Part shown: in pieces, positions 1-64,000 of the stretch | Numbering within the stretch: position 1 is the stretch's first letter | How the letters are laid out: the number at the start of each line of letters is the position of its first letter | Assembly (NCBI GenBank): GCA_947494115.1 | Contig: CANLTT010000001.1 | Coordinates: 192-64,191, forward strand | DNA length: 64,000 nt | Direction of reading: 5' to 3' | Source of the DNA: Candidatus Caenarcanales bacterium | Lineage (GTDB): Bacteria; Cyanobacteriota; Vampirovibrionia; Caenarcaniphilales; Caenarcanaceae | Notes under the pieces: generated by a model | What the model saw: only the letters and a program-made list of their open reading frames with translations | Databases searched by the model: none | Told to the model about the DNA's origin: nothing | Position numbers and translations under genes: made by a program

Positions 1-1
1 T

Positions 2-1111
2 GAGTGGGGCGAATACAAACTAGGTGATTTGTTTGAGATTAATCCTACAAAATATTACAAATTATCAAATGAAGAAATAATTTCAGAAACTGGAAAAGTT
101 GCTCTGATTTCAAATTCTTCAATAAATAATGGAGTGATGGGGTTTTCTAATTTAGAGCCAAATAATCAAGGAAATACGATAACTTGTTCTGATACGACTC
201 TTGGAGCGGACACAATGTATTATCAAGAAAAAGATTTTATTGGTTATTCGCATATTCAACATTTCGTACCAAAATTCAATCCCTTCAATAGAGCTATTGC
301 AAGCATAATAATTTCAGTTTGCCGAGTTTCTACATCTAAAAAATATGATTACGGAAACAAATTCAATCGAGACTCAATGAATAATACAAAAATACAACTG
401 CCGACCAAAAACGGACAAATAGATTTTGACTTTATGGAAAAATTTATAGCGGAGCTGGAGGCTGAAAGAATAGCGGAGCTGGAGGCTGAAAGAATAGCGG
501 AGCTGGAGGCTTATTTATTAGCTACTGGGCTTAAAGATTATACTTTAACTGAAAAAGAGAAAATGACTTTAGAACAGTTTGAGAGCGGTAATTTTGAGTG
601 GGATATTTTCAATTTAGAAAAACTATTTGGAAAATCAACTCGTGGCAAACGACTAAAAAGTGGTGATAGAATTTCTGGTAATTTGCCTTTTGTTACAGCG
701 GGAGAGGCAGATGAAGGAATTTCAGCATTTATTGGAAATGAAGTAGAGATTTTTTCAGAAAATACAACAACTATTGATATGTTCGGTTCTGCAAAATACA
801 GAAATTACAAATACGGCGGAGATGACCATGTTGCGATAGTTCACACAGAAAAATTACCTAAATTTGCTTCTATTTTTATAACAACTGCAATTCATAAAAC
901 TTCTTATGCTGGTCAATTCAGTTATTCAAGAAATTTTTATGCTAAAGACGCTGATGAATTGAATATTTCCCTCCCAGTCCAAAATAACCAACCCGATTAT
1001 GAATTTATGGAAAGTTTTATTTCTGCTATTCAAAAACTAGTTATAGAAGATGTTGTGCTTTATGCGGACAGAAAGATTAACGCAACGAAGGAAGTTGTAC
1101 AAAAAAGCTAG
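2..1111 (+). CDS. hsdS: Type I restriction-modification specificity subunit HsdS, 5'-truncated by the window edge
   Basis: The frame opens with EWGEYKLGDLFEI, the typical start of an HsdS target-recognition domain. A second TRD start (W-DIFNLEKLFGK) follows a central helical region made of ELEAERIAELEAERIAELEA repeats. A C-terminal conserved helix (FISAIQKLVIEDVV) is present. No in-frame stop occurs before position 1. Confidence 0.75.
   Translation, partial: EWGEYKLGDLFEINPTKYYKLSNEEIISETGKVALISNSSINNGVMGFSNLEPNNQGNTITCSDTTLGADTMYYQEKDFIGYSHIQHFVPKFNPFNRAIASIIISVCRVSTSKKYDYGNKFNRDSMNNTKIQLPTKNGQIDFDFMEKFIAELEAERIAELEAERIAELEAYLLATGLKDYTLTEKEKMTLEQFESGNFEWDIFNLEKLFGKSTRGKRLKSGDRISGNLPFVTAGEADEGISAFIGNEVEIFSENTTTIDMFGSAKYRNYKYGGDDHVAIVHTEKLPKFASIFITTAIHKTSYAGQFSYSRNFYAKDADELNISLPVQNNQPDYEFMESFISAIQKLVIEDVVLYADRKINATKEVVQKS
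446..511. repeat. In-frame 24-bp tandem repeat (about 2.7 copies of atagcggagctggaggctgaaaga) encoding (IAELEAER)n in the HsdS central conserved region
   Basis: Direct reading of the sequence: two perfect 24-bp units plus an 18-bp partial third unit. Confidence 0.9.
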
Positions 1112-1269
1112 AGGAACGATTTAAAAATAACAGATTGAGAGAACTATTTTTTGATTTAAATTTCAAAATAAGGGTACAATTAAATTACCAGACCTCTCAA
1201 GGCTATGTTGTAAATTTTATTTACATTATCCTAAACCCGAGAGGTATTTTTTTGTAGATTTCTTTTCTA

Positions 1270-2160
1270 ATGCTCTCTGAATATACAAAATCTTTTAAGA
1301 CCTATAAAGAACAAATTCAGCTCCTCAAATCCAGAGGAATGATTTTTAATGATGAAAATAAAGCTGAAAATATTTTAGAACATATTAATTATTATAGATT
1401 AAGCGGCTATTGGCTACCTTTTGAAGAAGATCATACAACACATAAATTTAAACCAAATACAAAGTTTGAAAGTGTTTTAGAGCTTTATAATTTTGACCAA
1501 AAGCTCAGGCTTTGCTTATTATCAGCAATTGAAAAAATCGAGGTTTCTATTAGATCACATTTTACATATCAACTAGCAAAAGAATATGGTTCACACCCTC
1601 ATTTAGACAGTAAAAATTTTAGGAACTTTGAATATTGGAAAAAAGATAAAGAAAAATTACAACAAGAAATTACTCGATCTGACGAAATATTTATAAAACA
1701 CCATAGAAAATCTTACAGAGAAGAACTTCCGCCAATTTGGTCTACGTGTGAAGTTATGACTATTGGACTACTTTCAAGATTCTACTCTAATTTAGAATCA
1801 GTTGATGTAAGGAAGTCTATAGCTAAAGCCTACAAAATTAGACCAGACATTTTAAATTTCTGGCTTAAAAATTTGAGATTAATTCGTAATTATTCCGCTC
1901 ATCATTGTAGACTTTGGGACAGGCTCTTTAAAGATAAAATAGAACCGTGCAATACAGATAATTTAAAAAATCAACTTATTCCAAATTCCCAAGCAATTTA
2001 CAATTCATTAGTTATTTTACTTTATTTAATAGGCATTATTTTACCAAATGATTCATTTAGAGATGAACTTAAAGGCTTACTTCTAAAGAATAAACAAAAT
2101 CTTTTACAAATGGGGTTTCCTGATAATTGGACTGATCAAACCATTTGGAAAACAATTTAA
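1270..2160 (+). CDS. Abortive infection protein, Abi_2 (AbiD/AbiF) family
   Basis: Carries the hallmark Abi_2 motifs YYRLSGYWLPF, PPIWSTCEVMTIGLLSRFY and LRLIRNYSAHHCRLWD. It sits immediately downstream of hsdS. Confidence 0.8.
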   Translation: MLSEYTKSFKTYKEQIQLLKSRGMIFNDENKAENILEHINYYRLSGYWLPFEEDHTTHKFKPNTKFESVLELYNFDQKLRLCLLSAIEKIEVSIRSHFTYQLAKEYGSHPHLDSKNFRNFEYWKKDKEKLQQEITRSDEIFIKHHRKSYREELPPIWSTCEVMTIGLLSRFYSNLESVDVRKSIAKAYKIRPDILNFWLKNLRLIRNYSAHHCRLWDRLFKDKIEPCNTDNLKNQLIPNSQAIYNSLVILLYLIGIILPNDSFRDELKGLLLKNKQNLLQMGFPDNWTDQTIWKTI

Positions 2161-2167
2161 GTTAGTT

Positions 2168-2808
2168 TGAAGTTGATCCGATTTAGGAGACAAACTTTTT
2201 AGAGATATGGTGATACTCCTCGAATTGAAGAGGGGACAGATAATTCAAGGTTGAATGCTTTCTTTCCCGATTATAGAAAATCTCTATGTATTCAAATATA
2301 CCCAATTTGGCCTCCTTTCTCGAAATAAAATTTTTATGATTAATAAATTCAGTTTTAATTTTCCCGAAAAAGCTCTCGGCAACAGCATTGTCATAGCAAT
2401 TACCCTTTGCACTCACTGACAGCCCAACCAACTACCTTTCTTGAAAACAAATCAATTACGGTCGCTAAATAAAGCCAACCCTCGGCAGTTGGAATATAAA
2501 TTATATCGCCTACCCAAACCTGATTTAGAGCTTCTGTGTGAAAGTTCTGATTGAGCAAATTAGGGCAAATTGGTAATGAATGCTTTGAGTATGAATAATT
2601 CGTATTTTAGATTGGAGTATTTTATCTTTCTTCTTCCTTTCTGAGACTGGGTTTTACAGCCATTTATAATATTTGCTTCTACTCAATTCAAACACCTCAC
2701 ACATACTAGATACCCTGAATTGATGAGTATTTTGCTGAATAAATTCGTACTTTACTTGGCGTGCTTTGCAAAGTACTGACTTGCCTTTTTTAGATCGGAT
2801 CAACTCCA
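2168..2808. mobile_element. IS3-family insertion sequence remnant, internally deleted to about 640 bp, with imperfect 15-bp terminal inverted repeats (tgaagttgatccgat / atcggatcaactcca, TG...CA ends)
   Basis: The terminal inverted repeat matches 14 of 15 positions, read directly from the sequence. The repeats enclose transposase C-terminal fragments. The element lies between the abi stop and the SLT start. Confidence 0.6.
2183..2600 (-). pseudogene. IS3-family transposase (OrfB, rve integrase core) fragments, frameshifted and internally deleted
   Basis: Minus-strand translation gives NQVWVGDIIYIPTAEGWLYLATVIDLFSRKVVGW. A frameshift then leads into KGNCYDNAVAESFFGKIKTEF...YNRERKHSTLNYLSPLQFE. 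The roughly 70 aa normally separating VVGW from GNCYDN are missing. Confidence 0.8.
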
Positions 2809-2870
2809 TGATAGAACCAAACCACTAAGGGGTATTAAGAGTTTACCCTTTATTTAAACGTTAATAATTA

Positions 2871-3452
2871 ATGGTTCTTGCCGATAATACTAATGCTCTA
2901 AATCTAGTTTTAGGGCGCATACAATCAATTGATCAAAGAATAGAATCTTTAACTTCCAAAACCGAAAAAACCAAAACCGAATTAATTCCTTCTTTCAGTC
3001 AGGTTTTTAGCAATGTTCGCAAATCTTTGTCTCCAAGAGCGAATCGCTGGGTTGTAGAAGATGCTCTTCAAAAAGCTAGTTCTGCCACTGGCTTAGATCT
3101 AAACTTATTAAAAGCCGTTATGCAACAAGAATCTGGTGGCAATTCCAATGCGGTTTCTTCGGCGGGCGCAAAAGGACTAATGCAATTAATAGATTCAACA
3201 GCCGCTCAAGTCGGAGTAGAAGATCCTTTTGATCCGCACCAAAACGCTTTAGGTGGAGCAATTTATTTAAAAAAACAACTTGAACGCTTCGGAAATATAA
3301 AACTGGCTTTAGCGGCTTATAATGCAGGCCCTGAAGCCGTTGCAAAATACAAAGGAATTCCACCTTATAATGAAACAATTAACTATGTAAACAGCATTGA
3401 GGCCATTTATCGAGGTTTAAAGAACTCACGGGTTGCCAAGAATACTGCTTAG
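2871..3452 (+). CDS. Lytic transglycosylase, SLT-domain protein
   Basis: SLT catalytic motifs are present: QQESGGNSNAVSSAGAKGLMQL ... AYNAGP. Confidence 0.8.
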   Translation: MVLADNTNALNLVLGRIQSIDQRIESLTSKTEKTKTELIPSFSQVFSNVRKSLSPRANRWVVEDALQKASSATGLDLNLLKAVMQQESGGNSNAVSSAGAKGLMQLIDSTAAQVGVEDPFDPHQNALGGAIYLKKQLERFGNIKLALAAYNAGPEAVAKYKGIPPYNETINYVNSIEAIYRGLKNSRVAKNTA

Positions 3453-4057
3453 TTTATTAATTTAAAAATACTTTCTATAACCTTTTGGTGAGCTTCTTGA
3501 ATATTATTTTTTTCGGTATCAATTATTACAAATCTTTCAGGTTCTTCAGAAACTAGTTGTAAAAAACCAAGCCTAATTTTTTGCTGAAAATCTAAACCTT
3601 CTTCTTCGATTTTGTCTTTTGACTTTGCCCTCTCTAAACCGATTTTGGGGTTTATATCAAATAAAATAGTTAAATCTGGCTTCAAATCAGAGGTAGCAAT
3701 TTTATTGAGTTGTTTGATTAATTCAGTGTTTAACCCTCTTCCGTATCCCTGATAAGCAAGTGTAGAGTCAATGAAGCGATCACAGATTACAATTTGGCCG
3801 TTTCTTAAGGCTGGTTGAATTATTTCATGGATATGTTGAGCACGATCGGCCATATATAAAAACAATTCAGCCATTTCGTGCAGTTGGCAGGTACGGTCAT
3901 TTAAAAGGATTTCACGTAATTTTTGGCCAAAACTGGTGCCGCCGGGGTTTCGGGTAAAAAGCCAATTTTGCGCCAAGGGAATTTGCCTAAGAAGTTCTAT
4001 TTGAGTGGTTTTGCCCGCACCATCAACACCTTCAAGCGTAATAAAAAAACTTTTCAT
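3449..4057 (-). CDS. tmk: Thymidylate kinase
   Basis: Contains the P-loop ITLEGVDGAGKTT, the DRF motif (CDRFIDSTLAYQGYGRG) and lid residues. The start was chosen at MKSFFITLEG, an internal Met of the listed ORF. Confidence 0.85.
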   Translation of the reverse strand: MKSFFITLEGVDGAGKTTQIELLRQIPLAQNWLFTRNPGGTSFGQKLREILLNDRTCQLHEMAELFLYMADRAQHIHEIIQPALRNGQIVICDRFIDSTLAYQGYGRGLNTELIKQLNKIATSDLKPDLTILFDINPKIGLERAKSKDKIEEEGLDFQQKIRLGFLQLVSEEPERFVIIDTEKNNIQEAHQKVIESIFKLIN

Positions 4058-4131
4058 AATTAATAATTCAACCTTTTTAAGTTTAGCTGATAATATTGCG
4101 AAAATTTTAAAGTACAAATTTTAGCTAAAAA

Positions 4132-4926
4132 ATGAATATACTAATTGTGGCACCTTCCGAGCTTGAAGCCAATTTTTATTTACCATATCTACAAAAAACC
4201 AAAAAATTAAATTTACCTTTTAATGCTTATGAAGGGCTAATTGGTGAATTTAATATTGTTTTGGCTCAAACTGGCATTGGCAAAATAAAGGCGGCCATTA
4301 ATACTTGGCAAATTTTGCAAAACTATAATATAAAGCAAGTTCTTGTGGTTGGCGTGGCTGGCATTTCGCCTTTAATTGGGCAAGTTGGTGATATTTGTTT
4401 AGGGAAATATGTTTTTAATTCAGATTTGGGCTATTTATTTGACAATTCAAAAAGAGAAAAACTTACAATAGAAATTCCGAATTTGGTCTTTAAAAGCGAT
4501 TTAGAATTAATAAATAAGTTTAAGCAATTTGGGGAGAATTTTTCTTGGCCGCCATTATCAAGCGAAGCGCAAGAATATAATAAACTTTATAATAAACATA
4601 ATTTGCATGGCCGCCTAATAGAAACCGTTTGCGCCAGCGGCGATTGTTTTTTTCATGGTTTTGAAGCCGCTAAATGGCCAGAGACACAAGCCCAAAATCT
4701 AATTAATGAACTATATGGTTTTACCGAAATGGAATCGGCGGCTGTTTTAGAGGTTTGCCAAAGTTTTAATGTTCCAGCTTTAATAATTAAAATTGCTTCT
4801 AATTTTGACAGACCTTGGAATAACGGTGTTTCTGAGACATTAAGTTTAAAAACTGGCCTAAAGTTTATCGTACAAATGGCTCAAAGAGAAGCTGAATTTA
4901 TTACAAGCTATTTTTTGAATTATTAA
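4132..4926 (+). CDS. Nucleoside phosphorylase family protein (PNP_UDP_1), MTA/SAH nucleosidase-like or futalosine hydrolase-like
   Basis: Aligns by eye to Pfs: TGIGKIKAAINTWQIL...VVGVAGI...GDI and C-terminal GDCFF...EMESAAVLEVCQSFNVPALIIKIASN. Confidence 0.65.
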   Translation: MNILIVAPSELEANFYLPYLQKTKKLNLPFNAYEGLIGEFNIVLAQTGIGKIKAAINTWQILQNYNIKQVLVVGVAGISPLIGQVGDICLGKYVFNSDLGYLFDNSKREKLTIEIPNLVFKSDLELINKFKQFGENFSWPPLSSEAQEYNKLYNKHNLHGRLIETVCASGDCFFHGFEAAKWPETQAQNLINELYGFTEMESAAVLEVCQSFNVPALIIKIASNFDRPWNNGVSETLSLKTGLKFIVQMAQREAEFITSYFLNY

Positions 4927-5591
4927 ACTTGATAAGCCGTCAAAATTGGCTCTGGGTTTTTGGGTGCTGGAATAATTTTTTCAACTTCTTCATTAACAAT
5001 TGTTAAAAGCTCTTCTGAAGATAAATTATCAGTATTAATTTTTTTTATTTTTATATGATGTTCTTTGTTTAGCTGATCAAAAAGAGTTTGGTAACTTTTG
5101 CGTAATTCTTGCAAAACAGCCACCGTAACATGCTCAGCTTTGGCTTCTTCCTCTTCTGGCTCACAATCAAGCCAAATTACTAAATCTGGGTCTGGCCAAA
5201 TACTCAAATAAGACTCTGCTTGCCAGCCATCATAAACACAACCGCTCATCCAATAACGATTCGTGATTACAACTCGGTTTTGCTGTAATAAAGGCAGAAT
5301 TTTGCTTTGGACATGGTTTTCACGGTCAAGCTGATAATTTTCTTTAGTCCAATTCTCGGTGCCATCCACGGCAAAATAAGGTTCTTTGGTATAAGCCCAA
5401 TCGGTGGGCAAATGTTCTTTCATTAATTCAATTAATTTATTTTTGCCACTTCCTTCAATGCCTTCAATCACGATTAATTTTCCAACTATATGGTCTTCTT
5501 TTTTTTCTAGCTTGTGGTCAAAGTCAAAGAAAACTAAAACCGCCATAATAAAGGCCACCACAATTAAAATTAATAAAACAAATTCATTCAT
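4923..5591 (-). CDS. dTMP-kinase-like paralogue with an N-terminal transmembrane helix and a divergent P-loop
   Basis: The tmk-like core reads LIVIEGIEGSGKN and ITNRYWMSGCVYDGW, which correspond to EGxDGxGKT and DRY/F...AYQG in canonical enzymes. A hydrophobic N-terminus (FVLLILIVVAFIMAVLVFF) precedes it. Confidence 0.5.
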   Translation of the reverse strand: MNEFVLLILIVVAFIMAVLVFFDFDHKLEKKEDHIVGKLIVIEGIEGSGKNKLIELMKEHLPTDWAYTKEPYFAVDGTENWTKENYQLDRENHVQSKILPLLQQNRVVITNRYWMSGCVYDGWQAESYLSIWPDPDLVIWLDCEPEEEEAKAEHVTVAVLQELRKSYQTLFDQLNKEHHIKIKKINTDNLSSEELLTIVNEEVEKIIPAPKNPEPILTAYQV

Positions 5592-5629
5592 TTTCTTTAA
5601 ATTCTCCTTGGTTTGTCTAGTCGAATGTT

Positions 5630-8600
5630 TTAGGCTACTTTTTCTAATTCATCTGATTGAATATTGTTATTTTTTACATTCTCTTTACTTTTCATGCCCG
5701 CAACTTTACTAAATCCATCACGTCCTAGGCAAACACCTATTGCTCTTTCACTTGCCTGAATCATGGGTTTCCGCAAACTTACAACTATAAATTGAGCCAA
5801 GTTAGATTGTTTTTTAACCATTCTGGCTAGTCTTTCGGCGTTTAAACCATCTAAGAACATATCTACTTCGTCAAAAGCATAAAATGGTGCTGGATTATGC
5901 CATTGTAAGGCAAAAATAAAGGATAAGGCTGTTAGGGATTTCTCGCCACCGCTCATGGATTCGAGCCTTTGCATTTTTTTATTTCGGGGTCTTGCCTGAA
6001 TAATAAGACCACCTTTGAACGGATCTTCATTATTTTCGAGTATAAGCTCGCCTTGGCCAAAAGAAAGTTCGGCAAATATTTCCTGAAAATGCTTGTTTAC
6101 ATCATTAAAGGCTTCAAAGAAAGACTTACGCTTGTGTTCAGAATAGCTATTAATGCGTTTTTCTATTTCTTCTCGCTCTTTAGATAAGCCTTCACAGCGC
6201 ATTTTAATTTCATTTAGTTTCTGAAAAACCTCTTCATATTCTTCAATGGCTTTCATGTTTACGGGTTCGAGAGCTGTCATTTTGCGTTCGACTTTTTCTA
6301 ATTCGGCTTTAACTTCTTGTTCAGACAAATTATTATTTTGATATTGTTCTTGCCATTCGGTTAATTCTTCAATTTCTGATTTGAGAACTTCTTGCTTAAG
6401 CTGGCTCAGACGTTCTTCCAAGTCGAGAAGTTTAATTTTTGCGGTCGCCAATTCGCCACTTAGGCTTTTAGAAGCTTCGCTCATTTTGGTTTTCTGTTCG
6501 GTTAAATTCAATAAAATTCCAGATAATTCATTTTTAACCTTTTCCAGAGCCAAAGTTTGTTTTTGTAATTCAGCAAAATTGGCTTCTAAAACTTTGAGTA
6601 ATTCTTTTTCATGAATTAAGCTTTCAGAGGCTTGTGTTATTTGGGTTTGCAATATAATTATTTGTTTTTGAGATTCGCTAATTTCTTGCTCGCCTTTTTC
6701 TAAGCCACCTTGCAAAGAATTGATATTTTTATTTAAATCGGTTTTTTGGGCTGTGAGGTTCTTAAGCGCAATTTCGGCTTTTTTTCTTTCAAATTCAATT
6801 TCTTGCGATTCATTAATCAGGCTTTCAAGGCCAGAATCTTTAACCCGTGAACCTTCTTTGGCCAAGGCATCGCTTACTTTTTGTAAATTGCGGTCTAGAG
6901 CTTGCAAAGAAGAACTTAAACTTTTTAAATCATTTTGTAAACAATCTCTTTCATTCGCCAAAGCCGTCAATTTGGTTTTGACAGTTTCGGTTTTGTCTTT
7001 TATATTTTTAAACCCCGAATCCAAAATTTCTTCTTCAGCTTTCACTTTTGCCCACTCCGATTTTAAATTATCGAGTTCAATTTCATTGTTGTTAATTTCA
7101 TTTTTTAATTCTTGAATATTGGCTTGCATAGATTGAATACGCTTTTGTACACCTTGAATCGCTTTTTGCAATTGTTCGGTTTTAGCATTGTCTTCAACTC
7201 CAAAATGTATGCCACTTTCTCTCGGAGAGCTACCACCCGTCATTGCTCCACTTTTTTCAAGCAAATCGCCACCCAAAGTAACCATGCGGTAACGCCCCAA
7301 AAAACGCCTTCCAGCGGTCAAGTCTTTTACAATTAAAGTTGAACCAAAAGCATAACTAAAAGCCGAAACATACAATTCATCGCACTGAACCAAATTAATT
7401 GCCCAGTCTACAATGCCATTAGTATCATTTGGTGGGGCTTCAAAATGGGGAACTTTAATTTTATTCAAAGGCAAAAAAGTAGCTCTACCCGCATTATTAC
7501 GCTTTAAATAATCAATTAACTGCGAAGCAATACTATCATCTTCTACGACAATCGACTTTAAACGAGCACCAGCAGATACTTCAAGAGCCAAAGTATATTG
7601 CGGAGCCACGGTTGCTAATTGCGCTAAAACACCATGAATACCTGCTATTCCAGAATGCAAAACCTTGTCGATTGCACGTCCCCAATTTTGTTCTTCAGCG
7701 ACTTGCCTTTTCATTTCTAGCTTAGAGGCTTCGTGTTGATATTCATAAAGCTGGGCGGTGCGCTCTTTGACTTCTTGTTCGGTGTCTTTTAATTCTTCTT
7801 TTAGGCGGCGAATGTGTCCAGTGCTGGCATTAATGCGTTCAGCCAAAATTTGTGCTTTAGAAGAGCCATGGCGCATTTCTTGTATTTTTAATTGTTTTAA
7901 ATTAGCCTCTAATTCAGCTCTGAGTTCAATTATTTCTTTTTCGATACGTTCTAAATTCTGTTCTGAAAGAGCTTTTTGCGTAATTAAATCGGCTCGCTCT
8001 TTTTGCAAAATATTTACTTCTTCTTGTAGCTCAAAAACACGGCTAGTTGATAAATTATCGCTTTGGCTTTTTGAAAGAATTTTATTTTGAATAAGTTGAT
8101 GCTGGGCGGTTAAGCGGTCAAGTTCATTTTGTAAAACTTTTTCTTTTTCAATAAAAATATTGGCTTCTTTTTCGGTATCAGTGATTTTGCGCAAAGTAAT
8201 TTTTTTTTCTTTATGAATACGCTCAATTTGCCTCTCATAATCGCTAATTTGCTTATTAAAAAATTCAATTCCCGATTCAAGCTTGGTAGTTTTTTCACGC
8301 TGAGCATCAAGTTGAGCTTGCAAATTGGCTCTTTCGGTATTATTAAATTGGTCAAGTTGGGTCTGAACTTCTTTAAGTTTAAAATCAATTTCTATAAATT
8401 TCTCATTGACTGTACCCATTTCAAGCAGAAGTTCGCTTTTTTCTTGGGTTTTTTGATTGATTTCGTTTTGTAATTTAGTTTTGCGATCTTCAAGTTCTTT
8501 GATGCGGGTTTGCCGAAAAAGTCTTTCTAGAAAATTTCTTTTATTTTTGAGTTCACTATATTTAACAGCCTGATCACGTTCTTTTTTTAAAACCTCAAGT

Positions 8601-9187
8601 CTTTCGCTAAACTCAGAGAGCAAAATGGCTTGTTTTTCGAGGCTATCTTCGGCTTGCGCAATTTCGGTTTTGGCATCATCAATTTTACGGTCAAACTCGG
8701 CCACACCAGCCAATTCGTCAATAATGCGTCTTCTTTCAAGTGGCGACATCGAGATAATGCGGGTAACATCGCCTTGCATTACAATATTATAAGCATTAGA
8801 CGAAATATTCTTTAAGGCCAATTGGTCATGAATTTCAGAGAGAGTAACTATTTTGGAATTTAAAAAATAAGAGCTTTCATATTGTCCATTATTTCTTAAG
8901 CGAATTCTGCGGGCGACTTGGAGCTGGGTTTCGGCGATTTCATCATATAAAGTAACTGTTACTTGCGTTTGGCTTTTGCCCGATAAATTATTCATCAGGT
9001 CGGTTAAACGCTCGGCGCGCATGGTTTTATTGGTAGAAAGCCCAAAAGTAAAAAGCAAACTATCAATTACATTAGACTTCCCTGAACCATTAGGTCCTGA
9101 AATCGTAGTAAAGCCTTGGAAGAAAGGAATAAAGACCTTTTCACCAAAAGATTTAAAATTATCTAATTCAATTGATTCAATATACAC
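5630..9187 (-). CDS. smc: Chromosome segregation protein SMC
   Basis: N-terminal Walker A region (IESIELDNFKSFG...ISGPNGSGKSNVIDSLLF), long coiled coils, a hinge, and a C-terminal LSGGEKSLTALSFIFAL...DEVD signature. Confidence 0.95.
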   Translation of the reverse strand: MYIESIELDNFKSFGEKVFIPFFQGFTTISGPNGSGKSNVIDSLLFTFGLSTNKTMRAERLTDLMNNLSGKSQTQVTVTLYDEIAETQLQVARRIRLRNNGQYESSYFLNSKIVTLSEIHDQLALKNISSNAYNIVMQGDVTRIISMSPLERRRIIDELAGVAEFDRKIDDAKTEIAQAEDSLEKQAILLSEFSERLEVLKKERDQAVKYSELKNKRNFLERLFRQTRIKELEDRKTKLQNEINQKTQEKSELLLEMGTVNEKFIEIDFKLKEVQTQLDQFNNTERANLQAQLDAQREKTTKLESGIEFFNKQISDYERQIERIHKEKKITLRKITDTEKEANIFIEKEKVLQNELDRLTAQHQLIQNKILSKSQSDNLSTSRVFELQEEVNILQKERADLITQKALSEQNLERIEKEIIELRAELEANLKQLKIQEMRHGSSKAQILAERINASTGHIRRLKEELKDTEQEVKERTAQLYEYQHEASKLEMKRQVAEEQNWGRAIDKVLHSGIAGIHGVLAQLATVAPQYTLALEVSAGARLKSIVVEDDSIASQLIDYLKRNNAGRATFLPLNKIKVPHFEAPPNDTNGIVDWAINLVQCDELYVSAFSYAFGSTLIVKDLTAGRRFLGRYRMVTLGGDLLEKSGAMTGGSSPRESGIHFGVEDNAKTEQLQKAIQGVQKRIQSMQANIQELKNEINNNEIELDNLKSEWAKVKAEEEILDSGFKNIKDKTETVKTKLTALANERDCLQNDLKSLSSSLQALDRNLQKVSDALAKEGSRVKDSGLESLINESQEIEFERKKAEIALKNLTAQKTDLNKNINSLQGGLEKGEQEISESQKQIIILQTQITQASESLIHEKELLKVLEANFAELQKQTLALEKVKNELSGILLNLTEQKTKMSEASKSLSGELATAKIKLLDLEERLSQLKQEVLKSEIEELTEWQEQYQNNNLSEQEVKAELEKVERKMTALEPVNMKAIEEYEEVFQKLNEIKMRCEGLSKEREEIEKRINSYSEHKRKSFFEAFNDVNKHFQEIFAELSFGQGELILENNEDPFKGGLIIQARPRNKKMQRLESMSGGEKSLTALSFIFALQWHNPAPFYAFDEVDMFLDGLNAERLARMVKKQSNLAQFIVVSLRKPMIQASERAIGVCLGRDGFSKVAGMKSKENVKNNNIQSDELEKVA

Positions 9188-9443
9188 GCTAAATGCTCTC
9201 TAGCTTCAAATAAGCTAAGTGTGCTTGAAAATAAGTATTGTGTCAAGTTTTTTGAGTTAATTAAATCTTTGGCAAAACAAATAATAACTTTTAGGTTGGG
9301 CAAAATATCACAAAATCTAAAATAAAAAATGAGCTTATTTGTTTTTTGACCATTTTTTGGTTCGATACATTAATAAACTTTTAACGTACAATAAAAGACG
9401 AGCTTATTAATATTGAAAAGTCAAACTAAAAGAGAGCTAGAAA

Positions 9444-9782
9444 ATGTTATCAGGAATTCAAGGATTTGATAAAGGAATACTGAGGGCTCCACAAATAGGA
9501 AAAACCACAGAAATACCCGCAGAAACACCAACAGAACTACCAAAAACACCACCAAAAGGAGGCATTGGTAGTTGCATTACTCAGCAGGTCGTTTTTAAAC
9601 CACATGAAGAACCGCCTTTAGTTACAGGAAATGGGCAAACAAGAATTGTGTTTCTTGATACTTTAGTAGCCATGGCTTTTACGCTTGAGCAAATGGGATT
9701 CTATACAAAGCCTCAAAGTTTTGAATTTCCTGTTGAGACACCAGTAGAAATAGTAAAAATAGTAAAAACAAAAAAACATTAA
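9444..9782 (+). CDS. Hypothetical protein
   Basis: An ORF divergent from smc with no recognisable motifs. Confidence 0.3.
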   Translation: MLSGIQGFDKGILRAPQIGKTTEIPAETPTELPKTPPKGGIGSCITQQVVFKPHEEPPLVTGNGQTRIVFLDTLVAMAFTLEQMGFYTKPQSFEFPVETPVEIVKIVKTKKH

Positions 9783-9866
9783 TTCTCAAATAATTCCAGA
9801 AAATAAATAAAAATGCCAAATCTTGCTTTTTAAGCTTTAAGCTGATACATTTACTTAAAATATAAT

Positions 9867-10100
9867 ATGTCAAATCCTAAAAACAGCAAAGAAGGAACAC
9901 TTTTATTTGATGGTTTGGTCAAAGAAGCTAAGCCCAATGGAATGTTTATTGTCGAACTTGAAAATGGCCATGTCGTTTTGGCGCATATTTCAGGCAAAAT
10001 TAGAAAAAACTTTATAAGAATTTTACCAGGTGATAAAGTTACTGTAGAGCTTACGCCATATGATTTAAACCGAGGCCGCATTGTTTACCGAATTAAGTAA
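9867..10100 (+). CDS. infA: Translation initiation factor IF-1
   Basis: Shows near-canonical IF-1 S1-fold sequence: [47 protein letters not shown]. Confidence 0.95.
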
Positions 10101-10102
10101 AT

Positions 10103-10648
10103 ATGGTTCTCAAGCAAGAAATAGAAGTTATTTTGTTTTGGAGAAATCAGCCTGTTTCTTTGAATAGTTTGTCTGAAAGCTTGCACTCAAACCCAAGCGA
10201 AGTAAAAAAAGCTTTAATGGACTTGATTCGTGAATATGAGCTTAGAGAGGGCGGTTTACAAATTAATTTCCGAGATAATGGTTATGCTTTAGAGCCAAAA
10301 GAAGAATTTATGCACTTGGCCGAAAATTTTGTACCGATCGATTTAAAAATTGGTGCTTTAAGAACTTTAGCCGTAATTGCCCTCAAAGAACCCGTAAAAC
10401 AAACCGATATTATTGAAGTTCGTGGCTCTGGCGCATATGAACACATTAAAGAATTGGCTGAAAATGGCTGGATAAAAAAACAACAAATTGGCCAAAGCTT
10501 TTTGCTAAGCACCAGTAATGCCTTTAAAAAACATTTTCGTTTGTCTGAGTCTGGCGATGAGCTTAAAGACAAATTACAAAAAATTATGGATGAAGTTCAA
10601 CAAGAAAAATTATTAGGCCTAGAAAATAAAGAAATTGCTTTAAGCTAA
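10103..10648 (+). CDS. scpB: Segregation and condensation protein B
   Basis: Two winged-helix ScpB repeats are present: EVILFWRNQPVSLNSL... and LRTLAVIALKEPVKQTDIIEVRGSGAYEHIKELAENGWI. Confidence 0.8.
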   Translation: MVLKQEIEVILFWRNQPVSLNSLSESLHSNPSEVKKALMDLIREYELREGGLQINFRDNGYALEPKEEFMHLAENFVPIDLKIGALRTLAVIALKEPVKQTDIIEVRGSGAYEHIKELAENGWIKKQQIGQSFLLSTSNAFKKHFRLSESGDELKDKLQKIMDEVQQEKLLGLENKEIALS

Positions 10649-10734
10649 AAAAATAAATAATTCTTGTTAATGTTTATAAGCTGTAGAAAACGATCAGATA
10701 AGTGCTATATTACTTTTTATTTTAATTAAATTCC

Positions 10735-11424
10735 ATGATTGAAACTCCAGAAAATGCGATTTATTGTTTGAATGATGAAATCGGCTTTGTCTCTTTGATT
10801 CAGCATATTGGTGATGATTGTACTATTGTTAATTCGGCACGTGTTTCTTTTGGCAAACAAATAAAAAGCATTGAAGATAAAGATAAAAAACTTATAAAAT
10901 ACTTGCTAGCAAATAAGCATGAAACGCCGCTTGAGCATAATAGCTTAACCTTTTTAGTTAAATGTCCTTTGTTTGTAGCTCGTCAATGGCTAAGGCACAG
11001 AATAGCCTCAATCAATGAAATTAGTTTTAGATATGTCGAAGCGGCCGAAGAATTTTATATACCACAATCTTTTAGAAAACAAAGCGAAAACAATAGACAA
11101 GCCAGTATTCAAGGTGATTTTGGCGAACAAGAAGAGCATAATAAAGAAATTTTTGATTTAGCGGTTAAAGAAAGTTATTTAGCTTATAAAAAATTATTGG
11201 CCGCTGGGGTGGCACGGGAACAGGCTAGAGCAGTTTTACCACTTGCCACTTATACTCAATATTATTGGACAGTTAATTTAAGAGCTTTTTTGCATTTTAT
11301 TAAGCTCAGAGCGCATAAAGATGCCCAATTTGAAATTCAACAATATGCTAATGCTATGCTTTTACAAGTTGAGAGTATTTTTCCTGAAACAATTAGTATT
11401 TGGAAAGAATTAAATAAAACTTAA
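10735..11424 (+). CDS. thyX: FAD-dependent thymidylate synthase
   Basis: Carries the ThyX signature motif RHRIASINEISFRY (RHRX7S). Confidence 0.9.
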   Translation: MIETPENAIYCLNDEIGFVSLIQHIGDDCTIVNSARVSFGKQIKSIEDKDKKLIKYLLANKHETPLEHNSLTFLVKCPLFVARQWLRHRIASINEISFRYVEAAEEFYIPQSFRKQSENNRQASIQGDFGEQEEHNKEIFDLAVKESYLAYKKLLAAGVAREQARAVLPLATYTQYYWTVNLRAFLHFIKLRAHKDAQFEIQQYANAMLLQVESIFPETISIWKELNKT

Positions 11425-11427
11425 AGA

Positions 11428-11772
11428 ATGATTCCAGTTTATATTAGTATTGGTGCTGTTTGTGGTGCTTTGAGCCGTTATTATTTATCTATTTTGCTGA
11501 CTGGCCCAATTGGTATTTTTTTTATAAATATAACTGGTTGTTTTGTGATTGGATTGGTTGCGGGTTTTATGCCTAAATTGGCTTTTAAGAGTTTTTTTAT
11601 AATTGGCTTTTTAGGTTCTTATACAACTTTTTCGAGTTATAGCCTTGATGTATTTAATTTATACCAAAAAGAAAAATATTTACAGGCTTTTGCGTATTTT
11701 TGCTTAAGCCCTTTAATTGGTGTTTTAGCAACTTTTATCGGTTTTAAATTAGCCACAATAATCTCAAGATAA
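11428..11772 (+). CDS. crcB: Fluoride ion channel CrcB/FluC
   Basis: A small four-TM protein with GFLGSYTTFSSYSLD. Confidence 0.8.
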   Translation: MIPVYISIGAVCGALSRYYLSILLTGPIGIFFINITGCFVIGLVAGFMPKLAFKSFFIIGFLGSYTTFSSYSLDVFNLYQKEKYLQAFAYFCLSPLIGVLATFIGFKLATIISR

Positions 11773-11835
11773 TAAATTGTAATAAATTGTTTGGTGATAG
11801 TATTGTCTTTTGGTGTTTGATTTAACTTTATAATT

Positions 11836-14349
11836 TTGCCTAATAATTTAATTTTTAATCCTCAGCTAAAGGCTTTTGATGAGTTAGTAGCCATGAAGTA
11901 TCAGATTTATAATGGTTTGTTTTTAACTTTGCCTTTTGAAGAAATTGAAAATACTGGTGCGCATTTATCTTATTTAGCAAGCAATTGTAAAGCGGCTCTA
12001 GAAGCTGGACAAAACCCTAAAGAAATTATTGATAAATTTTTGACTGATACTCAAGATAAAACAAAAACATTATTTAAAATTTTACAATTTATCGAAAGAC
12101 AAGTGGTTTTATTTGATGCACTCGAAGATGCTGGCTTTGATCAAACCCACGATTTAAAAGGAATTGGTAATTTAGAAAATTTATTGAATACTATTAAAAC
12201 CCAAAATAAACAAAAAAAACTTGAGCAAATAATTCAAAATTATAAAACCCGACTAGTTTTAACCGCTCATCCTACGCAGTTTTACCCGAATGCAATTTTA
12301 GGTATAATCACCGATTTAAGCCAAGCAATTAAAAATAATGATTTAACCCAAATAAGAGATTTACTTTTACAAATGGGCAAAACACCTTTTAGAAATAAAC
12401 ATAAACCAAGCCCTTTAGATGAGGCCAAAAGTTTATTGTGGTATTTAGAAAATATATTCTATGAAACTTTACCTAATATTCAAAAACATTTTTTCGAAGA
12501 ACCAGTGGTTGAATTAGGTTTTTGGCCGGGTGGCGACCGAGACGGTAATCCTTTTGTTACGGCTGAAATTACTAAGCAAGTAGCTAATATCTTAAAAAAT
12601 AGTATTTTAAATTTATACCTAAAAGACCTTCAGCTTTTGAAGAAGCGTTTGACTTTTGATGGTATTGCCCAAAAACTACTTATAATTGAAGAAAAACTAC
12701 AAAGTAAATCGAAAAGTGAAATTTGTCAAATTGAAAATATAATTGATTATCAAAGTTCTTCTGCGCTTTTAGCTGATTTAGAGAGCCTAAAACAAGACCT
12801 AATTTGTAATCATCAAAGTTTGTTTTTAGATAAATTAAATAGTTTAATTATTAAAGTGCAAGTATTTGGTTTTCATTTTGCTTCGCTCGATTTGCGCCAA
12901 GATAGCCGTATTCACGGGCAAGCCTTAGCCGAAATAAGCCAAAATCCAAATTATATAAATTTACAACCCGAAGAGAAAATAAAAATACTTACTCAAATTA
13001 CTCTTCAGCCAAATTCGGCTTGTGGTCAGCTTACAGAAAATACTAAAGATGTTTTGGAATCTTTAAAAACTGCGCAAGAAATACAAAAAACAAATGGACT
13101 CAAAGGTTTGCACCGTTATATTATTAGTAATACTCAATCGCCTGCTAATATTCTTGAGATTATGGCTTTTGCCGCTAAAACTGATTGGCCGCTTGAACAG
13201 CTAGATTTAGACATTGTACCTTTATTTGAAACCATAAACGATTTAGAAAATGCTCAAATTACCATGCAAGCTTTATATGAAAATGAAATTTATAAGGCTC
13301 ATCTAAAGAGGCGAAACAATGAACAAATTATTATGCTCGGGTTTTCAGATGGAACCAAAGATGGCGGTTATATTGCCGCAAATTGGGCTATTTATAAGGC
13401 AAAAGAAAAATTAACCCAAATTTCTCGGCAAGCCCAAATTAAAGTAATATTTTTTGATGGTCGAGGTGGTCCTCCAGCGCGTGGCGGCGGAAATACTCAT
13501 CGTTTTTATCGTTCTCTTGGTTCTTCTATTGAGCAAGAACAAATTCATTTAACCATTCAAGGTCAAACTATTTCGGCAAACTTTGGTATTCATGAGGCGG
13601 CACAATATAATTTTGAACAAATTTTTACGGCTGGTTTAGAACAAAAAGTTTTTCCTGAAAAAGCCCATGAAATGACAATTGACGAAAAAAACTTACTTGA
13701 AGAACTGGCTCTCATTTCATACAAAGCTTATTTAGAATTACGCAATCATAAATTGTTTTTGCCCTATCTAGAAGAAGCAACTCCTTTAAATTATTATAAT
13801 GAATTGAATATTGGAAGCAGACCAGCCCGCCGCAAAGCCAAAGACAAAGCACAGTTTGAAGATTTGCGGGCTATTCCTTTTGTAGGGGCGTGGACTCAAA
13901 TGAAACAAAATATATCGGGTTTTTATGGTTTAGGTAGCGGTTTGCAAAAGCTCATTCAGGTTGGCTATTTGCAAGATTTGAAAAATTTATATAAAAACTG
14001 TTTATTCTTTCAGGCTCTTCTAGACAATGCCATGCAAAGTTTATCAAAGTCTTATTTTCCTTTAACCTATTATTTAAAAGACAATAGCAAGTTTGGCGAA
14101 TTTTGGAATTTGCTTTATGCTGAAGCCAAGCTGACAGAGGACTTATTAAAGGAAATTTCAGATCAAGAAGAATTATTGCAATGCGCCGAAGTAAGCCGTT
14201 ATTCAATTATTATGCGTGAAAAAATAATTTTACCTTTGCTTGTCATTCAGCATTATGCCCTAAGCCTTCCAGACAAACAAGAAATTCATCATAAAATAAT
14301 AACAAAATCGCTGGCCGCTAATGTCAATGCTAGCCGCAATTCGGTTTAA
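11836..14349 (+). CDS. ppc: Phosphoenolpyruvate carboxylase
   Basis: Contains the PEPC motifs VLTAHPTQ, GYSDGTKDGG-like region and FDGRGGPPARGGGNTHR. Confidence 0.9.
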   Translation: MPNNLIFNPQLKAFDELVAMKYQIYNGLFLTLPFEEIENTGAHLSYLASNCKAALEAGQNPKEIIDKFLTDTQDKTKTLFKILQFIERQVVLFDALEDAGFDQTHDLKGIGNLENLLNTIKTQNKQKKLEQIIQNYKTRLVLTAHPTQFYPNAILGIITDLSQAIKNNDLTQIRDLLLQMGKTPFRNKHKPSPLDEAKSLLWYLENIFYETLPNIQKHFFEEPVVELGFWPGGDRDGNPFVTAEITKQVANILKNSILNLYLKDLQLLKKRLTFDGIAQKLLIIEEKLQSKSKSEICQIENIIDYQSSSALLADLESLKQDLICNHQSLFLDKLNSLIIKVQVFGFHFASLDLRQDSRIHGQALAEISQNPNYINLQPEEKIKILTQITLQPNSACGQLTENTKDVLESLKTAQEIQKTNGLKGLHRYIISNTQSPANILEIMAFAAKTDWPLEQLDLDIVPLFETINDLENAQITMQALYENEIYKAHLKRRNNEQIIMLGFSDGTKDGGYIAANWAIYKAKEKLTQISRQAQIKVIFFDGRGGPPARGGGNTHRFYRSLGSSIEQEQIHLTIQGQTISANFGIHEAAQYNFEQIFTAGLEQKVFPEKAHEMTIDEKNLLEELALISYKAYLELRNHKLFLPYLEEATPLNYYNELNIGSRPARRKAKDKAQFEDLRAIPFVGAWTQMKQNISGFYGLGSGLQKLIQVGYLQDLKNLYKNCLFFQALLDNAMQSLSKSYFPLTYYLKDNSKFGEFWNLLYAEAKLTEDLLKEISDQEELLQCAEVSRYSIIMREKIILPLLVIQHYALSLPDKQEIHHKIITKSLAANVNASRNSV

Positions 14350-14388
14350 ATTAATAATTAGACTAAAGTTTTAAACCCAAAAAAGTTT

Positions 14389-15195
14389 TCAAGCATAAGT
14401 ATTTATGGTTCGATAAAAAGGAGTAATCTTATTTGCGGCTTTTTCGGCTTCTTCAGAGGCTTTTTTTATTGAATTTTGAACTTCTTGCGAACCTAAATCT
14501 AAACCTAAAACTGTCTCTTCCCCACCAATTTGCTTTTGCACCATTATAGCGTGAGCCGTGTTTTCTTCATCGGTAACTATTGCGCCTGAATCGCCTTCAA
14601 GGAATTTCTTATCACCTTTATTATTTGCCAAGGCCACCATATTTTCTTTGGATGGGTTTTGGCTTGAAGAAGAGCTTTTTGCGGACGCAAGATTTTCAGC
14701 GGGTAGAATATTTGTGTTTTCTATAATTTCTGTTTCTCTGTCTTTGTTAAGTGTGCCACCTCCAAAACCGCTAGAGACATGAAGTTCTTCGTCGGTAGGT
14801 ATTATAGAATTAGCCTCAGGAAGTTTAGTATTTGTTTGAGGTAACTTTAAACCTGTTTCAATTACACCAATATCAACACCTTTGGCTCCCGCTATAACGG
14901 CATTTTCCACTTTTCCAATTTCTCGGCCTGTGCTTTTTTGCTGAAAAGTTACAGTTGTATTTTCTTCCATCCATGAATTACCACTTAGATATGTATCTTT
15001 ATCAACAGCACCATGAGCCGCACTTACAATCTCAGTTTCACCTTTTTTGTTTTTAATTAAGTTTCCAGTGGTTACAGCTACTATTCCATTATTTTTAGGA
15101 GATTCTATTTTAATAGCTAAATCATTACTTGGTACTTTGTGAAGATTTTCTTCTAATTGTTGTCTGGCTTCTTGCCCTCTAGGAAGTACTTTCAT
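14389..15195 (-). CDS. Putative trypsin-like (S1 family) serine peptidase, no signal peptide
   Basis: A candidate catalytic triad occurs with trypsin-like spacing: SAAHGAV (His), VDIGVIE (Asp) and EGDSGAIV (Ser). Confidence 0.45.
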   Translation of the reverse strand: MKVLPRGQEARQQLEENLHKVPSNDLAIKIESPKNNGIVAVTTGNLIKNKKGETEIVSAAHGAVDKDTYLSGNSWMEENTTVTFQQKSTGREIGKVENAVIAGAKGVDIGVIETGLKLPQTNTKLPEANSIIPTDEELHVSSGFGGGTLNKDRETEIIENTNILPAENLASAKSSSSSQNPSKENMVALANNKGDKKFLEGDSGAIVTDEENTAHAIMVQKQIGGEETVLGLDLGSQEVQNSIKKASEEAEKAANKITPFYRTINTYA

Positions 15196-15335
15196 ATTTT
15201 TATTAACCCCTCTGTTTTAAATATAACAAAAGCAAGCCATTAATCCGCAAAAAGTTTAAAGCAAATCAGCAGTTTAAAAAAACCTCTAATAAAAATTTTT
15301 AGGTAAAATGAAAATCAACTTAAATAATATTTACT

Positions 15336-16382
15336 ATGAAATCTTCAATTGAAAAAACAAAATTACCCCGTTTGGCTATTTTAGGGGCTGGCGGTTTGGG
15401 AGCCGAAATGCTGGTTTTATTGCAAAAAAGGCTTTGCGCTAATGTGGTGGCTTTGGCTGATAAAAGCGGTTTTGTGTTCAATGGCCAAGGTTTAAATACT
15501 TTAGATTGCCTTGAAGGTTTAGTCCGTGAAAAAAAAGTTAGTGGCATTTTGGGGGCGCAAGCTTCTGATAATTCAATTGAAGAACTTTTAGATTTAAATG
15601 CCCAAAATATTGATGCTATTTTTTATGCTTTGCCCAATTTACCAAATGAATTTATTCCAAATATTACAAAACAAATTATTCACAATTCGGCTTTTGAAGG
15701 TGTAATTGTTGATGCTCTCAAACGCACAACTGCCGTAAAACTATTGCATTCTTTAGATTCAGAGCTTAAAAACCGCAAAATACTTTATTTAACTGGTTGT
15801 GGAGCTACACCCGGAATGCTTACGGCGGCGGCTTCTTTGGCGGCTCAGTCTTTTATTGAAATTACAAATATTGAAATTACTTTTGGGGTTGGTATTGCAA
15901 ATTGGCAAGCTTATAGAGCCACTATCCGTGAAGATATTGCCCACCTTGAAGGTTTTAGCGTAGAAAAAGTAAATAATATGAGCGAAGCCGAAATTGATGC
16001 CGAACTTGAAAAGCGTAATGGAATTTTAGAATTGGTTGATATGGAGCACGCAGACGATATAATGCTTGAGCTTGCTGGTATTTGTTCTGCTGACAAAGTA
16101 AAAGTAGGCGGCATTGTAGACACTCGCAGTGCTAAAAAACCAATTTCGACTAATGTTAAAATAACTGGAATCACTTATCAGAACAAGGTTTCAACTCATA
16201 CTTTTACGCTTGGCGATGAAACCACTATGGCCGCTAATGTGAATGGAACTGTTTTGGGTTATTTGAATGCTGGCTTGCATTTGCGTCAAGAATATGGTGT
16301 TTATGGTCTTAAAACCGCCGCCGAGATTATGCCACGCTTTCAGCCCGTATTAGTAAAAACCGCAAAGGAACTTTTAGTTTAA
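15336..16382 (+). CDS. NAD(P)-binding Rossmann-fold oxidoreductase, tentatively saccharopine-dehydrogenase-like
   Basis: Has an N-terminal LAILGAGGLGAEM dinucleotide-binding motif. The exact family cannot be resolved by eye. Confidence 0.35.
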   Translation: MKSSIEKTKLPRLAILGAGGLGAEMLVLLQKRLCANVVALADKSGFVFNGQGLNTLDCLEGLVREKKVSGILGAQASDNSIEELLDLNAQNIDAIFYALPNLPNEFIPNITKQIIHNSAFEGVIVDALKRTTAVKLLHSLDSELKNRKILYLTGCGATPGMLTAAASLAAQSFIEITNIEITFGVGIANWQAYRATIREDIAHLEGFSVEKVNNMSEAEIDAELEKRNGILELVDMEHADDIMLELAGICSADKVKVGGIVDTRSAKKPISTNVKITGITYQNKVSTHTFTLGDETTMAANVNGTVLGYLNAGLHLRQEYGVYGLKTAAEIMPRFQPVLVKTAKELLV

Positions 16383-16400
16383 AACAATCTCTTTATTTTT

Positions 16401-16685
16401 ATGAAGATTACACGCCAGCTTTGTTTATTTGTTTTTTTGTTAGTTTTATCTTTGCAAGCTTGGAGAGGGGCTTTTAGTAATACGTGGCATATTGCAAAAA
16501 GCTATATTCAGCTCAAAGACTTGCAATCTTCAGAGGCCATGCTTTTAGCGCAAAATAAAAAAATGTTATCCGAATTAAAAACAATCAAGCAAAATCCAGC
16601 TTTAGCTGTCGCCGAAAAGGGAAGCCAAGAATTTAATTTAGTACAAAATCCAGAGCAAGAAATTATTATAAATTTTCCAGACTAA
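16401..16685 (+). CDS. Septum formation initiator-like protein (FtsB/DivIC family)
   Basis: A single N-terminal TM helix is followed by a coiled coil and a C-terminal NPALAVAEKGSQEFNLVQNPEQEII, which resembles the FtsB DPDYIE...LG...PGE tail. Confidence 0.45.
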   Translation: MKITRQLCLFVFLLVLSLQAWRGAFSNTWHIAKSYIQLKDLQSSEAMLLAQNKKMLSELKTIKQNPALAVAEKGSQEFNLVQNPEQEIIINFPD

Positions 16686-16739
16686 AAAGAATTTCTTTGA
16701 TTGGCGGCGTTCAGTGAAGTGATTCAAAAACTTGATTTG

Positions 16740-17597
16740 TTAAACCTGAAAAATTTGCTTATAAGAATGGCAATAGGGTTTTTTTAGAGTTTTTTGATAA
16801 TAATTTTGATGATAAATTTCGGCTGGATAAAATGATTTGGCCGATAGAATTTGGGTGGCTGGCTGATAATTCATTTTAAGTAATTTTTGCATTAAATTTT
16901 CTGCGACCTGTTTTTGCTCTTCATTTTGATAAAAAATTACCGACTCATATTGCTCACCTAAATCTGGACTTTGGCCGTTCTGTTGCTCGAAGTTGTGAAT
17001 TTCAAAAAAGTATTTTAAGACCTTTTCTAAATCTAATTTTTGCTTATTAAATAAAATTTCTACCACTTCAAAATGGCCAGTTTTTCCAGTGCAAATTTGC
17101 TCATAATTAGGATTTTCAAGACTGCCACCGCTATAACCACTGACAGCTGATAATACTCCTGCCAGTTTTTTAAACCAATATTCCACTCCCCAAAAACAGC
17201 CCGCTCCAACTATTACGGTTTCTAATTTTTCAGCCTCAATAAAATCCAAACTACTTGAATTTACGCAATGTCTAATATTTTTTTGTGTTAATTTTTCACC
17301 CGCAAAAACATGACCCAAATGAGACTGGCAATAATTACAAATAATCTCAATTCTTCGACCATCTTTGTCAGGGATTTTAGCTACGCTATCCACGCCCTCA
17401 TCATCAAAAGCTGGCCATCCGCAACCAGAATTAAATTTATCACGGCTATAATAAAGCAAATTGCCACAGTTTTTACAGGTATAAATTCCATTTTCAAAAT
17501 GTTTGTCATATTCTCCGCTAAAAGGTGCTTCGGTGGCTTTGTCGAAGAGAACTTGTTTTTCAAATGGGCTTAGATTTGGATTGATTTGATTAGACAT
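16740..17597 (-). CDS. msrAB: Bifunctional peptide methionine sulfoxide reductase MsrB-MsrA
   Basis: The N-terminal MsrB half has CxxC...CGWPAF...HLGHVF. The C-terminal MsrA half has GAGCFWGVE. Confidence 0.9.
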   Translation of the reverse strand: MSNQINPNLSPFEKQVLFDKATEAPFSGEYDKHFENGIYTCKNCGNLLYYSRDKFNSGCGWPAFDDEGVDSVAKIPDKDGRRIEIICNYCQSHLGHVFAGEKLTQKNIRHCVNSSSLDFIEAEKLETVIVGAGCFWGVEYWFKKLAGVLSAVSGYSGGSLENPNYEQICTGKTGHFEVVEILFNKQKLDLEKVLKYFFEIHNFEQQNGQSPDLGEQYESVIFYQNEEQKQVAENLMQKLLKMNYQPATQILSAKSFYPAEIYHQNYYQKTLKKPYCHSYKQIFQV

Positions 17598-17729
17598 TAG
17601 CTTAAATTAAAAGAATAGTAATTGTTAATAACAGCTTAGTTTTATTTGATTGATTTAATCATACTTGTTGCTGGTCAATTTGGCTGAATAGACTATTCTC
17701 TGGGTATTATTTTGCGTAAGCTGAAATTA

Positions 17730-19508
17730 TTATAAACTTTTGGCAGTAGAAAGAATTTCTTTGATTTGGGCTTTGAGAGAGTCTGTTTCTTTGGTATTAA
17801 GTTTTTTGTATAAATTTTCTAGTTCTAAATGAATTAAACGTTGAGAGGAATTATTTAAAGAATTTTGGCTTAAGGCTTGCTTGTAAAGCGCAAAACACTT
17901 TTGATAGTTTTCATTTGGTTTTTCATATTTGGCTAATTCTAAATAATTTTGGGCAAGTAAACGGCGAATCGTAATTGAATTTTCTTCTTCATTGAGAGCT
18001 TTGTAATAAGCTTTGAGTGATAATTTTAAAGTAGCTGGTGAATTATTATTTTGATAAATTTCATATTGAATTAAACCAATATTCTGATAAACAAAACTAT
18101 ATCTTTTGGGTTGCTTTTGCGGATCGTAGAATTTAAGCGACTTTTGAAATGAATTTAAAGCCAAATCTAATTGTTTTAAAGAATCTTTGTATCTCGAAAT
18201 ACCTAAATATGATAAACCAAGCAAGCTATACCAAAAACCACGATCTTCATTATTCTCTGAGCTTTTAATGGCATCTTGGCAAAGTGGAATAAAAGTATTT
18301 TGTACTATTTTCCAAAAACCCAATTCGAGTAAAATTGCTTGAATATATAAAATTAAATATTGATTTGTGGCAAAGTTTTTTTGTTTACAAATAGAATCTA
18401 AAATAGTCAAAGCCTGCTCTAACTGGGTAATCCAAATTGTTTTTTCTTTCCATAAATAATTGCTTTCTATACGACGAGCCAAAAGATTATTAATAGAAAC
18501 TAAGTTTTGTGAATAATTGTTTGCTAAAAATTGCTTTAAATAATCTGGAATTTGATATACATCATTAATTTTACGCAAGCAAAAAGTGTTTTCTAAAAAG
18601 AATAAAACTATTTGAAATTCCTCTTTTGATGAGATAAAAGAACTGCATAATACAAATAAATCATTAACGGTAAAACCCGAAGAAGGTAAATAAGAAGCTA
18701 TTTGCAATAAATAATTAATTTCGGGCGGATAATACTTTTGTAATAAATATGCTAAAAGATTTTGGGTTTTTTTAGTATAAGCTCCCAAAGAAGAACTAGA
18801 ACTATTTTGTAAAGTTGTTAAAGCCATAAAAATTATTTCAGGAAATTTATCACAATTATTAATTAAACTAATTATTTCTTTTTTATCTGCCGAAGTTAAA
18901 ATTAAATCATTGCGCAGTTTGAGCATTCCAAGCGCAAATTCACCAGCTCTTTCACTACTTAAAGGCAAAATTTCGATATTATATAAATTATCTAAAGTAA
19001 TATTATAAGTTTTATTATAATTTATTAAAATTACTTGTGCCGACTTTAGGCTTTCTAAGAGGATTTTTAATTCGTCTAAAGGAAGATTTTTAATATTTTC
19101 TAAAACAAATATTACTTTATTTTGCTTTACAAACTTTTCTAATTGTTCTAAAGGTTCTATGGCTGGTTTTTGTTCAAGCTCTTTAAGCAAAATTAAAGCG
19201 ATTGCTTCGGCATCTTTAAAAACGTTTACAAGCCTAAGATGAACCTTTAAGGGAATATCATTTAAAAAATTTTGTATAAAATAAAAAAGCCCATAATGTT
19301 CGGAAACTTGCAGACTAATAATTTTTTTTTGCGCTAATTGGTTTTCAATTTGGTCTTTTAAAGAGGCCAATTCAGAATTCAAGAAAAATAAAAAGCAATT
19401 TTTTCTCTCTATAATTGCCAGTTTCTGCATTCGAACTTCTTGCAAAAATGGAGCAAGCTCTTTTTCTTTCTGAAATATTTTATTAAACCAATTTTTTTGC
19501 GATTTCAT
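17730..19508 (-). CDS. Tetratricopeptide-repeat protein
   Basis: The C-terminal half contains repeated TPR-like helices (LAQNYLELAKYE, ALYKQALSQN and others). Confidence 0.45.
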   Translation of the reverse strand: MKSQKNWFNKIFQKEKELAPFLQEVRMQKLAIIERKNCFLFFLNSELASLKDQIENQLAQKKIISLQVSEHYGLFYFIQNFLNDIPLKVHLRLVNVFKDAEAIALILLKELEQKPAIEPLEQLEKFVKQNKVIFVLENIKNLPLDELKILLESLKSAQVILINYNKTYNITLDNLYNIEILPLSSERAGEFALGMLKLRNDLILTSADKKEIISLINNCDKFPEIIFMALTTLQNSSSSSLGAYTKKTQNLLAYLLQKYYPPEINYLLQIASYLPSSGFTVNDLFVLCSSFISSKEEFQIVLFFLENTFCLRKINDVYQIPDYLKQFLANNYSQNLVSINNLLARRIESNYLWKEKTIWITQLEQALTILDSICKQKNFATNQYLILYIQAILLELGFWKIVQNTFIPLCQDAIKSSENNEDRGFWYSLLGLSYLGISRYKDSLKQLDLALNSFQKSLKFYDPQKQPKRYSFVYQNIGLIQYEIYQNNNSPATLKLSLKAYYKALNEEENSITIRRLLAQNYLELAKYEKPNENYQKCFALYKQALSQNSLNNSSQRLIHLELENLYKKLNTKETDSLKAQIKEILSTAKSL

Positions 19509-19560
19509 AGTTCATCCGAAGCATAAACTACAATTTACAATTAGTCAATAAGTTCCATAA

Positions 19561-20451
19561 TTAAACGCCCATTCTTCTCTCTGTTGCCCAAAAACTGCTT
19601 GAACTGCTAAAAGCAATACCAGTTAAAGTTAAAATTATCAAAATTTGAGTTAGCTCATCAGCACTAGGCCAAAATAGCTCGATCAAACCAAATTGTTGAG
19701 ACATTATTTTTTGCCAATTATATCTTGCAATGGCATCAATTGTAAGCAAAATAAAACCCGCTGTCAGAGAGCTAACTAAACCATATAAAATTCCTTGCAA
19801 AATAAAAGGCCCACGAATAAACCAATTAGTAACACCCATAAAACGTAATAAGCTTAATTCCTCTTTGCGTGCTCTAATCACCAGCTCAATTGTATTAAAA
19901 TTAATTACAAAAGTAGCGGCCGCTAAAAGCGTAGAAATAAAAGTGCCCAGCAAAATTAATAAATGCTTCACGACATTCAATTTGCGCACCATGGTAGGAG
20001 CATAACTAATATGTTCAATTTCACTTTGCCAACTATTTATTTTGCGAATCAAAGGAGCGGCATCTTGAGGCCTTTTAACCCGAATAGTAAGCGTATTTGG
20101 CATATCATTCAAAGAATCATCCAGTTCAATTTGCAATAGTTTGCGAGTTTGTTCCCAAGCTTCTTGTCTGGTGGTGAGCTTTATAGAAGTAACTTCGCCA
20201 AAGTGTTTAAGTCTGGTAACCATTTTTAGCGGATCAGATTTGTCTTTTAAGTGAACTGAAAATTCGGTTTGTGAGCCAAGCAAATTGCCCGCTATTTTTT
20301 TGAGGCTAACGCTCAATTCAAGCATAATGCCAAACACAATTAAAGTAGACATTAAAATACTAATAATTACAATATTTAGCCAGCCACTCCGCCAAAGCCC
20401 TAAACCAGCTTCAGCAAAAATACGGCCTAACATTCTTAAAAAACGCATCAT
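19561..20451 (-). CDS. ftsX: Cell division permease FtsX
   Basis: Four-TM FtsX topology located immediately downstream of ftsE with a 4-bp overlap. Confidence 0.8.
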   Translation of the reverse strand: MMRFLRMLGRIFAEAGLGLWRSGWLNIVIISILMSTLIVFGIMLELSVSLKKIAGNLLGSQTEFSVHLKDKSDPLKMVTRLKHFGEVTSIKLTTRQEAWEQTRKLLQIELDDSLNDMPNTLTIRVKRPQDAAPLIRKINSWQSEIEHISYAPTMVRKLNVVKHLLILLGTFISTLLAAATFVINFNTIELVIRARKEELSLLRFMGVTNWFIRGPFILQGILYGLVSSLTAGFILLTIDAIARYNWQKIMSQQFGLIELFWPSADELTQILIILTLTGIAFSSSSSFWATERRMGV

Positions 20452-21140
20452 ACTGCTAAACTCCCAAACATTGGTAAATTGCTAGGCTCTGTATCCATGA
20501 TAATTTGTCCGCCGCCAAGTTGCACAATTCTTTTGCCTAACTGATGAACCCGTGGATCGTGAGTGGCGATAATCATTGTCATTTTAAGTTTTTCATTAAT
20601 TTCTTTGAACAATTGAAATATTTTTAATGAATTCACTGGATCAAGGTTTCCAGTCGGTTCATCAGCTAGCAAAACTGGTGGGCTAGTAACAATCGCTCTG
20701 GCAATGCCAACACGCTGACGCTCACCCCCAGATAAATGCTGTGTCATTTCTTTTGCTCTTTCTAAAAGGCCAACTACATTTAAAGCACCTTCAACTCTAA
20801 AACGAATTTCTCTTTCGCTGGCTCCTTGCGCTCTTAGAATATAAGCCACATTATCAAAAACGCTTAAATGCGGCAATAAACTAGCATCCTGAAAAATCAA
20901 GCCGATGCGCCGTCTAAGTTTTGAATAATCGGTTAAGCGGCTTACGTCAACTCGTCCAATTAAAACACGCCCAAAAGAAAAATCCTCGGCTTTATATAAA
21001 AGCTTCATAAGCGTAGATTTGCCAGCGCCGCTCTCACCAATCAGAAAAACCATTTGTCCAGCGGGAATATGCAAGCTAACATCTTTTAAAGCGGTTTGGC
21101 CATTGCTATACTCTTTATAAATTCGATATAACTCAATCAT
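20448..21140 (-). CDS. ftsE: Cell division ATP-binding protein FtsE
   Basis: ABC ATPase with Walker A (GESGAGKST), the LSGGERQRVGIARA signature, and Walker B (LLADEPTGNLD). Confidence 0.9.
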   Translation of the reverse strand: MIELYRIYKEYSNGQTALKDVSLHIPAGQMVFLIGESGAGKSTLMKLLYKAEDFSFGRVLIGRVDVSRLTDYSKLRRRIGLIFQDASLLPHLSVFDNVAYILRAQGASEREIRFRVEGALNVVGLLERAKEMTQHLSGGERQRVGIARAIVTSPPVLLADEPTGNLDPVNSLKIFQLFKEINEKLKMTMIIATHDPRVHQLGKRIVQLGGGQIIMDTEPSNLPMFGSLAV

Positions 21141-21165
21141 CTAAACAATTATATTTAGCTTTGCC

Positions 21166-21678
21166 ATGAAACACAACAATTTAATATTAATCGGTATGAT
21201 GGGAACTGGTAAATCCACAATTGGTCAGCTTTTAGCCGAAAATTTAAATTTAAACTTTATTGATTCAGACCGTGAACTCGAAAAATATTTTGCCAAAAGC
21301 ATTGCACAAGTTTTTGCTGAGTTTGGCGAAAAAACCTTTAGGCAAGCCGAAACTCAGCAATTGTTAAATTTAGAAAACAATTTTGTGCTTTCAACGGGTG
21401 GCGGCCTTATTTTAAAAGAAGAAAACCGTAAAATCTTAAAAAACTTAGGCTTTATTCTTTGGCTTAAGGCTTCTCATTGGGCTATTTATGAAAGAATAAA
21501 AACCGATTCTGAAAGACCTTTATTAAAAGCTAATACCGAAGAAGAAAAACTAAATAAAATTCAAAAAATTCTTTCGCAAAGAGAAGATTTATATGCTGAA
21601 ATTGCTGATTTAACCATAGAAACCGACAATTTACAACCAAATCAAATTTTAGAAATTATTTTAACAAAATTAAATTAA
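21166..21678 (+). CDS. aroK: Shikimate kinase
   Basis: Contains LILIGMMGTGKSTIGQLLA and FIDSD. Confidence 0.85.
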   Translation: MKHNNLILIGMMGTGKSTIGQLLAENLNLNFIDSDRELEKYFAKSIAQVFAEFGEKTFRQAETQQLLNLENNFVLSTGGGLILKEENRKILKNLGFILWLKASHWAIYERIKTDSERPLLKANTEEEKLNKIQKILSQREDLYAEIADLTIETDNLQPNQILEIILTKLN

Positions 21679-22577
21679 AGTGTTTGCTCTCCACCACCAC
21701 ATTTAGCAGTCAGCAGTGTCGATAAATTAAGCGATAAAGTAGCATTATAAGAACCACCTTTGCATTTCACCCCAGATGGAGTAGGTGCTCCCCACGCTGT
21801 TTCTCCTACCAATTCAACTTTTTTAGAGTCTACTTTTATACTTGTAATTTTAATCGTATTTGTTTTTCCGCTACTCAAGGTTCCTCTTAAATAAGTTCCA
21901 GCAACTTGAGCTCCAGTAGCACCATCTAGTTTTGCAATATAAGAAGCCGCTGGCCCGCCACCATTACCATAGCTTTTTTGAAACGGAACAGGTGAAGCTG
22001 GAGGAATAAAGCCAGTATAACTTCCACCATCGGTTGTGCAGGCTAAATAAATAAACTCTTTTCCATTTTCTTTCAAAAGAGCTACACCGCCAGTGCATTT
22101 TTCATCTGGAGTGCTTTTACTGCCACCGCCAGTTAATCTTTTATTCCAACAAACATTGCCTTGTTTATCGGCTTTGATCGCAAAAGCATCTTGGTCATCT
22201 TTTGTCATTTGTTGATAACCAGCATAATAAATATAATCACCCGAAGTTACTGATTTATATTTGCCTTCACTGCCTTTATAATTGCTTAAACTGCTTAATT
22301 TGCCAGCTTTACAAGTTGTGGTCGGTGTGGTGGTTGGCGTAGTTGGTGTGCTTGGTGTTTGAGCTGGAGGCACAGAAGCAACTGTATTACTTGAAGATGA
22401 TGGAATAACATTTTGTCGTGAAATCGGCGGCAAATTTATTCTAGTTTCAGTTGTTTTGATTTCAGTTGAAGACTCTGTTGTTGTTTTGGGGCCAAGAAAA
22501 CCCATAGAAAAAATAGAATTATTGGCAATCAGCAAAAAGCTAGATAATACCGAAAGCAGGAGAATTTTCTTTTTCAT
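21675..22577 (-). CDS. Secreted hypothetical protein with a Thr/Pro-rich linker
   Basis: Has an N-terminal signal peptide (MKKKILLLSVLSSFLLIA) and a PTTPTTTPTTT linker. The Cys-containing globular domain is of unknown family. Confidence 0.4.
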   Translation of the reverse strand: MKKKILLLSVLSSFLLIANNSIFSMGFLGPKTTTESSTEIKTTETRINLPPISRQNVIPSSSSNTVASVPPAQTPSTPTTPTTTPTTTCKAGKLSSLSNYKGSEGKYKSVTSGDYIYYAGYQQMTKDDQDAFAIKADKQGNVCWNKRLTGGGSKSTPDEKCTGGVALLKENGKEFIYLACTTDGGSYTGFIPPASPVPFQKSYGNGGGPAASYIAKLDGATGAQVAGTYLRGTLSSGKTNTIKITSIKVDSKKVELVGETAWGAPTPSGVKCKGGSYNATLSLNLSTLLTAKCGGGEQTL

Positions 22578-22692
22578 TTTTAATTAATTATTTAAGGTCT
22601 CTTGCTTAATCTTAGCTTTAATTTGAAAATCTAAAAACCACAAGACAAATCTAAAACTGGCTTCACTTTGCTAAACTAATTGATACTAAATT

Positions 22693-23715
22693 TTGTATTT
22701 ATTCATGTCATCAGAATGTGGTGTTAAGAAGCAAATTGAAGTGGAAGCTTATAATAAATTTCACTGGACAGCCCCAGAAGTTAAATTGTTTTCTGGTCGA
22801 GCAAATGCCCCTTTAGCTCAAGATATTGCTTCTTATTTAGGCAGTTCTTTGGGCAAAGTAAATATTTCACCTTTCGCTGATGGTGAGCTTTATGTAAAAG
22901 TTCTTGAAAGTGTGCGTGGCGATGATGTTTTTATTATTCAGCCAACTTGTCCGCCCGTCAACGAAAGCTTAATGGAATTATTAATTTTAACTGATGCCCT
23001 AAAAAGAGCTAGTGCTGAGCGAATTAATGTTGTAATGCCTTATTTTGGTTATGCTCGCCAAGACCGCAAAGCCACAGGCCGAGAACCAATTACGGCCAAA
23101 CTTATTGCCGATCTTTTGTGCACAGCTGGCGTTCATCGCATTATAGCCCTAGACCTTCATGCTACGCAGATAATGGGCTTTTTTGATACTTTAGTTGATC
23201 ATTTGTTTGCAAGCCCAGTTTTGGCGCAACATATCAAAGAATTAAACTTAAATGACTTGGTGGTTGTAAGCCCAGATGTTGGCGGTGTTACCAGAGCCAG
23301 AGCTTTTGCCAAAAGATTAGACGAAGCACCGCTTGCCATCATAGATAAAAGACGTTCGCATACCACCAAAAATACCGTTGAAGTTTTTAATTTAATTGGT
23401 GATGTTAAAGGCAAATCTTGCGTAATTGTAGATGATATTATTGACACAGCGGGCACAGTCTGCAAAGCGAGCGAATTGCTTTTAGAAAAAGGAGCCCGTG
23501 ATGTTTATGTTTGCGCCACTCATTTATTGCTTTCGGGTAATGGTGCCAGCAATATTCAAAACTCGCCCATAAAAAAATTAATTGGAACCAATTCTATTCC
23601 AGTTGCGCCTGAACGCCAAATTTCAAAATTAGAACAAATTTCAGTTGCACCACTACTTGCAGAGGCCATTTGCCGTATTCACAACCGAGACACTGTCAGT
23701 TCTATGTTTGAATAA
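22693..23715 (+). CDS. prs: Ribose-phosphate pyrophosphokinase
   Basis: PRPP synthetase motifs are present: GYARQDRK and DLHA. The PRPP-binding loop VVVSPDVGGVTRARAFAKRL is present. The true start may be the downstream Met at 22705. Confidence 0.9.
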   Translation: MYLFMSSECGVKKQIEVEAYNKFHWTAPEVKLFSGRANAPLAQDIASYLGSSLGKVNISPFADGELYVKVLESVRGDDVFIIQPTCPPVNESLMELLILTDALKRASAERINVVMPYFGYARQDRKATGREPITAKLIADLLCTAGVHRIIALDLHATQIMGFFDTLVDHLFASPVLAQHIKELNLNDLVVVSPDVGGVTRARAFAKRLDEAPLAIIDKRRSHTTKNTVEVFNLIGDVKGKSCVIVDDIIDTAGTVCKASELLLEKGARDVYVCATHLLLSGNGASNIQNSPIKKLIGTNSIPVAPERQISKLEQISVAPLLAEAICRIHNRDTVSSMFE

Positions 23716-23880
23716 TTAGGGGAACTTTTTAAGTAAATAGAGCTTCTTTTTAAACTAGGAAAATTGTTTTTATACTGAAAGTTGGTTTTCATATTGCTTA
23801 CTATAAAGTTTTAAGTAAAGAGAGCTTTAATAAGTGATAAAAATTAGCTTGCGGGGCATAACCTATATAAATAAATCATC

Positions 23881-24531
23881 ATGAAACATAAATTTTTAAA
23901 GAGCTTTTTGTTTTCACTTTGTCTATTAGGGCAAGCTGGTTTTGCCTCTGATGCTTATTCGGGCGCATATGGAAAACAAGCTGTCATGAGTCCCGCCAGC
24001 ACAAGCTTGTCTTTAGGTAATGCCAACACTATGCCTCAGCAAAACCCCTCTAATTATGCGCAAGGCAATGGCGTTTATTTGACAGGCCAATCGGCAATGC
24101 CTCAACCAATGCCAGCTCAAGCAAATCCTTATTATGCTCCGCCACAAGCTCAAACTTATTCAAGCCCAGCCCAAGGCTATTATCCGCAAACCATGCCGCT
24201 GGATCCAATGGTTGGTTATGGAGCAAACAGTTATACCGCTTATAAACCAGTTTATGGACAGCCGCCCCAAATGGTTCAAAGAAATAGCGTAAATTATGGC
24301 GAACCCAATAATTACCCATATCGCAGAACCCCCGAAGTTGTTTTAAACCCTAATTCAATGACTGGTTATAATCCCGAAGCTGGAAAACCACAGTCAAGCG
24401 TTATGAATATTTTAAATGGTATTGGTGGCTCTCAAAGACCAAATGGCAATTGGCTTCAAAGAGTTTTTCATCGTAATGACTCCAATAATACGGCTATAGC
24501 TTCACCCGATCAAAGAGCTTTTGGCTGGTAA
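23881..24531 (+). CDS. Secreted low-complexity (Q/P/Y/N-rich) hypothetical protein
   Basis: A signal peptide is followed by YYAPPQAQTYSSPAQGYYPQT-type low-complexity sequence. Confidence 0.4.
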   Translation: MKHKFLKSFLFSLCLLGQAGFASDAYSGAYGKQAVMSPASTSLSLGNANTMPQQNPSNYAQGNGVYLTGQSAMPQPMPAQANPYYAPPQAQTYSSPAQGYYPQTMPLDPMVGYGANSYTAYKPVYGQPPQMVQRNSVNYGEPNNYPYRRTPEVVLNPNSMTGYNPEAGKPQSSVMNILNGIGGSQRPNGNWLQRVFHRNDSNNTAIASPDQRAFGW

Positions 24532-24872
24532 GTAAAGAGGAAGATAGGGATTCCACCAGACAGAAGATTGATTTTTTTACAAGCAGATTCAAGTGCCATT
24601 ATCTGTCTTAGTTGTTCCTCTAAATTGCTACATTCTTGAGATTCTTGCGGTTTTCGCTTGATTAAAGCAATGCTCCAAATAAATTTTAAGTTTATTTTAA
24701 CTTTCAGAACTGACTACGGTACAAAACTCTGAAATAACCAATTGAGAGAGTCTGTTTTCTAGAGAATTTCAATTTAAAAGCCCTTTGGCTCAACTGAAGT
24801 AAACCCCACCTAAAGCCGCATTTACGAGGTGGAGATGACAGATTAGCTCTAACTATTCTAACACAAAAAAAC

Positions 24873-25040
24873 AATGAACTATCTTGGAATCGATGTCTCA
24901 AAAGACAAATTTGATGTTTTCATCAATGATCGAAGAGGTCAATTTGAAAACAATGAACATGGCTTCAAGGCTCTTCTTTCATGGCTAAAGAAAAAGAAAT
25001 TACTCATGTTCGTCAAATGGCTAAATTGGGCTAGCTGCTG
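24873..25040 (+). pseudogene. IS110-family transposase N-terminal fragment
   Basis: MNYLGIDVSKDKFDVFINDRRGQFENNEHGFKALLSWL matches the DEDD_Tnp_IS110 N-terminus (GIDVSK..LDV...F.N...G...L..WL). The ORF ends after about 55 aa. Confidence 0.6.
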
Positions 25041-25044
25041 ATTG

Positions 25045-25935
25045 TCAAATACCATAGATTTGATCTCTTGGTGTCTGATAAAAGGATCCAAATAAATCTC
25101 GGCAAGCAATTGAATGAGAAGAATTTTCATTGAGTGTTCGTATTGTGAAAGGTTTGCTGGGTAATAATATTAATGGTAAAGAGCCAGAATCTTGATCAAG
25201 TTGCTCGATTGAACCTAAAGGATCAATAATGATTTTGCCTCCCAAGCAACTTAAAAAAGCATGTGGGTTTTGATTTTCCCCTACAGATCCCATCCAGAAG
25301 GTGGATTGAACTCCTAGTTTATCAAGCAAATGCTTAAATAATATTGAATACTCTGCACATAAAGAATTGTTTTTGCAATCAGAAAGAGGCTTTATTTTGG
25401 CTCCAAGCTCCTTACCATAACTGTTAAAACTATTTGCACGTGCTGAAGAGTCTTGAGTAGGCTTTCCCAATAAAAACAAGCATTCTTCAGTAGCCTCGGC
25501 AACTGCAACAAAAACTTCTTTTACTTCTTTTGTTTGCATGTTTTGAGGAAATGTTTCCATTATTGGGGCAATAGCTTCTTCATATTGTTCTATGGTGTCA
25601 TGCAAATTGGCTTTATTAAATTTAGAATTAATATTAAAGTTTTGAAAATCACATTTTATAAATATTTTCCAATAGCTTGATATAGGGATGCAATCGCCTT
25701 CCTTGAGACTGTCCAAAATGCAACCATTGGCAATACCCGAAAGTTTATACAAATTCGGAGGTAATTGTAAAGAACTAAGCTTGTCATGAGCCATCTCAGT
25801 TACAATAAACGGTTCATCGTTTTTGTTTTTCCATAAGTTGAGTAATTTATCAGGAGGCAATTTTGTTTTTATGACAATTGGCTGTATTTTACGAACTGGC
25901 TTAAGTTGATTACCGTATATATAAAGATATGGCAT
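25045..25935 (-). CDS. Hypothetical protein with a transglutaminase-like cysteine-peptidase core
   Basis: Shows a Cys-His-Asp arrangement typical of transglutaminase-like domains: NSLCAEYSILFKHLLDKLGVQSTFWMGSV...NPHAFLSCLGGKIIIDPLG. Confidence 0.4.
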   Translation of the reverse strand: MPYLYIYGNQLKPVRKIQPIVIKTKLPPDKLLNLWKNKNDEPFIVTEMAHDKLSSLQLPPNLYKLSGIANGCILDSLKEGDCIPISSYWKIFIKCDFQNFNINSKFNKANLHDTIEQYEEAIAPIMETFPQNMQTKEVKEVFVAVAEATEECLFLLGKPTQDSSARANSFNSYGKELGAKIKPLSDCKNNSLCAEYSILFKHLLDKLGVQSTFWMGSVGENQNPHAFLSCLGGKIIIDPLGSIEQLDQDSGSLPLILLPSKPFTIRTLNENSSHSIACRDLFGSFYQTPRDQIYGI

Positions 25936-26140
25936 AAATGAAATGAGACTTCGTAATAAGATTATATGGTATTTTATATTAACGCATTCTATAAAACAAA
26001 CGAGGTTAATTCACTAAAATCTCGTTTTTCTGACTTCGCTAGTCTCCTTTGAGTCAGGGATTCCACTTAACTTAACGCCATTGCTGCAGGTAGAGAGGAC
26101 TGGTGTTAAGATCAAAGAAATTGTTTTTATTTTTATAATA

Positions 26141-26962
26141 ATGCCAGAACTCCCAGAAGTAGAGACCGTAAGAAGAGGCCTTGAAAAGAATATTATTGGT
26201 CGCCAAATCAAAAAAATTATAATCAATAGGGCTAAAACAATTCAAAATCTCTCGGCTGATGAGTTTACTGAAAAATTAACTAATGGCATTTTTAAAAATA
26301 TAAGCCGCAAAGCCAAATATTTATTTTTAGAACTTGAAAGTGGGCAAGTGCTTTTGGTTCATTTGAAGATGTCTGGAGCTTTTTTAATTCAGAAATCCGA
26401 AACCGAACTTTCACAACACATACATGTAATTTTTGTTTTAGATAATGGCCTAGAGCTACGCTTTAAAGATTTAAGAGCTTTTGGAAGAATGAATTTATAT
26501 GAAAGCTCAAGTCAAGTTCCAAATTTGGCTTTAGCTCCAGAACCACTTGAAAAAGCTTTTACCTTAAAACACTTTGAACTTAGTTTGCAAAAATGTTCAG
26601 GCTCAATTAAAGCGATTTTATTAGATCAAAGAAAAGTGGTTTCGGGAATTGGCAATATTTACGCTGATGAAGCCTTATTTGCGAGCGGTATTAATCCAAA
26701 CAAAAAAGCCAATTTGCTTAATAAAAATGAAATACAAAAGTTATATAAATCAATTCAAGAAATTATAAAAGCCTCAATTGAAGCAGGCGGAACCACGATT
26801 AGAGATTATGTAAACACCGAAGGCAATTTAGGCGAATATGCTTTGCAATTATTTGTTTATGGCCAAAAGAAAAAAAACTGCAAAATTTGTGGCGAAAAAA
26901 TTCAATATATAAAGCTTGCCCAAAGAGGAACTCACTTTTGCCCAAATTGCCAAAAACCTTAA
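26141..26962 (+). CDS. mutM: Formamidopyrimidine-DNA glycosylase
   Basis: Canonical MPELPEVETVRRGL N-terminus with catalytic Pro2, and a C-terminal zinc finger CKICG...CPNCQ. The start was set at ATG 26141, an internal Met of the listed ORF. Confidence 0.9.
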   Translation: MPELPEVETVRRGLEKNIIGRQIKKIIINRAKTIQNLSADEFTEKLTNGIFKNISRKAKYLFLELESGQVLLVHLKMSGAFLIQKSETELSQHIHVIFVLDNGLELRFKDLRAFGRMNLYESSSQVPNLALAPEPLEKAFTLKHFELSLQKCSGSIKAILLDQRKVVSGIGNIYADEALFASGINPNKKANLLNKNEIQKLYKSIQEIIKASIEAGGTTIRDYVNTEGNLGEYALQLFVYGQKKKNCKICGEKIQYIKLAQRGTHFCPNCQKP

Positions 26963-28152
26963 AAAGCGCCAGCCAATAAAAAGAAAAAAGCGGTTTGTAC
27001 TTCGCTGTCTCCATACCAATTTTCAAATAAACCTTCTGCCAATAAAGCAATTAAACAAGCCAAATAAGGTAAGTTTTGTTTAAATCTTTGCCCTAATTGA
27101 TAAAAAGCCACCACCCACAAACTAAGCCAAACAAAAAAGCCCAATAAGCCGTTTAAGACGAGTTGTTGTAAAAAAATATTATGCGCATGGCCTAATTCTT
27201 GATAGAAGCATTGATATTTGACGGCTTGTCCTTGCCCAATTAAAGGCTGTTTTAAAAAACTTTGCCAATTTAATTTCCAAACTGCTATTCGGCAACCAAA
27301 ACCAGCTTTATCATTTTGCAAATTAAAAGAATTTTGGATTTTATTTTTAAATTTTTCTAAAAACAAATAAGCCCAAAGCAAAGTGCTGGCAAAACCAAAA
27401 CCTAAACCCAAACTTGTTTTGACCGGGATTTTTTTTAAGTTAAACAAAATATAAAAACCAATTCCAGCCAATAAAGCCAACCAAACTGCTCTTTGACTGA
27501 TTAAGATTAAAGCCAAAATATGCAAAATTAAACTTAAAACTAAAAACTTAGAAAAAACTTTATTTTTAAGGCGGCCAAATATTTTAAATAAACTTAAATT
27601 AATAAAAACACCAATCAATAATAAACCGCTAGTGGTGTAAGGTTGGCTTAAAAAACCCGAAAGTCTAAGATGATATTCACCAATTGGCAAACCCAAAGCT
27701 TGCAAACAAACAATTAGACCAATTATAAAACCAGCCAAAACAAAACAAAATTGGCTTAAGTGTTTGTATTTATTAGGTAAATTGGCAAAGCTCAAACTAA
27801 ACCAAAACCACGGCAAATAAAAGCGCAAATTGTCTTTCAAAAAAATTAAAAAAGGTTTTTCGGTTTTGAAATGCAAAAAATAAAAAATAAAAGCAAAAAC
27901 AATTTGCAAAATAATAATTTGATCGAAAGCATTTATAGCCTTTGGTCGGCAATTTTGTGAAACAAACCAAAAAACCAAACCCAAAATAAAAAATATCGAA
28001 ACCGCCGTTGGTGAAAAAAATAAACTAATCAAAAATAAAATTAAAAGACCAAAAGCAATTTTATTTAGGCAATTTTGCACACCAAGCCGCTCCTTTAATA
28101 TCTCCATTAATAGCCTTATAAGCATAATAAGCCGCTGTGGCCGCCTCGCCAA
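26959..28152 (-). CDS. O-antigen ligase (Wzy_C/RfaL) family polytopic membrane protein
   Basis: A protein with ten or more TM helices carrying the O-antigen ligase motif GHAHNIFLQQLVLNGLLG. The start is uncertain (Met at 28152, 28125 or 28107) and overlaps the 3' end of the upstream gene. Confidence 0.55.
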   Translation of the reverse strand: MARRPQRLIMLIRLLMEILKERLGVQNCLNKIAFGLLILFLISLFFSPTAVSIFFILGLVFWFVSQNCRPKAINAFDQIIILQIVFAFIFYFLHFKTEKPFLIFLKDNLRFYLPWFWFSLSFANLPNKYKHLSQFCFVLAGFIIGLIVCLQALGLPIGEYHLRLSGFLSQPYTTSGLLLIGVFINLSLFKIFGRLKNKVFSKFLVLSLILHILALILISQRAVWLALLAGIGFYILFNLKKIPVKTSLGLGFGFASTLLWAYLFLEKFKNKIQNSFNLQNDKAGFGCRIAVWKLNWQSFLKQPLIGQGQAVKYQCFYQELGHAHNIFLQQLVLNGLLGFFVWLSLWVVAFYQLGQRFKQNLPYLACLIALLAEGLFENWYGDSEVQTAFFFLLAGAF

Positions 28153-29056
28153 AACCAGTTATAATTAATTCGACTTTGCCTTCAAAATGAGCAATATCCC
28201 CGATTGCAAAAACATTCGCTAAATTGGTGGCATAACCCGCTTGAGGATTGACCAAAATTTTATTGTCTACAATTTCTAAGCCCCAGTTTTGCACTTCTCC
28301 TAAATTGGTTAAAAAGCCAGCACTTATAATGATATTGTCTATGGGAAGAGTTTCTTGGGTCTTTGTGCGATTGTCAAAAATGGTAACTTCTCGTACTTCG
28401 CCGTTTAGGCCTTTTATTTCTTGAATTTCATAAAAAGGTTTCATGCTCAATTCACCAGCATCTGCGGCACTTTTTACTTGATTAATTGTTCCGCCATGCG
28501 CTCTGTATTTGTCGCTACGGTGAATTTGTGTTAAGCTCGAAGCAATGTCTTTAAGGGCTAAGCACCAATCCATGGCACTGTCTCCGCCGCCTACAATAAG
28601 CACTTTTTTATTTTTAAAGACATCTAATTTTTTGACTGTATAAAAAATACCTTTTAAATCTTCGCCCGCAACATCTAATTTACGAGGTTCAAAAGCACCT
28701 TTACCAATTGCAATAATTATAACTTTGGCTTTTATAGTTTTTTCTTCGGCCGTAATTAAATTCCAGATTTGCTCATGATCTCTTTTTAAGCTTTTAATTG
28801 AAGTTCCTAAAGCGGTTTCATGTTCAACCTGATTCAATTGTTCGGTTAGTTTTTGGGTTAATTCTAGGCCAGTACAGCTTGAATGCGAAGCAATATCATA
28901 AATATTTTTTTCGGGGTAAAGTGTGCTACATTGGCCGCCCATGGTGTCAAGCACATCTATCAAAATTGGTTTTAAACCCCGGGTGCTGGCATAAAAAGCC
29001 GCCATCATTCCAACCGGGCCAGCTCCAATTACGGCAACATCATAAATTTTACTCAT
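28061..29056 (-). CDS. Ferredoxin-NADP+ reductase type 2 (thioredoxin-reductase-like, YumC type)
   Basis: Contains YDVAVIGAGPVGMMAAFYA and GGQCSTLYPEKNIYDIASH (YumC-like GGQLxxLYPEKYIYDV). A second GGGDSAMDW NADPH site is present. No TrxB CxxC active site is present. Confidence 0.65.
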   Translation of the reverse strand: MSKIYDVAVIGAGPVGMMAAFYASTRGLKPILIDVLDTMGGQCSTLYPEKNIYDIASHSSCTGLELTQKLTEQLNQVEHETALGTSIKSLKRDHEQIWNLITAEEKTIKAKVIIIAIGKGAFEPRKLDVAGEDLKGIFYTVKKLDVFKNKKVLIVGGGDSAMDWCLALKDIASSLTQIHRSDKYRAHGGTINQVKSAADAGELSMKPFYEIQEIKGLNGEVREVTIFDNRTKTQETLPIDNIIISAGFLTNLGEVQNWGLEIVDNKILVNPQAGYATNLANVFAIGDIAHFEGKVELIITGFGEAATAAYYAYKAINGDIKGAAWCAKLPK

Positions 29057-29219
29057 TATTTTTTTAAATTAGTTTAGCTAAATATTAATCTAAGCCAGTA
29101 TTTATAGGAAAGTTTTGCGCTTTCTTGAACCAATTTAAATGCCTTTGTACTAAAAGGTTTGATTCTTGAGATTAATTAGGCTAAGATAAAAGGCAAGCTT
29201 TTTGGTTTTCTTTTTATTT

Positions 29220-29570
29220 ATGTTAAGAACTTTTTGCCATTCAAAAATACATAGAGTCGCCATTACTTCGGTTAATTTAGAATATCAAGGAAGTATAACG
29301 GTTGATTCTGATTTGCTGGAGAAAGCCGATATAAAGCCATATGAACAAGTGCATGTTTTTGATATTAATAATGGCAATCGTTTTATAACATATGCTATTG
29401 AAGGCGAAAAAGGAAGCAAGGTTATTCAAATTAACGGTGCGGCCGCTCGTCTTTGCTCGGTTGGCGACTTAATTATCATTGTTAGTTATTGTCAACTCAG
29501 CTTAGAAGAAAGTCAGAATTTTAAACCTAAAGTTGTTTACGGCGATTCTCAAGAGGTGAAAAACAAATGA
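29220..29570 (+). CDS. panD: Aspartate 1-decarboxylase
   Basis: Carries the [29 protein letters not shown] self-processing N-terminus. Confidence 0.9.
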
Positions 29571-30475
29571 GCATTACAATTCAACAAAATTCAAACCTAG
29601 ATGTTACGACCATTAAGGTTAAACTCAAATATCCCACCAATTATTTTGACCTGCACACTTGGGAATTCTGCCCCTATTCTTTAAAAGCGCAATTGGCCTT
29701 TGAATACAAGTTTTTGGCTTATCATGATTTAGAATATTCGATAACACAAATTTATCCTTATTCTTATAGTATTCTTAAAAAACTAGAGGCCAAAACTGGT
29801 TTTCCGGCTGTACCTCAAGTCAAAATACAATATAAACAAGGCCTTGAAGAAACTTGGCTGGGCGATTCTACCGCAATTACAAAATTACTTGATAGTGTTT
29901 TTCCTGAACATCCTTTGTTCGGTGGTGAAAATGCCAAATTACATTCCGAAATTACTTTTTTAGAAGACTGGATTGATGAAGCTTTTAGACAACCTTATTA
30001 TAAACTTCTGTTTTTAAACAAAAATAATTTACTCAAGGCCAGCAAAAAATGGACACAAGAAGATGAAAGTTTAATTAATAGAGCACGCCTTGAAATTTTT
30101 AAAAAAGAACGTTCTCATTATTATGCAAGTTTTTGTCATAGCAAACAAAAAGCTTTAATTAATGCTTATAAACGCCTCGATGAAGAATTATTACCTTGGA
30201 TTTCTGACCGCTTAGAAAATAATAATGCCGAAGGAATGCCTTTTTTAACTGGTTCGCAAATTACAATTGCCGACTTGGCTTTATATTCTTTTTTAAAGTT
30301 AATTTTGCAATTTGAAGAAGCTAATTTGGTAACAAGACGTTCGGTTTTGCAAAAATATCTCGAAAATCTCGAAAATATTCCACTGGGCAAAGTTCACGGA
30401 AGCGTCAAGAAAGGTTATACTAGACAAAAAATATCTTTGCTCGAAGGTCGTCATAAAATACAAGACGAAGAGTAA
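29567..30475 (+). CDS. Glutathione S-transferase-like protein with a glutaredoxin-type CPYS motif
   Basis: An N-terminal thioredoxin-fold motif ([13 protein letters not shown]) is followed by an all-helical C-terminal domain. Confidence 0.45.
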
Positions 30476-30502
30476 AGTTTACAAACCAAATTAATTAAAC
30501 AA

Positions 30503-31273
30503 ATGGAAATTTTTGCCCAAATTATTCAGCTATTGCAAAAACAAATTATTTCAGATCCTTTATTTTTCTTTTTGAGTTCAATTATTTTGCTAAGCGCTAT
30601 TTTGGTAGTTCTTCAACCGAATTTGGTGAGAGCTGGTTTTATGTTAATTGGTTGTTTTGGCGCAATTGCCTTACTTTATTTTTCGCTTGGTGCTGAGTTG
30701 GTGGCCGCCTCGCAAATTTTAATTTATGCCGTTGGTATAACTTTGGTGGTAATTTTTGCGATTATGCTTTTGGCAGGAACGCTTGATAATGCCGAAGAAC
30801 CCAAAGAAGATGATTTAAACCAAAAAGAATTTGCCAGTAGTTTTCATAAAATATTTTCGATCGTTTTACTTTTGGCCTCTTTAGTATTAACCAGATTTGC
30901 TTTTGCTTTAGGCAATATTTGGATAATAATCATTGGCTTTGGGCTTGCTTTTGGGGCTTTTGTTTATATACATAAAGTTTTTCCGTATTTTTTCCGCTTT
31001 GCTTTGCCATTTTTCTCTTTTATTTTGATGAGTTATTCATTTATTGGTTTGTCTTCAGCTTTAACGCCTTCGCCACCTTTTCCACCAGCCCGAGTGAATG
31101 CCTTAATTCAATATATAGAAATTGCTCGTCAAAAAACACCATTCATGCCAAATTCACTCGAAATGATTGGAAACGTTTTATTATCTGAGCAAGTTTTGGC
31201 TTTTGAATTGGTTTCAGTTCTTTTGCTAATTGCCTTTATTGGTGCTATTCTGTTGTCGAAGAAACAAGTTTAA
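30503..31273 (+). CDS. nuoJ: NADH-quinone oxidoreductase subunit J (NdhG/ND6-like)
   Basis: A hydrophobic protein with NuoJ-like N-terminal helices (LSAILVVLQPNLVRAGFMLIGCFGAIALLYFSLGAELVAASQILIYAVG). It is directly followed by nuoK. Confidence 0.7.
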   Translation: MEIFAQIIQLLQKQIISDPLFFFLSSIILLSAILVVLQPNLVRAGFMLIGCFGAIALLYFSLGAELVAASQILIYAVGITLVVIFAIMLLAGTLDNAEEPKEDDLNQKEFASSFHKIFSIVLLLASLVLTRFAFALGNIWIIIIGFGLAFGAFVYIHKVFPYFFRFALPFFSFILMSYSFIGLSSALTPSPPFPPARVNALIQYIEIARQKTPFMPNSLEMIGNVLLSEQVLAFELVSVLLLIAFIGAILLSKKQV

Positions 31274-31282
31274 GAAACGCAT

Positions 31283-31669
31283 ATGCCTAAGAATAATTTT
31301 ATTAAAATAGTTTTAATTACTCTTTGTTTGGTAGTTTTCTGGCTATTTACACTTTTGCAAGCTAGCCTTTTAACCAAGTTCTTAAGCCTCGGAGCGGCCT
31401 TGTTTTGCGTGGGCTTATATGGAGTTTTGACGAGCAAAAGTGTTTTAAAAACTTTAATTTCACTTGAAATACTTTTTAATGCCGCTAATATAAACTTAGT
31501 TGCCTTTTCTCGCTTTACAGACTTAACCTTTGTACGCGGGCAAATATTTGCTTTATTTGTAATGGCAATTGCGGCGGCCGAAGCGGCTCTTGGCTTGGCT
31601 TTAATTATTGCTATTTATCGTACAAAACAAACTTCTAATCTTTCTAAACTTGCCGAACTTAAAGGTTAA
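31283..31669 (+). CDS. nuoK: NADH-quinone oxidoreductase subunit K (NdhE/ND4L-like)
   Basis: Three-TM protein with LFCVGLYGVLTSKSVLKTLISLEILFNAANINLVAFS...AAAEAALGLALI. Confidence 0.85.
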   Translation: MPKNNFIKIVLITLCLVVFWLFTLLQASLLTKFLSLGAALFCVGLYGVLTSKSVLKTLISLEILFNAANINLVAFSRFTDLTFVRGQIFALFVMAIAAAEAALGLALIIAIYRTKQTSNLSKLAELKG

Positions 31670-31690
31670 ACAATCTAAAACTTAATTATC

Positions 31691-32605
31691 ATGCTGAAAA
31701 ATTCTAAAATAGTTGTATTGGCTGGCGGCATCTCAGACGAGAGAGAAATTTCTTTGCGCTCTGGGCGGGGCTGTTTTAATGCTCTCAATCGCTTAGGTTA
31801 TAATGTTTCGCTTTTAGATTTAGAGCAAAGTAATCAAATTGCCCAATTAAATAATTCTGAAGAAATTGATATTGCTTTTTTGTGCACGCACGGAGCCTTT
31901 GGTGAAGATGGCAAATTGCAAGGAATGCTTGAGTGGCGCAAAATTTCTTATACTGGTTCCAAGGTTTTGGCTAGCGCTGTTTGTATGAATAAGCATTTTA
32001 CCAAGCAAATTTTAAAATCTAGCAATATCCAAGTTTCGCCCGGTTGCCTTTTACGTGATGTAGATAAAAACTTAGTAAATTTTCCTATTATGCTTAAACC
32101 ACTAGAATCTGGCTCTAGCATTGGTATAAGAAAAATAAACAATTTACAAGAATTAGAAGGAATTATGGTTGAATATTATTCATCGGCTTCTGGCTGGATG
32201 ATTGAAGAATATATTCTCGGAAGAGAAATTACCGTTAGTTTATTGCAAATTGAAAAAGAATTAAAAGTTTTGCCAATTTTGGAATTAAAAAGCAAAAATG
32301 AATTTTACGATTTAGAGGCTAAATATACGAAAGGAATGACCAAATTTATTTTGCCAGCCCCATTTGATGAAGCACAAAGAAAAGAAATTGAATTAATTGC
32401 CATTAAAACTTTTAGAGCTTTAGGCTGTTCTGGCTTTGGGCGAGTAGATATGATAATTTGCGAAAAAACCAATAAACCAATTGTCCTAGAAGTAAACACT
32501 TTACCTGGTATGACTGAAACAAGCGATTTGCCAGCCCAAGCCAAAGCAGGTGGAATTGAATATGAACAATTAGTTGAACTGATGCTAAAAACGGCTGTTT
32601 TATAA
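31691..32605 (+). CDS. ddl: D-alanine--D-alanine ligase
   Basis: The Ddl N-terminus (IVVLAGGISDEREISLRSG) and an ATP-grasp C-terminus (GRVDMII...LEVNTLPGMTETS) are present. Confidence 0.9.
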   Translation: MLKNSKIVVLAGGISDEREISLRSGRGCFNALNRLGYNVSLLDLEQSNQIAQLNNSEEIDIAFLCTHGAFGEDGKLQGMLEWRKISYTGSKVLASAVCMNKHFTKQILKSSNIQVSPGCLLRDVDKNLVNFPIMLKPLESGSSIGIRKINNLQELEGIMVEYYSSASGWMIEEYILGREITVSLLQIEKELKVLPILELKSKNEFYDLEAKYTKGMTKFILPAPFDEAQRKEIELIAIKTFRALGCSGFGRVDMIICEKTNKPIVLEVNTLPGMTETSDLPAQAKAGGIEYEQLVELMLKTAVL

Positions 32606-32617
32606 TTAGATTATTTT

Positions 32618-33241
32618 ATGCAAATTAAAACCACTCTTCAAACTAAATTTACGCCAGCGGAGCAAGCTAATTCTAAAAAGCTGATAATTGTTCTTCATGG
32701 CCTAGGAGACAGCTTAAATGGTTATTATTGGCTCAAAGAAGAATTAAATTTACCGAGCTTTAATTATTTATTTATCAATGCCCCCGACCCTTATGGTGAT
32801 GGTTTTTCTTGGTATGACCTCGACGGCGGCGACCAACAAACGGGCATACAAAGAAGCCTTAAGCTTTTAACCGCCCTTTTAGAAGAACTTAAGCAAGAAG
32901 GTTGGCTGAGCGAAAACATTATTTTATTTGGTTTTTCGCAAGGTTGTGTAATGTCTTTAACTTTGGCTTTAAGCTATTCTGGCTTATTTGCGGGCATTTG
33001 TGGAATTAGTGGCTATTTGTTTCCGCAAAAAGAAATTTCGGCTTTTGCCCCTAAGCAAAATATTTTAATAACATATGGTAAGTATGATGAAATGGTGCGC
33101 CCTGAGGTTACTCAAGCCAGTATTGCTTCCTTAAGCTCTTTGGGTTTGACGGTTCAAGAAAAGCAATTTGCCAAAGGACACACGATTGATTTTGCGGAAG
33201 AATTTCCCTTCATTACTGACTGGCTTAAGCAATTGCAATAA
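32618..33241 (+). CDS. Phospholipase/carboxylesterase family alpha/beta hydrolase
   Basis: Contains LIIVLHGLGDS and the nucleophile elbow GFSQG. Confidence 0.7.
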   Translation: MQIKTTLQTKFTPAEQANSKKLIIVLHGLGDSLNGYYWLKEELNLPSFNYLFINAPDPYGDGFSWYDLDGGDQQTGIQRSLKLLTALLEELKQEGWLSENIILFGFSQGCVMSLTLALSYSGLFAGICGISGYLFPQKEISAFAPKQNILITYGKYDEMVRPEVTQASIASLSSLGLTVQEKQFAKGHTIDFAEEFPFITDWLKQLQ

Positions 33242-34007
33242 GTGAATAAGAAGAATTACCAACCCCAGCCTGCGTACCTAAAGCTAAACTATTGCCAGTT
33301 TGAAGTGAACCTGGTCTATTGCTTTGTATTTGTGCTGACGTGTTTCCAGCCGTATTAAATTGTATTCCTTGATTGCTTTCAGCCGCCGAAGTAACTCCAA
33401 AACTAGTTGGATTAGGTGTTGGGGCAGAATAACCAACTTGCTCTAAACCGTAAGAATTAAAAACTTGTGTTTGCGGAGCTACAGACACTTTAAGTTGGGC
33501 TTGAGTTGAACCCTTTTTGAATTTAGCAAATATTTGTTTTAAAAGTTGTTGAGCTTTATTATTGCCCTGAGCCGCAAAACTGCCAGAAGAACTAAAATCA
33601 AAAGGACTAGCTGGGGTCGTAACATTTACATTTGGAGCGGCAACCATTTGGCCGTTTGCAAGCTGACCTTGAGTATTAACTCCATTTCCTTGTGCTGAAA
33701 CTTGACCCGCTATGGTGTTTTGAATACCAGCCGAACCCGTTACATTGCCCACTCGTGTAGGCGCAATATTTGGATTATATGTAGGTGTATCTAAGGCAAC
33801 GGCCGCATTTGCCTTATTAAGACTCTGCAAACTACCAGACATTCCACCATTGGCATTTGATTGTATTTGCTGGTTTCCAGCTGGTTTATTTTTTACTTGA
33901 GTTTGATTACCATTTTCATTAGCACTAGCCAAAGCAACTTGATTATTTGAATAACTGTCTGAATAAACGGCTGGCCCAGTAATGCTACCTTGAAAAATAA
34001 GACTCAT
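33225..34007 (-). CDS. Low-complexity Q/N/G/S/T-rich hypothetical protein
   Basis: Extreme compositional bias and no recognisable motifs. Confidence 0.3.
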   Translation of the reverse strand: MSLIFQGSITGPAVYSDSYSNNQVALASANENGNQTQVKNKPAGNQQIQSNANGGMSGSLQSLNKANAAVALDTPTYNPNIAPTRVGNVTGSAGIQNTIAGQVSAQGNGVNTQGQLANGQMVAAPNVNVTTPASPFDFSSSGSFAAQGNNKAQQLLKQIFAKFKKGSTQAQLKVSVAPQTQVFNSYGLEQVGYSAPTPNPTSFGVTSAAESNQGIQFNTAGNTSAQIQSNRPGSLQTGNSLALGTQAGVGNSSYSLIAIA

Positions 34008-34152
34008 AATAGTTAGCTCTCCAAATCAACTTATAAAGTCTTAGTGCCCGTCTCTAAAGAAAAATACTGAGCCAGTTAGGGATATTACTTAAGTTTTAGG
34101 TAATTTGCAGGGAAATCCGACGTTTATGTTAAGAGAGAACTTTTTGCTTGAT

Positions 34153-34749
34153 TTAATGAGGCCAAGTCGAAACCACTTGAAATTTTACTTGCACCTTATC
34201 ATTGAGTCTTATAAATCCGGGGGCTTGTGGTTTTAAATTATAATCAGAAAGCTTAATCCAAAAACTGCCAGTAGCCTTAACTGTTTTGGCCGAAGGCTTG
34301 CTTAATAAAGCCGTAAAAACCACCCGTTTAGAAACATTTTTAATAATTAAACGCCCCGTAATATCAACAAAAGCACCATCATGCGAAAGCAAAACATTGG
34401 TTGAACGAAATTGAACAACACTAGAAGATAAAACCTTGCGCATATTTTCGTCACGCGCGGTGTTTTGAGTAGAAAAAGAAAATGGGTCAAATTCCAGTTG
34501 AATATAATTTACATTTTTAACATCTTTAGAATCAGAAAAAATAAAACCTTTAAATTTATTAATTCGCCCTTGAAACGAATGAAAATTGGAGCCACCATAA
34601 AACTGAAAATTGGTATCAGCAGATATTATTTCTCCTCTTTCGGCCGAAACGGCTAAATTGCAAAAAAAACCCACAACAATCAAGGCAATTAGAGCATAAT
34701 AGCCAGCTTTTTCAAAATTAAAATACAGATTGAATCGCTTTAGCTTCAA
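34153..34749 (-). CDS. YceI-like (polyisoprenoid-binding) family protein
   Basis: A TM/signal-anchored protein with a YceI-like beta-barrel pattern including TQNTARDENMRKVL (compare NAKRDEHL). Confidence 0.5.
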   Translation of the reverse strand: MKLKRFNLYFNFEKAGYYALIALIVVGFFCNLAVSAERGEIISADTNFQFYGGSNFHSFQGRINKFKGFIFSDSKDVKNVNYIQLEFDPFSFSTQNTARDENMRKVLSSSVVQFRSTNVLLSHDGAFVDITGRLIIKNVSKRVVFTALLSKPSAKTVKATGSFWIKLSDYNLKPQAPGFIRLNDKVQVKFQVVSTWPH

Positions 34750-35033
34750 AATAATAATTTAGTTGAGTTTATATAAGCTTAGATGAACTTATTCCCTTAT
34801 ATTTTAAACATTAAGTGGCCAACCTGTCGAAAACATTCTCTTAACAAAGCACTTTGGTTTTTATTGCTTTAATCTAAGCTTTAGTTTGAGATTTTGGATT
34901 TTAATTTTATAAAAATGTTACTTTCTTGTTATTTTAAAGTAATAATATTAAGTATGAGGTAGAAAATATTTAACTACCATCGTAAGTTTGATTAGGTAGA
35001 CTTTTTGCTTTTACTGAATCAAGATTTAAATTT

Positions 35034-35825
35034 ATGCAAGCTTTAACTTATGAAGACCCAATTATTATGAAATCAGACACTACTCCTCCTTTAATACTGG
35101 TTGTTGATGATGAACACGATATAGCTTATTCGATTGAATTTGCCCTTAAACAAGAAGGCTATTTAGCAACTAGTTGTCATGATGGCAAAGAGGCTTTAAG
35201 AATTATACAAACTCAATCTCCAGATTTAATAATTTTGGATGTTTTATTACCCGGAATGAGCGGTTTTGATGTTTGCAAGGAAATTCGCAGTAAAGGCAAT
35301 CAAGTTCCAATTTTAATGCTCACGGCCAAGACCACCGAAATTGATGCTGTAATTGGACTAGAATTAGGTGCTGATGATTATATTCCCAAGCCAGCCCGCA
35401 TGAAAGAATTAATTGCCAGAGTAAGAACTAGATTGCGCAGTTCAATTGTCAGCAATTCTGCCGAAAACAAATCTAATAATAATGGTAATCAAGAAATCGA
35501 AAAAATTACTTTAGGCCCATTACATATCGATTTAGTTGGCCGTACAGTTTTATTAAACGAAAAAGAAATTGAGCTTACACAGCGTGAATTTGAGCTTTTG
35601 AAAACTCTAGCAATTAATCCAAATCGAGTTTTTAGCCGTAATCAGCTTCTAGAGCAAGTTTGGGGTTGGTCTTTTATCGGTGAATCTCGCACAGTTGATG
35701 TTCATATTCGTTATTTGCGTGAAAAACTCGAAAAAGACCCCGCTAATCCAGACATGATTAGAACTGTTCGTGGAATTGGTTATAAACTTGTGCCAATTAG
35801 TGCCACGGCCGAATTATTGTCTTAA
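35034..35825 (+). CDS. OmpR-family two-component response regulator
   Basis: A receiver domain (LILVVDDEHDI...LIILDVLLPGMSGFDV...ILMLTAK) is joined to a winged-helix DNA-binding domain (TQREFELLKTLAINPNRVFSRNQLLEQVWG...RTVDVHIRYLREKLE). Confidence 0.85.
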   Translation: MQALTYEDPIIMKSDTTPPLILVVDDEHDIAYSIEFALKQEGYLATSCHDGKEALRIIQTQSPDLIILDVLLPGMSGFDVCKEIRSKGNQVPILMLTAKTTEIDAVIGLELGADDYIPKPARMKELIARVRTRLRSSIVSNSAENKSNNNGNQEIEKITLGPLHIDLVGRTVLLNEKEIELTQREFELLKTLAINPNRVFSRNQLLEQVWGWSFIGESRTVDVHIRYLREKLEKDPANPDMIRTVRGIGYKLVPISATAELLS

Positions 35826-35829
35826 AATT

Positions 35830-37527
35830 TTATGAGCGTTTCTTAGCCATGAGTTTTTTGGTGCTCTGAAATTTTTTGGCTTTTTCGATTTCTTGTAAAC
35901 ATTCTTCCAAAATTAAACTTAAGTCTTTTCCTTCATTCCACAAGGCAATTGAAAGAATTTCTTCGGAATTATCTTGTATAAAACTTTTGCGTTCAGCCTC
36001 TGACATTTTTATTAATTTATCTTTTAGCTCTTTTGAAGCACTATTTGAAAGATTAGCTTGCCTAATTTGAGCCAAGGCTTCTTCAGACAAAGACCAAAAC
36101 AATAAAGAAACTAAGGTTTTTTCGGCATTATTAGAAGGTTTTGGCTTAGTTTTGGCCGTAAATTTTCTGTTTTGATTTGTATATTCTTTTTGGAATTGTT
36201 GCTTATTTTGCGACGGCAAGGCTTGTGAATTATTTTCAAACAAACTCAAAACCGTGTTTTTACTAAAATTTAGTGCTCGAGCGCAAGCTTCAGCCCAAAG
36301 CTCTTTTTCGATTAAATCATTTTCGCCTTTTAATAATTCAGCCAATTCTTTTAAGGCTTCAGAGCGGGCATTTGGGTCTTGTAAATTAAGGTTTGTGGTT
36401 TTGAGATTAATAATAAATTCATATACTTTCGGTGCGCTTTTGATTAATTCTTCGGCTTGGCTTGCGCTGTTTTTAAGCAAATATTCATCAATGTCTTTAT
36501 AATCACTATTTAGTTTTAAGGCTCTCAAATCTGGCTTATGACTAAAGCGGCTTTCTTGAAAAACTTTAATGGACGCTATCAAAGCCCGTTCCCCAGCATT
36601 ATCATTGTCAAAGCCCAATACAATACATCTAGCCAAATTCGAGGTATATAAAATGCTAGCTTGTTCTTTTGTCAAAGCCGTTCCAAGGCTACCAACAGCA
36701 TAATTCAAACCATTTGCATGAGCCTGAATAACATCAAAATAGCCCTCCAAAAGAAGAATTTGCTTTTGTGCTTTGGTAAAACTTTGGGCAATATTCCAGC
36801 CAAATAAATGTTGCCCTTTTGTATAAATGCTGGTTTCGGGCGAATTTAAATATTTTGGCTGAGTATTATTGTCAAGAGTTCGACCACCAAAAGCTACAAT
36901 ACGACTTTGAGCATCTTTGATGGGAATAATTAAACGATTTCGAAAACGGTCAATTAAAGCTCCAGAATAAGAATCAACTATAAACAAACCACTTTTATTT
37001 AAAATTTCTTCGGGCGGATTCAAGGCCTCTTTTGTAAAATTCAAAAGTGAATCTCGGCTATTGGCGGCAAAACCCAAAGCAAAGTTTTGTATAATTTCGG
37101 TGGATAATTTTCTTTGATTTAATAAATAATCTTTGGCTTGGCCTTTTAAATGGTCTATAAAAAAATTAGTGGCCAAACCATTCAGTTTAAAAATCCAGTT
37201 TTGTTCTTCATTGAGTTCCACCGAAATTTCTTTTTTGATAATTTCTAAGCCACATTCTTCGGCCAAATCCTGCACAACTTCAGAGAAAGCCATTTTTTTA
37301 TATTCCATCAAAAACCTAAACAAATCTCCCGAAGCACCACAAGCAAAACATTTATAAATACCTTTGCTGGGTGAAATATGCAAAGATGGCGATTTATCAG
37401 CATGAAACGGGCAAACTGCCACAAAACTGTTTCCGCTTTTTTTTATAGCTAAATATTTAGAAATTCCCGTTAAAATATCAATGCGGTTTTTAATCTCTTG
37501 CAAAGCGGCCTGAAAAGGTAATTTCAT
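35830..37527 (-). CDS. dnaG: DNA primase
   Basis: A CHC2 zinc finger (CPFHADKSPSLHISPSKGIYKCFACGASGD) and a TOPRIM domain (LLEGYFDV...GFDNDNAG). Confidence 0.9.
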   Translation of the reverse strand: MKLPFQAALQEIKNRIDILTGISKYLAIKKSGNSFVAVCPFHADKSPSLHISPSKGIYKCFACGASGDLFRFLMEYKKMAFSEVVQDLAEECGLEIIKKEISVELNEEQNWIFKLNGLATNFFIDHLKGQAKDYLLNQRKLSTEIIQNFALGFAANSRDSLLNFTKEALNPPEEILNKSGLFIVDSYSGALIDRFRNRLIIPIKDAQSRIVAFGGRTLDNNTQPKYLNSPETSIYTKGQHLFGWNIAQSFTKAQKQILLLEGYFDVIQAHANGLNYAVGSLGTALTKEQASILYTSNLARCIVLGFDNDNAGERALIASIKVFQESRFSHKPDLRALKLNSDYKDIDEYLLKNSASQAEELIKSAPKVYEFIINLKTTNLNLQDPNARSEALKELAELLKGENDLIEKELWAEACARALNFSKNTVLSLFENNSQALPSQNKQQFQKEYTNQNRKFTAKTKPKPSNNAEKTLVSLLFWSLSEEALAQIRQANLSNSASKELKDKLIKMSEAERKSFIQDNSEEILSIALWNEGKDLSLILEECLQEIEKAKKFQSTKKLMAKKRS

Positions 37528-37652
37528 ATAAATAAGTTTTTATAAAATACCTTATGAGTATACTGTGTTTTGTTTTTGACCCGAGATTACAAATTTTGCT
37601 ATTTCAAATCAAGTCGGCTTCCACTTGTTAAAAACCTTATCTCTAGAGTTTA

Positions 37653-37796
37653 ATGAATTTTTTTAGCCTACACACTCTTTGGGTTTTTATTAGTGGAGAT
37701 CTGAAAGCATTATTTGCTAAAGAATTTTACTTTAAAAGAGGATTTTCAGACATGAACCAAGAACCTTTTATTTGTAATTCTTTGCTCAATTAAATC
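37653..37796 (+). pseudogene. Internally deleted remnant of a second copy of the caspase-like peptidase gene (paralogue of 39117..39998)
   Basis: Nucleotide identity to 39098-39165 (including the last codons of the upstream small ORF and MNFFSL.TLW.FISGD) and to 39938-39965 (QEPFICNS). The roughly 800-bp middle is absent. Confidence 0.7.
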
Positions 37797-37917
37797 ACTA
37801 GATGAAGTTTTTGAAAATTAATTAAATTGCTTTCTAAAAATTAAAACAAACTTAAAATTTATTTTGTGCCTTGCTTTAACTGTCCAGAAGTACCAATAAT
37901 TATCTTTACAGTTTTAT

Positions 37918-38499
37918 TTGAAGGAATTTAATTTTATGTCTGTTTTAGGAGTAATAGCTAGTTTGCTTCCACTTACAGGAACCAGCCTGCAATCTCCAGC
38001 TACTCATTTCCCTTTACCTTTAGAAAAATCTATTCCCGCTTCAGAAAGACTTAACAATAAGCAAGCGCAAAGTGGTGGTGGAGAGTTGACAACCTTCGAG
38101 CAACTTATGAACTATATCAAGGTGCAGCCAAGTCCTTATTTTTCTTCTGTAAATGTAGAATATCAAGGTGTTCTTTTTGCATGTATAGCTCAACCAGCTT
38201 CTCAAGCTGATCTAGAAAACTCACCATTTGTAAATATTAGCTGTACAGGACTTAACGGAAAGATCTTAAGGTTTAATAGAAACGGTTCTAAGCAAGAACT
38301 ATTTATAATAACTCCTCTTAATCCCACTTGCTATGGCCAAATCATAGCTAGAGAATATGGTGAAGAGTATTGTTTGCAACCTAGCAATTCTAGAGTTCTT
38401 CCAGCAAACAACTTGCTAAATTGGAATCAAAGATCTTTCTTGCTAAATTGGAATCAAAGATCTTTGGTGAACTCTTCTAATTTTCGCCAGAAGAGTTAA
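37918..38499 (+). CDS. Hypothetical protein with a signal-like N-terminus and a C-terminal tandem 9-aa repeat (LLNWNQRSF/L)
   Basis: An ORF unique to the first copy of the duplicated locus, with no recognisable family. Confidence 0.4.
   Translation: MKEFNFMSVLGVIASLLPLTGTSLQSPATHFPLPLEKSIPASERLNNKQAQSGGGELTTFEQLMNYIKVQPSPYFSSVNVEYQGVLFACIAQPASQADLENSPFVNISCTGLNGKILRFNRNGSKQELFIITPLNPTCYGQIIAREYGEEYCLQPSNSRVLPANNLLNWNQRSFLLNWNQRSLVNSSNFRQKS
38413..38466. repeat. 27-bp perfect tandem repeat x2 (ttgctaaattggaatcaaagatctttc/g) inside the 37918..38499 ORF
   Basis: Direct reading of the sequence. Confidence 0.9.
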
Positions 38500-38538
38500 T
38501 TACAAATTCTGACATAAAACAACCATTTAACCAATACG

Positions 38539-38705
38539 CTGTTCAATTAACCACTTTCAAGCAATTCGGCTTTTTGTTGAAGCAAATTTAAACGCCTTTT
38601 TAAGCCTTCTGGCAGATTTTCTAGTTTTGGGTTTTGCGCAATAACCTTATCTGCTGAGGTTTTAGCTTTTTCAAGAATATCACCATGCAAGGCTAAGCTT
38701 GCTAA
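38539..38705. repeat. Non-coding duplicate of the recG 3' end plus the recG-caspase gene intergenic junction (paralogous to 39999..40165)
   Basis: About 165 bp of near-identical sequence (ctgttca.ttaaccactttcaagcaattcggctttttgttgaagcaaatttaaacgcctttttaagccttctggcagattttctagttttgggttttgcgcaataa...) is present at both places. Confidence 0.85.
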
Positions 38706-38775
38706 TTTTGAAGAGTTTGAGTTAATTTTAGTTAAATCGCTAAATTTCCAAAATTAAGAATGTAATATATTTATA

Positions 38776-39117
38776 ATGGGAATATATACTTTGGTTGATA
38801 AACAAAAGAAAATGGGTAAAAGTAAATATATTTCAAGGCACTTGTTGCCTAGCTTGCCAAATCCTGCTATTACCCTGATCAATAGAGGACTAAGCTCTCT
38901 GTGGGAAATTGAACCTATAGCACTTTCTGATGATTCAATAGCTAATTATCTTTTTCGGCTCAATAAAACCGAGTTTTGGTATTTAAATTCTAATGGTTTG
39001 CCGCTTCCAATTAAGCCAGACAAAATAGGCGAACTGAAAATAATTGATTGTATAGATTTTGAAGACTATGAAGATACAACTGATAAAATTGTCAGAAATT
39101 TATTCTCTAAAGTTTAA
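38776..39117 (+). CDS. Hypothetical small protein, translationally coupled (TAATG overlap) to the caspase-like peptidase gene
   Basis: A 113-aa ORF whose stop overlaps the downstream start. No recognisable motifs. Confidence 0.4.
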   Translation: MGIYTLVDKQKKMGKSKYISRHLLPSLPNPAITLINRGLSSLWEIEPIALSDDSIANYLFRLNKTEFWYLNSNGLPLPIKPDKIGELKIIDCIDFEDYEDTTDKIVRNLFSKV

Positions 39118-39998
39118 TGAATTTTTTTAGCTTAAATACTCTTTGGATTTTTATTAGTGGAGATGATGAAGATAGATTTATTGATGACATTCGCTTTGGG
39201 TTGGCTGTTCTAAAGAGTAAAGGCATTGACGAAGAAAATATAAAAATCTTCATTGATGGTGAGCAAAACCTTATTCATGCTCGCTTTGGTAACGAATTAG
39301 GAAATAATCAGGTTTTATGTCTATCTGCTTTAGAAGAAGAGTTAAAAACAAAAAGCTACAAAAATGTCGTTCTTTTTACAACTGGACATGGTAGCGAGTT
39401 TGGATTAGCGGGGAATAATCCGATTTCTCCTTATAAACTTTTGAAAATAATTAGGTTAATTCCTGAAATTGAAAGAGGATTATTTGTGATTGGACAATGT
39501 TATGCGGGAATTTTCAATCATATTGACGCAAAACCTACCAAAGGTTCTTCTGAAGCAGAGATTTGTATTTTAGGCAGTGCTGGCTTTTCTCCGAGTTTAA
39601 GTTCTTCAGGGTCTCTAGAAGAGAAACTACCAAAAAAACTAATTGATTTATATGGCTTGAAAAAATGGACGGCTAATGTTTTTCTTTTTTATTTTTTTCT
39701 TTGGCTTTATGAACCTCAAGATATTGACGGAAACGGTGAATTAACAGTAATGGATGCTTATAAATTTGTGGCAATAAAAACTAGCGAACATATAAACAAT
39801 GAGAAAAAAATGTGGACTTTTAGTTCTGTTTTTAAAATTCAACAATTTAAAGACAGAGTTTCTGAAATGCTTGATGAAAACGAAAAGATTTTATACTTAC
39901 AAGAAATAGATTCAATACTTGAACTTTTACATATTTATCAAGAACCTTTTATTTGCAATTCACGGTTTGCGCAAGAATTAAAATTTGAAATTAGCTAA
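39117..39998 (+). CDS. Caspase-like clan CD cysteine peptidase (C14/C13-like His-Cys dyad)
   Basis: Hydrophobic beta-strand blocks precede each residue of a catalytic dyad: NVVLFTTGHGSEFG (His-Gly) and, about 35 aa later, GLFVIGQCYAGIF (Gln-Cys-x-x-Gly, compare caspase QACRG). Total length is 293 aa. Confidence 0.55.
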   Translation: MNFFSLNTLWIFISGDDEDRFIDDIRFGLAVLKSKGIDEENIKIFIDGEQNLIHARFGNELGNNQVLCLSALEEELKTKSYKNVVLFTTGHGSEFGLAGNNPISPYKLLKIIRLIPEIERGLFVIGQCYAGIFNHIDAKPTKGSSEAEICILGSAGFSPSLSSSGSLEEKLPKKLIDLYGLKKWTANVFLFYFFLWLYEPQDIDGNGELTVMDAYKFVAIKTSEHINNEKKMWTFSSVFKIQQFKDRVSEMLDENEKILYLQEIDSILELLHIYQEPFICNSRFAQELKFEIS

Positions 39999-40008
39999 AG
40001 CCTGTTCA

Positions 40009-42408
40009 CTAACCACTTTCAAGCAATTCGGCTTTTTGTTGAAGCAAATTTAAACGCCTTTTTAAGCCTTCTGGCAGATTTTCTAGTTTTGGGTTTTGCG
40101 CAATAAACTTATCTGCGGAGGTTTTAGCTTTTTCGAGAATATCACCATGCAAGGCCAAACTTTCTAAACCAAAGTCAGAGAGGCCACTTTGTCGGGTACC
40201 CAAAAACTCACCCGGACCTCTGATTTTAAGGTCTTCTTGGGCAATTATAAAACCATTTTGCGTTTGCTCCATTATATGCAGTCTTTGCTCGGTTGTAGTT
40301 GAACGAGAGTCTGCAAAAAGAAAACAATAAGATTGCCACACACTTCGTCCAACACGGCCTCGCAATTGATGTAGCTGAGACAAACCAAAGCGTTCAGCAT
40401 TTTCGATAATCATAATCGTGGCATTTGGCACATCAACACCAACTTCAATTACGGTTGTTCCAACCAAAACCTGAATTTCATTTTTGCGAAAAGCATTCAT
40501 TACTTCATCTTTATCTTCGGTAGAAAGCTTGCCATGCACAATTCCAACTTTATAATTTTCATAAATTTTTTCGAGTTTAATGGCTTCTTCGGTAACTGCT
40601 TTAGCGGATAGGCTCTCTGATTCCTCGATTAGCGGATAAACAATATAGGCTTGCCGCCCTTCGGCTAATTGTTTTTTGACAAATTCATGAGCGGCTTTGC
40701 GGTCTCGGCCTTGCACTAAGCGAGTTTGTATTGGTTTGCGGCCAGCGGGCAATTCGTCAATTTCAGAAAGATCGAGATTGCCATATAAAGCCAAAGCCAA
40801 AGTGCGTGGAATTGGAGTAGCTGTCATAAAGAGGCAATCGACCATTTTACCTTTGCGTTTTAAAAACTCTCTTTGCTTGACTCCAAAACGGTGCTGTTCA
40901 TCAATAACCGCTAAACCTAAATTTGCAAATTCAACTCCTTCTTGAATTAAAGCGTGAGTGCCGACTACAAGAGGAATTTGACCATTAGCTAAACCTGTTG
41001 AAACTTCTCGTCTTTCGGCTGTTTTTTGTGAACCAATCAAAAGAGCCGTCCGCACGCCAAGTGGAGAGAGCCATTCTTGAAATTTACGAAAATGTTGTTC
41101 GGCTAAAATTTCGGTTGGAGCCATTAAAGCCGATTGTTCTCCACGTTCAAGTGCCATTAACATTGTCAAAAGCGCCACAATGGTTTTTCCGCTACCGACA
41201 TCACCTTGCAAAAGCCTGTTCATGGCGATTGGTTGCCTTAAATCGATTTGAATTTCGCTTAAAACTTTTGTTTGAGCCTTGGTGAGCGCAAAAGGCAATA
41301 ATTGGCTAAATTTGGCAAAAATTCCATTTTCCGATAATAATAAAAGCCTATTTTGGGTGCTGAGCTTGGCGGCTGTGTGAGCGGCTCTTTTGATTGAAAG
41401 CGGCAATTGCATCAAAAAAAACTCTTCAAAAATAATGCGTTCTTGGGCTTTTTCTAGTTTGCTTTCAGAATCAGGGAAATGCATTTGAAAAGCGGCCTCT
41501 TTAAAGCTCATTAAATCAAATTCTGGCGGCAAGGTTTCTTCAATTTGGTCATTAAATTTGTCAAAAGCATTATAAATAATTTTGCGCAAGCGGCTCTGAT
41601 TAAGGCCTTCGGTTAAACCATAAATTGGCACAAAACGCCCAACTTCCAAAGATTCAGAACCTTGTTTTTCTTCATCTAAAATCTCAACCGAAAAATTGGT
41701 AAGTTGATAACGACTTGTTTTATCAAATTGAGCGCAACCAGAGACCATTACCAAAGAATTAATCGCAAATTGTTTTTTATAATTTTCCAACAAAAACTTA
41801 TTAGAACGACCAGCCACAAATTTATTCAGCGTAACTGTGCCCGTGGAGTCGGTGATCTGAATATTTAAAATGCCTAAATTGGGATTACGTGGACTTTGAA
41901 AAGCATTAACCTTGCTAACCACGCCTATAATGGTGGCTTCGAGACCAACTTTTAAATCACGAATATAAACTCTTTCGCTAAAATTTAGGTGTTTTCGAGG
42001 CCAATAACAAAGCAAATCTTGTACTGTAAAAATGCCAAGTTTATTTAAAGTTTTGGCCAAAATGTTTCCCACAGCGGGTAGCCATTTTATATCGGTTTCC
42101 CAGAGCGCACTTTTAGTAAATGTTTCTTTTTTTTCGGTTTTCTCAAGGTCTTTGGCCAAATCGTGCAAATTGGTTTTAGTGTTTCTTATAAGTTGCATTC
42201 GGCTTGGCAAGTCTAAGCTGGCATAAATTTTATATTTTTTACTTAATTCTTGCGCCAGCGTAATTTGATGATTTGCAAATAAAATATCAAAGGTTTTATG
42301 CATAAATTGCGAAAAAGTTTCCTTTTGGCCGACTAAATCGCTATAAGATGCCTTTTCCTCAAATTCAATTGCTTTTTTTATTTTATTTATATAAACCGCA
42401 AAGCTCAT
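40009..42408 (-). CDS. recG: ATP-dependent DNA helicase RecG
   Basis: A wedge/OB domain and a superfamily-2 helicase with Walker A (GDVGSGKT), DEQHRFGV and a C-terminal TRG motif region. Confidence 0.9.
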   Translation of the reverse strand: MSFAVYINKIKKAIEFEEKASYSDLVGQKETFSQFMHKTFDILFANHQITLAQELSKKYKIYASLDLPSRMQLIRNTKTNLHDLAKDLEKTEKKETFTKSALWETDIKWLPAVGNILAKTLNKLGIFTVQDLLCYWPRKHLNFSERVYIRDLKVGLEATIIGVVSKVNAFQSPRNPNLGILNIQITDSTGTVTLNKFVAGRSNKFLLENYKKQFAINSLVMVSGCAQFDKTSRYQLTNFSVEILDEEKQGSESLEVGRFVPIYGLTEGLNQSRLRKIIYNAFDKFNDQIEETLPPEFDLMSFKEAAFQMHFPDSESKLEKAQERIIFEEFFLMQLPLSIKRAAHTAAKLSTQNRLLLLSENGIFAKFSQLLPFALTKAQTKVLSEIQIDLRQPIAMNRLLQGDVGSGKTIVALLTMLMALERGEQSALMAPTEILAEQHFRKFQEWLSPLGVRTALLIGSQKTAERREVSTGLANGQIPLVVGTHALIQEGVEFANLGLAVIDEQHRFGVKQREFLKRKGKMVDCLFMTATPIPRTLALALYGNLDLSEIDELPAGRKPIQTRLVQGRDRKAAHEFVKKQLAEGRQAYIVYPLIEESESLSAKAVTEEAIKLEKIYENYKVGIVHGKLSTEDKDEVMNAFRKNEIQVLVGTTVIEVGVDVPNATIMIIENAERFGLSQLHQLRGRVGRSVWQSYCFLFADSRSTTTEQRLHIMEQTQNGFIIAQEDLKIRGPGEFLGTRQSGLSDFGLESLALHGDILEKAKTSADKFIAQNPKLENLPEGLKRRLNLLQQKAELLESG

Positions 42409-42528
42409 CAGTTAATTAAAGTCAATAAATATATTTTAAGTTTAAACCACACAAAAAAAGATTAAGACAATAATTTCTTAAGAAAAGCCGACTTCGGTTA
42501 AAATTTAAATACTTGTAATAGCCCTAAA

Positions 42529-43572
42529 TTGAATAATACAAATAATACAGAATTGTTTTTGATTGGCATCGATTATAAGTCTAGTCCCGTGGAAGTGCGA
42601 GAGAAATTTGCTTTTTTGCCGCATGAACAAATGGGTGTTTTATGTGCTTTTAAAGCCGAAATTGGAGCTGTTGTTTGTTTAAGCACTTGCAATCGCACCG
42701 AAATTTATTTGTCTTCTAATCTATCAGCCACTGAGGTTAAAAACAAAAGTTATTCTATAATTGCTAATTTAAAAAAGCTTAATTCTAATCTGATCGCTGA
42801 ACATACAAGCTTTTTGGCTGGCCTTGAAGTTGTTAATCATCTTTTTAGGGTTTCTTCTGGCCTTGAGAGCATGATTTTAGGCGAAGGACAAATTTTAAAT
42901 CAAGTTAAAAATGCTTATAGCTCATCTCTGGCTTTTACCGATAATACTCTTAATCAATTATTTCAGAGAGCTTTGGCGGCTGGCAAAAAGGTGCGCACTT
43001 TAACCGAAATTTCTAAAGGTGCAATGTCTGTTCCATCAGCGGCTTTGCAAATTGTGCAAAAAATATTATTTCCCTCCGAATTATCCGAAAAAAATATAAT
43101 GGTTCTCGGAGCTGGCCAAATTGCCGAAATCTGTCTTGAATTACTGTCTTCTCAAGGTGCTAATCATATAACTTTAGTAAATCGCTCTCTCAATCACAAT
43201 TTGCAATTAACAAAATATGGCATAAATCAAACTATCAGCTATGCAAGCCTATTACAATATATTTATACTCAAGATTTGATTTTGGTTTGTACTGGTGCAC
43301 CTCATTATGTGATTGAAGCCAGCTTTTTTGAAAATCATTCTAAGCCAATTATTATTTGTGATTTATCTTTGCCGAGGAATGTTGATCCTGAAATCCAAAA
43401 AATTCCTAATATTAAATTACTTGATTTGGACTTTTTAAACACGGCTATTTCTCAAAATATTTCACGGCGTTCTTCTCAGATGGAGACAGCCGAAGAAATT
43501 ATAAAACTCGAAATCGATAAGTTCTTTCAGTGGAAAACCAAAGCGCAACAATTTACAAATAATTATGTCTAA
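42529..43572 (+). CDS. hemA: Glutamyl-tRNA reductase
   Basis: Contains LFLIGIDYKSSPVEVREKFAF, STCNRTEIY and a Rossmann VLGAGQIAE. Confidence 0.85.
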   Translation: MNNTNNTELFLIGIDYKSSPVEVREKFAFLPHEQMGVLCAFKAEIGAVVCLSTCNRTEIYLSSNLSATEVKNKSYSIIANLKKLNSNLIAEHTSFLAGLEVVNHLFRVSSGLESMILGEGQILNQVKNAYSSSLAFTDNTLNQLFQRALAAGKKVRTLTEISKGAMSVPSAALQIVQKILFPSELSEKNIMVLGAGQIAEICLELLSSQGANHITLVNRSLNHNLQLTKYGINQTISYASLLQYIYTQDLILVCTGAPHYVIEASFFENHSKPIIICDLSLPRNVDPEIQKIPNIKLLDLDFLNTAISQNISRRSSQMETAEEIIKLEIDKFFQWKTKAQQFTNNYV

Positions 43573-44905
43573 TTCATCTTATTTTGAACAATTACTAAAG
43601 GCTTTCAGAGAGCAAGCTAGTGGCACTTTAAAAAATGGCAAGCTCGAACGTTGGATTGGAACGGTTACAAAAATTGTGGGTTTGATGATTGAATGCCGTA
43701 TACCGGGTGCCATGATTGGCGAATTGTGCGAAATTGTAACCGAAAATGGTGATAAAAGGCTCGCAGAAGTAGTTGGTTTTAAAGAAGATAGCTCGATTTT
43801 GCTTTTACTTGGAGCTGGTGGTGGCCTTCATCAAGGAAGCAAGGTTTACCCGACTGGCAAAACTTTACAAGTTCCTGTTGGGGAGGCTATGTTGGGCCGC
43901 ATTGTTGATTCTTTGGGGCGACCTTTAGACGGAAAGCCTTTAAGCGGAATCAAAGAATGGCGTGGAATTGATGCCGATCCGCCAGAAGCATATGGAAGGC
44001 CACGCATTGACGAAGTGTTTTCAACGGGGGTCAGAGCCATTGATTCGCTTTTGACCTTAGGCGTTGGCCAAAGAATTGGTTTATTTGCTGGCTCTGGAGT
44101 GGGTAAATCGACTTTGATGGGTATGATTGCCCGTTATAGTGATGCCGAGGTTAATGTAATTGCCTTGGTTGGTGAGCGTGGTCGGGAAGTACAAGATTTT
44201 ATTGAAGCAAGCTTGGGTGAAGAAGGCCTTAAAAAGTCGGTGGTTGTAATTGCTACCTCAGACCAACCTGCCATGTTTCGCCTCAAATGCCTCTTCACCG
44301 CCACAACTATGGCTGAATATTTTAGAGATAAAAATAAAAAGGTTATGCTGATGGTTGATTCAGTAACTAGAACCGCAATGGCTGGACGTGAAGTTGGTCT
44401 ATCGGTTGGTGAGCCGCCCACTATGAAAGGCTATACTCCTTCGGTTTTTGCCATGCTACCTCGCATTTTGGAGCGGGCTGGTTTATCTAAGGCTGGCTCC
44501 ATAACCGCCATTTATAGCACCTTGGTGGATGGAGACGATTTTAATGAACCAATTGCTGATACTGTACGGGGAATTTTGGATGGCCATATTTTACTTTCCC
44601 GTGATATTGCGGCCAAAAATCATTTTCCAGCTATTAATATTTTAGGTTCTGTTAGTCGTTTATTTACAGAACTCGCTGATCAAGACCATCAAAAGGCCGC
44701 TGGTGATATCCGAAATATGATGGCTACTTATCAAAAATCTGAAGATTTAATCACAATAGGGGCTTATACCAAAGGCACCGATCCACGATTGGACAGAGCG
44801 ATTATGTTACAAGACCCTACAAATGACTTTTTAAAACAGGCAACTCATGCGCCAACGAACTTTGAAGAAACTATAAGACACTTAAAAGAAATCTCAAGTT
44901 TATAA
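43565..44905 (+). CDS. fliI: Flagellum-specific / type III secretion ATPase (FliI family)
   Basis: Walker A (GLFAGSGVGKSTLMGMIAR), a Walker B region (KVMLMVDSVTR) and typical FliI N- and C-terminal regions. Confidence 0.85.
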   Translation: MSNSSYFEQLLKAFREQASGTLKNGKLERWIGTVTKIVGLMIECRIPGAMIGELCEIVTENGDKRLAEVVGFKEDSSILLLLGAGGGLHQGSKVYPTGKTLQVPVGEAMLGRIVDSLGRPLDGKPLSGIKEWRGIDADPPEAYGRPRIDEVFSTGVRAIDSLLTLGVGQRIGLFAGSGVGKSTLMGMIARYSDAEVNVIALVGERGREVQDFIEASLGEEGLKKSVVVIATSDQPAMFRLKCLFTATTMAEYFRDKNKKVMLMVDSVTRTAMAGREVGLSVGEPPTMKGYTPSVFAMLPRILERAGLSKAGSITAIYSTLVDGDDFNEPIADTVRGILDGHILLSRDIAAKNHFPAINILGSVSRLFTELADQDHQKAAGDIRNMMATYQKSEDLITIGAYTKGTDPRLDRAIMLQDPTNDFLKQATHAPTNFEETIRHLKEISSL

Positions 44906-44915
44906 GTTTCTCAAA

Positions 44916-45275
44916 TTACCATCTAGCTGAAAAATTGCTACGGCCTCTGCTATTGCCGCCACCGCCGCCACCGCCGCCGTTTCCGCCTCTGCTATTACCG
45001 CCGCCGCCTCTTTTGAAATCTTGAGATGGTGGTTTAGCTTCGGTAACTTTGAGTGGACGACCTTGATAGCTAGCTTCATTAAAGCGGTTAATTGCTTCAA
45101 CGGCTTCTTCAAGAGTATTCATCTCTACAAAAGCAAAGCCCTTGCTTCTACCAGTTTCTCTATCAGTTATGATTTTGACTGATACGACACTGCCGCACTC
45201 TTCAAAAATAGATCTTAACTCATCTTCGGTAGCACTGAAAGGCAGATTGCCTACGTATAATTTCTTATTGTTCAA
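44916..45275 (-). CDS. RRM-type RNA-binding protein with a glycine-rich C-terminal tail (cyanobacterial Rbp-like)
   Basis: RNP2 (LYVGNL), RNP1 (KGFAFVEM) and a C-terminal GGGGNSRGGNGGGGGGGGNSRGR tail. Confidence 0.9.
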   Translation of the reverse strand: MNNKKLYVGNLPFSATEDELRSIFEECGSVVSVKIITDRETGRSKGFAFVEMNTLEEAVEAINRFNEASYQGRPLKVTEAKPPSQDFKRGGGGNSRGGNGGGGGGGGNSRGRSNFSARW

Positions 45276-45417
45276 CTTAAAAACTCCTTAAACTAAAATA
45301 CTTTAAAAAAGCCAAGGAGTTATGTATCAAAAAATAACTTACTTAACTTAATCTAAAGAAATTATAATGATAACACTGATTAATTTGAACCTCAAGGTTG
45401 TTTAATTTTTTTTAATA

Positions 45418-45891
45418 TTAAGTTTTTGTTTTTAAGCTAGCTATTTTCTTTCTTTGTTCTTCTATGCTATTAAAAGCCAAATCTTGCTTATCCGATAATT
45501 GTTGTAATTGTTGTTCAGTTAAATTAGACCTCACAAAAAGCCAAGTTTCAAGTTGATAATTACGTAAAGTTTGATAAGCAGTTTCGGTTTCTTTGTTTTT
45601 CTTTTGCAAAATATTTTTGTTGGCATCGGCCTTGAGAGCTAGTTGTAAATAATTTCCCATTGAATCAATTGCTTTTTCTTGCAGTTCATTGGTTCTGTCT
45701 GTGCGGCTTTCAAGAACGGCTTTGATTTTTATTTTTTGCTCATTATTTAAATTAAGTTTTAAAGCACTTTGTATTAAACCTTGAATGCTTGGTCTTGGAC
45801 TGAGAGGGCGTTTAGTTACAGCTCCAATTGATGGCTCAAGCCAATTAAAGCCCAGTATTATTAGGCCAATTAATAAAATTTTTATACGCAT
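45418..45891 (-). CDS. Periplasmic LTXXQ-motif protein (Spy/CpxP-like)
   Basis: A signal peptide, then a helical protein with LNLNNEQ and SNLTEQQLQQL motifs. Confidence 0.45.
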   Translation of the reverse strand: MRIKILLIGLIILGFNWLEPSIGAVTKRPLSPRPSIQGLIQSALKLNLNNEQKIKIKAVLESRTDRTNELQEKAIDSMGNYLQLALKADANKNILQKKNKETETAYQTLRNYQLETWLFVRSNLTEQQLQQLSDKQDLAFNSIEEQRKKIASLKTKT

Positions 45892-46019
45892 TTTTCAATC
45901 TCCATCAATTAAACAGTTTTTCTAGAGCAAAATAATGGCTTGTAAGTCATAGCCAAATAGTTGCATAATTATTTTGGTTTTGAGCGTATTTTGACAAACT
46001 AAACATATTTATAGCGCAA

Positions 46020-46394
46020 ATGCTAAATAATGAACAAATTGAGACTTTAAATGCTGGCATAAACCTTTTTAATGCTAAAGATTTTTTTGAGGCGCATGAA
46101 TTTTTTGAAGAATTATGGCAAACTGCCGAAACCGATTTAGAAAGAGCACAATTTTTGTTTTTAGTGCGCTTGGCCGCTGGTGGTGTTCACCTTATCAATT
46201 CAAATTATAGTTGTTTATTTTTATACGATTTGGCTTATAAACAGGTTTTAGAAGGCCTAGAAATTGATTTTTTAGATTTAAGCGAATTCAACAAAAGTTT
46301 GAGTCAATTAATAATTTGCCTGCAAGATTCTTCTAGAGCTGAATTACAAACCATTGCGCAAAATTTAGAACTTAAGCTTTTTATAAAACTCTGA
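46020..46394 (+). CDS. DUF309-domain protein
   Basis: Carries the AHEFFEELWQ (HExxEEhW) signature of DUF309. Confidence 0.5.
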   Translation: MLNNEQIETLNAGINLFNAKDFFEAHEFFEELWQTAETDLERAQFLFLVRLAAGGVHLINSNYSCLFLYDLAYKQVLEGLEIDFLDLSEFNKSLSQLIICLQDSSRAELQTIAQNLELKLFIKL

Positions 46395-46430
46395 TGATCA
46401 ATCACACTGACTGGCTCAGTATAATGCTTT

Positions 46431-46727
46431 TTATAAATTTTCAAAGATTTGGTCTATTTGAGCGGCTAAAGCAAAATCTTGATCGGTTAAACCTTTGGCC
46501 GAGTGCGTAACAAGCTGAACTATTATTTTGCAGTAATCAATTATTAGCACTGGATGGTGATTAGCTGTTTCGGCTTTTATGGCAATTTTTTGCACAAATT
46601 CAATTCCTTGCAAATAAGCCGAAAAATTAAAGCTTTTCTCTAAAAATTTAAATTCTGTTTCTTTGCATTGCCAGTTTTCAAGCTTGCTTAGGTTTTCTTG
46701 AATTTGATTTTGATTTAAATTTTGCAT
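46431..46727 (-). CDS. phhB: Pterin-4a-carbinolamine dehydratase
   Basis: Contains the PCD/DCoH motifs W...F.F..F..A..F...IA..AE..NHHP and THSAKGLTDQDFALAAQID. Confidence 0.8.
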   Translation of the reverse strand: MQNLNQNQIQENLSKLENWQCKETEFKFLEKSFNFSAYLQGIEFVQKIAIKAETANHHPVLIIDYCKIIVQLVTHSAKGLTDQDFALAAQIDQIFENL

Positions 46728-46733
46728 AAATAA

Positions 46734-47618
46734 ATGAATCTCTTTTGGAAATTGTACGTCTTGGGTTTAATTATGCAAGCTTTAATTGAAAATTTAGAAA
46801 AAGAAATTAGCCCTTTAATTCAGGGGCAAATAGCTAAAGTTTTTTTGAATTTATGGCAAGCAAATTTTCAGGGTTTGGCTTTAAGCCAGAAAAAAAATGG
46901 CCAAAATTTTTATAGTTTTAGACCTTATATTTTAGGAGAAGATGATGCAAAGCGGATCAATTGGAAATTAATGGCCAAATATCAAGAGCCTTTTGTGATG
47001 GAAACTGAAGCCGAAAAAGATTTTGCGCCTTGGATTTTGCTTGATTCTAGCGGTTCTATGCTTAGCAAAAAAAACAAAATTTTAGCGATAATTTATTTTT
47101 TACTCAAAATTTATAGCGGTCAAAAAACTAATTTGCTTTGGGGTAATTCAAATTATTTACAGATAGCTCCCAAAAAAGGAATTGAAAAATATATTATCGA
47201 CAAAGTCTCTTCTATTGAGCTGAAAGGTGAAAATAATTTAGCCAGCTTAATTTATAATTTAAAGCCAATTTTTAAAATGCCACCCAATTGTCCTTTGGTT
47301 ATTATAAGCGATTTGCTTGAATTTGAGCATTGGGCCGAGCCAATTAAAATGCTTTGCCAAAAACACAATTTATTGCTTATTCATTTAAGTTCTGACTTTG
47401 ACCATTTATTGCCGCAAATTGGCTATTCTTATTTGAAAAACCCTGAAACTGGAAAATTGCTTTTGCTCAATTGTTCTGATTCTAAGCTTCAAAAAATTTA
47501 TAAAACAAATTCAGAAACTAAAGAACAAAAAATTTATGCCGATTTAAAACCTTTTTTAAATATTTGGAAAATTCATACCGACTTGCCTTTGCTTGAATCT
47601 GTGAAGGAATTAATCTAA
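46734..47618 (+). CDS. DUF58-family protein (vWA-like; usually a MoxR partner)
   Basis: Matches the DUF58 core: FRPYILGEDDAKRINWKLMAKYQEPFVMETEAE...WILLDSSGSM. The start may be the downstream Met at 46773. Confidence 0.5.
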   Translation: MNLFWKLYVLGLIMQALIENLEKEISPLIQGQIAKVFLNLWQANFQGLALSQKKNGQNFYSFRPYILGEDDAKRINWKLMAKYQEPFVMETEAEKDFAPWILLDSSGSMLSKKNKILAIIYFLLKIYSGQKTNLLWGNSNYLQIAPKKGIEKYIIDKVSSIELKGENNLASLIYNLKPIFKMPPNCPLVIISDLLEFEHWAEPIKMLCQKHNLLLIHLSSDFDHLLPQIGYSYLKNPETGKLLLLNCSDSKLQKIYKTNSETKEQKIYADLKPFLNIWKIHTDLPLLESVKELI

Positions 47619-47704
47619 ATTACCAAATAAATTGCCAATAAATTTTAAGTAAATCTTTATTCAAATCGCTATAATTCGGCATATATCTTTTTTGACAATA
47701 ATTT

Positions 47705-48532
47705 ATGACTGAAAAAAATATTTTTGTACTTATAAAACAAGTTCCAGACCAATCGGCCAAAGCTGGCATTAATCCAGACGGAACTATAGACAGAGCCAAA
47801 GCAAAGCGCATGATAAACCCCTTCGATAAATTTGCTTTGCAGGCCGCTCTCGAAACCAAAAGAAATTATGGCGGCAAAATAACCGTAATTTCGATGGGAC
47901 CACCTGCCGCCGAAGAAATTTTGCTTGAAGGCATTGAACACGGCGCAGATGCTGGCTGGCTTTTGAGCGACAAACGTTTAGCGGCTTCTGATACTTTGGC
48001 AACTTCATATGCTCTTTATAAAACAGTTGAACATTTAAAACCTTTTGACTTAATTTTTTGCGGCTTACAAACCACAGACGGAGACACCGCACAAGTTGGT
48101 CCTTCTTTAGCCGAAAGATTAGGCATTCCTCAAATTACTTATTGTGAAGATTTTAAAATTGAAGATGGTAAAGTGAAAGCCCGTCGTGTAATTGAAGGTG
48201 GCTATCAATGGGTGAAAACACCAACTCCTTGTTTAGTTACAGTGGCTAATTCTTATCATCATCTTGAATATAAAACCATCAGAGGAGCCAAGCAAGTACA
48301 AGACCTATCGAGGCAACCCGAAGAAAAAGCCAAAGTTATTCGGTTTTTAAATCTTGACCAAATTAATGCCGATCCTCTTTTGTGCGGCTTAAAAGGCTCG
48401 CCAACCATTGTGGCCAAAACCGATAAAGTATCCGAAATTGGCGGTAGCTGTAAAATATATCAAGGTGCGTCTGCTGAGCAGATGGTTCATGAAATGGTCA
48501 ATGAAACTAATCTTCTCGAATTTGTGAAATAA
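47705..48532 (+). CDS. etfB: Electron transfer flavoprotein beta subunit (FixA/EtfB)
   Basis: Has the ETF beta N-terminus (IFVLIKQVPD), NPFDKFALQAALE and CGLQTTDGDTAQVGP. Confidence 0.85.
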   Translation: MTEKNIFVLIKQVPDQSAKAGINPDGTIDRAKAKRMINPFDKFALQAALETKRNYGGKITVISMGPPAAEEILLEGIEHGADAGWLLSDKRLAASDTLATSYALYKTVEHLKPFDLIFCGLQTTDGDTAQVGPSLAERLGIPQITYCEDFKIEDGKVKARRVIEGGYQWVKTPTPCLVTVANSYHHLEYKTIRGAKQVQDLSRQPEEKAKVIRFLNLDQINADPLLCGLKGSPTIVAKTDKVSEIGGSCKIYQGASAEQMVHEMVNETNLLEFVK

Positions 48533-48570
48533 TTTAGTACAATTGCGTTTTAGTTTTTACAAATAAATTT

Positions 48571-49386
48571 ATGCTCTGGGCAACCGAAAAATATAAAAAT
48601 ACGGCCTTAAGTTTTAAGGTCAAAGACATTCTTTTTAAGCAAAAGTCTCACTATCAATTGGTTGAAATTCTTGAAACAAATGATTGGGGAAAAATGCTTA
48701 TGCTCGATGGCTTAATGATGGTTACCGAGAAAGATGAATTTTTCTATCATGAATCTATTACCCATTTGCCTATGGCTTTAAGACCGAAGGCCGAAAATGT
48801 TCTGGTGATTGGCGGTGGCGATGGCGGAACTTTGCGAGAATTGGCCAAATATCCTAGTCTTAAAAAACTAAATATTGTTGAAATTGACGAATTAGTGATT
48901 GAGGCCAGCCGCAAATATTTGCCTTTTGTTGGTTGCGGTTTTGATGATCCTCGTGTTGAGGTTACAGTGCAAGATGCGGCTGAATATATTAAAACAAGCC
49001 AAAATGCTTTTGATTTAATTATTGCTGATTCTTCTGATCCTGAAGGCTTTGCCGCTGTTTTGATTGAAGAAGATTTTTATGAAATGATCAAAAAAAGCCT
49101 AAAGCCAGATGGCCTTTATATTGCACAAAGTGGTTCTCCGCTCTCACAGCCCGAAGAATTAAAAACAACTTGGAAAAATTTAAACCGTATTTTCCCTTAT
49201 ACCGAAATTGCATGGTCTTTAACCCCAACTTATCCGGGTGCGTGGTGGAGTTTTGTGATTGCAAGCCAGTCCCCAATAAAAAACCAGCTTTCATCATTTT
49301 GCCCAGACAATTGCAAATTCTGGACTCCGGCCTTATTAGAAGCAATGCTTAGCAAACCAAATTATATTCAAAAGCTTTTGGGCTAA
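48571..49386 (+). CDS. speE: Spermidine synthase
   Basis: Contains VLVIGGGDGGTLRE, IVEIDELV and DSSDP. Confidence 0.85.
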   Translation: MLWATEKYKNTALSFKVKDILFKQKSHYQLVEILETNDWGKMLMLDGLMMVTEKDEFFYHESITHLPMALRPKAENVLVIGGGDGGTLRELAKYPSLKKLNIVEIDELVIEASRKYLPFVGCGFDDPRVEVTVQDAAEYIKTSQNAFDLIIADSSDPEGFAAVLIEEDFYEMIKKSLKPDGLYIAQSGSPLSQPEELKTTWKNLNRIFPYTEIAWSLTPTYPGAWWSFVIASQSPIKNQLSSFCPDNCKFWTPALLEAMLSKPNYIQKLLG

Positions 49387-49423
49387 ATAGACCTCTTGCA
49401 AAATAATACAGCCTCACCCCCAA

Positions 49424-49461
49424 CCCCTCTCCACAAGCAGAGAGGGGAGTTTTTATTTTTT
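49424..49461 (+). terminator. Rho-independent terminator downstream of speE
   Basis: An 8-bp GC stem (cccctctc/gagagggg) with an 8-nt loop, followed by agtttttatttttt. Confidence 0.6.
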
Positions 49462-49658
49462 CTGGAAACCGCTAGCTCCTGTTAAGAGGGCGGGGGGAGT
49501 ACACTTTGCGAAATTCCATAAAAAAAGTCCTCTCTTAATGAGGTGTTTCACGTTTTTATAATTTATTTCGCAAGAGGTCTAATATATATAAAAACAAATT
49601 ATTAATAAGCCTTTTACTTAAACTTCAGCTAAGCTCTGACTTAAGAAGAGGTATTTAA

Positions 49659-50792
49659 ATGAAAATTGCTCAAATTGCGCCATTATACGAAAGCGTTCCG
49701 CCCAAATTATATGGTGGCACCGAACGCGTCGTTTCTTATTTAACCGAAGAATTAATTAAACAAGGCCATCAAGTTACTTTATTTGCGAGCGGTGATTCTC
49801 AAACATCAGCTGAATTGTCTGCCATGGTGCCAGAGGCTTTGCGATTATGCCCAAACTGCATTGATCCCTTAGCACACCATATTCGGGCAATTGAGCTGAT
49901 TTACCGCAGAGCGCATGAATTTGATATTATACATTCGCATATCGATTATTTAAGTTTTCCGCTTGCAAGGCTTTCTCAAACGCCAACAATTACAACTTTG
50001 CATGGTCGCCTTGATATTGCCGACTTACAACCCTTGTATTCAGAATTTAGTGAAAGACCACTGGTTTCAATTTCGGATTCACAAAGAAAACCTTTAAAAT
50101 CTGTTAATTGGCTTAAAACGGTTTATCATGGTTTGCCAACTGATTTACATAATTTCTACCCGACAGCTGGCTCTTATTTAGCATTTTTGGGTCGTACTTC
50201 GCCAGAAAAAGGCTTAGACAAAGCCATCAAAATAGCCAAAGATTTTGGAATGCCTTTAAAAATAGCCGCCAAAATAGACAAAGTAGACCAAGAATATTAT
50301 GAAACCGTTTTAAAGCCTTTAATTGACAATGAGCCTTTGATTGAATTTATAGGCGAAGTGGGCGGTTCGGTTAAAGATGAATTTTTAGGAAAGGCATATG
50401 CTTTGGTTTTTCCGATTAATTGGCCAGAGCCTTTTGGTTTGGTAATGATTGAAGCCATGGCTTGCGGAACTCCAGTAATTGCTTTTAATTGCGGTTCTGT
50501 ATCAGAGATTATTAAAAATGGACAAAATGGTTTTATTGTAAAAAATGAAGAAGAAGCTTTGCAAGCCCTTAAACAAATACCTAATTTAAGCCGCAAAGCT
50601 TGCCGAGAATATTTTGAACAACATTTTTCCGCTAGCAAAATGGCGCAAAACTATTTAGAACTTTATGAAAAATTAATAAAAACAAAATATCCAAACAATG
50701 TCTCATCTGGTCAATTTAAAAAGACAGAGCCAAAACCTCCCCTAGAACTTATTGCTGGGTCAATTGAAAACAAACTAATAGAAAATATATGA
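49659..50792 (+). CDS. Glycosyltransferase family 4 (GT-B, group 1)
   Basis: The N-terminal GT4 motif (IAPLYESVPPKLYGGTERVVSYLTEELIKQGHQVTLFA) and a C-terminal EPFGLVMIEAMACGTPVIA. Confidence 0.8.
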   Translation: MKIAQIAPLYESVPPKLYGGTERVVSYLTEELIKQGHQVTLFASGDSQTSAELSAMVPEALRLCPNCIDPLAHHIRAIELIYRRAHEFDIIHSHIDYLSFPLARLSQTPTITTLHGRLDIADLQPLYSEFSERPLVSISDSQRKPLKSVNWLKTVYHGLPTDLHNFYPTAGSYLAFLGRTSPEKGLDKAIKIAKDFGMPLKIAAKIDKVDQEYYETVLKPLIDNEPLIEFIGEVGGSVKDEFLGKAYALVFPINWPEPFGLVMIEAMACGTPVIAFNCGSVSEIIKNGQNGFIVKNEEEALQALKQIPNLSRKACREYFEQHFSASKMAQNYLELYEKLIKTKYPNNVSSGQFKKTEPKPPLELIAGSIENKLIENI

Positions 50793-53017
50793 CAATTCTA
50801 AAAGACATAATTGAGTTTGAAAATCAATATTATATTTTGGCCACCTCATCCTTGGCGGAAAGTCGTGGACAAATTTTAAAGAATAATGATACCTTTGCGA
50901 TTTTTGACCGTTACGGAGACATTAATCCATATGGCGGCACTGGTGAACAAGGTTTGTATCATGAGGGAACTCGTTATTTGAATTATTTGCAATTATTTTT
51001 ATCCGCTTTTAGAGAAGAGGAAGGTCGAGATAATAGAAATTCAGCTTTTTTGGAGCGTACACGTAAAAGACCTTTATTATTAAGCTCATCAGTACAGGCG
51101 AATAATTTGTTTTTGGCGGTCAATTTGGCTAATCCAGATTTTTCTAATGACCATCAAATCGTACTCTCTCGAGATAATTTGCATATTAGTAATACAACTT
51201 TTTTATGGAATGCCGCTTTATATCGTAAACTAAGATTAAAAAACTATGATATAAACCCCTTAAAGCTTGAATTAGTGATTGAATATAGAGCTGACTTTAA
51301 AGATATTTTTGAAATTAGAGGCTTGCCAAGAGCTAATCGAGGGAATTATCAAGAGCCAATTATTAAGCAAAATGAAATTATACTTGGTTATACTGGCCTA
51401 GACAATGTTCTAAGACAAACACATCTTTGTTTTGAGCCAAGACCAAATATTTTAAACTTAAAGCAAATTAGTTTTCAGCTTGACATTCAGCCTCAAGAAG
51501 AAAAAAATATTTATCTAAGCATATTTTGTGATAGTTCCGAAAACCAAATCAAAGAAAGACTAAATTACAATTTGGCTTTAAAAGCTCAACAAGAGGTTGT
51601 GTCTAAAATAATACCCGAAATTTATACTTCTAATGAACAGTTTAATGATTGGGTTAATAGGTCCGTGGCCGATTTAGAGATGATACTTACCGAAACCCCT
51701 TTTGGACAATATCCATATGCTGGCGTTCCATGGTTTAGTACGGCCTTTGGTAGAGATGGTTTGATTACGGCTTTTGAATGCCTTTGGCTACAACCCGATA
51801 TTGCTAAAGCGGTTTTGGCCTTTTTGGCGCATTATCAAGCTCAAAGCAATATTCCTGAAAAAGATGCCGAAATTGGCAAAATACTGCATGAAATGCGCAA
51901 AGGCGAAATGGCCAATTTAAAAGAAATTCCTTTTGGGCTTTATTATGGCAGTATCGATTCAACTCCGCTTTTTATGGTTTTGGCTAGTGCTTATTATGAG
52001 CGAACTGGCGATTTAGAATTTATAAAAACTATTTGGCCAAATTTGCAAAAAGCTTTAGATTGGCTGGAAAGCTATAAAAATGATTTTGTGCATTATTCTA
52101 AACAAGCGGCTGACGGTTTAATTCAGCAAGGTTGGAAAGATTCGCACGATTCAATTTTTAAAGAAGATGGAATTACAATTAAAGGCTCAATCGCTCTTTG
52201 TGAGGTTCAAGGTTATGCATATGCGGCTAAAAAAGGCATGGCAAAATTGGCTCTAGAATTGGGTGAAGAAAATTTAGCGCAAAACTTAAATAAATCCGCT
52301 GAAGAATTTAAGGTTAAATTTGAAAAAGCCTTTTGGTTACCAGATTTAAACACATATGCTTTGGCTTTAGATGAAAATGGTGAACCTTGCAAAATTATAA
52401 GTTCTAATGCTGGGCATGTTTTGATGGCTGGTTTAGCTGAGCCAGAACGAGCCATCAAATTGGCAGAAACTCTATTCAGTCAATCTTCTTTTTCGGGCTG
52501 GGGCATTCGTACGCTGGCTAGTGGTCAGGTCAAATACAATCCAATGTCTTATCATAATGGTTCGGTTTGGCCGCATGATAATGCTTTAATTGCATATGGT
52601 TTGTCTAAGTATAACTTTAAACCGCAAACCGCTCTTCTATTGCAAGGTTTATTTGAAGCTTCTATTTCTATGGAATTGCACCGTTTGCCAGAATTATTTT
52701 GTGGTTTTAGTAAAGTTTCAGGCCAAGCTCCAACTTTATATCCAGTGGCTTGTTCTCCTCAGGCTTGGGCAACGGGAGCTGTATTTTTATTATTACAATC
52801 TTGCTTGGGCATAACCTTTAATTGCCGCCAAGACAAAATTCCGCAAATTATATTTTCAAGGCCACTTTTGCCAGAATTCTTGCCAGAGGTCAAAATCACG
52901 AATTTAACAATTGGCACAGCTTCTTTAGATTTGCTTTTGCACAGGCATTCAGAGCAAGATGTGGGTATTAATATTTTAAAAAGGGTCGGCGAAATTGAAG
53001 TTATAATCCTGAAATAA
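50789..53017 (+). CDS. Amylo-alpha-1,6-glucosidase (GDE_C) family protein, glycogen-debranching-like
   Basis: An (alpha/alpha)6-barrel glycoside hydrolase with GDE_C-like motifs (VPWFSTAFGRDGLI, SIDSTPLF, HNGSVWPHDN). It overlaps GT4 by 4 bp. Confidence 0.75.
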   Translation: MTILKDIIEFENQYYILATSSLAESRGQILKNNDTFAIFDRYGDINPYGGTGEQGLYHEGTRYLNYLQLFLSAFREEEGRDNRNSAFLERTRKRPLLLSSSVQANNLFLAVNLANPDFSNDHQIVLSRDNLHISNTTFLWNAALYRKLRLKNYDINPLKLELVIEYRADFKDIFEIRGLPRANRGNYQEPIIKQNEIILGYTGLDNVLRQTHLCFEPRPNILNLKQISFQLDIQPQEEKNIYLSIFCDSSENQIKERLNYNLALKAQQEVVSKIIPEIYTSNEQFNDWVNRSVADLEMILTETPFGQYPYAGVPWFSTAFGRDGLITAFECLWLQPDIAKAVLAFLAHYQAQSNIPEKDAEIGKILHEMRKGEMANLKEIPFGLYYGSIDSTPLFMVLASAYYERTGDLEFIKTIWPNLQKALDWLESYKNDFVHYSKQAADGLIQQGWKDSHDSIFKEDGITIKGSIALCEVQGYAYAAKKGMAKLALELGEENLAQNLNKSAEEFKVKFEKAFWLPDLNTYALALDENGEPCKIISSNAGHVLMAGLAEPERAIKLAETLFSQSSFSGWGIRTLASGQVKYNPMSYHNGSVWPHDNALIAYGLSKYNFKPQTALLLQGLFEASISMELHRLPELFCGFSKVSGQAPTLYPVACSPQAWATGAVFLLLQSCLGITFNCRQDKIPQIIFSRPLLPEFLPEVKITNLTIGTASLDLLLHRHSEQDVGINILKRVGEIEVIILK

Positions 53018-53052
53018 AATTTAAAAAGCCTATTAATATATTTTTTATAAAT
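53009..53052. repeat. Left copy of a 44-bp direct repeat (ctgaaataaaatttaaaaagcctattaatatattttttataaa) flanking the mcrBC-dcm island
   Basis: Identical to 57338-57382 apart from a 1-nt T-run indel. It begins in the last two codons of the GDE-family gene. Confidence 0.85.
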
Positions 53053-53240
53053 AAACTGGATTGAATATTTATACACTTAGAATTATATTCACCTGTCAGA
53101 GCCTTTTAGCATTACTCCAGACGAGTTTGAATTGAAGGTTTTCAAGATTTTTTAGTTTTAATTTTGTGCAATCTTGAGTACAATTACAAACAATGTGTTT
53201 TATTAGTATTCATTGTTCCCTCTAAAGAAAATGATAAAGA

Positions 53241-54839
53241 ATGAAATTTATAAGTACGCAGATAATAAAAGAGGCATATTTCGAACTGACAAATATTGAA
53301 GTCAAGAACGCAAGTATTTTTCATATTTTTCTTATTCTCAAAGGTTGCGGTATAAATGATATTACATATAAACCAGTCGAACTGATCACTGAAAAAGGTT
53401 ATTCCATTGCAAGTGATTTAAGCCTTTTATTTTCTTATTTTGAACAAAAGCCTGAAAAATACGATTTTATAAATCCCTTTTCAATGAAGACATGGGGGGC
53501 ACAAGCACCATCAGAAAATTTAAAGAAATGGGTGTCTTCAAGAATTAAAAACAACATCGTTGGCGGTGCAACAACTTGGCGAAAAATAATCAGGGAAGAC
53601 ATTTACAACAATAAAATAAAGTTTGCTAATAATTATGTCGAAGAAATTAAAAGCTTAACAATACCTAGCAATAAAATTAAGTTGTGGCCATTGGTTATTT
53701 GGTACAACCGTTTTATTAAATTTGAACGCTCTTATAGTCCTAATGAATTAATTCAAGGTTTTATTAAAGAGTTGAATATTACAGAATGCGAATTAGGAGG
53801 TTTATTCGACAAATCTGTTGTTATTGATATGAAATTTTCTGCGGAAGAGGTTAATATGGAAGAAATTAGAAATCTTATAGGCTCGCCTCCAAATACAACA
53901 AGTGAAATATGGAATAAATCAAAAGTTATCACAATCTTAGAGCCTCAATTATATTACCAATATAAAAATACAATTATGAATAATCAAAGCAATGTTTCAA
54001 TAGAAAAAATTCTTAAACTACTAAAAGATAACTTTCAAATTATTTTATCAGGACCTCCTGGTACTTCAAAATCTTATATTGCTGATATTGTTTCAAATAA
54101 GTTAATTGGGAAAGATAATTCAGACTCAATCTTGAAAATTCAGTTTCATCCTCAATATTCTTATCAAGATTTTATTGGTGGATTTATTGTTAATGGCGAT
54201 AGAGTAGAAACAAATAGGGGAGTATTTTTGAGATTCTTAGATAGAGTAAAAAGTTCTGGTAATAGAAATTTTGTTTTGATTATTGACGAGATTAATCGAG
54301 CAAATGTTGGAAGTGTTTTGGGCGAACTAATTCAATGCTTGGATAGAAATTATATGCTGAGTACACTAATAGCGGGGAAGCAAGAATTGCTGAATATACC
54401 CAAGAACCTATTTATAATAGCTACAATGAATACATCTGACAGAACTCTTGGTTCAATTGATTTTGCATTAAGAAGAAGATTTGTAGATATTTACATTGCA
54501 CCAAATGAAAGTGTTTTAACTGACACGACAAAAACGGAGAGTGGTATTTCATTAGCTGATTTATTGAAAAAAATAAATACACAATTGAAAAATACACTTA
54601 GGAATAATGAACTTGTAATTGGACAAACCGTTTTTTATAACGAAACAGTTAAATCAGGTGAGTTATATCAGTGGAATAATGAAAACCTAGAAGATTTATT
54701 TAATTATAAAATACTATCCATGGTCGAAGATTATTGTAATAGAGAAATAAATAAAATAAATGAGGTTGTTGGAGATAAGTTATCAGGACGATTAACTGGA
54801 GTTGCTTTCGTTAATGCTTTATCAGAATATATTGCATGA
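53241..54839 (+). CDS. mcrB: McrB-like GTP-dependent restriction subunit (AAA+ motor with a divergent N-terminal domain)
   Basis: McrB GTPase motifs are present: IILSGPPGTSKSYIA, LIIDEINRANVGSVLGELI and LFIIATMNTSDRTLGSIDFALRRRF. The first 250 or so aa form an unassigned domain. Confidence 0.8.
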   Translation: MKFISTQIIKEAYFELTNIEVKNASIFHIFLILKGCGINDITYKPVELITEKGYSIASDLSLLFSYFEQKPEKYDFINPFSMKTWGAQAPSENLKKWVSSRIKNNIVGGATTWRKIIREDIYNNKIKFANNYVEEIKSLTIPSNKIKLWPLVIWYNRFIKFERSYSPNELIQGFIKELNITECELGGLFDKSVVIDMKFSAEEVNMEEIRNLIGSPPNTTSEIWNKSKVITILEPQLYYQYKNTIMNNQSNVSIEKILKLLKDNFQIILSGPPGTSKSYIADIVSNKLIGKDNSDSILKIQFHPQYSYQDFIGGFIVNGDRVETNRGVFLRFLDRVKSSGNRNFVLIIDEINRANVGSVLGELIQCLDRNYMLSTLIAGKQELLNIPKNLFIIATMNTSDRTLGSIDFALRRRFVDIYIAPNESVLTDTTKTESGISLADLLKKINTQLKNTLRNNELVIGQTVFYNETVKSGELYQWNNENLEDLFNYKILSMVEDYCNREINKINEVVGDKLSGRLTGVAFVNALSEYIA

Positions 54840-56062
54840 AAATTTTAGAAATATTTGAAAATGAATCTATTTCTTTAGATGATGAAGATGCTAAAAGTCT
54901 TTTTCAGATAAAAAGTCAATCTCCCAATTTGCCATTTTCAATTCTTGACAATAAATTAGTCGCAGAAGACTATACAATAGGTGAAATACAACTAAAAAAT
55001 AAATTAATTAGAATCAAACCAAGACATAAAGTTTTGAGTTTAAATCATTATTTTGAAATGCTTTTGTATATTGATAAACTAAATTATAATTCAATAAAAT
55101 CGGTCTCATACTCGAATGAAGCATCGTTTGGTGTCAATGGGTTAATTGAAAATTTCATTACAATTTGCTTTGATTTATTAAGCTATGGTCTAACAGGATT
55201 ATTTACTACTAAAAAAATCAAAAGTTTTAAGCCAAAAGGAAAAATTGTCTTTTCAGAATTTAATAAAAAACTAATTCCAATTGAAGGTGTTCCATCATTA
55301 ATTGAAGATTATAAAATAGATAATTGTGGAAATCAAATTATTAAAACAGCGATACTTAAAATACAAGAATATATCCGACTAAGTAAAGATAATCACTTTG
55401 CAATTTTAAAGCTTTTGAGTCATTTTGAAAATGTAAACTCTTACAATAAAGATTATATAAATTTAAAATCAGAGGTACTTAATTTTTGTTCAAGCAACCC
55501 TTATTATCCTATTGCTTTAGAATATTCATTGAAAATCATCCTCGACTTCAAATTAGGCTATTCTTCAGAAGGTGGTATTCAATGGAATGCTTTTTTAGAA
55601 AATTCAAATGACACCTTTGAAAAATATATTCGTGAAATTTTAGAGCGGGAAATGGAAAATAAAATATGTAAATGGAACAAACCAAAAAAATTTGCTGAAA
55701 TCAACTGGAATAAAGAATCAGGTCAAAAAGCATTCTCTCCCGATATTATTGTAGATTTTATTGATGGAAAAGCTAGAGCTGTATTTGATATTAAAAATAA
55801 ATACTTTTCACCAGTTGAAACGAATCCAAGTGAACTCGCAAGTGTAGCCGATATTTATCAATTATTATTTTATTCTAATCAACTAAAGACAGATATTTGT
55901 GGCTTGATCTATCCATCAGGTAGCTTTTATGAGCCTATTCCCTTGAATATTATGGGAGTAGATATTAAATTTTTTCTACTCTCAATAAATATGAACGCTA
56001 ATTTTGAACAAAGAAAAAAATATTTTTTAGATAGTGTAAAATATTGTCTAAAGTATACTTAA
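54836..56062 (+). CDS. mcrC: McrC-like nuclease subunit (PD-(D/E)xK)
   Basis: Overlaps mcrB by 4 bp. The C-terminal region carries SPDIIVDF...AVFDIKNKY, a PD...(D/E)xK arrangement. Confidence 0.65.
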   Translation: MKILEIFENESISLDDEDAKSLFQIKSQSPNLPFSILDNKLVAEDYTIGEIQLKNKLIRIKPRHKVLSLNHYFEMLLYIDKLNYNSIKSVSYSNEASFGVNGLIENFITICFDLLSYGLTGLFTTKKIKSFKPKGKIVFSEFNKKLIPIEGVPSLIEDYKIDNCGNQIIKTAILKIQEYIRLSKDNHFAILKLLSHFENVNSYNKDYINLKSEVLNFCSSNPYYPIALEYSLKIILDFKLGYSSEGGIQWNAFLENSNDTFEKYIREILEREMENKICKWNKPKKFAEINWNKESGQKAFSPDIIVDFIDGKARAVFDIKNKYFSPVETNPSELASVADIYQLLFYSNQLKTDICGLIYPSGSFYEPIPLNIMGVDIKFFLLSINMNANFEQRKKYFLDSVKYCLKYT

Positions 56063-56070
56063 AAAACTAG

Positions 56071-57129
56071 ATGAAGTATAAGTTTATCGATTTATTCTGT
56101 GGCATTGGAGGTTTTCGTCAAGCCTTTGATGAACTAGATTGTGAATGTGTATTTTCTTCAGATATTGATAAGTACGCAAATATAACATACGAAGCAAATT
56201 TTGGACAAATGCCTCACGGAGACATTACACAAATCGCTGAATCTGCTATACCACAATTTGACATTTTGTTAGCAGGTTTTCCATGTCAACCTTTTAGTTA
56301 TTCTGGTCGAAATGAGGGCTTCGAAGATAAAACAAGAGGAACTTTATTTTTTGATATTGTTAGAATTATAAAACATCATAAACCTAAAATGTTTTTATTA
56401 GAGAATGTTAAAGGTTTAAAATCACACAATTCTGGAGAAACACTTAGAACAATTGAAGAAACATTGATTAAATTAGGATATCATGTTAGTTGGAGTATAA
56501 TTGATAGTTTAAAATTTGGAGTACCTCAGAAAAGAGAAAGATGGTACTGTGTCGGCTTTGATAAAGAAATTGAATTTGAATTTCCAAAAGGAAAAAATAT
56601 TATTCCAAAATTGAAGGATATAATTTCTGACGAATACAATCACGATGAAAGTTTAAAACTAACTGATTTTGAGATTTCTAGAATAGATTATCATTTTGAG
56701 TCAAAAGAAATTAGAGTTAAGCACGATAACTCAAAATATGCTCCAAATACTAAAAAAGGGAAGAATGGTATTTACTCTTTCCAAAAAGCAGATGGCTCTT
56801 TAAGATTTCATGTTGGTGATGTGGCTAAAACACAAATCCAAGAAGCTTTTTACTCATGTTTAGATACATATGCATGTACAATTATTGCGAATCGAACACC
56901 AAAGTTATGGGATTTAAAAAGAAAACTTTCAGTTAGGGAAGCAGCAAGGCTGCAAGGTTTTCCTGATGATTTTATTTTCCCTGTCTCAAAAAACCAAGCA
57001 TACAAACAATTAGGTAATTCGGTGGTTGTGCCAGTAATTAAAGCTATAGGAGAAAAAATGTTAAATAGTTATCAAAACGAGAGAAAAACTTCTAATCTTT
57101 TCTCTCAAATATCAATGGCATTTAGATGA
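56071..57129 (+). CDS. dcm: DNA (cytosine-5)-methyltransferase
   Basis: C5-MTase motifs I (FIDLFCGIGGF), IV (GFPCQPFSYSG), VI (ENVKGL) and X (QLGNSVVVPV). Confidence 0.9.
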   Translation: MKYKFIDLFCGIGGFRQAFDELDCECVFSSDIDKYANITYEANFGQMPHGDITQIAESAIPQFDILLAGFPCQPFSYSGRNEGFEDKTRGTLFFDIVRIIKHHKPKMFLLENVKGLKSHNSGETLRTIEETLIKLGYHVSWSIIDSLKFGVPQKRERWYCVGFDKEIEFEFPKGKNIIPKLKDIISDEYNHDESLKLTDFEISRIDYHFESKEIRVKHDNSKYAPNTKKGKNGIYSFQKADGSLRFHVGDVAKTQIQEAFYSCLDTYACTIIANRTPKLWDLKRKLSVREAARLQGFPDDFIFPVSKNQAYKQLGNSVVVPVIKAIGEKMLNSYQNERKTSNLFSQISMAFR

Positions 57130-57337
57130 TTCTTCAAACAGATTATTTTTAGTTTTAATAGACCGTAAAGATTTTGATAATTCATGAAAATTAAAAAGAA
57201 ACTTAAATTTACTAAAACCTTCAATTAATGAATATTTAGATCGCTTTGCTTTGAAAAATATTAGTGATATGAAAATAGAATTTGAATATAAAGGTAAGAA
57301 TAATAAATTTACAGCTCTCTCTGATATATTATTTGTG

Positions 57338-57382
57338 CTGAAATAAAATTTAAAAAGCCTATTAATATATTTTTTTATAAAG
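57338..57382. repeat. Right copy of the 44-bp direct repeat flanking the mcrBC-dcm island
   Basis: See the left copy at 53009-53052. Confidence 0.85.
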
Positions 57383-57404
57383 GTTTTTTCGCTTTAATTA
57401 ATCT

Positions 57405-58388
57405 ATGATTACGGAAAAATATGATTTATTGATTATTGGAGCTGGCCTTTGCGGTTTGGCGGTTGGCAAAGGTTTAACTCGGTCAAGTGTAAATTTCAAA
57501 ATTGTCGAAAAATCACAAGCTTTTGGTGGAAGAGCCTCTACAAGACGTTTATTTGGTCAGCCTATTGATCACGGTGCGCAGTATTTTACAATTAGTAATC
57601 CAAAGTTTTTAGATTGGATTGAAGAACTTGAAGAAGAAGATATTGTCAGACCGTGGGTTAATCGGTTGCATATTTGGAATGGGCAAAAATTTTATTTAGA
57701 AGACAAGCCTTTAACCCGCTATATATGCCCCGAAGGAATGACCGTTATGTCTAAAAAATTGGCAAGTGTTCTTCCAGTCTCTCGAGAGCTTAAAATTACT
57801 AAAGCTAGTTTTAAAAACAATTTATGGCATTTGTCTACCAATGAGCTTAGAGAAATATATGCCGACAAAATAATTTGCACTGCACCTTTGCCGCAAAGCC
57901 TAGAATTATTTGAAAACTATCTTGAAGAAAGCCAAAAAGAAAAACTTAAAAATATTATTTATGATGCTTGTTTATGCGGCATTTTTGTTTATCCTTTGGC
58001 TTTAAAACCGTTCTGGAAGGGCATTTTTTGGAATAATGGAAATATTATTTCTTGGTTGGCTAATGATTCTTCTAAAAGAGATGAACCAACTAATACCGTC
58101 TTAATTGCTCATTGCAAGCCAGATTTTTCGAGACAATATTTTGAGACAGCCGAAAATAAAGTTTTAAATTTAATTTTAGAAGAATTGTCTCAGGCCATAC
58201 CAGAACTAGACGGCAAACCGCAAGAAATGCAATTAAAAAAATGGCTTTATGCCCAACCTCAAAATTTATTAGGACAAAGCTATTTAAAAGTAAATGAAAA
58301 CTTATATTTAACTGGCGATTGGTGCTTGAATCCTCGCATGGAAGGAGCTTTTTTGACTGGCCTAAACTTAGCTGAGCAAATATTTTAA
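57405..58388 (+). CDS. NAD(P)/FAD-dependent oxidoreductase (amine-oxidase/renalase-like)
   Basis: Has an N-terminal FAD motif (YDLLIIGAGLCGLAVG...VEKSQAFGGRAST) and a C-terminal GDW...EGAFLTG. Confidence 0.6.
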   Translation: MITEKYDLLIIGAGLCGLAVGKGLTRSSVNFKIVEKSQAFGGRASTRRLFGQPIDHGAQYFTISNPKFLDWIEELEEEDIVRPWVNRLHIWNGQKFYLEDKPLTRYICPEGMTVMSKKLASVLPVSRELKITKASFKNNLWHLSTNELREIYADKIICTAPLPQSLELFENYLEESQKEKLKNIIYDACLCGIFVYPLALKPFWKGIFWNNGNIISWLANDSSKRDEPTNTVLIAHCKPDFSRQYFETAENKVLNLILEELSQAIPELDGKPQEMQLKKWLYAQPQNLLGQSYLKVNENLYLTGDWCLNPRMEGAFLTGLNLAEQIF

Positions 58389-58407
58389 AACCAAAAAACA
58401 ACCCAAT

Positions 58408-59124
58408 TTGGGTATAAATAAATTAATGCTTATCAAAAAAAAACAATTGCCACAAGCTTCTAGCCAAGTTGTTTCTTCTACTGGTGATGAATCTGTGAAG
58501 GTGGTTGAAAATAATGATAAAGAAATTGCCCAAAAAGAAGCCCAAAATATTTTAAATCAAGCTCAACAAGAAGCCGATTTAATTTTGCAACAAGCCGCGA
58601 GCGAAGCAGAAAATATTTTAAATTCGGCCGAAAACAGAGTAAAAGAAGCGATTGAAAAAACGATGGCGCAAAAAATGCAAAAGCTAAATGAATTAGAAGA
58701 ACAAGCTGTTGATGAATTGAGGGTTTTTGGTGATTTCAAAAAAGAAATTTTGCAAGACAGTAAAGATTCGATTTTGAATGTTTCAATTGAATTGGCTAGT
58801 CGCATTATTCACCAAAAAGTTAAAGAAAATCCAAATATTCTCGAAAAACTATTCCAAGAAGCGATTCAAGAGGTTTTAGATAATTCTTCGACCGAAGCTG
58901 GCAAAATTGCAATTATTTTAAGTATAAACCCCGAAGATGCCGAAATCGCTCAAAAATTTGCCGAAAGAATGGAGCAAAATAGCCGCCTAGAAATTACCTT
59001 AAAAGAAGATTCTAAGATTTCGCAAGGAAGTTGTGTGATTGAAAGCCCATCTGGAATTTTAGATTGGAATTTCGCTTCTCAGCTTGAACTTTTTAAAGAA
59101 AGAATGCTGTCTTCTAATTTTTAG
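58408..59124 (+). CDS. FliH-like flagellar assembly / T3SS stator protein (tentative)
   Basis: A Q/E-rich helical N-terminus and a C-terminal EITLKEDSKISQGSCVIESPSGILDWNFASQLE resembling the FliH C-terminus (GGC.IETD.G.IDASLE). Confidence 0.45.
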   Translation: MGINKLMLIKKKQLPQASSQVVSSTGDESVKVVENNDKEIAQKEAQNILNQAQQEADLILQQAASEAENILNSAENRVKEAIEKTMAQKMQKLNELEEQAVDELRVFGDFKKEILQDSKDSILNVSIELASRIIHQKVKENPNILEKLFQEAIQEVLDNSSTEAGKIAIILSINPEDAEIAQKFAERMEQNSRLEITLKEDSKISQGSCVIESPSGILDWNFASQLELFKERMLSSNF

Positions 59125-59196
59125 TAGTTTTTATCTTTTTGGGCTTTCTAGAACGCTTTTTGTTATATTGTTAGCCATAGTCCAATTTTCCTTCTT

Positions 59197-61143
59197 ATGA
59201 GCCAAAGCGATTTTAGCCTAAAAGGAGATCTTCTTAAAGATTTAAACTTTATTGAAAACAAAGAATGGCTAATCACTAATGGCCTTGGTGGCTACGCCTC
59301 TGGAAGCGTCTCTGGAATTTTAAATCGCAAATATCACGGCTTATTAATTGCTTGCCAAGATGGCCTGAAAGCCGACAGAAAACTATTAGTTAGTAAATTT
59401 GAAGAAATTATTCAATACAAAAACAAAAACTATAATTTAGCGGCCAATCGCTGGGATAATTCATCAGTTAAGCCAGATGGTTATTTGTATTTAAAAGAAT
59501 TCAGCTTGGAAGGCACTACGCCAGTGTGGACATATAAACTAGATGATTGTATTTTGCAAAAGCGTGTCTGGATGAAAGATGGTGAAAATACAACTTATAT
59601 TAGTTATTATTTGCTGAAAGCCTCAGAGCCGATCAATATAAAAATTGCTTGTTTTATTAATTATAGAAACCATCATGAATTAACCACCAATTTAATAAAT
59701 TATCAAATAGAAGCTTGCGAATATGGTTGTAGCGTAAAAACCGAAATACCTTTTTATATTTTGTCGCAAGACGCTCATCACAAGCTTGATAATACTTGGT
59801 ATCAAAACTATAAATTGGCGATCGAAGAAAAGCGCGGTTATGACTTTTTGGATAATAATTGCAAAGTAATTGAATTTGAGCGTGATTTAGCCGCCAGTAA
59901 ATTATTAACTATTATTGCAACCACTAATGAAAAAGCCTCATTGAATGGAATAGAAGCTTATAGCGAAAAAATAGATTCTCAAATTGAAATTTTAGATCAT
60001 AGCTGGATAAGTGCTCATCAAGTGCCAAGTTGGATTAAACAATTGATTTTAACCGCTGAGCAATTTATCGTAAAAAGTCCGTCTCAAACTATTATTGCTG
60101 GTTATCCGTGGTTTGATGATTGGTCTAGAGATACTTTAATAAGCTTAGAAGGTCTTTGTAAGCCAGAAGTGATGAAGCAAGTTTTATTAAATTATAAAGA
60201 ATTATTTCAGAATGGTCTTTTGCCAACCCGATTGCAAGAGCCTTTACAATTTAACAATGCTGATTCTGCTCTTTGGTATTTTATTGCTCTCAAAAGCTAT
60301 TTAGACCAAACCCAAGACCTAGAGCTTTTAAGAGATTTATTTATTGATTTGGTTAAAACAATTGATTGCTATTTTAAAGGCACAGAACATAATATTAAAG
60401 TCTCTCCAGATGATGGCTTATTAATGGCTGGTGATGACGGTTTTGCTTTAACTTGGATGGATGCAAAATGTCAAAATCAGGTTTTTACTCCTCGTAGAGG
60501 CAAGCCAGTCGAAATTAATGCTCTTTGGTATAATGCCTTGCTTTGTATGGCTGATTGGGCTGGTGATTTAGAAATTGAACAAACTAAAGAAAACTATCTC
60601 GAAATGGCGCAAAAAGTTAGAGTGAGTTTTCAGAAATTTTGGAATAATGATTTGAATTGCTTGTATGATGTCATTGATACGCCCTCTGGTTCGCCAGATC
60701 CAAGTATAAGACCGAATCAAATTTTTGCAATTTCTTTACCTTATTCACCGCTCACACAACCGCAAAAAGAATATATATTAAAAGTTTGTGAAGCTCATCT
60801 TTTAACACCCTTTGGCTTGCGAACTTTGTCTTTTGAAGACCCTGAATATATTGGTTATTACGGCCAAGATTCTTTATATTTGCGAGATTCAGCTTACCAT
60901 CAAGGAACTGTGTGGCCTTGGCTTTTAGGACTTTTTGTAATTGCGCACTATAAGGTCTTTAAAGACAAAGAAAAAGCTTTGCAATTTTTTAATGCTTTGC
61001 CAGAGGCTCTGAAGAAGTTTGCCATTGGCAATTTAGGCGAAATTTTTGACGGAAATAGTCCTTTTTGCCCCGAAGGTTGTTTAGCTCAAGCTTGGTCGGT
61101 CGCTGAAATTTTACGAGCTTATAAATTCGTAGTATTAAATTAA
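59197..61143 (+). CDS. Second amylo-alpha-1,6-glucosidase (GDE) family protein
   Basis: A GDE_N-like N-terminus (WLITNGLGGYASGSVSGILNRKYHGLLIA) and a GDE_C barrel (GYPWFDDWSRDTLISLEG, GTVWPWLLG). Confidence 0.75.
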   Translation: MSQSDFSLKGDLLKDLNFIENKEWLITNGLGGYASGSVSGILNRKYHGLLIACQDGLKADRKLLVSKFEEIIQYKNKNYNLAANRWDNSSVKPDGYLYLKEFSLEGTTPVWTYKLDDCILQKRVWMKDGENTTYISYYLLKASEPINIKIACFINYRNHHELTTNLINYQIEACEYGCSVKTEIPFYILSQDAHHKLDNTWYQNYKLAIEEKRGYDFLDNNCKVIEFERDLAASKLLTIIATTNEKASLNGIEAYSEKIDSQIEILDHSWISAHQVPSWIKQLILTAEQFIVKSPSQTIIAGYPWFDDWSRDTLISLEGLCKPEVMKQVLLNYKELFQNGLLPTRLQEPLQFNNADSALWYFIALKSYLDQTQDLELLRDLFIDLVKTIDCYFKGTEHNIKVSPDDGLLMAGDDGFALTWMDAKCQNQVFTPRRGKPVEINALWYNALLCMADWAGDLEIEQTKENYLEMAQKVRVSFQKFWNNDLNCLYDVIDTPSGSPDPSIRPNQIFAISLPYSPLTQPQKEYILKVCEAHLLTPFGLRTLSFEDPEYIGYYGQDSLYLRDSAYHQGTVWPWLLGLFVIAHYKVFKDKEKALQFFNALPEALKKFAIGNLGEIFDGNSPFCPEGCLAQAWSVAEILRAYKFVVLN

Positions 61144-61579
61144 TTTAATTTAGGCTTTTATTTTTATTGTCTTTACAGCACTATGGACAGTTTTTAAAAT
61201 AACAAAATAAACAGGCTTTTCATCAGCAATAATGGATCGAATCGCAACAAGCTGTCAATGCGTCGTCTGCGGGCGCTTGCCCTAGGAGCGGGGTTTTAGG
61301 GGTCGGCGATGAGACCCCTAAGAACGAGGCAACTCAAGAATTCATATTTTGCAAATAAATTACTTTTTGATAAATTGTCCATAGTATTGATCTTTAGAAT
61401 GAATGGAAAATTAACTAAAGATTTTTAAAACTTTCTTAGGGATTTCTTTATAATTAATTTAGTCTGGATATTTAACAATTAATATTTTTTTATGAAGTAA
61501 GCACTTTACTTATTTTATTTGATTGTTTTATCTTGGCTGTGTTTGAATATTTCTTGTTGATGCCCTGCCTGAAACTAAA

Positions 61580-62635
61580 ATGAAATCTGTCTCTACAACC
61601 CTTGAAAAATCTTCGATTGAATCTGAGCTTAAATTGAGCGATCTCAGAAAATTAATTCCTGCTGAGTCTTTAAAACCACCAATTGCCAAAAATATAATTG
61701 GTTTTTTAATAAAATATGGTTTATTTGCTTTATGTTTTTATCTTGCTTGTTCGGCAAATTCTCTTCTCTTGACTGCCTTCTGGACTTTAATGTCTGGTGT
61801 TTTTATTTTTAGTTTAGGCACTGTCGGCCATGATTGCGGACATGGTTTATATGTTCGTCCAAGATGGCTGAATGAGCTTATTGGCCAAATTTCTATGATT
61901 ACGCACGGTTTACCATATGCTGGCTGGAAGCATTCGCATAATACACATCACGCCAATACTAACCGTGGAGACCTTGATCCAGACCGTTTATGGCTTTATC
62001 CAGATGAATTTACTAATATGTCTAAAACTGGACAATTTTTGTGGAAGCTCTTTCATACACAATTATTTTGGATGAGCGCCGTTGGACATTATTTTAGATC
62101 GATGTTGCCATGGTCATTTCGGATTGAAAAATATACCGATAAACCTGAAGAAATTAAAGCTTGCAAAAAAGATAATTTAATTTTTGTGGGATCTTTAGTT
62201 GCTTTTCATGGTTTTCTAATTGTGGCTGGTTTAGGTTTTAAGCCTTTGCTGGTGCATTTTGTGGCCGTTTTAATTGCTTTTGTTTGTTTGTCTGTTTATG
62301 TGCGTACAGAGCATTATTTATTAGACAATGGCTGGGATGTTCACGATAAGCCTTGGCGTACAAGCCGTACTATTGTGCAAAGCCCACTGCTTGACTTTTT
62401 GGCCACCAACCTAAATTATCATGTTGAGCATCACATTTTACAAACCATTCCTCACGCCAATTTGCCAGCTTTAAGGCCAATACTCAAAAAAGCTATTCTG
62501 GATGCTGGTCAGCCTTACCATGAAGATGAATTATGGCACTTCTTGAAATTGGCTTTTAATAAAGAGTTTTTTGTTGTGGAACGAGGAAGTTTTCGTGAAA
62601 TACAGCTCAGTGAAATGCCTAAGGCTAATTTGTAA
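61580..62635 (+). CDS. Membrane fatty-acid desaturase
   Basis: Three histidine boxes (HDCGH, HSHNTHH, HVEHH) with a TM-helix topology. Confidence 0.85.
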   Translation: MKSVSTTLEKSSIESELKLSDLRKLIPAESLKPPIAKNIIGFLIKYGLFALCFYLACSANSLLLTAFWTLMSGVFIFSLGTVGHDCGHGLYVRPRWLNELIGQISMITHGLPYAGWKHSHNTHHANTNRGDLDPDRLWLYPDEFTNMSKTGQFLWKLFHTQLFWMSAVGHYFRSMLPWSFRIEKYTDKPEEIKACKKDNLIFVGSLVAFHGFLIVAGLGFKPLLVHFVAVLIAFVCLSVYVRTEHYLLDNGWDVHDKPWRTSRTIVQSPLLDFLATNLNYHVEHHILQTIPHANLPALRPILKKAILDAGQPYHEDELWHFLKLAFNKEFFVVERGSFREIQLSEMPKANL

Positions 62636-63416
62636 TTTATTATTTTTATTGACCGTCTCTGTTCAAGCTGAAACTAACAATATATTTTTAAATTCTGTTC
62701 AGGGTAAATTTAAACATATGCCAGAGTCTAAGCTTGAGCAAAGGCTTTTGAAAGAATATGGTAGCCTTTGGATCAATAATAATTCTGTTTTATTGCCAAA
62801 CTTACTTATCTTTCCATCTGAAACCGAGACTTTAAACTATCAAAATAAGCTTAAATTAGCCAAATTTAGTTCAACCTGCGCATTGCAAGAGCCAGCTTTT
62901 AAAGCTCTTCAAAAAGCCCAACAAATTGCGCAAAGCCAAAAGCTCTCTGTAAGCCAGCGTGGGACCGATTCTTGTTTGCGTTCATATAAAACCACACAAG
63001 ATCTTTGGCTGAGCCGTGTAAAACCCAATTTAGATTATTATGTACAAAACGGCAAAATCTCAACAGCGACTGCTAATCAAATTAAAAACTTAAAAACCCC
63101 CTCTCAAATTGAGGCCATCTTAAAATTAGAGCAAGAAAAAAACCTTTCTTTCGACAAGTATCGACAAGGTTCAATTTTAAATTCGGTGGCCGCTCCAGGT
63201 AGTTCTCAGCACTTGACAGGCTTGGCCTTTGATTTGGCAGAATTCAATAATCCACAGGTCAGAAAAATTATGAATCAATGCGGTTGGTGGCAAACTGTCA
63301 AAAATGATTTACCCCACTTTACTTATTTAGGCTTGCAATATGAGAGCGATTTGCAAAAATCTGGCCTTAAACAATTTAAACAAGCTGGTTTTACTTTTTG
63401 GATTCCAAATTTTTAA
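62610..63416 (+). CDS. D-alanyl-D-alanine carboxypeptidase (VanY / peptidase M15B family), secreted
   Basis: Contains the SQHLTGLAFDL zinc-ligand motif. The start was placed at GTG 62610 to give the signal peptide MKCLRLICNLLFLLTVSVQA. The listed ORF starts at TTG 62571 and overlaps the desaturase gene. Confidence 0.7.
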   Translation: MKCLRLICNLLFLLTVSVQAETNNIFLNSVQGKFKHMPESKLEQRLLKEYGSLWINNNSVLLPNLLIFPSETETLNYQNKLKLAKFSSTCALQEPAFKALQKAQQIAQSQKLSVSQRGTDSCLRSYKTTQDLWLSRVKPNLDYYVQNGKISTATANQIKNLKTPSQIEAILKLEQEKNLSFDKYRQGSILNSVAAPGSSQHLTGLAFDLAEFNNPQVRKIMNQCGWWQTVKNDLPHFTYLGLQYESDLQKSGLKQFKQAGFTFWIPNF

Positions 63417-63550
63417 GAATTGAATTTACTGCATTTAATAGTCTAGTTCAGATGGTTGTGGCAAAGGGAAATTTAAGCAATTTAGGGAAAACCTAAGCAG
63501 TTCAAAGGGAATCTTGCGAATAGAACTATTAAAAGAGGAGCGATTTCCCA

Positions 63551-64000
63551 ATGTCCGATCCTAATGTTACCGCTCGTATAAATGCGCTTAAAGAGCAAAA
63601 TAAAGCTAGTGCTCAAAGCCTTAAAACGCCAGCTTATTATCAATTACGCAAAGAATTACATAGCCAATTATTGAATGAAATCTCTCCTGAAGACTTAACT
63701 GGCGAAATTAATCAGCATGAAATTAAACAGCAAATTGGTCAAATTGTAAATGCCTTAGCCGCCAGACAAGGAATTCCTTTATCGGGTGAGCAAAAAGGCT
63801 TACTTATAACCGAGCTTACGGATGAAGTTTTAGGTTTTGGCCCTCTAGAACAGCTTTTGCGGGACGATAGCATTAGCGAAATTATGATTAATAACTATAA
63901 AACCATATTTGTCGAAAAAGAGGGCAAATGTATTAAGCTCAAAGAAATTATTTTTGAAGACGAAACACATTTATTACACGTTATACGCCGTATCACCCTC
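63551..64000 (+). CDS. CpaF/TadA-type type II/IV secretion ATPase, 3'-truncated by the window edge
   Basis: Has an N-terminal domain with LGFGPLEQLLRDDSISEIMINNYKTIFVEKEG (compare CpaF/VirB11 LGPLEPLL.D..V.EIMVNG...VFVE). Confidence 0.7.
   Translation, partial: MSDPNVTARINALKEQNKASAQSLKTPAYYQLRKELHSQLLNEISPEDLTGEINQHEIKQQIGQIVNALAARQGIPLSGEQKGLLITELTDEVLGFGPLEQLLRDDSISEIMINNYKTIFVEKEGKCIKLKEIIFEDETHLLHVIRRITL

Follow-up and report, generated by a model that had tools for sequence, protein, structure and literature searches.

We identified an in-frame 24-nt tandem repeat in the specificity (S) subunit gene of a restriction-modification (R-M) system that is, by homology, BcgI-like Type IIB. 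The number of repeat units differs between alleles that are otherwise identical or nearly so and, by analogy with Type IC enzymes, probably resets the gap in the two-part target of the enzyme. The gene opens the window, by which we mean the whole 64,000-nucleotide stretch of Candidatus Caenarcanales bacterium DNA that was analysed (contig CANLTT010000001.1, positions 192 to 64,191, forward strand). All features below lie on the forward strand, and their coordinates are positions in the window.

The array occupies positions 446 to 511, where Tandem Repeats Finder reported a period of 24, 2.8 copies of the unit ATAGCGGAGCTGGAGGCTGAAAGA, 100% matches, 0 indels and a score of 132. Read directly, the sequence has its two full copies at 446-469 and 470-493 and an incomplete third at 494-511, which amounts to 2.75 identical copies over 66 nt. 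An earlier note on this DNA had claimed such a repeat, and it is real; the note's wording of three "near-identical" copies was too weak, since the copies are perfectly identical. When up to three mismatches were allowed, the unit was found in the 64-kb window solely at the two full positions of the array, and 100 dinucleotide-preserving shuffles of the window gave no match to it. The array is in frame with the S open reading frame (ORF) and encodes residues 149-170, IAELEAER IAELEAER IAELEA. Each 24-nt, 8-residue unit can be read as two TAEL-like tetrads, IAEL and EAER. Duplication of a single IAEL or EAER tetrad was never seen in the data examined, and one allele (P0247) has a 7-residue unit. 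The stretch GCTGGAGG in the unit was considered as an E. coli Chi site and rejected: it is one mismatch away, and it is not conserved across other lineages. An Rfam search of the window returned no RNA genes, and the literature was searched for AELEAER and variant peptides without a relevant result.

The S ORF (2..1111) runs uninterrupted from window base 2 until a stop codon at 1109-1111, its 5' end being cut by the window approximately 12 codons past the junction with the upstream RM gene. Its assignment draws on Methylase_S, on homology to the S subunit of Sau42I and on Foldseek. Pfam Methylase_S matches two stretches of the ORF (E 3e-23), the first covering residues 1-162, and a model of moderate confidence (AF2; pLDDT 77.7, pTM 0.58) matches the HsdS-type folds 1ydx, 1yf2, 5ybb_D and 7bst_A as well as the BsaXI S subunit (8w0p_C) in Foldseek. 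Sequence searches of solved structures and NCBIfam with the S subunit gave no matches. Together, Methylase_S, AF2 and Foldseek describe the classical HsdS layout of two target recognition domains (TRDs) alternating with two helices, in agreement with the earlier reading of the ORF as an HsdS-like two-domain specificity subunit. TRD1 comprises residues 1-141 (2..424; first Methylase_S stretch and AF2 secondary structure) and is followed by the first connecting helix, CR1 (residues 142-175; 425..526; AF2 model). A short helix predicted by AF2 at residues 184-195 (551..586) forms the linker to TRD2 (residues 196-332; 587..997; second Methylase_S stretch and AF2 model), and the second connecting helix, CR2, was predicted at residues 333-368 (998..1105). 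CR1 reads DFDFMEKF-(IAELEAER)2-IAELEA-YLLATG and is modelled as one unbroken helix with block pLDDT of 79-90, so that repeat units make up most of it and the entire array falls inside it, in the region joining the two TRDs where the earlier note had placed it.

The earlier note had also supposed a Type I system of the EcoR124I/EcoDXXI kind, and this did not hold. In 80 species, S lies directly 3' of a nuclease-methyltransferase fusion (RM) of approximately 675 aa (619-708 aa), which is unlike a classical HsdM (approximately 500 residues, without a nuclease domain). The Pfam N6_Mtase domain is confined to RM residues ~340-600, and the N-terminus carries the motif KPDF..IPV(I/L)IE(N/D)K, which corresponds to PD-X12-ExK. 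The form KPDF..IPVIIENK is invariant across 25 aligned RM proteins and aligns with KPEF..LVVEDK of Sau42I; the catalytic motif of BcgI is PE-X12-ExK (PMC9159934). The AF2 model of RM is poor (pLDDT 45.6), and the nuclease assignment rests on the motif and on Sau42I homology. Against the Sau42I reference, from phage phi-42 (X94423.1), the RM alignment spans residues 30-662 (E 1e-62), and the S subunit aligns from end to end (28% identity, E 8e-43). Sau42I and BcgI have both been named as RM-plus-S systems (PMC2853133), and because both subunits here are full-length homologues of those of Sau42I, the system is, by this homology, BcgI-like Type IIB and not classical Type I. Relatives are annotated "bcgIA/bcgIB" and "putative protein BcgIB". 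For the window strain itself, 455 nt of upstream DNA were available from the near-identical metagenome contig L001, and the gene 5' of S encodes this same RM, with 63% identity to P0121 over the last 140 residues.

We found no HsdR at the loci checked. No large ORF was conserved beside RM-S within 8 kb across the 80 species, and Pfam found no HsdR among the eight largest neighbouring ORFs, all of which were housekeeping genes; large ORFs near RM-S that were considered as HsdR proved to be ValRS, RpoC, Tex, Lhr helicase, MCP, cyanophycin synthetase and others. One locus (L031) is a bare two-gene RM-S island. Downstream of S in the window, HsdR was not found, and an abortive-infection-like Abi_2 gene is present at 1270..2160 (Pfam Abi_2, E 3.4e-56). 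Neighbours at other RM-S loci differ from it, and the Abi_2 gene is, judged from sequence, a defence-island neighbour outside the R-M module of other species.

Length polymorphism in related strains had been put forward earlier as the test of the repeat, and it was found on otherwise identical DNA. Two metagenome contigs carry 1.75 copies where the window has 2.75, one unit fewer: L001 differs from the window by one mismatch over 2246 aligned bases and L084 by none over 1893, and each of the two alignments contains one 24-nt gap. Within the same metagenome series, a further contig (P0242) has 2.75 copies and another (L087) has 3.75 copies, its S gene being interrupted by a stop codon. A protein cluster of Aliarcobacter cryaerophilus and a near-identical relative together display 0.75, 1.75, 2.75 and 3.75 copies, and Microcystis and Flavobacterium psychrophilum each have alleles of 1.75 and 2.75. 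Alleles with shared TRDs are, in A. cryaerophilus, of the NCB11766.1 type (0.75), WP_260953455.1 (1.75), of the P0250 type (2.75), WPD02518.1 and WP_390838948.1 (3.75) and WNL17539.1 (a 7-residue variant); in Microcystis aeruginosa, WP_002793360.1 (1.75) and ARI81714.1 (2.75); and in F. psychrophilum, AIN74231.1 (1.75) and WP_071948515.1 (2.75). Among the best 120 homologues, the classes 0.75, 1.75, 2.75 and 3.75 were represented by 1, 90, 27 and 1 sequences, respectively. Searches of JGI metagenomes with the window flanks around 1.75-2.75 copies, and with a degenerate pattern for at least 3.75 copies, returned no matches.

All close comparisons to the window come from short-read metagenome assemblies, in which the de Bruijn graph can collapse or expand a short tandem repeat; the one-unit contrast with the near-identical contigs could arise in this way. 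Repeats did interrupt these assemblies, as L001 and L084 both terminate next to an IS fragment, at window position 2270. We nevertheless regard such an artefact as very improbable: the 66-nt array is shorter than one read, 1.75 copies were recovered in two independent samples, the further contigs of the series give 2.75 and 3.75 copies, and the same polymorphism is present in complete isolate genomes of Aliarcobacter, Microcystis and F. psychrophilum (contigs of 2.1-5.1 Mb).

In 11 species, both full units encode one and the same 8-residue peptide; in 10 of these, the two units match at 24/24 nucleotides, and the codons of the unit differ between species. For loci with 1.75 copies encoding the same peptide, the shared 15 nt were identical at 14.7/15 positions within a locus versus 12.6/15 between loci. 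Since units are DNA-identical within species and differ in codons between species, the duplications are, on this pattern, recurrent and recent. Four species have three diverged units with the length kept, which indicates that the 2.75-copy state can be long-lived.

As the units are identical in DNA, either misalignment in replication or unequal recombination adds or removes whole units and leaves the frame intact. CR1 has lengths of approximately 18, 26, 34 and 42 residues at 0.75 to 3.75 copies, next to approximately 36 for CR2. The S subunit supplies two TRDs spaced by these long helices, and we propose that each added unit would shift and rotate TRD2 relative to TRD1, so that the half-sites would be kept and the number of unspecified bases between them altered. 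We estimate a step of about +2 bp per unit from the Type IC relation of one bp for every 4 residues and from the helix rotation (8 x 100 degrees, or 80 net, vs 72 for 2 bp). Methylation and cleavage specificity would switch together, and lineages would thus get new self/non-self labels without new recognition domains. The Type IC precedent, in which TAEL copy number sets N6 vs N7 in EcoR124I/II and in engineered hybrids (PMC3874165), leads us to favour, by a modest degree, a stepwise ruler with a fixed gap increment for each 24-nt unit of CR1. Among the features that argue against the gap reading, CR2 does not vary in step with CR1 (36 residues vs 18 to 42), and an 8-residue unit fits no coiled-coil periodicity. 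Searches for a methylome or REBASE motif tied to any allele pair found none, those for Microcystis and BcgI giving nothing usable. Bipartite motifs with N5 and N6 gaps have been published for F. psychrophilum THC 02-90 and are not assignable to this system.

Alternatively, CR1 could be a strut, with the gap fixed by docking of the TRDs on two RM subunits; copy number would then drift, since identical repeats are mutationally unstable, and the length polymorphism would be tolerated with specificity unchanged. We judge this unlikely, but several observations favour it. BsaXI is the one Type IIB case with experiments: removing as many as 32 CR1 residues from its TRD1-CR1 half-subunits did not alter the N5 gap, the sole effect being a loss in activity (PMC9159934), and these truncations caution against the ruler model. 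Compensation of CR1 length by CR2 was considered and rejected, as the C-terminal stretch beginning with CR2 has a median length of 36-37 residues in every CR1 copy-number class; this constancy also suits a tolerated length. The flexible loop and short helix that follow CR1 in the AF2 model could absorb changes in its length, and the tetrad arrays of Xylella (0.75-11.75 copies) and Mycoplasma vary far too widely for every copy number to give a usable gap. On the other hand, the BsaXI deletions shortened the free end of a half-subunit and not a link between TRDs in one chain, and Type IC insertions of the same kind change the gap as predicted, engineered hybrids included (PMC3874165). The distribution is also not that of free drift, as 1.75 and 2.75 copies dominate, and the 2.75 length was maintained after the units diverged.

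Copy number could instead tune activity and not specificity, with one or two active states and others that weaken or abolish DNA binding, thereby reversibly lowering restriction or self-toxicity. The extreme classes of 0.75 and 3.75 copies are rare (1/120 each among the best homologues) and may be inactive. The empty JGI metagenome scan for at least 3.75 copies, the stop-split S gene in which the 3.75-copy allele of L087 sits and the reduced activity of BsaXI with CR1 deletions (PMC9159934) all fit such tuning, as does the loss of R-M activity in Neisseria gonorrhoeae by Type IC mutants without tetrad repeats, as cited in a Xylella preprint. However, both common states occur in intact genes of many species, the persistence of the 2.75 state until its units diverge argues that it is functional, and a 24-nt unit at two to three copies would make a slow switch compared with homopolymer tracts. 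We consider activity tuning rather improbable and retain resetting of the target gap as our preferred reading.

Just upstream of the window, the RM/S junction carries a conserved putative -1 frameshift cassette, of which the last 9 nt of the hairpin 3' arm are window positions 1..9. Window base 1 is base 456 of L001, and the hairpin pairs columns 29-39 with 55-65 of alignment A3, corresponding to L001 428-438 and 454-464. The S gene is in the -1 frame relative to RM at 78/78 loci, and a heptamer of the form X XXY YYZ in the RM frame reads G GGA AAR at 75 of the 78 and A AAA AAR at the other three. An SD-like GAGG is found approximately 10 nt upstream of the heptamer at 44/78 loci. Downstream of the heptamer, an 11-bp hairpin follows a 6-nt spacer, with a mean MFE of -19 kcal/mol. 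Its columns pair in 95.5% of cells, compared with 35-51% when the 3' partners were slid; four pairs changed on both sides, and RNAalifold recovered the same stem. Half of the loci have an S without a start codon, and an in-frame genomic RM-S fusion with the predicted junction exists (P0216).

The conserved -1 cassette and the loci lacking an S start codon suggest that S is made as an RM-S fusion. A frameshift at the last RM codons (heptamer, stop, hairpin) would yield RM-S, and termination and frameshifting together would supply RM and RM-S for a complex of two RM and one S. We consider it likely, from these sequence features, that S lacks its own start codon and is made only as an RM-S fusion through -1 programmed frameshifting. 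Taken with the CR1 repeat ruler, the frameshift-made fusion leads us to entertain, more tentatively, the possibility that this widespread BcgI-like subfamily comprises Type IIB enzymes that are self-diversifying and semi-single-chain. In a BcgI-like system of Helicobacter pylori, an S gene seemingly without a start codon was read as a sign of inactivity (PMC3936762). A real frameshift cassette would explain such genes. It would also be the first known case of frameshifting setting restriction-enzyme subunit stoichiometry; we know of no earlier one, and an incomplete literature search found nothing relevant on programmed frameshifting in R-M systems.

Control of the target gap by repeat number is textbook knowledge for Type IC enzymes, and cleavage by Type IIB enzymes falls at fixed positions to both sides of their site. 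In the literature searched, we found no description of gap control by repeat number in Type IIB (BcgI-like) systems, or of an 8-residue unit. The natural allele series from 0.75 to 3.75 units would offer a direct test of the connecting helix as a molecular ruler and a simple route to cutters that share their half-sites and differ in the gap. If copy number does reset the gap, near-clonal strains could become mutually restricting by the gain or loss of 24 bases.

The layout of the dnaX frameshift signal comprises a heptamer, an upstream SD-like element and a downstream hairpin. The RM/S junction resembles it in its heptamer, SD-like GAGG and stable hairpin, and differs in that the putative shift extends into a whole second gene, producing an RM-S fusion and not a truncation. 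BcgI and Sau42I share with the system described here the gene order RM then S, a PD/E-X12-ExK nuclease joined to an N6A methyltransferase, and an S subunit with two TRDs. In the Sau42I S subunit, however, the central region is short and lacks AELEA repeats, and the S gene has its own ATG, which overlaps the RM tail without a slippery heptamer. BsaXI, a (RM)2S enzyme (cryo-EM structure 8w0p), has the same TRD1-CR1-TRD2-CR2 layout, and the fold of its S subunit matches our S model (Foldseek E 5.5e-8), although that subunit is larger (475 residues) and no sequence-level similarity was detected.

The Type IC enzymes EcoR124I, EcoR124II and EcoDXXI likewise have an in-frame repeat in the first inter-TRD helix, of which the copy number alone changes. 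That change has been attributed to unequal crossing-over in the first helix, with 1 bp of gap per tetrad (PMC3874165). The TAEL of EcoR124I has the 4-residue Ala-Glu periodicity seen here in IAEL and EAER. The unit in the window differs from the EcoR124I type in having 24 nt and 8 residues, arranged as two non-identical tetrads, versus 12 nt and 4 residues, and thereby also from the tetrads of 12-nt units elsewhere (TAEL, LEAT, SEAL, TSEL and LEAE). The host system differs as well, being Type IIB (an RM fusion plus S, with no HsdR found) and not Type I, and a PDB sequence search detected no similarity to EcoR124I HsdS. The HsdS arrays of Xylella fastidiosa and Mycoplasma pneumoniae (LEAE/ELSA/TELS) are built from 12-nt units in Type I systems, have far larger copy ranges and have an effect on the motif that is mostly inferred. 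They nevertheless share with the array described here a natural copy-number polymorphism in the dimerisation helix of otherwise identical alleles, including the fractional "0.75" states.

The tandem repeat at window positions 446-511 has a period of 24, 2.8 copies, 100% matches and no indels (unit ATAGCGGAGCTGGAGGCTGAAAGA; Tandem Repeats Finder), its copies lying at 446-469, 470-493 and 494-511, the last of which is partial. An ORF running open from base 2 to a stop at 1109-1111 reads through the array in frame and translates it as IAELEAER-IAELEAER-IAELEA, residues 149-170. The unit occurs at no further site in the 64-kb window when up to three mismatches are allowed, and 0 of 100 dinucleotide-preserving shuffles contained a match. 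The G+C content of the array is 56%, against 33% for the gene, and its codons GCG, GAG and CTG are in the minority for their amino acids across the whole gene. In low-GC hosts with decayed, non-identical repeats (e.g. the related loci L005 and L007), AT-rich codons are found at the array positions. One possible source of this bias is that the central region was recently transferred or recombined; another is selection acting on the DNA.

Two stretches of the protein encoded by this ORF align with Pfam Methylase_S (E 3e-23). An AlphaFold2 model (34 homologues in the input, pLDDT 77.7) is laid out as a first recognition domain (TRD1), a 34-residue helix at 142-175, a loop and short helix, a second recognition domain (TRD2) and a 36-residue C-terminal helix at 333-368; the whole repeat lies inside the first connecting helix, CR1. 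Foldseek searches with the model returned solved specificity subunits, among them 1ydx (M. genitalium), 1yf2 (M. jannaschii), 5ybb_D, EcoR124I 7bst_A and BsaXI 8w0p_C, all with probability 1.0 and low TM-scores. The earlier note had placed near-identical in-frame copies in the coiled coil that connects the two target-recognition domains of a specificity subunit (S). The profile matches, the modelled layout and the S folds retrieved by Foldseek bear out that placement, and the copies, in frame with S, are in fact exact. The same note had assumed a Type I system such as EcoR124, and on this point our analysis led elsewhere.

With the window starting inside S, the upstream gene was studied at related loci. 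Scanning a single genome from each species gave 80 of them, spread over many phyla and encoding S proteins that share 50-77% identity with that of the window; nearly all carry directly 5' of S a 619-708-aa protein, hereafter RM, in which the N6_Mtase domain covers only residues ~340-600. The N-terminal third of RM contains the invariant sequence KPDF-x8-IPV(I/L)IE(N/D)K, a PD-X12-ExK motif; the catalytic motif of BcgI is PE-X12-ExK (PMC9159934). No conserved HsdR-sized ORF adjoins the RM-S pair across the 80 loci. The eight largest neighbours examined were ruled out as HsdR, all belonging to other families (ValRS, RpoC, Tex, Lhr helicase, MCP, histidine kinase, cyanophycin synthetase and DUF5686), and in locus L031 the RM and S pair stands alone with housekeeping genes on both sides. 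Among annotated phage records, tblastn aligned 91-94% of RM with the phi-42 locus encoding Sau42I and with a "bcgIA protein" gene. BLASTP aligned RM with Sau42I RM over residues 30-662 (E 1e-62), placing the nuclease motif opposite KPEF..LVVEDK, and S with Sau42I S over its full length (E 8e-43); a Microcystis family member carries the database name "putative protein BcgIB". BcgI and Sau42I consist of a nuclease-methyltransferase fusion plus a Type-I-like S subunit (PMC2853133; PMC3874165). The RM fusion, the lack of a conserved HsdR and the Sau42I homology of both subunits argue that the module is a BcgI-like Type IIB system rather than a Type I system. In the related contig L001, which has the window sequence except in the repeat, the 140 codons 5' of S are 63% identical to the C-terminus of the related protein P0121, and by this homology RM is also what precedes S in the window's own strain.

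An Abi_2 abortive-infection-like gene lies 3' of S at window positions 1270-2160, and in Chryseobacterium (L009 9419-11984) an AbiV HEPN gene followed by GmrSD takes its position; these differing downstream genes place the RM-S pair in variable defence islands. Three short ORFs of 82, 52 and 51 aa on the minus strand at 2183-2809 look by eye like candidate IS3-family transposase fragments. L001 and a second related contig, L084, both end at window position 2270, within this putative IS3-like region, as is expected at a repeated element. Rfam found no family at threshold over the 64-kb window, and no tRNA, rRNA or riboswitch.

Copy number varies at every scale examined, from near-clonal DNA through single species to the whole family. 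The window carries 2.75 units; L001 differs from window 1-2270 by 1 substitution and a single 24-nt gap, and L084 from window 354-2270 by 0 substitutions and a single 24-nt gap, leaving 1.75 copies in each. Each stems from a different sample within a single ENA metagenome series, to which two further entries belong: L087, with 3.75 copies, and the related protein P0242, whose 2.75 copies are joined to a TRD1 unlike that of the window. Within an A. cryaerophilus cluster (90% identity) we found 0.75 (354 aa), 1.75 (362 aa) and 2.75 (370 aa) copies, and P0016, near-identical to this Aliarcobacter cryaerophilus cluster, has 3.75 (378 aa). Microcystis aeruginosa and Flavobacterium psychrophilum each have alleles with 1.75 and 2.75 copies. 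The best 120 homologues had 0.75, 1.75, 2.75 and 3.75 copies in 1, 90, 27 and 1 cases, and the species-level loci that could be parsed had 0.75 (n=3), 1.75 (n=45) or 2.75 (n=15). The length variants for which the earlier note proposed to inspect related strains thus exist, and copy number is not fixed. That the difference is an assembly artefact is very improbable, since the same polymorphism occurs in complete isolate genomes. Between two normal units, the allele P0247 (A. cryaerophilus / Arcobacter sp. AZ-2023, 369 aa) carries one of 7 residues, AELEAER, from which the Leu that otherwise follows is missing, so changes do not always involve whole 24-nt units.

The units are lineage-specific (AELEAERI, AELEAEHL, AELSAQRV, AELEAQRV, AELEARHI, SQLEACRL and others) and identical inside one protein. 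Eleven species have two full units encoding the same 8 residues; in 10 of them the two units agree at 24/24 DNA positions, and synonymous codons differ from species to species. At 1.75-copy loci, the shared 15 nt are identical at 14.7/15 positions within a locus, compared with 12.6/15 between loci with the same peptide. Such within-locus identity is the mark left by gene conversion or by units being gained and lost repeatedly. Four species retain the length with three diverged units, so an S with 2.75 copies can last and presumably functions. L085 (1-140) carries another TRD1 and resembles the window only from within the array onwards; TRD exchange thus seems to have its crossover point in the repeat region. 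In L087 (2024-3141), the two TRD types are in reverse order and the S gene is split by a stop codon after CR1.

Gain or loss of a unit gives a CR1 of about 18, 26, 34 or 42 residues, while CR2, the second connecting helix, has 36-37 residues in every copy class. A longer CR1 would shift and rotate TRD2 relative to TRD1, so that the half-sites would be kept and a different gap between them required. In Type IC enzymes, a 12-nt TAEL repeat in the first helix is altered by unequal crossing-over, two copies recognizing GAA N6 RTCG and three GAA N7 RTCG, and engineered hybrids behave as predicted (PMC3874165). The unit described here reads as two tetrads, IAEL and EAER, in which Ala-Glu recurs at four-residue intervals. 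Applying the Type IC rule gives an expected gap change of about +2 bp per 24-nt unit. The net helix rotation of 80 degrees (8 x 100 degrees) agrees with the 72 degrees of 2 bp; the rise of about 12 Å per unit agrees less well with the 6.8 Å of 2 bp. The Type IIB label alters the name and not the logic of this idea, because Type IIB S subunits share the TRD1-CR1-TRD2-CR2 plan; in this setting, one copy change would alter methylation and double-sided cleavage together. We found no recognition sequence for any repeat allele in the literature examined, and of the several bipartite motifs in the F. psychrophilum methylome paper none can be assigned to this system. In BsaXI TRD1-CR1 half-subunits, CR1 deletions of up to 32 residues left the N5 gap unchanged and reduced activity (PMC9159934), so in Type IIB enzymes the gap cannot safely be read from the length of the helix. 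Those deletions shorten a free helix end, not a link between two domains of one chain. A tolerated and silent polymorphism seems fairly unlikely, and it is unlikely that copy number tunes activity rather than specificity; on balance, we lean towards CR1 copy number switching the length of the target gap.

The RM/S junction was compared in 78 loci (L001 and 77 others; alignment A3). The putative cassette lies in L001 400-476; window positions 1-9 are its last 9 nt, and the rest lies upstream of the window. The conserved N-terminus of S in L001 contains no ATG, GTG or TTG. After the junction S continues as a conserved peptide, G-K-I/V-D-A-S-L-N-E-K-L-x-x-V-E/K-W-G-E; upstream of this peptide, back to the nearest S-frame stop, 40 of the 78 loci have no canonical start codon. 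S is in the -1 frame at all 78 junctions. The 3' end of RM reads ...N NG GGA AAR TAR, and a slippery heptamer of canonical -1 type, G GGA AAA or G GGA AAG, is found in 75/78 loci; the other canonical heptamers A AAA AAG or A AAA AAA occur in 3/78 (L023, L066 and L074). Read by eye in the aligned sequences, the RM stop is directly 3' of the heptamer in 75/78 loci and 1-4 codons further on in 3/78, where the heptamer is kept. An S-frame stop lies immediately 5' of the heptamer in four loci and one or two codons upstream in many more. An 11-bp hairpin begins six nucleotides 3' of the heptamer; its cells are paired in 95.5% of cases, compared with 35-51% after sliding of the 3' partners. Both sides have changed in four pairs; one pair occurs as C-G (27), U-A (26) and U-G (18) and never as C-A, and the actinobacterial locus L036 has, by eye, three consecutive compensatory pairs. 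RNAalifold independently recovered the same stem, and the mean MFE is -19 kcal/mol. An SD-like GAGG lies within 15 nt 5' of the heptamer in 44/78 loci, and Rfam gave no family match for the junction region. In P0216 (871 aa), an in-frame RM-S fusion, the junction ...LGKVDTLLNEK equals the predicted -1 product, and in P0210 (893 aa) RM is fused directly to CR1-TRD2-CR2, a half S subunit without TRD1; both come from short contigs, in which sequencing errors are possible. These features of the compared sequences make it probable that programmed -1 frameshifting yields S as an RM-S fusion. RM from termination and RM-S from the shift would then jointly supply the 2 RM : 1 S composition of BcgI-like enzymes. 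The S of an H. pylori BcgI-like system has been reported without a start codon, which was taken as inactivity (PMC3936762). In Sau42I and its relative, S begins at an ordinary ATG and the heptamer is absent.

In-frame helix-repeat variation is well known for Type I S subunits. Copy number varies in the TAEL, LEAT, SEAL and TSEL repeats of Type IC enzymes, in the LEAE repeat of Xylella, and in the ELSA and TELS repeats of Mycoplasma pneumoniae. For BcgI-like enzymes, we found no description of CR1 repeat-number variation in the literature searched. The repeat is of moderate interest, and would be of more should both the cassette and the ruler function prove real. It differs from the known Type I helix repeats in its enzyme class, which is Type IIB, in its unit, a double tetrad of 24 nt or 8 residues, and in its breadth, with recurrent independent duplications across many phyla.

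Follow-up and report, generated by a model that had tools for sequence, protein, structure and literature searches.

A predicted legumain-like peptidase and its small partner protein: a candidate mobile conflict module on a Candidatus Caenarcanales contig

We identified a two-gene module, in which a cysteine peptidase of legumain type (ORF293) is encoded directly after a small partner protein (ORF113), in 64,000 nucleotides of contig CANLTT010000001.1 from a Candidatus Caenarcanales bacterium (this whole stretch is referred to as the window). The module appears to be new: neither protein has a Pfam match (E<=1 for ORF293), no NCBIfam model passed for either, PADLOC-DB v2.0.0 gave no match at E<=1 for the two proteins or for the Klebsiella homologues of both, and neither the family nor the pair is described in the full-text literature that we searched. 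The pair is carried on prophages and adjoins anti-phage genes, which makes a new type of toxin-antitoxin (TA) or phage-conflict module the probable reading. The fuller explanation that we prefer is that ORF113 and ORF293 form a mobile TA- or abortive-infection-like module, in which an asparagine-bearing tail of the partner restrains or feeds the protease; we regard this explanation as evenly poised between right and wrong.

In animals and plants, and as shown recently in bacteria too, immunity and cell death are carried out centrally by clan CD proteases; in bacteria, CHAT and caspase-like proteases take part in CBASS, type III CRISPR, gasdermin and type IV Thoeris systems. The caspase-like protease of type IV Thoeris, SAVED-CHAT (CBASS-type), Craspase and the gasdermin-associated proteases are of the C14 or CHAT type, are Arg-specific or gasdermin-cleaving, and depend for their activation on nucleotide signals that TIR, CD-NTase or CRISPR partners supply. 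To our knowledge, all bacterial immune clan CD proteases described so far belong to this C14/CHAT branch and have nucleotide-signalling partners. The present protease, in contrast, is accompanied by a partner of about 95 residues without a known domain, and has neither a ligand-sensor domain nor a PADLOC match. If it does act in conflict, the legumain (C13) branch of clan CD would acquire its first functional role in prokaryotic conflict, in a minimal arrangement of two genes without a nucleotide-signalling partner.

Fold and family placement of the peptidase

The first-pass annotation of the window had singled out ORF293 by two motifs, VVLFTTGHG and LFVIGQCYAG, each thought to follow a hydrophobic strand, and had read them, at a spacing of about 35 residues, as the catalytic architecture of clan CD. 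Both motifs are present and contain His91 and Cys128, which are 37 residues apart, and each lies at the C-terminal end of a beta-strand in the AlphaFold model (residues 83-89 and 120-125). A word-indexed search returned 13 relatives, and a profile search of 1.84 billion cluster representatives returned 293 family members, 251 of them at E<=1e-10, for a family size of about 293 clusters at 50% identity. Nearly all members are single-domain proteins of 270-340 residues, in keeping with the earlier description of a short protein without sensor or repeat domains. In an alignment of 157 members, Cys128 and Gly92 are kept in all 157, His91 in 154 and Gln127 in 149, and Gly131 is likewise invariant. 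A chance occurrence of the two motifs could be ruled out because the dyad and its neighboring Gly and Gln are conserved to this degree.

Table 1. Features of the module and its locus (positions are those of the window).
Feature	Position	Strand	Remarks
Decayed older module copy	37625..37780	+	ORF113 end and ORF293 start joined to ORF293 C-terminal remnant by internal deletion
Direct repeat, upstream copy	38548..38705	.	recG 3' end fragment (last 52 codons, - strand)
ORF113	38776..39117	+	small partner; folded alpha/beta core and low-confidence C-terminal tail (model)
Asn108 codon (ORF113)	39097..39099	+	conserved tail Asn; candidate P1 residue
ORF293	39117..39998	+	293 aa; predicted cytoplasmic single-domain clan CD cysteine peptidase; family nearest C13 legumains
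Glu18-Asp19-Arg20-Phe21 codons (ORF293)	39168..39179	+	aligned with legumain Asn42-Tyr43-Arg44-His45 (hhalign, hmmsearch)
His91-Gly92 codons (ORF293)	39387..39392	+	predicted catalytic His (codon 39387-39389) after strand beta3; aligned with legumain His148-Gly149
Gln127-Cys128 codons (ORF293)	39495..39500	+	predicted catalytic Cys (codon 39498-39500) after strand beta4; aligned with legumain Ala188-Cys189
EF-hand-type 12-residue loop, D202-I-D-G-N-G-E-L-T-V-M-D213 (ORF293)	39720..39755	+	between helices 188-198 and 211-248
Direct repeat, downstream copy	40010..40167	.	genuine 3' end of recG (- strand, 40009-42408)

By identity and fold, ORF293 is almost certainly a clan CD protease, and sequence profiles together with the predicted structure place its family, hitherto undescribed, closest to the C13 legumains; this placement follows from the agreement among structural scores, profile matches and residue equivalences with legumain. 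The model is an alpha/beta/alpha sandwich whose central sheet can be superposed on those of caspases and legumain, with the His-Gly predicted on the loop after beta3 and the Cys on the loop after beta4. Structural comparison scored human legumain (4aw9) highest, at 17.4 over 193 residues and 2.6 A, and then OaAEP1 (17.2), metacaspases 9 and 4 (15.2), GPI8 (14.9 and 14.2), caspases (12.8-14.1) and SAVED-CHAT (13.2). The superposition on legumain suggests that His91 and Cys128 of the model may be juxtaposed as in an active site. A comparison of this kind, with caspase, metacaspase and legumain structures, had been proposed at first pass, where a non-caspase fold was named as the outcome that would speak against the assignment; the predicted fold is that of clan CD, and no such departure was seen.

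Profile searches narrowed the placement to C13. A profile built from 74 family sequences matched exclusively C13 chains of the PDB at E<=0.001, including sunflower AEP1 (1.1e-5), VPE-gamma and VdiPAL1 (1.4e-4) and other PALs and legumains, and matched metacaspase-4 at E 0.25. Profiles were required for this result, as a search of the PDB with the single ORF293 sequence gave only noise. The Pfam model Peptidase_C13 (PF01650) gave sub-threshold matches in 4 of 12 relatives (best E 6e-4), and the E. coli homologue has a previously recorded, faint C13 match; ORF293 itself did not reach the PF01650 gathering threshold, and precomputed Pfam data assign the model to none of the 13 relatives. Peptidase_C14 (PF00656) had no match at E<=1 in ORF293 or in 11 relatives, and a fold search of BFVD returned only giant-virus caspase-like proteins with weak scores and no phage relatives. 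The earlier reading of ORF293 as a caspase-like clan CD peptidase is supported. For the metacaspases and orthocaspases (C14B), both structural and sequence scores fall below those for C13.

Family C13 of clan CD (PF01650) includes legumain, asparaginyl endopeptidase, vacuolar processing enzyme, PALs (butelase, OaAEP1) and the GPI8 transamidase. ORF293 is a legumain-type peptidase that lies outside the Pfam thresholds for C13 and C14 and lacks three C13 hallmarks, namely the catalytic Asn42, the secretory zymogen and the LSAM prodomain. The residue aligned with Asn42, the third catalytic residue of legumain, is Glu18, for which a role as functional substitute is possible; relatives have Glu (116 of 157) or Asp (14 of 157) at this position. 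The catalytic cysteine follows Gln in ORF293 and Ala in legumain. ORF293 has no signal peptide, since its first core strand begins at residue 8, and is cytoplasmic, in contrast to the lysosomal, vacuolar or ER enzymes of C13. The legumain activation peptide and LSAM prodomain are absent; in their place ORF293 has 80 C-terminal residues without sequence match to the legumain C-domain, which the AlphaFold model resolves into a loop of EF-hand type, a hairpin of two helices and a single strand, and a partner that is separately encoded.

Some residues of the legumain substrate pocket can be aligned with residues of the family. The S1 pocket of legumain, which confers Asn/Asp specificity, is made up of Arg44, His45, Ser216 and Asp231 (PMC4357240). 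Arg44 is aligned with Arg20 (138 of 157 relatives), and His45 with position 21, which is His in 114 of 157 relatives and Phe in 27, the latter including the clade of the window. Judging from conservation, Ser216 probably corresponds to Ser160 and Ser162, and Trp184 and Asn187 are conserved in the region of the alignment near Asp231; each of these four residues is kept in more than 92% of the 157 members. In addition, Trp10 is equivalent to legumain Trp30, and Asp24 (151 of 157) to Asp48. The human legumain sequence used in one of the alignments was entered by hand, and alignment with PDB chains gave the same register.

That no curated family model recognizes ORF293 would be expected if its motifs were accidental or if the protein were an inactive pseudo-protease. 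We find this scarcely credible in view of the dyad kept in 154-157 of 157 relatives, the clan CD fold predicted with confidence and the profile matches to C13 enzymes with the catalytic residues aligned. By sequence and model alike, ORF293 is apparently a conserved and active protease.

A further conserved element is the 12-residue loop in the C-terminal part of ORF293 (Table 1), which the AlphaFold model places in a helix-loop-helix followed by a long helical hairpin. The family pattern, D202-x-D204-G-N/D206-G207-x-x-T/S210-x-x-D213, is nearly invariant and fits the EF-hand consensus of ligands at positions 1, 3, 5, 9 and 12 with Gly at position 6; it has D202 kept in 156, D204 in 157, G205 in 153, D or N at 206 in 156 and D213 in 155 of the 157 members. 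ORF293 matched the EF-hand protein 2jnx weakly, and had no match to the Pfam EF-hand model. By pattern and model the loop is of EF-hand type, and it is a candidate Ca2+ site. Metacaspases have an acidic pocket for Ca2+, whereas the candidate site of ORF293 is a loop inserted after a core helix.

The small partner and its C-terminal asparagine

It is very likely that ORF113 and ORF293 are functionally paired. At first pass the start codon of ORF293 had been noted to overlap the stop of a translationally coupled 113-residue ORF, and a pair of protease and substrate or regulator had been suggested. The overlap is one nucleotide, shared by the TAA of ORF113 (39115-39117) and the ATG of ORF293 at 39117 (TAATG). 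The upstream ORF is likewise present, but its length is probably 101 rather than 113 residues: homologues begin at Met13 and residues 1-13 have pLDDT below 50, which puts the probable start at ATG 38812 and leaves the first 12 codons (38776-38811) untranslated. When HMMs of both proteins were run on all fetched loci, a partner homologue was found directly upstream and on the same strand at 34 of 38 and at 36 of 37 of those loci that had enough upstream sequence, with gaps from a 26-nt overlap to 47 nt. The suggested pairing thus recurs across Proteobacteria, Bacteroidota, Spirochaetota, Clostridia, Cyanobacteria and Melainabacteria, and two apparent exceptions (L039 and L040) proved to have divergent partners with the same N-terminal motif. 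Signs of module decay were seen at two loci: a Parabacteroides contig has an IS21 IstB-like ORF in place of the partner (L041, 110-427), and a Synechococcales MAG has the protease split into two ORFs and the partner absent (L037, 6889-7772).

This is the layout of a type II TA locus, namely an operon of two strictly co-occurring genes that is mobile and patchily distributed, and whose small upstream gene overlaps or abuts the larger one. The likeness extends to the occurrence in prophages and islands beside hok/gef and defence genes and to local decay. Unlike type II antitoxins, the partner has no detectable DNA-binding domain, and we know of no TA family with a legumain-like protease as toxin.

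The most conspicuous feature of the partner is an asparagine close to its C-terminus. Asn108 of ORF113 is kept in at least 90% of the partner alignment (A4), and the sequence around it varies by clade: proteobacterial partners end in YFSDLPKPxSLSN followed by 3-12 unconserved residues, those of the window's clade in (K/R)NL(F/L)xx(V/I/T), and others in SNN..., TNK..., PIN..., TVN... or VPN.... Among 42 partner representatives at less than 70% identity, an Asn lies 4-13 residues before the C-terminus in 39, compared with 19.0 +/- 3.0 (maximum 30 in 1000 trials) for random 10-residue windows of the same partners, a difference that we treat as indicative and without a P-value because the partner sequences are related. 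The tail Asn is missing in a few partners, such as those of L010 (...SGLFSKI), L029 and L031, and its loss does not covary with the S1 residues of the protease because the protease signature is invariant. We infer from the sequences that a conserved Asn before a short variable tail resembles a substrate or pseudo-substrate of an Asn-specific enzyme of C13 type.

We hypothesize that the small protein might act in trans like the C-terminal prodomain of legumain. Its Asn tail would fill the S1 pocket of the protease as pseudo-substrate or substrate and keep it silent. Some trigger, for instance infection by a phage or disappearance of the partner, which the EF-hand loop might register as Ca2+, would lead to cleavage or depletion of the partner. 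Once free, the protease would cleave proteins of the cell or of the phage behind Asn or Asp residues and halt growth. That the tail touches the active site is a conjecture, and we hold the Asn-tail mechanism as a tentative proposal, more doubtful than not, against which we count the few partners without a tail Asn and the replacement of the S1 His by Phe in the window's clade. The conserved tail does make the substrate or inhibitor hypothesis directly testable.

Plant peptide asparaginyl ligases and GPI8 suggest another use of the same chemistry, in that they cleave after Asn and transfer the product. On this model the enzyme would cleave the partner after the tail Asn and transfer it to an amine, in cyclization or conjugation, so that the small protein would be product and not regulator. 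No acceptor is evident, the partner of about 95 residues with a folded core is unlike known PAL substrates, the protein is cytoplasmic with no conserved export or modification genes nearby, and the tail Asn is missing in a few partners; we therefore consider maturation or ligation quite improbable. Were the enzyme ligase-competent, its small size, cytoplasmic setting and dedicated recognition tag could also make it a useful bacterial asparaginyl ligase for protein engineering. A more ambitious formulation covers both chemistries, as a phage-borne two-component protease system in which an EF-hand-bearing legumain-like enzyme is joined either by a detachable prodomain of novel fold or by Asn-dependent ligation to targets; we think it rather unlikely. 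If true, either version would represent a new mechanism of bacterial immunity or cell death, or of protein tagging.

Genomic contexts of the pair

Prophages are a recurrent setting. In E. coli and Klebsiella the pair lies in lambdoid prophages, between replication genes and NinB/YbcO/Q and in the orientation of the early-right (nin) operon, with hok/gef directly after the pair in the E. coli prophage; in a Serratia marcescens prophage it lies between a DNA methylase and an integrase. The E. coli pair occupies NZ_LR778147.1, 3339260-3340484. IMG/VR holds 37 viral contigs with a relative, and the partner is present in 33 of the 34 that have enough upstream sequence. The enterobacterial partner corresponds to phrog_30138, the sole library match of the pair; the protease had no match in PHROGs. 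No homologue was found with three queries in 50,697 phage isolate genomes, nor in 72,556 plasmids.

Other copies reside next to anti-phage genes. In Luteibacter, GajA of Gabija is the next gene upstream (E 2.8e-197); in Burkholderia aenigmatica, Drt8 of DRT8 starts 85 nt downstream (E 4.5e-129); a type I REase follows 1.4 kb downstream in Nodosilinea, and a TOTE-type primase lies 300 nt upstream in Pseudomonas reidholzensis. In Paraburkholderia the pair sits in an island with an integrase and PriCT/DUF5906, where a nuclease of NmeDI type and a full type I R-M system are also encoded. Many chromosomal neighborhoods, in turn, consist of ordinary metabolic or envelope genes, and we claim no statistical enrichment in defence islands because the contexts are mixed and defence genes occur at some loci only.

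The prophage-borne copies raise the possibility that the pair serves the phage, with protease and adaptor made in lytic growth so as to cleave host proteins (e.g. those of defence) or to process phage proteins, and with the chromosomal copies as prophage remnants. The position between replication genes and NinB/Q in early-right orientation would fit this role, as would the viral contigs in IMG/VR and the membership of the enterobacterial partner in a PHROG. It is harder to reconcile with the count of none among the phage isolate genomes, with copies that lie outside prophages, in islands next to genes of Gabija, DRT8, type I R-M and TOTE, and with a Melainabacteria copy between dnaG and recG that has no phage genes nearby, and we judge it unlikely. 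The preferred reading, a conflict role in defence or as a TA system, is one to which we give as much credence as doubt: against it we count the many ordinary neighborhoods, the lack of homologues among phage isolates and plasmids, the lack of a sequence link to any defence or TA family in PADLOC, and the nin-operon position in lambdoid prophages, which also fits a phage-serving role.

Additional genes were seen beside the pair at some loci. In the nearest relatives, at 63% identity and at a different genomic locus, a 308-residue Endonuclease_NS gene follows the protease by 7 nt (L007, 6952-7878; also L008 and L009); this DNA/RNA non-specific endonuclease, absent from the window, could be a third component or a neighboring effector. 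In Cupriavidus (L045, 6627-7955), 46 nt separate the partner gene from the end of a preceding gene for a 442-residue protein of the ClpP family (CLP_protease), so that two proteases of different classes stand in one apparent operon.

The window locus

In the window the pair lies between dnaG and recG, and its surroundings contain no phage genes. Two direct-repeat copies of 158 nt and 96% identity bracket exactly ORF113 and ORF293, and repeat a terminal part of recG (Table 1), a layout that would be expected after Campbell-type insertion or segmental duplication. Upstream lies a decayed older copy of the module, in which 37625-37733 are 75% identical to the junction of ORF113 end and ORF293 start (39089-39197) and 37744-37780 are 81% identical to the C-terminal coding region of ORF293 (39925-39961); it reads as an internally deleted pseudogene of 46 codons. 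On the evidence of the direct repeats and the adjoining decayed copy, the module has been gained and has decayed repeatedly at the dnaG-recG site, which fits a mobile and dispensable element. The GC content of the pair (0.28-0.35) does not mark it as foreign beside dnaG (0.32-0.36) and recG (about 0.33-0.43). The closest genomic relative, at 62% identity, is a Candidatus Caenarcaniphilales MAG, which makes a melainabacterial origin of the window probable; there the pair is found at a different locus.

The setting between two housekeeping genes also bears on a role outside genetic conflict, in which the protease would carry out regulated, orthocaspase-like proteolysis as part of normal physiology, with the partner as dedicated chaperone or inhibitor. 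The position between dnaG and recG and the many neighborhoods of ordinary genes are compatible with such a role. Its distribution, however, is patchy, at about 293 clusters among 1.84 billion representatives: a pattern-seeded scan of 185,579 GTDB species representatives yielded 25 confirmed loci as a minimum, and only 1 of 5426 complete E. coli genomes carries the pair. Since close relatives have the pair at different loci, prophages carry it, and the window copy has flanking repeats and a decayed neighbor, we find a housekeeping function highly improbable.

An Rfam scan of the window returned nothing, and a promoter and terminator scan did no better than on shuffled sequence. Between the pseudogene and the recG fragment lies ORF193 (37918-38499, + strand), which starts with TTG, is hydrophobic at its N-terminus and matched no family; within it a 27-nt stretch is perfectly duplicated in tandem (38412-38438 and 38439-38465), so that the peptide LLNWNQRSF occurs twice. 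Farther away, and in keeping with a melainabacterial or cyanobacteria-like host, lie three features assigned by eye: a 260-residue low-complexity ORF rich in Gln, Asn, Gly and Ser (33225-34007, - strand), an ATPase of FliI/T3SS type (43565-44905) and an RNA-binding protein of RRM type whose tail is rich in Gly (44916-45275, - strand).

Follow-up and report, generated by a model that had tools for sequence, protein, structure and literature searches.

A three-gene islet in a 64-kb stretch of metagenomic DNA (the window) is probably a horizontally acquired, methylase-linked McrBC restriction-modification (RM) cassette that inserted with a long target duplication and works in a LlaJI-like manner, a reading we hold with moderate confidence. 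The host is an uncultured Caenarcaniphilales-like melainabacterium. Between two direct repeats lie 4,286 nt (53052-57337), in which the only open reading frames (ORFs) with family matches are three RM genes. These encode the McrB-like, McrC-like and C5 methyltransferase products that an earlier note on this DNA had named (Pfam AAA_5, PF10117 and PF00145). By Pfam and sequence, the islet sits between a 742-aa glycoside hydrolase gene with GDE_N_bis and GDE_C domains (50789-53017; all genes and spacers given here lie on the forward strand) and a gene of the flavin amine oxidase family (57405-58388). GC content is 0.284 in the insert versus 0.347 elsewhere in the window.

We divided the insert into three parts by comparison with related contigs. 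Its conserved core runs from the mcrB ribosome-binding site to 1 nt past the dcm stop codon (53222-57130). The left spacer (53052-53221) is non-coding and contains a promoter-like site upstream of mcrB (53061-53089). The right spacer (57131-57337) holds a degenerate frame of 81 codons that has one internal stop and reads into the repeat. Both spacers are specific to this insert. The degenerate frame may be the remnant of a donor-side gene; tblastn found no match for it to GDE C-termini or to any other locus compared. It includes a 25-codon ORF (57269-57346), the tiny ORF that the earlier note had reported before the right repeat copy. The ORF is there, but its ending in LK* is trivial because those codons belong to the repeat.

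The repeat itself is well defined. Its exact part, returned by a repeat search, spans 38 nt (53009-53046 and 57338-57375), with the copies 4,329 nt apart. Lengthened across a T6/T7 indel and the ATAAA beyond it, the repeat covers 43 nt on the left (53009-53051, the T6 version) and 44 nt on the right (57338-57381, the T7 version). Identity is 43/44 nt and the T indel is the sole difference; the previously proposed ends, 53052 and 57382, reach one mismatched base (t versus g) too far. As claimed, the left copy opens with CTG AAA TAA, which are the two final codons (L, K) and the stop of the GDE-family gene, and because the repeat begins with these 9 nt, that gene remains intact. When both flanks were aligned, as the note had suggested, similarity was confined to the repeat. 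The 207 nt preceding each copy align no better than shuffles, which disposes of a longer ancient duplication.

Within the 64-kb window, a 24-nt core of the repeat occurs twice when up to three mismatches are allowed, against 0 occurrences expected from 100 shuffles. There is no third copy in the window, and across the 184 loci compared the core is present only in contigs of the window's own population. Its length (more than 30 bp) and just two copies within 64 kb are what is looked for in an RM insertion. Folding found neither dyad symmetry nor a stable hairpin in the repeat, and an attC-, dif- or terminator-like structure was rejected for want of a stable fold or a terminator call.

The window comes from a metagenome-assembled contig, and aberrant ends occur on some scaffolds from its project. 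Nonetheless, we think it very improbable that assembly created the repeat or the junctions, or that AT-rich DNA produced the repeat by chance. The shuffles speak against chance, and both junctions were independently assembled in several samples: the left in ERZ19025701 and ERZ19025674, the right in ERZ19025673, ERZ19025675, ERZ19025701 and ERZ19025708. In Logan contigs from SRR7054681, the breaks fall precisely on the repeat, where a genuine 38-nt repeat should cause them at k=31.

How the islet arrived is best judged from a second copy. In another Caenarcaniphilales-like genome (contigs L175-L177), the operon matches 53222-57130 at 97.7% nucleotide identity, and a shorter contig, L178, matches 53234-56601 at 97.9%. 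Homology between the window and L175 ends sharply at both edges of the core, in unrelated contexts. The L175 copy is bracketed by a 203-nt duplication (192/203 identical) of the upstream gene's 3' end. Neither repeat nor spacers are shared and the target genes differ, so the two insertions have no att core in common.

These features place the islet in the class of RM insertions with long target duplication delineated by Furuta, Abe & Kobayashi (2010), whose criteria are R and M genes inside the insert, an insert below 20 kb and a repeat above 30 bp (PMC2853133). The assignment follows on all three counts, since both R and M homologues are situated inside the inserted segment, the segment and repeat have the required lengths, and there is no other mobile element. 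Like the published cases, the window has R and M genes alone between long direct repeats, without a transposase or integrase, and its 43-44-bp repeats resemble the 46-47-bp examples listed there (PMC2853133). Repeat length and sequence also vary among insertions of one unit, here 44 bp in the window and 203 bp in L175. RM units between long repeats are known to amplify (PMC2853133), and the repeats in the window may likewise support amplification. The published examples had been recognised by comparing genomes in pairs, whereas ours, with no empty site found, is drawn from anatomy and comparison. It differs further in its host, an uncultured melainabacterium, in its methylase-linked McrBC cargo and in offering two independent insertions of one near-identical unit, each at a gene 3' end.

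The earlier note had left two origins open for the repeats, a duplicated target or att sites. The L175 copy, with its different duplication in a different gene, favours the first. Under the second, the repeats would be attL and attR of a non-autonomous element mobilised in trans by an integrase encoded elsewhere; the element would bring along a GDE 3' end of its own, with which integration would rebuild the gene. Such cis-mobilisable, att-flanked elements (CIMEs) are known, for example, at the 3' end of fda in Streptococcus thermophilus. Their repeats are att sites that do not vary and belong to a known family of ICE integrases, and these elements can carry RM genes. The resemblance is real: direct repeats enclose a small, integrase-less island at a housekeeping gene's 3' end, and one of them overlaps the gene end and preserves its reading frame. 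Two further contigs fit as well, L005 with the junction expected of an excised circle and L003 with a left spacer that meets unrelated DNA exactly at the repeat's terminal T-run.

We nevertheless judge a CIME-like origin quite unlikely. As had been noted, Pfam finds no integrase among the island ORFs. No mobility domain appeared in 10 ORFs that were scanned from 35 to 63 kb or in a second set of 8 ORFs, with Phage_integrase and Resolvase domains both absent from the scanned set; the neighbouring genes scanned are housekeeping genes, and the 64-kb window contains no tRNA gene or Rfam match. Unlike CIMEs, near-identical cassettes here use different repeats at different genes, with unshared spacers, and have no known cognate integrase. 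The lack of a dyad or stable hairpin in the repeat also tells against att sites, and variable, long repeats are the hallmark by which Furuta et al. separate their class from site-specific events (PMC2853133). Carrier phages and plasmids were considered separately: a viral-contig scan gave no match, and blastn against phage and plasmid collections matched only the generic methylase core.

For insertion with long target duplication, we envisage the following course. A fragment of ~4.29 kb, comprising the operon with left and right foreign flanks of 170 nt and 207 nt, would have entered directly downstream of the GDE-family gene, a step that would require neither integrase nor transposase. A target of ~44 nt, including the last two GDE codons and stop, would have been copied to either side, sparing the host gene. 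Afterwards, the two repeats could support unequal crossing-over or excision, yielding tandem or circular forms. The molecular steps of such insertion are, to our knowledge, not established in the literature; the usual proposals are staggered breaks that are then filled in, or a circle that enters by one crossover. Nobusato et al. (2000) reportedly also dealt with RM-gene insertion of this kind.

In a reconstructed empty site, the amine oxidase gene would begin 57 nt past the GDE stop codon. No such site was found among same-population contigs that reach this position, all of which carry the island, and because of this we infer the insertion rather than observe it. Searching GTDB genomes and JGI metagenomes with the GDE protein gave no relative between about 56% and ~100% identity. 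The earlier description of a discrete, recently acquired islet stands for its first part, given the low GC, the insert's own flanks and the 97.7% copy elsewhere, which mark a discrete, foreign three-gene unit; for a recent date, the pointers are repeat identity and composition only.

Several contigs end at or run across the repeat. L184 starts within it. L005 reads from the last 16 nt of the right spacer (57322-57337) through the repeat into the left spacer, a hint of a tandem arrangement or a circle. This junction depends on 16 nt at a contig end and could be an assembly artefact, because other scaffolds from that project likewise depart from the window sequence at their ends. In L003, the 115-nt foreign flank joined to the left spacer matches neither the window nor any locus compared.

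The cassette is a tightly packed, co-oriented operon. Its first gene encodes a 532-aa McrB-like GTPase (53241-54839; AAA_5 PF07728, E 1.6e-18). The AAA+ module has Walker A (GPPGTSKS, residues 271-278), Walker B (LIIDEINRAN, 346-355), the McrB-like NxxD signature (MNTSDRT, 396-402) and RRRF (411-414), the full set expected of such a GTPase, and residues 251-422 match the PDB McrB chains 6hz4 and 6ut6 at about 1e-32. Directly downstream and overlapping by 4 nt, the second gene encodes a 408-aa McrC-like nuclease (54836-56062; PF10117 over residues 47-360, E 1.1e-23) with the PD...D-x-K motif of a PD-(D/E)xK partner (SPDIIV, 301-306; FDIKNK, 317-322). The third, dcm, encodes a 352-aa C5 cytosine DNA methyltransferase (56071-57129; PF00145, E 1.5e-98) with motifs I, IV (GFPCQPFS), VI (ENV), VIII and X intact. 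Catalytic motifs are thus intact in all three products. Among solved enzymes, M.HhaI is closest to the methylase, although the two differ in the target-recognition region (about 186-285); that region also has no tblastn match in plasmids, so no target was deduced.

The McrB N-terminal domain, residues 1 to ~230, stands apart. The earlier note had left the N-termini of both McrB and McrC unassigned. This holds for McrB, which has no Pfam family there even at E<=10, and not for McrC, which PF10117 covers from residue 47. Comparison with solved structures returned no significant match and only weak winged-helix similarity. The domain is not SRA-like, YTH, EVE or B3, and it does not resemble E. 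coli McrB-N. Plasmid matches to this region reach only 30-32% identity, and none was identified as LlaJI. In PADLOC, residues 91-223 gave a partial match to the N-terminal part of the PtuA1 profile.

The order mcrB-mcrC-dcm is kept in every homologous context that is fully seen. Order, 4-nt overlap and 8-nt gap recur in five contexts at 70-98% identity and in plasmid pLS2 at 21-37%; linkage of the two R genes to the C5 methylase was found in L173, L175, L181, L182 and pLS2 besides the window. Each cassette has a single PF00145 gene (window, L173, L175, L181 and pLS2), in place of the two methylases of LlaJI. Close cassettes conserve the McrB N-terminal domain jointly with the target-recognition region of the methylase; against pLS2 both fall to 21-22%, while the catalytic cores keep 35-37% identity. 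Synonymous and non-synonymous changes between the window and L175 copies number 26:7, 17:8 and 16:7 for the three genes. Flanking repeats were not found at the homologous cassettes in L173, L181 and L182.

LlaJI provides the nearest model for function. There, an McrBC-type enzyme paired with m5C methylases restricts unmethylated DNA (PMC1459862, PMC12707154). Like LlaJI (Lactococcus pNP40, with an H. pylori homologue), the window cassette combines McrB-like and McrC-like subunits with an m5C methylase in a co-oriented operon, and its McrB-like subunit has a separate N-terminal domain, here a predicted DNA reader. It has neither the B3-fold reader of LlaJI nor the two methylases that serve an asymmetric site there, and the gene order, as previously pointed out, is R1-R2-M with one methylase instead of M1-M2-R1-R2. 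By analogy, a single methylase suggests a symmetric recognition site. The analogy is a reasonable one. Linkage to the methylase persists down to 21-37% identity. In a census by Bell et al. (2024), McrBC systems were prevalently associated with methylases, and this association is probably ancestral (PMC11090510). Clades in that census likewise link NxxD-type McrB contextually to a DNA methyltransferase, but the authors leave the description of these systems for later, and neither the reader domain of the window nor its mode of mobility is described there (PMC11090510).

The nuclease might instead be a conventional, modification-dependent Type IV McrBC, and the adjacent methylase not its protective partner but an orphan or epigenetic enzyme, a decoy against other restriction systems or the remnant of a Type II system whose lost endonuclease is the degenerate frame at 57131-57337. 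The cassette does share with E. coli McrBC the NxxD AAA+ GTPase, the PF10117 McrC and overlapping genes; motor and nuclease find their best sequence matches in E. coli McrB and McrC, albeit with scores that fall well short of the NCBIfam equivalog cut-offs (119 against 637 bits and 40 against 338 bits). A reader domain without proven specificity and the decayed ORF after the methylase suit this alternative too. We consider it unlikely, if a more serious contender than att sites. Unlike E. coli McrBC, the window operon has an unrelated N-terminal domain and includes a cognate-looking m5C methylase, in a tight linkage kept from 98% to 21-37% identity and across phyla. Reader domain and target-recognition region diverge together, purifying selection acts on all three genes, which moved as one unit with homology that runs no further than the dcm stop, and a methyl-dependent nuclease beside an m5C methylase risks self-cleavage. 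The absence of an SRA-like, YTH or EVE domain points the same way.

By analogy, the cassette is most likely a LlaJI-like RM system that has a single methylase and whose reader domain is new. Indirect support for restriction of unmethylated DNA, with the host protected by the methylase, comes from the conserved linkage and from the parallel divergence of the N-terminal domain and the target-recognition region. In such a system, the C5 methylase would mark a short, probably palindromic site in host DNA, and the N-terminal domain of McrB, helical and partly winged-helix-like, would read the same site when unmethylated. The GTP-driven McrB ring would then recruit McrC, whose PD-(D/E)xK site would cut foreign DNA.

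Part of what sets this case apart is its cargo, a methylase-linked McrBC unit; insertion of RM genes that duplicates a long target, though poorly understood, and methylase-linked McrBC are themselves known already. Although methylase-linked McrBC systems appear to be common, we know of none but LlaJI that has been studied. This cassette, a compact variant with three genes and one methylase, would suit experiments on whether reader swaps generally re-target McrBC motors from modified to unmodified DNA. Two insertions of a near-identical unit, each with its own long target duplication at a gene 3' end and with a possible tandem or circular junction besides, are unusually clean material for this route of RM mobility, and such insertions in an uncultured lineage are not described in the literature cited here. 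If only the ordinary reading is true, this is one more RM islet with no wider consequence. A bolder proposal, which we put forward as speculative, is that the metagenomes capture, in a natural population, the proposed life cycle of a minimal RM unit lacking its own recombinase (two insertions, the tandem or circular junction of L005 and the left end joined elsewhere in L003) and that the ~230-aa N-terminal domain reads a palindromic site in its unmethylated state and is new at the level of fold. The reader domains form a small, well-conserved family for which structure prediction is confident and no homologue has been solved.

We characterized the segment between the direct repeats first by its genes, which are those proposed in the earlier note. 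An mcrB-like gene (53241-54839; AAA_5, E 1.6e-18) overlaps an mcrC-like gene (54836-56062; PF10117 McrC, E 1.1e-23) by 4 nt, and dcm (56071-57129; PF00145 C5 methyltransferase, E 1.5e-98) follows in the same orientation after an 8-nt gap. Walker A, Walker B, NxxD and arginine motifs are all intact in the McrB-like protein, whose residues 251-422 match solved E. coli McrB chains at ~1e-32; the PD...DxK motif of the McrC-like protein and motifs I, IV, VI, VIII and X of the methylase are likewise intact. GC content is 0.284 in the insert versus 0.347 in the remaining window. The 170 nt to the left of the cassette (53052-53221) are non-coding and include a promoter-like site. The 207 nt to its right (57131-57337) contain a decayed 81-codon frame (57101-57346) that starts at the end of dcm, reaches into the right repeat and is broken by a single internal stop. 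This frame may be the remnant of a gene carried in with the inserted fragment; no homologue was detectable in the fetched material. Elsewhere the window encodes SMC, PEP carboxylase, BioU, DnaG, RecG and a FliI-type ATPase. Among named relatives, RecG is closest to Candidatus Caenarcaniphilales MAGs (58-59% identity), so the host is an uncultured melainabacterium (Vampirovibrionia).

A repeat search of the window recovered an exact 38-nt direct repeat at 53009-53046 and 57338-57375. Reading on across a run of six Ts in the left copy and seven in the right, plus five bases, extends the copies to 43 nt (53009-53051) and 44 nt (57338-57381). The repeat previously described at both island edges is therefore real, with its ends drawn one base too far, as the next bases are t versus g. 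Its 24-nt core occurs twice in the window with up to 3 mismatches allowed (zero expected) and, among 184 fetched loci, is confined to contigs of the window population. When the two flanks were aligned, similarity did not extend past the repeats, and the 207 nt preceding each copy scored no higher than shuffled sequence. The left copy opens with CTG AAA TAA, agreeing with the description of its start in the final two codons (L K) and stop of the 742-aa glycogen-debranching-family gene (GDE_N_bis/GDE_C). The small ORF noted at the right copy (57269-57346) does end in LK*, an ending without separate meaning because the same repeat supplies those codons. Deletion of the insert and one repeat copy would place the amine oxidase start 57 nt downstream of the GDE stop codon, a plausible original operon junction.

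Through a cluster-mate of the McrB protein we reached four contigs with a near-identical cassette; two JGI samples and two SRA runs supplied them. Three of them (L175-L177) hold all three genes at 97.7% nucleotide identity to the window; the fourth and shorter one (L178) is 97.9% identical to window 53234-56601 and ends within dcm. Homology in L175-L177 is limited to window 53222-57130 and ends abruptly at both edges, 19 nt ahead of the mcrB start codon on the left and 1 nt beyond the dcm stop on the right. As judged from these edges, the conserved mobile core is a 3.9-kb operon. The surroundings in L175 are unrelated to those in the window and comprise an Mrr_cat/ParA-like gene, an AAA_15/21 ATPase, a HepT/nucleotidyltransferase pair, an enolase and a topoisomerase. 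Part of this neighbourhood (L175:5060-9111), beside the cassette, is a small defence island in which the Mrr_cat domain is fused to a ParA/CbiA-like ATPase and accompanied by the AAA_15/AAA_21 ATPase and the nucleotidyltransferase/HepT toxin-antitoxin pair. We infer that the L175 host is likewise Caenarcaniphilales-like because its enolase is 81% identical to that of named MAGs; its third-position GC is lower than that of the window. The L175 cassette is flanked by another direct repeat, of 203 nt (192/203 identical; L175 37-239 and 4346-4548), formed by the 3' end of the upstream membrane-protein gene. A stop codon arises at the junction in the upstream copy, and the downstream copy runs on four codons into native sequence. 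The two insertions are thus unlike in target, repeat length and foreign spacers, and both lie at a gene 3' end.

Kobayashi and colleagues have reported 'insertion with long target duplication' for Type I-IV restriction-modification (RM) genes, giving 46-47 bp among the repeat lengths, and held it distinct from site-specific integration (PMC2853133). The window shares with this class R and M genes inside the repeats, an insert of <20 kb, a repeat of >30 bp and the lack of any other mobile element; the exception is the published empty-site comparison. Given that the same unit occupies differing targets, with differing repeats and spacers, in the window and L175, the pattern reads as the signature of this mode of insertion. 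The earlier note had offered att sites or a duplicated target. Site-specific att sites are disfavoured because there is no integrase, the two insertions have no core in common and we found no dyad or hairpin in the repeat. The duplicated target, by comparison, is favoured by the different 203-nt repeat in L175, and the proposal of a foreign defence islet was right in outline. The absence of an integrase, also claimed before, extends to the neighbours: no integrase, transposase or resolvase domain was found in the ORFs scanned between 35 and 63 kb. These are housekeeping genes encoding ETF, spermidine synthase, a GT4 glycosyltransferase, two GDE-family enzymes, amine oxidase and a desaturase; the window yielded no tRNA gene or Rfam match.

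More distant cassettes share ~76-77% (L181 and L182) and 70% (L173) identity with that of the window, and we found no flanking repeats around these three. The cassette adjoins a tRNA fragment in L173 and an integrase fragment in L182, and therefore the unit is also carried in larger islands. The L173 fragment resembles a tRNA 3' end (GGTTCGAGCCC, reverse strand; L173:9760-9810) and lies immediately upstream of mcrB; downstream of the cassette, L173:14223-18312 contains a second C5 methylase and a resolvase. This arrangement suggests that the L173 cassette is carried within a larger tRNA-associated island.

We then sought an uninterrupted allele, a comparison proposed with the original description. 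The GDE protein (50789-53017) had no relative between ~56% and ~100% identity in one-genome-per-species GTDB or JGI metagenomes, that is, none above ~56% outside its own population. Exact-protein look-up recovered near-identical contigs from five ENA 'GROS21-1' metagenomes and one SRA run. No empty allele emerged among these same-population contigs, with every one that reaches the site (L002, L183, L086, L087, L090 and L091) occupied. As these assemblies are independent, mis-assembly is ruled out for both junctions. Logan contigs, built at k=31, are broken precisely at the repeat, L001 ending at 53038 and L089 starting at 57338, as expected of a true 38-nt repeat.

Two contig ends hint at ongoing rearrangement. 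The first 16 nt of L005 (ERZ19025708) equal window 57322-57337, the end of the right spacer, and are followed by the repeat and then the left spacer, in the six-T version. This junction hints, weakly, at a tandem duplication or an excised circle arising by repeat-repeat recombination; amplification is known for RM units between long repeats (PMC2853133). The combined 16 + 38 = 54 nt would fit the geometry of a k=55 graph if hybrid reads exist. In L003 (ERZ19025673), 115 nt (L003:1-115) are fused to the left spacer (window 53041 onwards) exactly at the T-run with which the repeat ends. This flank matched nothing in the window or any fetched locus, and on its reverse strand reads as a ribosome-binding site and gene start (MFPFDASF...). 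It could stem from another insertion site, from a carrier replicon or from a chimeric assembly. Two GROS21-1 scaffolds also leave window sequence after a perfect match, L091:1900-2047 inside a FliH-like gene (~58927) and L184:~445-865 inside the amine oxidase (after residue 140, ~57825); these divergent ends may be population structural variants or assembly chimeras. Because of such aberrant ends, we grade the L005 and L003 evidence as weak and treat both as leads only.

The three genes appear to act as one selected unit. Synonymous to non-synonymous codon changes between the 97.7% copies number 26:7, 17:8 and 16:7, gene by gene. The mcrB-mcrC-dcm order is retained in L173, L175, L181 and L182, and also on Fructilactobacillus sanfranciscensis plasmid pLS2 at 21-37% identity; a Staphylococcus epidermidis plasmid carries dcm, an IS element and then the ATPase and McrC-like genes. 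Among the close cassettes, conservation of the McrB N-terminal domain (70-97%) goes hand in hand with that of the methylase target-recognition region (83-97%). Both fall to 21-22% in pLS2, where the ATPase and methylase cores stand at 35-37%. Such joint divergence, in a single distant comparison, would be expected if the N-terminal domain and the methylase read one DNA site.

The R1 subunit of the lactococcal LlaJI system is McrB-like and has a B3 reader; together with an McrC-like R2 it restricts GACGC/GCGTC when unmethylated, and host protection comes from two m5C methylases (PMC1459862; PMC12707154). A census of McrBC systems found methylase association prevalent and probably ancestral, and deferred its treatment (PMC11090510). 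The LlaJI precedent and the linked-unit evidence favour, by analogy, an RM mode of action over the rival reading, in which the nuclease is a methyl-dependent Type IV enzyme and the methylase next to it is unrelated. In the RM mode, the methylase would mark a DNA site, probably symmetric because the methylase is single; the McrB N-terminal domain would recognize that site when unmarked, and cutting would fall to McrC and the GTPase ring. The LlaJI comparison drawn earlier holds for this logic in outline; membership fails because the cassette has neither the B3 domain nor the two-methylase layout. The nearest solved relative of the methylase is M.HhaI (7e-67), from which its variable region differs; that region also had no match in a plasmid collection, so the target cannot be inferred. 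An McrB homologue of 84% identity lies downstream of a different defence cluster (L172:1-9798), composed of a DUF2357/PDDEXK_7 protein, HTH regulators, two adjacent C5 methylase genes and a 1114-aa RNase_H_2/AAA_30/AAA_12 helicase. The L172 contig ends before the region where a methylase downstream of mcrC could show.

The McrB N-terminal domain (residues 1-~230) is strongly conserved, with 18 invariant columns across 70 full-length homologues. As the earlier note held, it belongs to no assigned family: Pfam returned no match with the threshold relaxed to E<=10. When 1.84 billion cluster representatives were searched exhaustively, only 54 relatives emerged, nearly all McrB fusions of 520-545 aa. 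From that alignment AlphaFold2 produced a confident model (pLDDT 92.7, pTM 0.91), for which Foldseek gave no match below E 4. With the Pfam and Foldseek searches null, we rejected the SRA-like E. coli McrB-N, YTH, EVE and LlaJI.R1 B3 domains as identities. PADLOC matched residues 91-223 (window 53511-53909) to N-terminal positions 71-211 of the 627-position PtuA1 (Septu) profile (E 9.8e-12), and the representative search also gave two proteins of 623-638 aa; the domain may be common to another defence ATPase family. A more novel reading, in which the proposed RM life cycle is caught here in a natural population and the reader has a new fold, strikes us as unlikely.

Lastly, the neighbourhood of the insertion has features of its own. 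The FliI/SctN-family ATPase is encoded at 43565-44905, and a FliH/ATP-synthase-B-like protein (58408-59124) lies between the amine oxidase and a second glycogen-debranching gene, an odd setting for a flagellar or type III export component. The two GDE-family genes, of GDE_N_bis type (50789-53017) and GDE_N/GDE_C type (59197-61143), are unlike each other and lie 6 kb apart on the same strand.
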